Positions 1 through 6,058 of a DNA stretch of 6,058 nt are shown piece by piece (the stretch's first letter is position 1; every line of letters starts with the position of its first letter). The position numbers and the translations under genes were made by a program. The notes below the pieces were generated by a model. It worked only from the letters and a program-made list of their open reading frames with translations, did not search any database and was not told the origin of the DNA. The DNA comes from a virus: positions 1-6,058 of IMG/VR virus record IMGVR_UViG_3300020029_000013; one strand, given 5' to 3'.

Positions 1-121
1 CCTTAAGAGACATCGAAACCTTGAAAGACCTAGGGCCAGGATTTGCACGGGTGATGGGATTTTTACTCCTAAGATTTTCCGAATATTGAGGATTCGGAAT
101 TTCAATATCGAAGCGCTTTGA
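1..121. repeat. Terminal direct repeat, copy 1 (self-overlap of a circular genome assembly)
   Basis: Bases 1-121 (ccttaagagacatcg...aagcgctttga) are identical base for base to 5938-6058. The repeat lies inside an uninterrupted minus-strand reading frame. It is therefore redundancy from linearising a 5937-nt circle, not a biological LTR/ITR. Confidence 0.95.
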
Positions 122-1036
122 CCAATTACGTTCAAGTTCATTGGCGGTATCGAGGTTATTTAGACGCAAAGATTCTATAATCTCACCAGCTTGCTCACCA
201 AGGACTTGATTAAGAGCAGCCTGAGTATTCATCATAAAGGCCTGAGCAGACATAACATCACCTAAATGCTCGTTCTCAATACCCAAACGTTTAACCTCCG
301 CAGCAGTTAAAGCAGCTTGATTCTTTTTTTCATCAATAGTGCTCAAAAGAGTAGCATCAGAGATAAAAAGCGCATTCTTTTCAAGGCTTTCCTGTACCTT
401 AAGAACATCAGTAACAGCTAAATTATGTTTAGCAGCAGCCTCATCTAGAGCTACGCGAGTTTGAGCCATAAGAGTATAAAGCTGATGGCCAACGTTTTGG
501 TCGCTAATCGATTGAGCCTCGGCATTGTCGCGATTAGCAGCAGCCTTATTACGCTCAATGGTTGAATTGACTCCCATGGCATCAAGAGCAGTTCCAGCAG
601 CAGCAGAACCGACACCAGGAGGCAGCGGGCTCGAGAAATCAAAAGCTCCACCAGAAGGACCAGAAGCGCCTATAGAGCCGGCAGAGCCTCCAGACATGGT
701 AGCATTGACACCAACACCCGAAGAACCAAGAACGGCAGCGGGCGTAACACCAGCCTTGAGAAAACGGTCGAAAACCTTCGAAGGGTCGTTGTAGGCATTC
801 TCATAGTCAAACTGCTTTTGCCAGTTAGCGTAGTTAATCTCACCCTGCTTCTGCATCTGCTCCAACGCATACTGCTGCTGAAGCTTCATTTGTTTTTGCT
901 GATACTTCCATTGTCTCTTAAGGGATGGCTTAAAAAGACCAGAAGCAGCCTGACCGCCGGCAGAAAGACCCGCAGCACCGAGTATAGCACCTGTAGAAAC
1001 AGGGTCGACGTAAGACTTGAAATCAATAAGTCTCAT
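1..1036 (-). CDS. DNA pilot / minor capsid protein VP2 (phiX174 gpH functional analogue), 5' part; the ORF continues across the circular junction into 5937..5600 (457 aa in total)
   Basis: The ATG is at 1036-1034, one base after the TAA of the upstream ORF (TAA-T-ATG). I read every minus-strand codon from 1036 down to 2 and found no stop. The nearest in-frame upstream stop is TAG at 1078-1076. Base 1 plus 5937 and 5936 make GAT, which joins in frame to the track ORF 5600..5950 (1036-13=1023, divisible by 3). The product has a Gly/Ala-rich hydrophobic N-terminus (GAILGAAGLSAGGQAASGLF) and a Gln/Lys-rich coiled-coil-like stretch (KRQWKYQQKQMKLQQQYALEQMQKQ). Its block NDPSKVFDRFLKAGVTPAAVLG resembles, from memory, the conserved ..P..Q..R...AGLNP.. 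block of gokusho/alpavirus VP2. The C-terminal tail is Gly/Ser-rich. The gene lies downstream of the capsid gene, as in other Microviridae. Confidence 0.8.
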   Translation of the reverse strand, partial: MRLIDFKSYVDPVSTGAILGAAGLSAGGQAASGLFKPSLKRQWKYQQKQMKLQQQYALEQMQKQGEINYANWQKQFDYENAYNDPSKVFDRFLKAGVTPAAVLGSSGVGVNATMSGGSAGSIGASGPSGGAFDFSSPLPPGVGSAAAGTALDAMGVNSTIERNKAAANRDNAEAQSISDQNVGHQLYTLMAQTRVALDEAAAKHNLAVTDVLKVQESLEKNALFISDATLLSTIDEKKNQAALTAAEVKRLGIENEHLGDVMSAQAFMMNTQAALNQVLGEQAGEIIESLRLNNLDTANELERNWSKRFDIEIPNPQYSENLRSKNPITRANPGPRSFKVSMSLK

Positions 1037-1037
1037 A

Positions 1038-1229
1038 TTACGGAAGCGTAAAATTGTTCGAACGGATAATGTAATCTACGCGAACAGTGTCAATGTGAAC
1101 ACCTGTTCGAGCAACCTTTGCTTGAGCAGAACACGAGGCAAGAAAAAAGGCAGCCAAGGCAGCAACAATAGAAGAAACGAGTGTCCAAAACGCCTTCGAC
1201 TTATAAAATGGTTGTTTAGTATCAGACAT
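1038..1229 (-). CDS. 63-aa predicted lipoprotein (signal peptide II type), function unknown
   Basis: ATG at 1229-1227 and TAA at 1040-1038. The sequence is MSDTKQPFYKSKAFWTLVSSIVAALAAFFLASCSAQ... It has a positively charged n-region (K5, K10, K12), a hydrophobic core of about 18 residues, and a lipobox L-A-S-C with Cys33 (codon 1131-1133). A 30-residue polar tail follows. The ORF overlaps no other gene and sits between a structured spacer and the VP2 start. Confidence 0.6.
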   Translation of the reverse strand: MSDTKQPFYKSKAFWTLVSSIVAALAAFFLASCSAQAKVARTGVHIDTVRVDYIIRSNNFTLP

Positions 1230-1254
1230 AACTTAAAAAATTAAAGAACGATAG

Positions 1255-1332
1255 AAAAATGCGCGGCCTCTCCTGCAGTCGTTACCAATAACCTCTAGCA
1301 ATTCACGAACTCTTGCAAGAGGGGTCCGCGCA
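1255..1332 (-). terminator. GC-clamped long hairpin followed by a T5 run on the coding strand; candidate intrinsic terminator and/or ssDNA complementary-strand origin
   Basis: TGCGCGG (1260-1266) pairs perfectly with CCGCGCA (1326-1332). After a 1-nt bulge (t1325), pairing extends imperfectly through 1267-1277 with 1314-1324. A perfect 12-bp palindrome CTCTTGCAAGAG (1310-1321) is nested inside. On the minus strand the clamp is followed by TTTTT (1259-1255). The element lies in the largest noncoding gap of the genome (1230-1362). Confidence 0.45.
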
Positions 1333-1362
1333 CGTAGCATATATCGTCAAGTAAAGGATATA

Positions 1363-1659
1363 CTATTTTTCTTCAGAGTCAGAGGACGTCGAAGTAGGTT
1401 TTGACTTATCGAGCTGTGAATCAATAAGCTCCTGTCCGACTTCAAGACCATCAAACTTGTCCATGCGAGAGAACGAGTTAGGGTCAAAATCGATATCAGG
1501 ATTAAACTTTTCACCCTTATCAAAGTCAGACGAAGAGACCTCGACGTCAGGACGACCGGGGAGAACGTCGACAGAACCAGAACCATCGAGAACGGAGAGA
1601 ATACGCTGTCCGCGAGAAACATAATCTTCGCGGTCTTCAATCATCCAATCTAGTGCCAT
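1363..1659 (-). CDS. 98-aa highly acidic protein, function unknown (possible scaffolding-type protein)
   Basis: ATG at 1659-1657, 11 nt after the capsid gene stop. The protein has 24 Asp/Glu versus 11 Lys/Arg in 98 residues, and no hydrophobic segment. It lies immediately downstream of the major capsid gene. The competing 97-aa ORF (1347..1640) is in another frame and starts with TTG. Confidence 0.6.
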   Translation of the reverse strand: MALDWMIEDREDYVSRGQRILSVLDGSGSVDVLPGRPDVEVSSSDFDKGEKFNPDIDFDPNSFSRMDKFDGLEVGQELIDSQLDKSKPTSTSSDSEEK

Positions 1660-1670
1660 AAAATGTAATA

Positions 1671-3494
1671 TTAACGGTTAGACAAACGGGTTGCAAAGGT
1701 CTTGTTGATAAGATTCTTCTTCTGAACAGAATAAGCCATATTCACGAAAAAATTATCTTCTACATCAGAAGCGAAAGGAGAATTAACCTGCGACATATCA
1801 ACAAAAAGGGCAGGCGCATAATCAGCCTTTGAAGGCCAATAGGAACTCCAGTGTAATTGACGCTGCTGCACCCAATAGGCATAAAGAGAACGACCTTTAA
1901 CGTCTCCTGCGGTACTAGAAATTTGGCCCAGAACTTCGTCATAAGAGGCCCGAAACTCATTAAAGCAGGGCTCTTGCGAAAAAGTAGTCTCAACTACGCC
2001 ACCAACAAGATTCCCGAACCGCCAATTAGGTACGCTCTGATATCCTATATCATTGTAGATTGGATTGAAATAATCCGAGCCTCGATAATTCAAATAGTCA
2101 GGTTTAATCTGCGACCAATAATAAACAGGTCGGATACTTAGCATATCAATCAAATAACCGGGTTCACGGAAATAGTAAGACTGCCGGCGACCAAGGCGGT
2201 CGTTAAAAGCGATAGCGCCACCTTGCTGACCAAGCGGACCGGTGTTTGACGAATTGGCAAAATTATTCGGCCCGGATTGATTCATAATAATCTGTACATT
2301 AACAGTTTGCGAGGCGCTAAAAAGCAGCTTAGGTCGATCTACGTGCTCAATTTTGGAGGCAAAAAAAGTCTCCAGCCAGTCACTATAACGAGAACCGCCA
2401 GCACCAAGAAGGTCCTTATATTCCTGTAGACGCGAAGCAATGGCCAATTGAGGAATAGTCTGAACGCCAGTCATTGAAACGGCGGAACTACTGCCAAGAG
2501 GAAGAAGCCGACTAAATCGGTCCGGATTGGCCGGGACGACGGCCATAGGATGGGCAAGATTAAAAATAATAGGCTCAGCAAGACCCTTTGTGTTATCAAG
2601 CGAACTATACTGGTCGAGAGGAGCCTTATCACCCCAAATCTGAAGCGAGGTCGGTTGAGCTGCGACCGGATAGCCATCACCGGCAGCACCGGCAGCAGCA
2701 CCGGAAGAAGCAACATCAGACGCGATAATCTGCCGAAGCAAAGCAGAACGACAATAGGTATTATTAGAAGACGCTACAGCTGCAGGATAAAACTGACTCT
2801 CAAAATAAGCATCGAGAAATTCAAGATTACCATAACGTTGAGTGAAAAACGAATCCGAAGCACTCGTGTTAAATTTGTAGGTGCCATTGGTGGCGGTAGA
2901 GCGACCCGTTACAGTATAATACCAAGATGCGGGCCAAGCAAAGGAGTAAAGCCCCCACTGCGAATAAGAATAGTAGTTTCGGACAATATCCCAATAAGCA
3001 AGATACGTATCAGCGTTAGCCCAAACGCCTCCAACAATACCCGAAGGAAGCACAACACCAGAAGTTGAAGCGGGCGTAGTGAAATCAACAGAACGGTTAG
3101 ACACACGCAGCCAATACATAAGCGAATTAGAAAAAGTCGCAGTAACCGAAGGCGTCGCACCGGACGAAGGAAGTCCGGGGACCGCATTAATCCAATTCAA
3201 GGAGAGGTTATTCATATCGAATTTACTACTATTCGTACGCAGCTCAGGGTGATAAAGCTGCAGCGGCACCCAAAAACGATGCAAACGAATGGTGTAGGGG
3301 TTAAACGTCGGAACAGCAAGAGGATTGCTACGAACGTCGATACCCTGCTCAATAGAAACACGGTCACGAGAATTAATAAAATCAATCCGCACCGGATATA
3401 AAATACCCGGTGTGCACGTAAAAGCTTTACTCTCAGGAACATCATAGCGAGAGTAACCATTTACGACGTGTGAGATAAAAGGTTGTTTTCCCAT
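1671..3494 (-). CDS. Microviridae major capsid protein VP1 (phiX174 gpF family jelly-roll)
   Basis: 607-aa ORF with ATG at 3494-3492 and TAA at 1673-1671. Several blocks align, from memory, with phiX174 gpF. TIRLHRFWVPLQLY matches DIFTFYVPHRHVY. GGSRYSDWLETFFASKIEHVDRPKLLFSAS matches MQRYHDVISSFGGKTSYDADNRPLLVMRSN. YYFREPGYLIDMLSIRPVYY matches RFFVPEHGTMFTLALVRFPP. The size is typical of non-phiX microviruses. Confidence 0.95.
   Translation of the reverse strand: MGKQPFISHVVNGYSRYDVPESKAFTCTPGILYPVRIDFINSRDRVSIEQGIDVRSNPLAVPTFNPYTIRLHRFWVPLQLYHPELRTNSSKFDMNNLSLNWINAVPGLPSSGATPSVTATFSNSLMYWLRVSNRSVDFTTPASTSGVVLPSGIVGGVWANADTYLAYWDIVRNYYSYSQWGLYSFAWPASWYYTVTGRSTATNGTYKFNTSASDSFFTQRYGNLEFLDAYFESQFYPAAVASSNNTYCRSALLRQIIASDVASSGAAAGAAGDGYPVAAQPTSLQIWGDKAPLDQYSSLDNTKGLAEPIIFNLAHPMAVVPANPDRFSRLLPLGSSSAVSMTGVQTIPQLAIASRLQEYKDLLGAGGSRYSDWLETFFASKIEHVDRPKLLFSASQTVNVQIIMNQSGPNNFANSSNTGPLGQQGGAIAFNDRLGRRQSYYFREPGYLIDMLSIRPVYYWSQIKPDYLNYRGSDYFNPIYNDIGYQSVPNWRFGNLVGGVVETTFSQEPCFNEFRASYDEVLGQISSTAGDVKGRSLYAYWVQQRQLHWSSYWPSKADYAPALFVDMSQVNSPFASDVEDNFFVNMAYSVQKKNLINKTFATRLSNR
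2678..2695. repeat. Perfect tandem 9-nt (3-codon) duplication inside the capsid gene
   Basis: caccggcag occurs at 2678-2686 and again at 2687-2695. A degenerate third unit, cag+caccgg, follows at 2696-2704. On the minus strand this encodes the AAG-AAG part of the low-complexity segment SSGAAAGAAGDG. Confidence 0.8.
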
Positions 3495-3497
3495 AAA

Positions 3498-4568
3498 TTA
3501 AATAATTAGTTGAAGTTTATAATGGTCTCTCCAAAACTGAAGAATATCCAAATCTAGCCAAGTAGGGGGGTCGAAATCGGGCATCTGGCGAGAAGAGGCG
3601 GAAAAACGCATCAATTGCTTTTGCTCCCACGTATACGTCTCTCTACGGGATACGGAGGAATTGAGACCGAACCGATCAACACACAAAGACACGATACGCT
3701 TAACCAGAGAAGACTTGCTAAAACGTGCATAACTATCAGCAGCGGTAACCGAACGCATAACTTCATCTTCCGGTTTAAGATAACGAGAATAGTATCGAGG
3801 AATCGAGTAGTTATAATTGATACGCTTCTCAAAGTCAAAATAAGACCACGTCGAAGTACGGGCAGAAGGGCGAGGCATATAACCAAGAAAATCACCAACG
3901 CCAGCAGATACGAATTTTCGCGTATAACGGCGATGTTGGAGGAGGCAAGATAAAGATGTAAGGTTTCCATCTACAGTAACATATTTATCCGAAATTTCTT
4001 CGGGGTTAAATTGAATTTGTTTAGTAACATACTTTACGCAATAACGAGCACGCTTATGGGTAGCCTTTGCCAGCCACACAAAACCAAGGTCTCGAACGGC
4101 AGCGCGAATAGTATTATAGAGAACATTTGTGCCAAAGAGAAAGCCGTGAAAATGCAATCGAGGTTCATTTCCTATTTCGGGATGTGTACCAAACTCCTGA
4201 AAGAAAGCGTGCTTAAACGAATGACCGAGTTTATGTCGCAAACGTTCATTGAAGCGACGAATGAATCGAGAAGGATCGAGAAGGGCTTCATTATAATAAC
4301 TCGGAGCAATCGTTATAGTAATAAAAACAGCCTGCTGGTTATTAGCCTTGCAATAGGTAAGCTCACGCTCTAGGCGGACAAACCAATCATTACGCTGACG
4401 ACGCAGGCAGTCTTCACACTTTCCGCACGGGACCATCAGCCACTGACGAGCGATATCCCAGGGTCGAATAGCCAAAGCAGATTTAGCAACATCAGAACCT
4501 TCGCGACAAGGATTCTTCTTATCGAAATAACGACGATTTCGTATCCATATGGGGGAAGAGCAGGCCAT
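3498..4568 (-). CDS. Rolling-circle replication initiator VP4 (HUH endonuclease, phiX174 gpA-like)
   Basis: The HUH motifs appear in canonical order. Motif 1 is VFITITI. Motif 2 is RLHFHGFLF, with the HFH codons at 4146-4154. Motif 3 is YCVKYVTK, with two Tyr one helical turn apart (4029-4043), as in gpA. An N-terminal Cys cluster, PCGKCEDC, is also present. The track start at 4589 is a TTG. The first ATG (4568-4566) gives MACSSPIW... (356 aa) and overlaps the upstream stop as TAATG, so I place the start there. The stop is TAA at 3500-3498, 3 nt before the capsid ATG. Confidence 0.93.
   Translation of the reverse strand: MACSSPIWIRNRRYFDKKNPCREGSDVAKSALAIRPWDIARQWLMVPCGKCEDCLRRQRNDWFVRLERELTYCKANNQQAVFITITIAPSYYNEALLDPSRFIRRFNERLRHKLGHSFKHAFFQEFGTHPEIGNEPRLHFHGFLFGTNVLYNTIRAAVRDLGFVWLAKATHKRARYCVKYVTKQIQFNPEEISDKYVTVDGNLTSLSCLLQHRRYTRKFVSAGVGDFLGYMPRPSARTSTWSYFDFEKRINYNYSIPRYYSRYLKPEDEVMRSVTAADSYARFSKSSLVKRIVSLCVDRFGLNSSVSRRETYTWEQKQLMRFSASSRQMPDFDPPTWLDLDILQFWRDHYKLQLII
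3549..3556 (-). promoter_or_regulatory. TAnnTTTG box (Bacteroides-type -7 promoter element), candidate capsid-gene promoter
   Basis: Plus-strand caaatcta is TAGATTTG on the minus strand. It lies 54 nt upstream of the VP1 ATG, inside the 3' end of the Rep gene. A TTTC sits 16 nt further upstream as a weak -33 candidate. This is a motif match only. Confidence 0.25.
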
Positions 4569-4858
4569 TAAAAAAGACTTTTTAGGCAATCAAACTTAAT
4601 ATAAGGGTTAGTGCGACGACAACGAGCAAGATAGTCATTCGCGGGACTTTCGTCAACAAACCAAGCGATAGGAACTCGCTTTTTACCACGATATGCGCCA
4701 ACAGAATAACGATGAGGAACGCTATCAACAATAGGGGAAAATCTAGGTCTAAAATCGAAATAATCCATAATTTGAAAATATTGCTCTACACTTAAAGAAA
4801 AAGCCTGCGAGAGACTTTTCTCCCGCAGGACTACCGAGTTAAAGAACTCTTCCACCAA
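4568..4858 (-). CDS. Hypothetical protein, 66-96 aa depending on start
   Basis: The frame is open from TTG at 4858 (GTG at 4855) to TAA at 4570-4568. The first ATG is at 4768-4766 (MDYFDFRPRFSPIV..., 66 aa). The stop overlaps the Rep ATG (TAATG), which suggests translational coupling. A terminator-like hairpin at 4804-4829 lies in the non-ATG extension and favours the short form. I recognise no family. Confidence 0.5.
   Translation of the reverse strand: MVEEFFNSVVLREKSLSQAFSLSVEQYFQIMDYFDFRPRFSPIVDSVPHRYSVGAYRGKKRVPIAWFVDESPANDYLARCRRTNPYIKFDCLKSLF
4591..4598 (-). promoter_or_regulatory. TAnnTTTG box, candidate Rep promoter
   Basis: Plus-strand caaactta is TAAGTTTG on the minus strand. It lies 22 nt upstream of the Rep ATG at 4568. 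This is a motif match only. Confidence 0.25.
4791..4829 (-). terminator. Intrinsic-terminator-like hairpin on the coding strand
   Basis: On the minus strand the sequence is CCUGCGGGAGA-AAAG-UCUCUCGCAGG. This is an 11-bp stem at 4804-4814 with 4819-4829, made of ten Watson-Crick pairs plus one G:U, closed by a tetraloop. CUUUUUCUUUAAG (4803-4791) follows directly. On the plus strand the G:U position becomes an A:C mismatch, so the structure is better in the coding sense. It lies 47 nt after the stop of the 107-aa ORF. Confidence 0.55.
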
Positions 4859-4875
4859 GCGGGCGGGTAACTACC

Positions 4876-5199
4876 TTAGTTCCCCTTCCCTTCTTCTTTC
4901 GACGAGCTTTCATCGTGAGTTAGATTAGTACTAAACATAAGAATGAGCGTATTATCGAAATAATCGACCGAGAAATCCGGGTAAGCAACCAGAGCCTCTA
5001 CAAGACTAGAAATACGACAATGGTCAATATAAGGCGAGTCAGCAATACTAGAGTGCTCTACGTGGTCAGAAATAGGCGTATGAACAAGATTGTCAAGATG
5101 AAGCGCTTCAAATTGCCCATCTTTAATGTAGCCTACTTGTACTAAATCAATCTTAAGAGCCGGATTAATACGGCGAATAACGATGTGAACCTGTGTCAT
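4876..5199 (-). CDS. Hypothetical protein, 107 aa
   Basis: ATG at 5199-5197 and TAA at 4878-4876. It is in the same orientation as its neighbours and tightly spaced (a 23-nt gap upstream). It is acidic and His-rich, with a polar tail SSSKEEGKGN. I recognise no motif. Confidence 0.6.
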   Translation of the reverse strand: MTQVHIVIRRINPALKIDLVQVGYIKDGQFEALHLDNLVHTPISDHVEHSSIADSPYIDHCRISSLVEALVAYPDFSVDYFDNTLILMFSTNLTHDESSSKEEGKGN

Positions 5200-5222
5200 A
5201 ATAACATAATTTAACGTTTCAA

Positions 5223-5528
5223 TTAGAGCTTATCATAAAAACGCCTCCAAGCATCGGAGTGCTTAATCCAAAATTCGTAACCCTCAGGAGTTGCAGAAAA
5301 TAGAAAAGCGGAGGAAATGAGGGCTTCGGGGCCAAGATGAGACTTAAAATAAACATACTGGATGTGATCACGCAAGACGTCTCGAAAGGTTTTCTGAGCC
5401 GTAGGAACGCGATCGAAATTCGCCCTGTAGGCAGTGAATATACCTCGACGGACGAGCCACTCGATAAACGCATACTCTATAACATCGAGTATTAGTCTGT
5501 CACGCACTGGTTGTTCAAGCTTTCTCAT
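5223..5528 (-). CDS. Hypothetical protein, 101 aa; first gene after the main noncoding region
   Basis: ATG at 5528-5526 and TAA at 5225-5223. It is slightly basic and Trp/Phe/Tyr-rich, with C-terminal half SSAFLFSATPEGYEFWIKHSDAWRRFY. I cannot assign a family. Confidence 0.6.
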   Translation of the reverse strand: MRKLEQPVRDRLILDVIEYAFIEWLVRRGIFTAYRANFDRVPTAQKTFRDVLRDHIQYVYFKSHLGPEALISSAFLFSATPEGYEFWIKHSDAWRRFYDKL

Positions 5529-5554
5529 AATAATAAGGTTATTGGTTTACAGCA

Positions 5555-5562
5555 CAAATATA
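5555..5562 (-). promoter_or_regulatory. TAnnTTTG box, candidate promoter of the early/accessory gene block
   Basis: Plus-strand caaatata is TATATTTG on the minus strand. It lies 26 nt upstream of the ATG at 5528, inside the T-rich (coding-sense) 71-nt intergenic region 5529-5599. Confidence 0.35.
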
Positions 5563-5581
5563 ACAACAAAAATCTAAAATG

Positions 5582-5621
5582 AAAAAAAAAACAACAATAC
5601 TAACGAGATTTACGGGTATTG
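5582..5621 (-). terminator. Weak hairpin plus T10 run at the end of VP2
   Basis: caatac (5595-5600) pairs with gtattg (5616-5621) across a 15-nt loop that contains the VP2 stop TAG (5602-5600). On the minus strand TTG and ten T (5591-5582) follow. The stem is short and AT-rich, so it is weak as a terminator. Confidence 0.25.
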
Positions 5622-6058
5622 CCATACGTACTCGAATGGCCACTGCGAGACATCTCTGTTTTTGCGTAACCAACGACATTTCCTCTCGAATCATAACGAG
5701 TCGTAAGTGAAGAGCCCGCAGAACTGCTCGAAGAGCCGCCAGCAGAAATAGTGCCGGCAGCACGAGACATGCCTCCGCGAATTATGCCTGCGCCGGCGAC
5801 ACTAGCAGCAGCACCAACCAGAGCCTTAGAAATCTCAACATACGGGTCAAGCCTTGCATTACGAAGAGCAATACGGGCTTGCTCGGGAAGAAAGTCAGAT
5901 GCATTAGCTTCGTTTATAATAGTCTTATCGTGAAAATCCTTAAGAGACATCGAAACCTTGAAAGACCTAGGGCCAGGATTTGCACGGGTGATGGGATTTT
6001 TACTCCTAAGATTTTCCGAATATTGAGGATTCGGAATTTCAATATCGAAGCGCTTTGA
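5600..6058 (-). CDS. VP2 pilot protein, 3' part; 5938-6058 duplicates 1-121 and the unique part is 5600-5937
   Basis: This is the same reading frame as 1..1036 (-), joined through the circular junction. The frame is open from the window edge down to TAG at 5602-5600. The track lists only the piece from the internal Met at 5950 (MSLKDFHDK...). The C-terminus is Gly/Ser/Ala-rich (AGTISAGGSSSSSAGSSL). Confidence 0.8.
   Translation of the reverse strand, partial: SKRFDIEIPNPQYSENLRSKNPITRANPGPRSFKVSMSLKDFHDKTIINEANASDFLPEQARIALRNARLDPYVEISKALVGAAASVAGAGIIRGGMSRAAGTISAGGSSSSSAGSSLTTRYDSRGNVVGYAKTEMSRSGHSSTYGNTRKSR
5938..6058. repeat. Terminal direct repeat, copy 2 (self-overlap of a circular genome assembly)
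   Basis: Identical to 1-121 over all 121 nt. Confidence 0.95.

Follow-up and report, generated by a model that had tools for sequence, protein, structure and literature searches.

ORF63, a conserved gene for a predicted small pre-lipoprotein beside the pilot gene of a Bacteroidota microvirus, and its possible role in progeny release

The window, by which we mean the whole 6,058-nucleotide stretch that was analysed, consists of a circular genome of 5937 nt and a 121-bp terminal repeat. On its minus strand lies a 63-codon open reading frame (ORF63), whose product in the ORF listing of the window is MSDTKQPFYKSKAFWTLVSSIVAALAAFFLASCSAQAKVARTGVHIDTVRVDYIIRSNNFTLP, followed by the VP2 or DNA pilot gene (Table 1). 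VP2 has 457 amino acids and spans 1036..1 and then 5937..5600 on the circular genome. The ORF63 stop codon (TAA, 1040-1038) is separated by a single T (1037) from the VP2 start codon (ATG, 1036-1034; next codon aga), in exact agreement with the preliminary description, which had placed TAA-T-ATG at 1040-1034, one base from VP2. Of the 106 genomes that carry a short form of the gene, 98 have this one-base junction (TAG/TAA/TGA-N-ATG). ORF63 had also been credited with an ATG of its own, and an equivalent Met is present in divergent relatives whose upstream frame is closed. As for the statement that it overlaps nothing, just two short off-frame ORFs on the same strand (1076..1168 and 1090..1188) overlap it, and neither is conserved: of 71 genomes, 2 keep the first at full length and 21 the second.

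Table 1. Features at and around ORF63 (positions in the window)
Feature	Position	Strand	Remarks
ORF63, small pre-lipoprotein gene	1038..1229	-	ATG 1229-1227, TAA 1040-1038; 63 aa
n-region, codons 1-12, MSDTKQPFYKSK	1194..1229	-	three Lys, one Asp; read from sequence
Hydrophobic core and lipobox, codons 13-32, AFWTLVSSIVAALAAFFLAS	1134..1193	-	lipobox L30-A31-S32
Cys33, predicted lipid-attachment and SPase II cleavage site	1131..1133	-	
Mature peptide after the Cys, codons 34-63, SAQAKVARTGVHIDTVRVDYIIRSNNFTLP	1041..1130	-	predicted cationic, amphipathic beta-hairpin
Stop-1 nt-start junction of ORF63 and pilot gene (TAA-T-ATG)	1034..1040	-	read from sequence
VP2 (DNA pilot) gene, first 345 codons	1..1036	-	continues 5937..5600; PHROG 8689, pilot protein, E = 1e-9
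Conserved structured non-coding element immediately upstream of ORF63	1242..1349	-	GC-rich stem, then TTTTTC

ORF63 is a real gene under selection. Across 85 close genomes, pN/pS is 0.137 in its own frame and exceeds 2 in both other frames, and polymorphic sites are distributed 25/10/61 over the three codon positions. The ORF is full length in all 71 clade genomes with a mean identity of 90%, ahead of VP4 (86%), the capsid protein VP1 (71%) and VP2 (69%), so that no sizeable protein of this phage is better conserved. Within the clade, the leader has a lower pN/pS (0.098) than the mature part (0.18). We found 377 homologues.

Among the top 120 matches, 80 follow a 100-aa gene model, which we rejected: the additional 37 upstream codons are closed by stops in the window and in 35 of the 85 close genomes, in divergent relatives a stop shuts the frame a few codons ahead of the Met, and the extension coincides with the conserved non-coding element. 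Annotation of the family should therefore read 63 aa rather than 100 aa. A fusion of ORF63 with VP2, implied by GenBank features named ‘similar to VP2’ that span the homologue (H18-H22), was likewise discarded, as L007 has a TAA after the module.

The upstream element (1242..1349) is nearly invariant in the 85 genomes, while synonymous sites of ORF63 are saturated. It folds with a minimum free energy of -40 kcal/mol (z = -2.25), and RNAalifold predicts 29 pairs, six of them with compensatory changes. Rfam, run on the whole window, gave no match to the element and only a sub-threshold CrcZ hit elsewhere. The element probably either sets ORF63-VP2 expression, in the manner of a terminator or attenuator, or serves as the hairpin of an ssDNA origin. 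Simple scans for sigma-70 promoters and for terminators around ORF63 told us little, given a host from the Bacteroidota.

The preliminary description had read a lipoprotein signal in ORF63, with a Lys-rich n-region, a hydrophobic core and the lipobox LAS-C33, and the comparative data strongly support that reading. The n-region charges are K5, K10 and K12, residues 13-32 are uncharged, and the lipobox is L30-A31-S32-C33, cleavage at which would leave 31 residues. Checked both by script and by eye, ORF63 agrees with a PROSITE PS51257-type rule (Cys no later than position 35, a K/R close to the start, -10 to -5 free of charge, and A/G/S at -1), its lipobox fits the pattern [LVI][ASTVI][GAS]-C, and the n-region and core pattern is kept across the family. 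A K-S/T-K motif ahead of the core is conserved; in alignment A1, K12 and the core residues F14, W15, T16, L17, A23, A24, A27 and F29 are invariant. AlphaFold2 places a helix at residues 12-32 (pLDDT about 88), ending at residue 32. A GenBank protein automatically named ‘MAG TPA: lipoprotein [Microviridae sp.]’ (DAW10193.1) is 89% identical to ORF63 over all 63 aa.

Conservation of the Cys in relatives had been proposed as a check, and 279 of 280 unique family members retain it, the lone exception being a frameshifted sequence. In these 279 relatives, Leu occupies -3 in 81% and one of S, A, T and V occupies -2 in 97%, while -1 is S, G or A without exception, provided that the second Cys is taken in double-Cys cases. 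A few members carry Glu at -2, an unusual residue for a lipobox (LESC in L121 and L124, MEGC in P0172). The uncharged stretch ahead of the Cys measures 19-20 residues in 266 of the 279 members. Leaders and mature peptides also occur in different combinations: one mature peptide stands behind unrelated leaders that keep the lipobox (L012, L013, P0142, P0158 and also L122), and one leader precedes differing mature peptides (type B in L120, L121, L123 and L124; also P0171 and P0173). The Cys is invariant in alignment A3, which includes type-B mature peptides and members with foreign leaders. Swapping of this kind with the Cys kept is the behaviour of a true lipoprotein signal. ORF63 is thus very probably a genuine pre-lipoprotein of a microvirus clade that infects Alistipes (Bacteroidota).

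The mature N-terminus is C-SAQAKVAR. AlphaFold2 predicts strands at residues 35-42 and 48-55 with a pLDDT of about 60-66 for the mature part, a small model of modest confidence, and G43, H45, D47, T48 and V49 are invariant in alignment A1. The mature part holds one Pro, its last residue, and no Cys beyond that of the lipobox. In Bacteroidota, the surface-export signal of lipoproteins is K-(D/E)2 or Q-A-(D/E)2 (PMC5080379). ORF63, as had been noted from the window alone, has no such acidic signal after the Cys, and hence lacks the mark of the surface-exposed class; an acidic residue at +2 to +6 occurs in just 5 of 279 members. Because this signal is absent, the 31-residue lipopeptide should face the periplasm.

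The gene was found in every clade member examined. Six of six VP1 relatives without a tblastn match still have a Cys-containing, lipobox-type ORF of 65-78 aa abutting VP2. A syntenic ORF in relatives had also been proposed as a check: in the window clade the gene sits beside VP2, whereas in other lineages and in all four prophages it lies upstream of rep. A first genome scan gave no cellular homologues, and a profile scan gave prophages only: the matches in bacterial genomes are four microvirus prophages, all in Alistipes, which bears out the earlier guess of a Bacteroidota host. One related prophage is carried by an isolate, Alistipes montrealensis kh20, and in L011 the gene lies at the prophage edge. 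Mature types A and B are exchanged among phages with equally similar capsids, and the mature type varies independently of how similar VP2 or VP1 are. VP2 falls to 32-41% identity where the lipoprotein holds 56-75%, and the leader (KKFWTL..IVAAL.AFF) is kept across phages whose VP1 proteins are just 40-70% identical, even when the mature type changes. Our literature search returned no paper describing the family.

Family searches were largely negative. No small ORF of the window matched Pfam, PHROG or NCBIfam, and a tblastn search with an M15 peptidase was negative, in line with the earlier remark that no muralytic enzyme or E homologue is recognisable. ORF63 itself matched no Pfam family at E ≤ 0.1, Lysis_col included, and its profile found nothing among PDB sequences at E ≤ 10. 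Matches to phrog_14165 (E = 0.007) and to the YgdI/YgdR lipoprotein (E = 0.22) are at noise level, and a PADLOC match to the defence candidate PDC-M02A is weak and non-significant (E = 0.02; 0.003 for P0127). Two repeat proteins from the representative search (P0161 and P0170) were set aside, their resemblance being read as a local motif and not as homology; P0170 consists of HYDIN/ASH Ig-like domains, the last hairpin of which has a similar G-x-H-x-D-T-V motif.

M15 peptidase was found in 0 of about 125 lipoprotein-bearing loci, and a credible small lipoprotein ORF in 0 of 8 M15-bearing microvirus genomes, cultured phiHBP1 included. This exclusivity may do no more than reflect two different lineages whose gene orders differ. 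Clade-wide presence, top conservation and the lack of overlap with M15 in this sample speak in favour of a core rather than an accessory function. A second conserved hydrophobic membrane ORF, overlooked by the preliminary description, is embedded in rep (3611..3970); its lipobox-like Cys is not conserved. We consider it an equally plausible lysis candidate, and at least as E-like.

Our preferred, tentative reading, to which we would give somewhat less than an even chance, is by analogy with colicin lysis proteins: ORF63 may be a host-envelope effector for progeny release, acting as a single-gene lysis factor. We infer its lysis role, processing, location and timing as follows. The protein would be made late and at a low level, probably together with VP2, because of the conserved hairpin after the capsid and scaffold genes and the one-base gap to the pilot gene. 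It would be exported via Sec, and host Lgt and LspA would lipidate and cut it at Cys33. Two products would result, namely a 31-residue, N-terminally lipidated cationic beta-hairpin that stays on the periplasmic side and, left in the inner membrane, a signal peptide of 32 residues whose conservation is unusual. The lipopeptide and the stable signal peptide would jointly damage the envelope, in a manner not like that of phiX174 E. A bolder version, which we regard as doubtful, holds that no lipoprotein-type single-gene lysis protein has been described for a phage before ORF63, which would supply the missing lysis function of Bacteroidota microviruses. Host lipoprotein processing would then turn one precursor into two envelope-active products: the hairpin, which might jam an envelope-biogenesis machine through strand pairing, and the conserved signal peptide, kept in the inner membrane. 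Such a target class would be distinct from MurA, MraY and MurJ, the known targets of small-phage lysis proteins.

Several observations weigh against the preferred reading. No homology of ORF63 to a lysis protein was found, and the rep-embedded ORF is an equally good or better E-like candidate. Retention in prophages, two genomic positions and swaps of mature type are also typical of exclusion genes, and adjacency to VP2 is not universal, which counts against ORF63 as ‘the’ lysis gene. The uncharged leader stretch exceeds the usual length in SPase II substrates, as an uncleaved anchor might, and the leader is unusually conserved for a mere signal peptide. Further points on this side are the occasional Glu at -2 and the many lineages in which no stop codon ends the module.

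The main rival, which we hold to be rather unlikely, is a superinfection-exclusion or receptor-masking lipoprotein of the T5 Llp/Cor kind. The lipopeptide would bind the periplasmic face of an outer-membrane receptor (e.g. a SusC-type TonB-dependent transporter) or the incoming pilot conduit, shut out related microviruses and keep progeny from being inactivated on the debris of lysed cells. The missing surface-export signal suits such a role, as do a potentially temperate lifestyle (the gene is kept in the four Alistipes prophages, once at the prophage edge), the shift between two positions, the exchange of types A and B at equal capsid similarity and, in the window clade, a place next to the entry (pilot) gene like that of llp beside the receptor-binding protein gene. 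The weak PDC-M02A match points the same way but is not significant. Pfam and PHROG give no homology to Llp or Cor, the single Cys leaves no counterpart of the Llp Cys11-Cys58 disulphide, and the mature part is half the size of Llp. Moreover, exclusion genes are usually accessory, whereas ORF63 is clade-universal and more conserved than VP1 and VP2; its mature type does not follow VP2 or VP1 similarity, and it sits in the late structural block, coupled to VP2 by one base and with no obvious promoter of its own. A role as a pilot or morphogenesis accessory, in which a membrane-tethered partner holds, chaperones or positions VP2 or ties assembly to the envelope, is improbable. Transmembrane segments at the N-terminus and coiled coils are features of VP2/H proteins (PMC3091885). 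The one-base stop-start coupling and a conservation as high as that of core replication-cycle proteins are consistent with it, but the gene lies upstream of rep in other lineages and all four prophages, VP2 diverges much further than the lipoprotein and the types do not co-vary. In addition, microvirus assembly is cytoplasmic, whereas the mature peptide would be periplasmic.

An uncleaved signal-anchor is, in our estimate, quite improbable. Here the conserved transmembrane helix itself would be the effector: it would act as a ‘protein antibiotic’, as phiX174 E does on MraY and LysM on MurJ, or would inhibit LspA, Lgt or Sec, with the hairpin as an accessory and the Cys kept for another reason. 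The uncharged stretch has membrane-spanning length in nearly all members, the leader persists through VP1 divergence and changes of mature type, it is under stronger constraint than the mature part, and it forms one confident helix; moreover, wherever the target of a small phage's single-gene lysis protein has been identified, the protein acts in or at the inner membrane (PMC3394797). One would not, however, expect a specific transmembrane effector to be exchangeable, and the same mature peptide occurs with different leaders, the lipobox Cys being kept. Constant retention of the Cys and of a small residue at -1 is predicted by the lipoprotein model only, and the rep-embedded ORF, by contrast, does not conserve its lipobox-like Cys. 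Least probable of all, and in our view very much so, is a spanin-like outer-membrane disruptor, in which the short form would resemble the o-spanin Rz1 and the long forms of about 195 aa a unimolecular spanin. ORF63 is a small lipoprotein, and in many lineages the module lacks a stop and runs on for ~140 codons; about 30 of the 54 clusters at 50% identity are of this long type, with a middle rich in S/T/P followed by a short hydrophobic patch and a basic tail, and about 130 open codons would arise by chance with a probability of ~0.02 per lineage. The long-form middle is nevertheless unconstrained (pN/pS 0.8-1.9 in this frame vs 0.18-0.20 in another, selected frame), the basic end is a separate conserved peptide of 24-27 aa with its own ATG or GTG, and in the window clade the patch falls in an often-closed frame. 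Selection on the frame covers only the first 60 and last 25 codons, and we did not accept the ~195-aa form as a single functional polypeptide or as the true ancestral protein; ORF63 itself is of the short form. Nor is there a holin or endolysin for a spanin to follow, and the mature part is neither rich in Pro nor furnished with a further Cys.

Bacteroidota microviruses are among the most abundant gut phages, and to our knowledge most microviruses have no E gene. According to Roux et al. (PMC3394797), phiX174 is the only microvirus with a known lysis mechanism. ORF63 offers a concrete, clade-universal candidate of about 190 bases for microvirus lysis outside the phiX174 group, and the question is directly testable, since the host genus is identified and an isolate with a related prophage exists (A. 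montrealensis kh20). As a lysis factor, it would represent a new periplasmic way to kill Bacteroidota and possibly a new antibacterial target; if it serves exclusion instead, no such factor has yet been described for this family of ssDNA phages, and the finding would matter for the population structure of gut microviruses.

Among known systems, DAW10193.1 and unnamed metagenomic homologues belong to the same family as ORF63, the lipoprotein name being automatic only. With phiX174 E, LysM and MS2 L it shares the format of a tiny membrane-directed protein with a conserved hydrophobic helix in a minimal phage without a muralytic enzyme. E, however, is embedded in the scaffold gene, lacks a lipobox and signal cleavage and acts through an N-terminal transmembrane helix on MraY, its basic C-terminus being dispensable, whereas ORF63 stands on its own, combines an invariant lipobox Cys with a conserved, predicted periplasmic hairpin, and matches no E family; the rep-embedded ORF is the more E-like of the two. 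Like Rz1 and T1 gp11, ORF63 is a small phage lipoprotein, and its neighbour has an N-terminal membrane segment and a coiled coil. T1 gp11 is one polypeptide with an N-terminal lipobox and a C-terminal transmembrane domain; the long forms recall it in that they begin with a lipobox and finish with a hydrophobic patch and basic tail, but their linker is not under amino-acid selection. Rz1-like o-spanins have a Pro-rich periplasmic domain and are paired with an i-spanin gene; ORF63 differs from them in lacking a holin-endolysin context, in having one Pro and a single Cys, with none for an intermolecular disulphide, and in that its neighbour is a virion pilot protein.

T5 Llp and Cor are small phage lipoproteins on the periplasmic side of the envelope, the location predicted for ORF63, and the llp gene sits beside the receptor-binding protein gene, a host-entry gene as VP2 is here. 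Llp binds the periplasmic face of its receptor FhuA (PMC9586334). Beyond the differences in homology, size and disulphide given above, ORF63 is not accessory but clade-universal and highly conserved, and it is located in the late block of an ssDNA phage.

The colicin lysis or bacteriocin release proteins (BRP; Pfam Lysis_col, with pCloDF13 BRP, ColE1 and ColA) differ from ORF63 in sequence (no Pfam match), in setting (a colicin plasmid operon rather than a phage), in leader length (about 17-21 residues vs 32) and in host (Enterobacteria vs Bacteroidota). In these systems, the mature lipopeptide has about 28-33 residues, and a stable signal peptide aids lethality and release. ORF63 likewise encodes a very small pre-lipoprotein with a predicted mature lipopeptide of 31 residues; its signal peptide may be functional as theirs is, and a single gene would suffice to damage the envelope.

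ORF63 is a real gene. Its ATG, its peptide sequence and the TAA-T-ATG junction with VP2 all agreed exactly with the preliminary description when the window was re-read, and a search of ∼5.8 billion proteins returned 377 homologues, the best 120 of which are 84–98% identical. It is carried by 42 GenBank microvirus genomes, down to 56% identity, from faeces of pig, civet, rodent, lemur and tortoise. Among the 85 genomes of the clade of close relatives, pN/pS is 0.137 in the ORF63 frame vs >2 in other frames (pS, at 0.63, is near-saturated), and polymorphic sites are distributed 25/10/61 by codon position. A full-length copy occurs in 71/71 complete clade genomes with a mean identity of 90%, higher than that of rep (86%), the 98-aa ORF (83%), VP1 (71%) and VP2 (69%). 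In many close relatives the 37 codons upstream are open as well, and most gene callers accordingly predict a protein of 100 aa. We rejected this model, as the extension is non-coding: a TAA at 1235-1233 closes the frame in the window, the frame is also closed in 35/85 clade genomes, and divergent relatives have a stop a few codons ahead of the Met at the equivalent position.

The ORF63 peptide has three Lys in residues 1-12, followed by 20 uncharged residues ending in L-A-S-C33 and by 30 more. Its earlier reading as a lipobox lipoprotein was borne out by comparative tests across family members. The Cys is found in 279/280 unique members, the lone exception being a frameshifted sequence, and residue −1 is S, G or A without exception. 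Leaders (the residues before C33) and mature peptides (from C33 on) are also exchanged. In some members the same mature peptide follows an unrelated hydrophobic leader, again with a lipobox at its end (LTSC and STSC in two Alistipes prophages, FPSC in homologue P0142, and homologue P0158), and the same leader precedes differing mature peptides, namely type B (CTTRHYVVQSASSIKSGDTTRTTITYEQVGNFKRP) in four genomes and further types in P0171, P0173 and prophage L014. Only C33 and D47 are invariant alignment columns across all these combinations. AlphaFold2 predicts a confident helix at residues 12-32, stopping just short of the Cys, and, with modest confidence, a beta-hairpin after it (35-42 and 48-55). 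By way of control, the lipobox-like Cys flagged by our scan within a different ORF of the genome is not kept in relatives. From sequence comparison and modeling, the product is very probably a lipoprotein, with the caveats that the uncharged stretch, at 19-20 residues, is long enough for a membrane anchor, that its conservation exceeds that of the mature part (pN/pS 0.098 vs 0.18), and that a few family members have Glu at −2.

The type B mature peptide reads C-T-T/A-R-H-Y-V-V-Q-S-A-S-S-x-K-S-G-D-T-T-R-T-T-I-T-Y-E-Q-x-G-N-F-K-R-P and occurs in genomes L120, L121, L123 and L124, with which L122 and L125 are grouped. Its leader is the same as that of type A, and what the two types have in common is limited to the Cys, the Asp and the terminal N-F-x-x-P. 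Two genomes of this group have an atypical lipobox, L-E-S-C.

Family and PDB sequence profile searches gave no membership of ORF63 in the Llp, Cor, Rz1 or colicin-lysis families, and we found no description in the literature consulted of a lipoprotein in any microvirus; the sole database trace of the family is the automatic GenBank name 'MAG TPA: lipoprotein [Microviridae sp.]'. A profile-guided scan covering each bacterial and archaeal species with one genome yielded no cellular homologue and four genome matches, all in Alistipes, one of them the isolate A. montrealensis kh20. Each match adjoins microvirus rep, capsid and/or pilot genes and is therefore an integrated microvirus; together they assign a host and supply a lysogen that can be cultured for experiments. 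The surface-lipoprotein signal of Bacteroidota is acidic, K-(D/E)2 or Q-A-(D/E)2 directly after the Cys (PMC5080379). ORF63 continues as C-SAQAKVAR, and an acidic residue occurs at +2 to +6 in only 5/279 members; because this signal is missing, the ORF63 product would face the periplasm, in line with the orientation first proposed.

The abutment to VP2 is not general. Within the window's lineage the one-base stop-start junction is retained in 98/106 genomes. The prophages and other lineages have the lipoprotein gene between VP2 and rep, directly upstream of rep, so that linkage to VP2 is not obligatory. Six capsid relatives without a strong tblastn match were fetched, and in all six a Cys-containing, lipobox-type ORF of 65-78 aa adjoins VP2, suggesting that the gene is universal in the clade. 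Mature-peptide type does not track VP1 or VP2 similarity.

An exact 121-bp terminal direct repeat (1-121 and 5938-6058) indicates that the window is a circular genome of 5937 nt, with VP2 split across the window ends, and every gene is on the − strand. The rep ORF as listed has a TTG start (MPKKSFLMACSS..., window 4566-4589). In relatives the protein begins with MACS.../MCSS..., which makes the ATG at 4568-4566, immediately at the stop of a 96-aa ORF, the probable true start.

Features of the window and of related loci
Feature	Location	Strand	Remarks
rep/VP4	4589..3498	−	Pfam REP_ORF2-G2P; PHROG replication initiation
Hydrophobic ORF, 119 codons (METLHLYLASSNIAVIRENSYLLALVIF...PPYPVERRIRGSKSN)	3970..3611	−	embedded in rep, +1 frame
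Capsid VP1	3494..1671	−	Pfam Phage_F
Acidic 98-aa ORF	1659..1363	−	
108-nt non-coding element	1242-1349	−	separates 98-aa ORF from ORF63; almost invariant across 85 genomes
ORF63 (63 aa)	1229..1038	−	
Pilot protein VP2, 457 aa	1036..1, continuing 5937..5600	−	PHROG pilot protein
24-aa basic ORF MKARRKKKGRGTKVVTRPLGGRVL	4913..4839	−	overlaps end of 107-aa ORF
Three small ORFs	before rep	−	
Alistipes montrealensis kh20 prophage	L011 7935-12793		lipoprotein gene, rep, capsid, small ORF, pilot
Integrated microvirus prophages	L012-L014		Alistipes MAGs
Long-form loci	L006, L011, L095-L098, L100, L101, L110		proteins P0124-P0168
M15 peptidase genes	L126 (phiHBP1, PV598014) 84-488; L127, L128, L130-L134		

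The strongly conserved element upstream of ORF63, which occupies the stretch of the rejected 37-codon extension, folds to a long hairpin (−40 kcal/mol, z = −2.25) in which six base pairs show compensatory changes among 26 sequences. It comprises an outer stem (GACGATA/TATCGTT), a GC stem (GTGCGCGG.CC/GG.CCGCGCA) and an inner hairpin, followed by TTTTTC, and has no match in Rfam. Candidate roles for it are terminator, attenuator or complementary-strand origin hairpin; we take its start, ACTTGACGATAT, to recall the phiX174 origin core. In some close relatives (L031, L079 and L094), ∼95 nt of additional GC-rich sequence (…GGCGAGGTGACGCATTTCGCGGTTCGGAGAACCGCCCCGAACG…) separate the conserved element from the lipoprotein ATG.

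About 30 of the 54 family representatives (50% clustering) are 172-223 aa long: the same 60-residue module is followed by ∼110 S/T/P/L-rich residues with little conservation and then by a conserved basic end (RRGGRRGKPRPKIKTIPLGGSHL). In these the module has no stop of its own and reads through ∼140 codons across another gene (frame +2) into a J-like peptide. Selection on the module frame is confined to the module itself (pN/pS 0.10-0.21) and the final 25 codons (0-0.11); between them this frame is unconstrained and the other frame is selected, as a ∼135-aa gene (pN/pS 0.18-0.20). The basic end corresponds to the free-standing 24-aa ORF of the window, whose Met and sequence are kept in the >80 clade genomes where it was found (93% identity), and an in-frame GTG or ATG lies 27-38 codons ahead of the stop in 9/9 long-form loci examined. 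Frame-specific selection, the separate basic ORF and the internal starts thus identify the long ORFs as mosaics of three genes. An open 130-codon run in the module frame has a chance of ∼0.02 per lineage, and the frame is open far more often. With its basic N-terminus and hydrophobic-GG-x-x-hydrophobic end, the 24-aa ORF presumably resembles, in size and pattern, protein J of G4 and alpha3, a DNA-binding packaging protein.

In Alistipes microviruses, ORF63 is a small gene that is universal, under selection and equipped with a lipobox. Its product, probably co-expressed with VP2, low and late, behind the conserved hairpin, would be exported through Sec, then lipidated and cleaved at Cys33. Cleavage would yield a cationic, amphipathic lipopeptide of 31 residues that forms a beta-hairpin on the periplasmic side, and would leave the conserved 32-residue signal peptide in the inner membrane. 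By analogy, we tentatively prefer a release or lysis factor acting like colicin-lysis lipoproteins. The main rival, which we regard as somewhat less likely, is an exclusion factor comparable to T5 Llp, a lipoprotein that closes the receptor from the periplasmic side (PMC9586334). The universality of the gene, its very high conservation and its position in the late gene block argue against exclusion, whereas its retention in prophages, its mobility and the swapping of its mature peptide argue for it, as does a match, not significant, to the PADLOC defence-candidate PDC-M02A (ORF63 residues 27-61, E = 0.02; P0127 residues 27-62, E = 0.003), which spans lipobox and hairpin and is the sole hint of kinship with a defence or exclusion family. 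Less favoured are three further roles: an uncleaved transmembrane effector, an accessory of the pilot protein or of assembly, and a spanin-like function.

The lysis role itself has other candidates, and the small ORFs of the window gave no Pfam, PHROG or NCBIfam family match. The rep-embedded ORF has two long hydrophobic blocks and is open in 67/71 clade genomes, and rep synonymous diversity falls from ∼0.47 to ∼0.17 over exactly its stretch. Relatives with rep only 40-75% identical retain 116-133 open codons at this position, with the common motifs ENSYLLALVI, HVLASLLW and PPYPVE. It is probably an overlapping membrane-protein gene, the kind of arrangement that phiX174 uses, and a serious rival to ORF63. 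Many other gut microviruses have an M15 peptidase related to endolysins of Bacteroides dsDNA phages (216 phage records, ∼66 of them microviruses), among them phiHBP1, a cultured Bacteroides fragilis phage (PMC13064476). These genes lie between VP2 and rep, the same interval as the lipoprotein gene in some lineages. M15 peptidase was found in 0 of ∼125 lipoprotein-bearing loci, and a credible small lipoprotein ORF in 0/8 peptidase-bearing microvirus genomes. This fits alternative lysis solutions, weakly because the two sets belong to separate lineages that differ in gene order.

The interest of ORF63 is that it allows a direct test of how microviruses outside the phiX174 group lyse their hosts, which is an open question. 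Small lipoproteins are well known from both phages and plasmids, among them Llp, Cor, Rz1 and the colicin-lysis proteins. In the last of these, the model for the release or lysis role we prefer, the mature part is ∼28 residues and a stable signal peptide adds to lethality (primary papers cited in PMC5727409).
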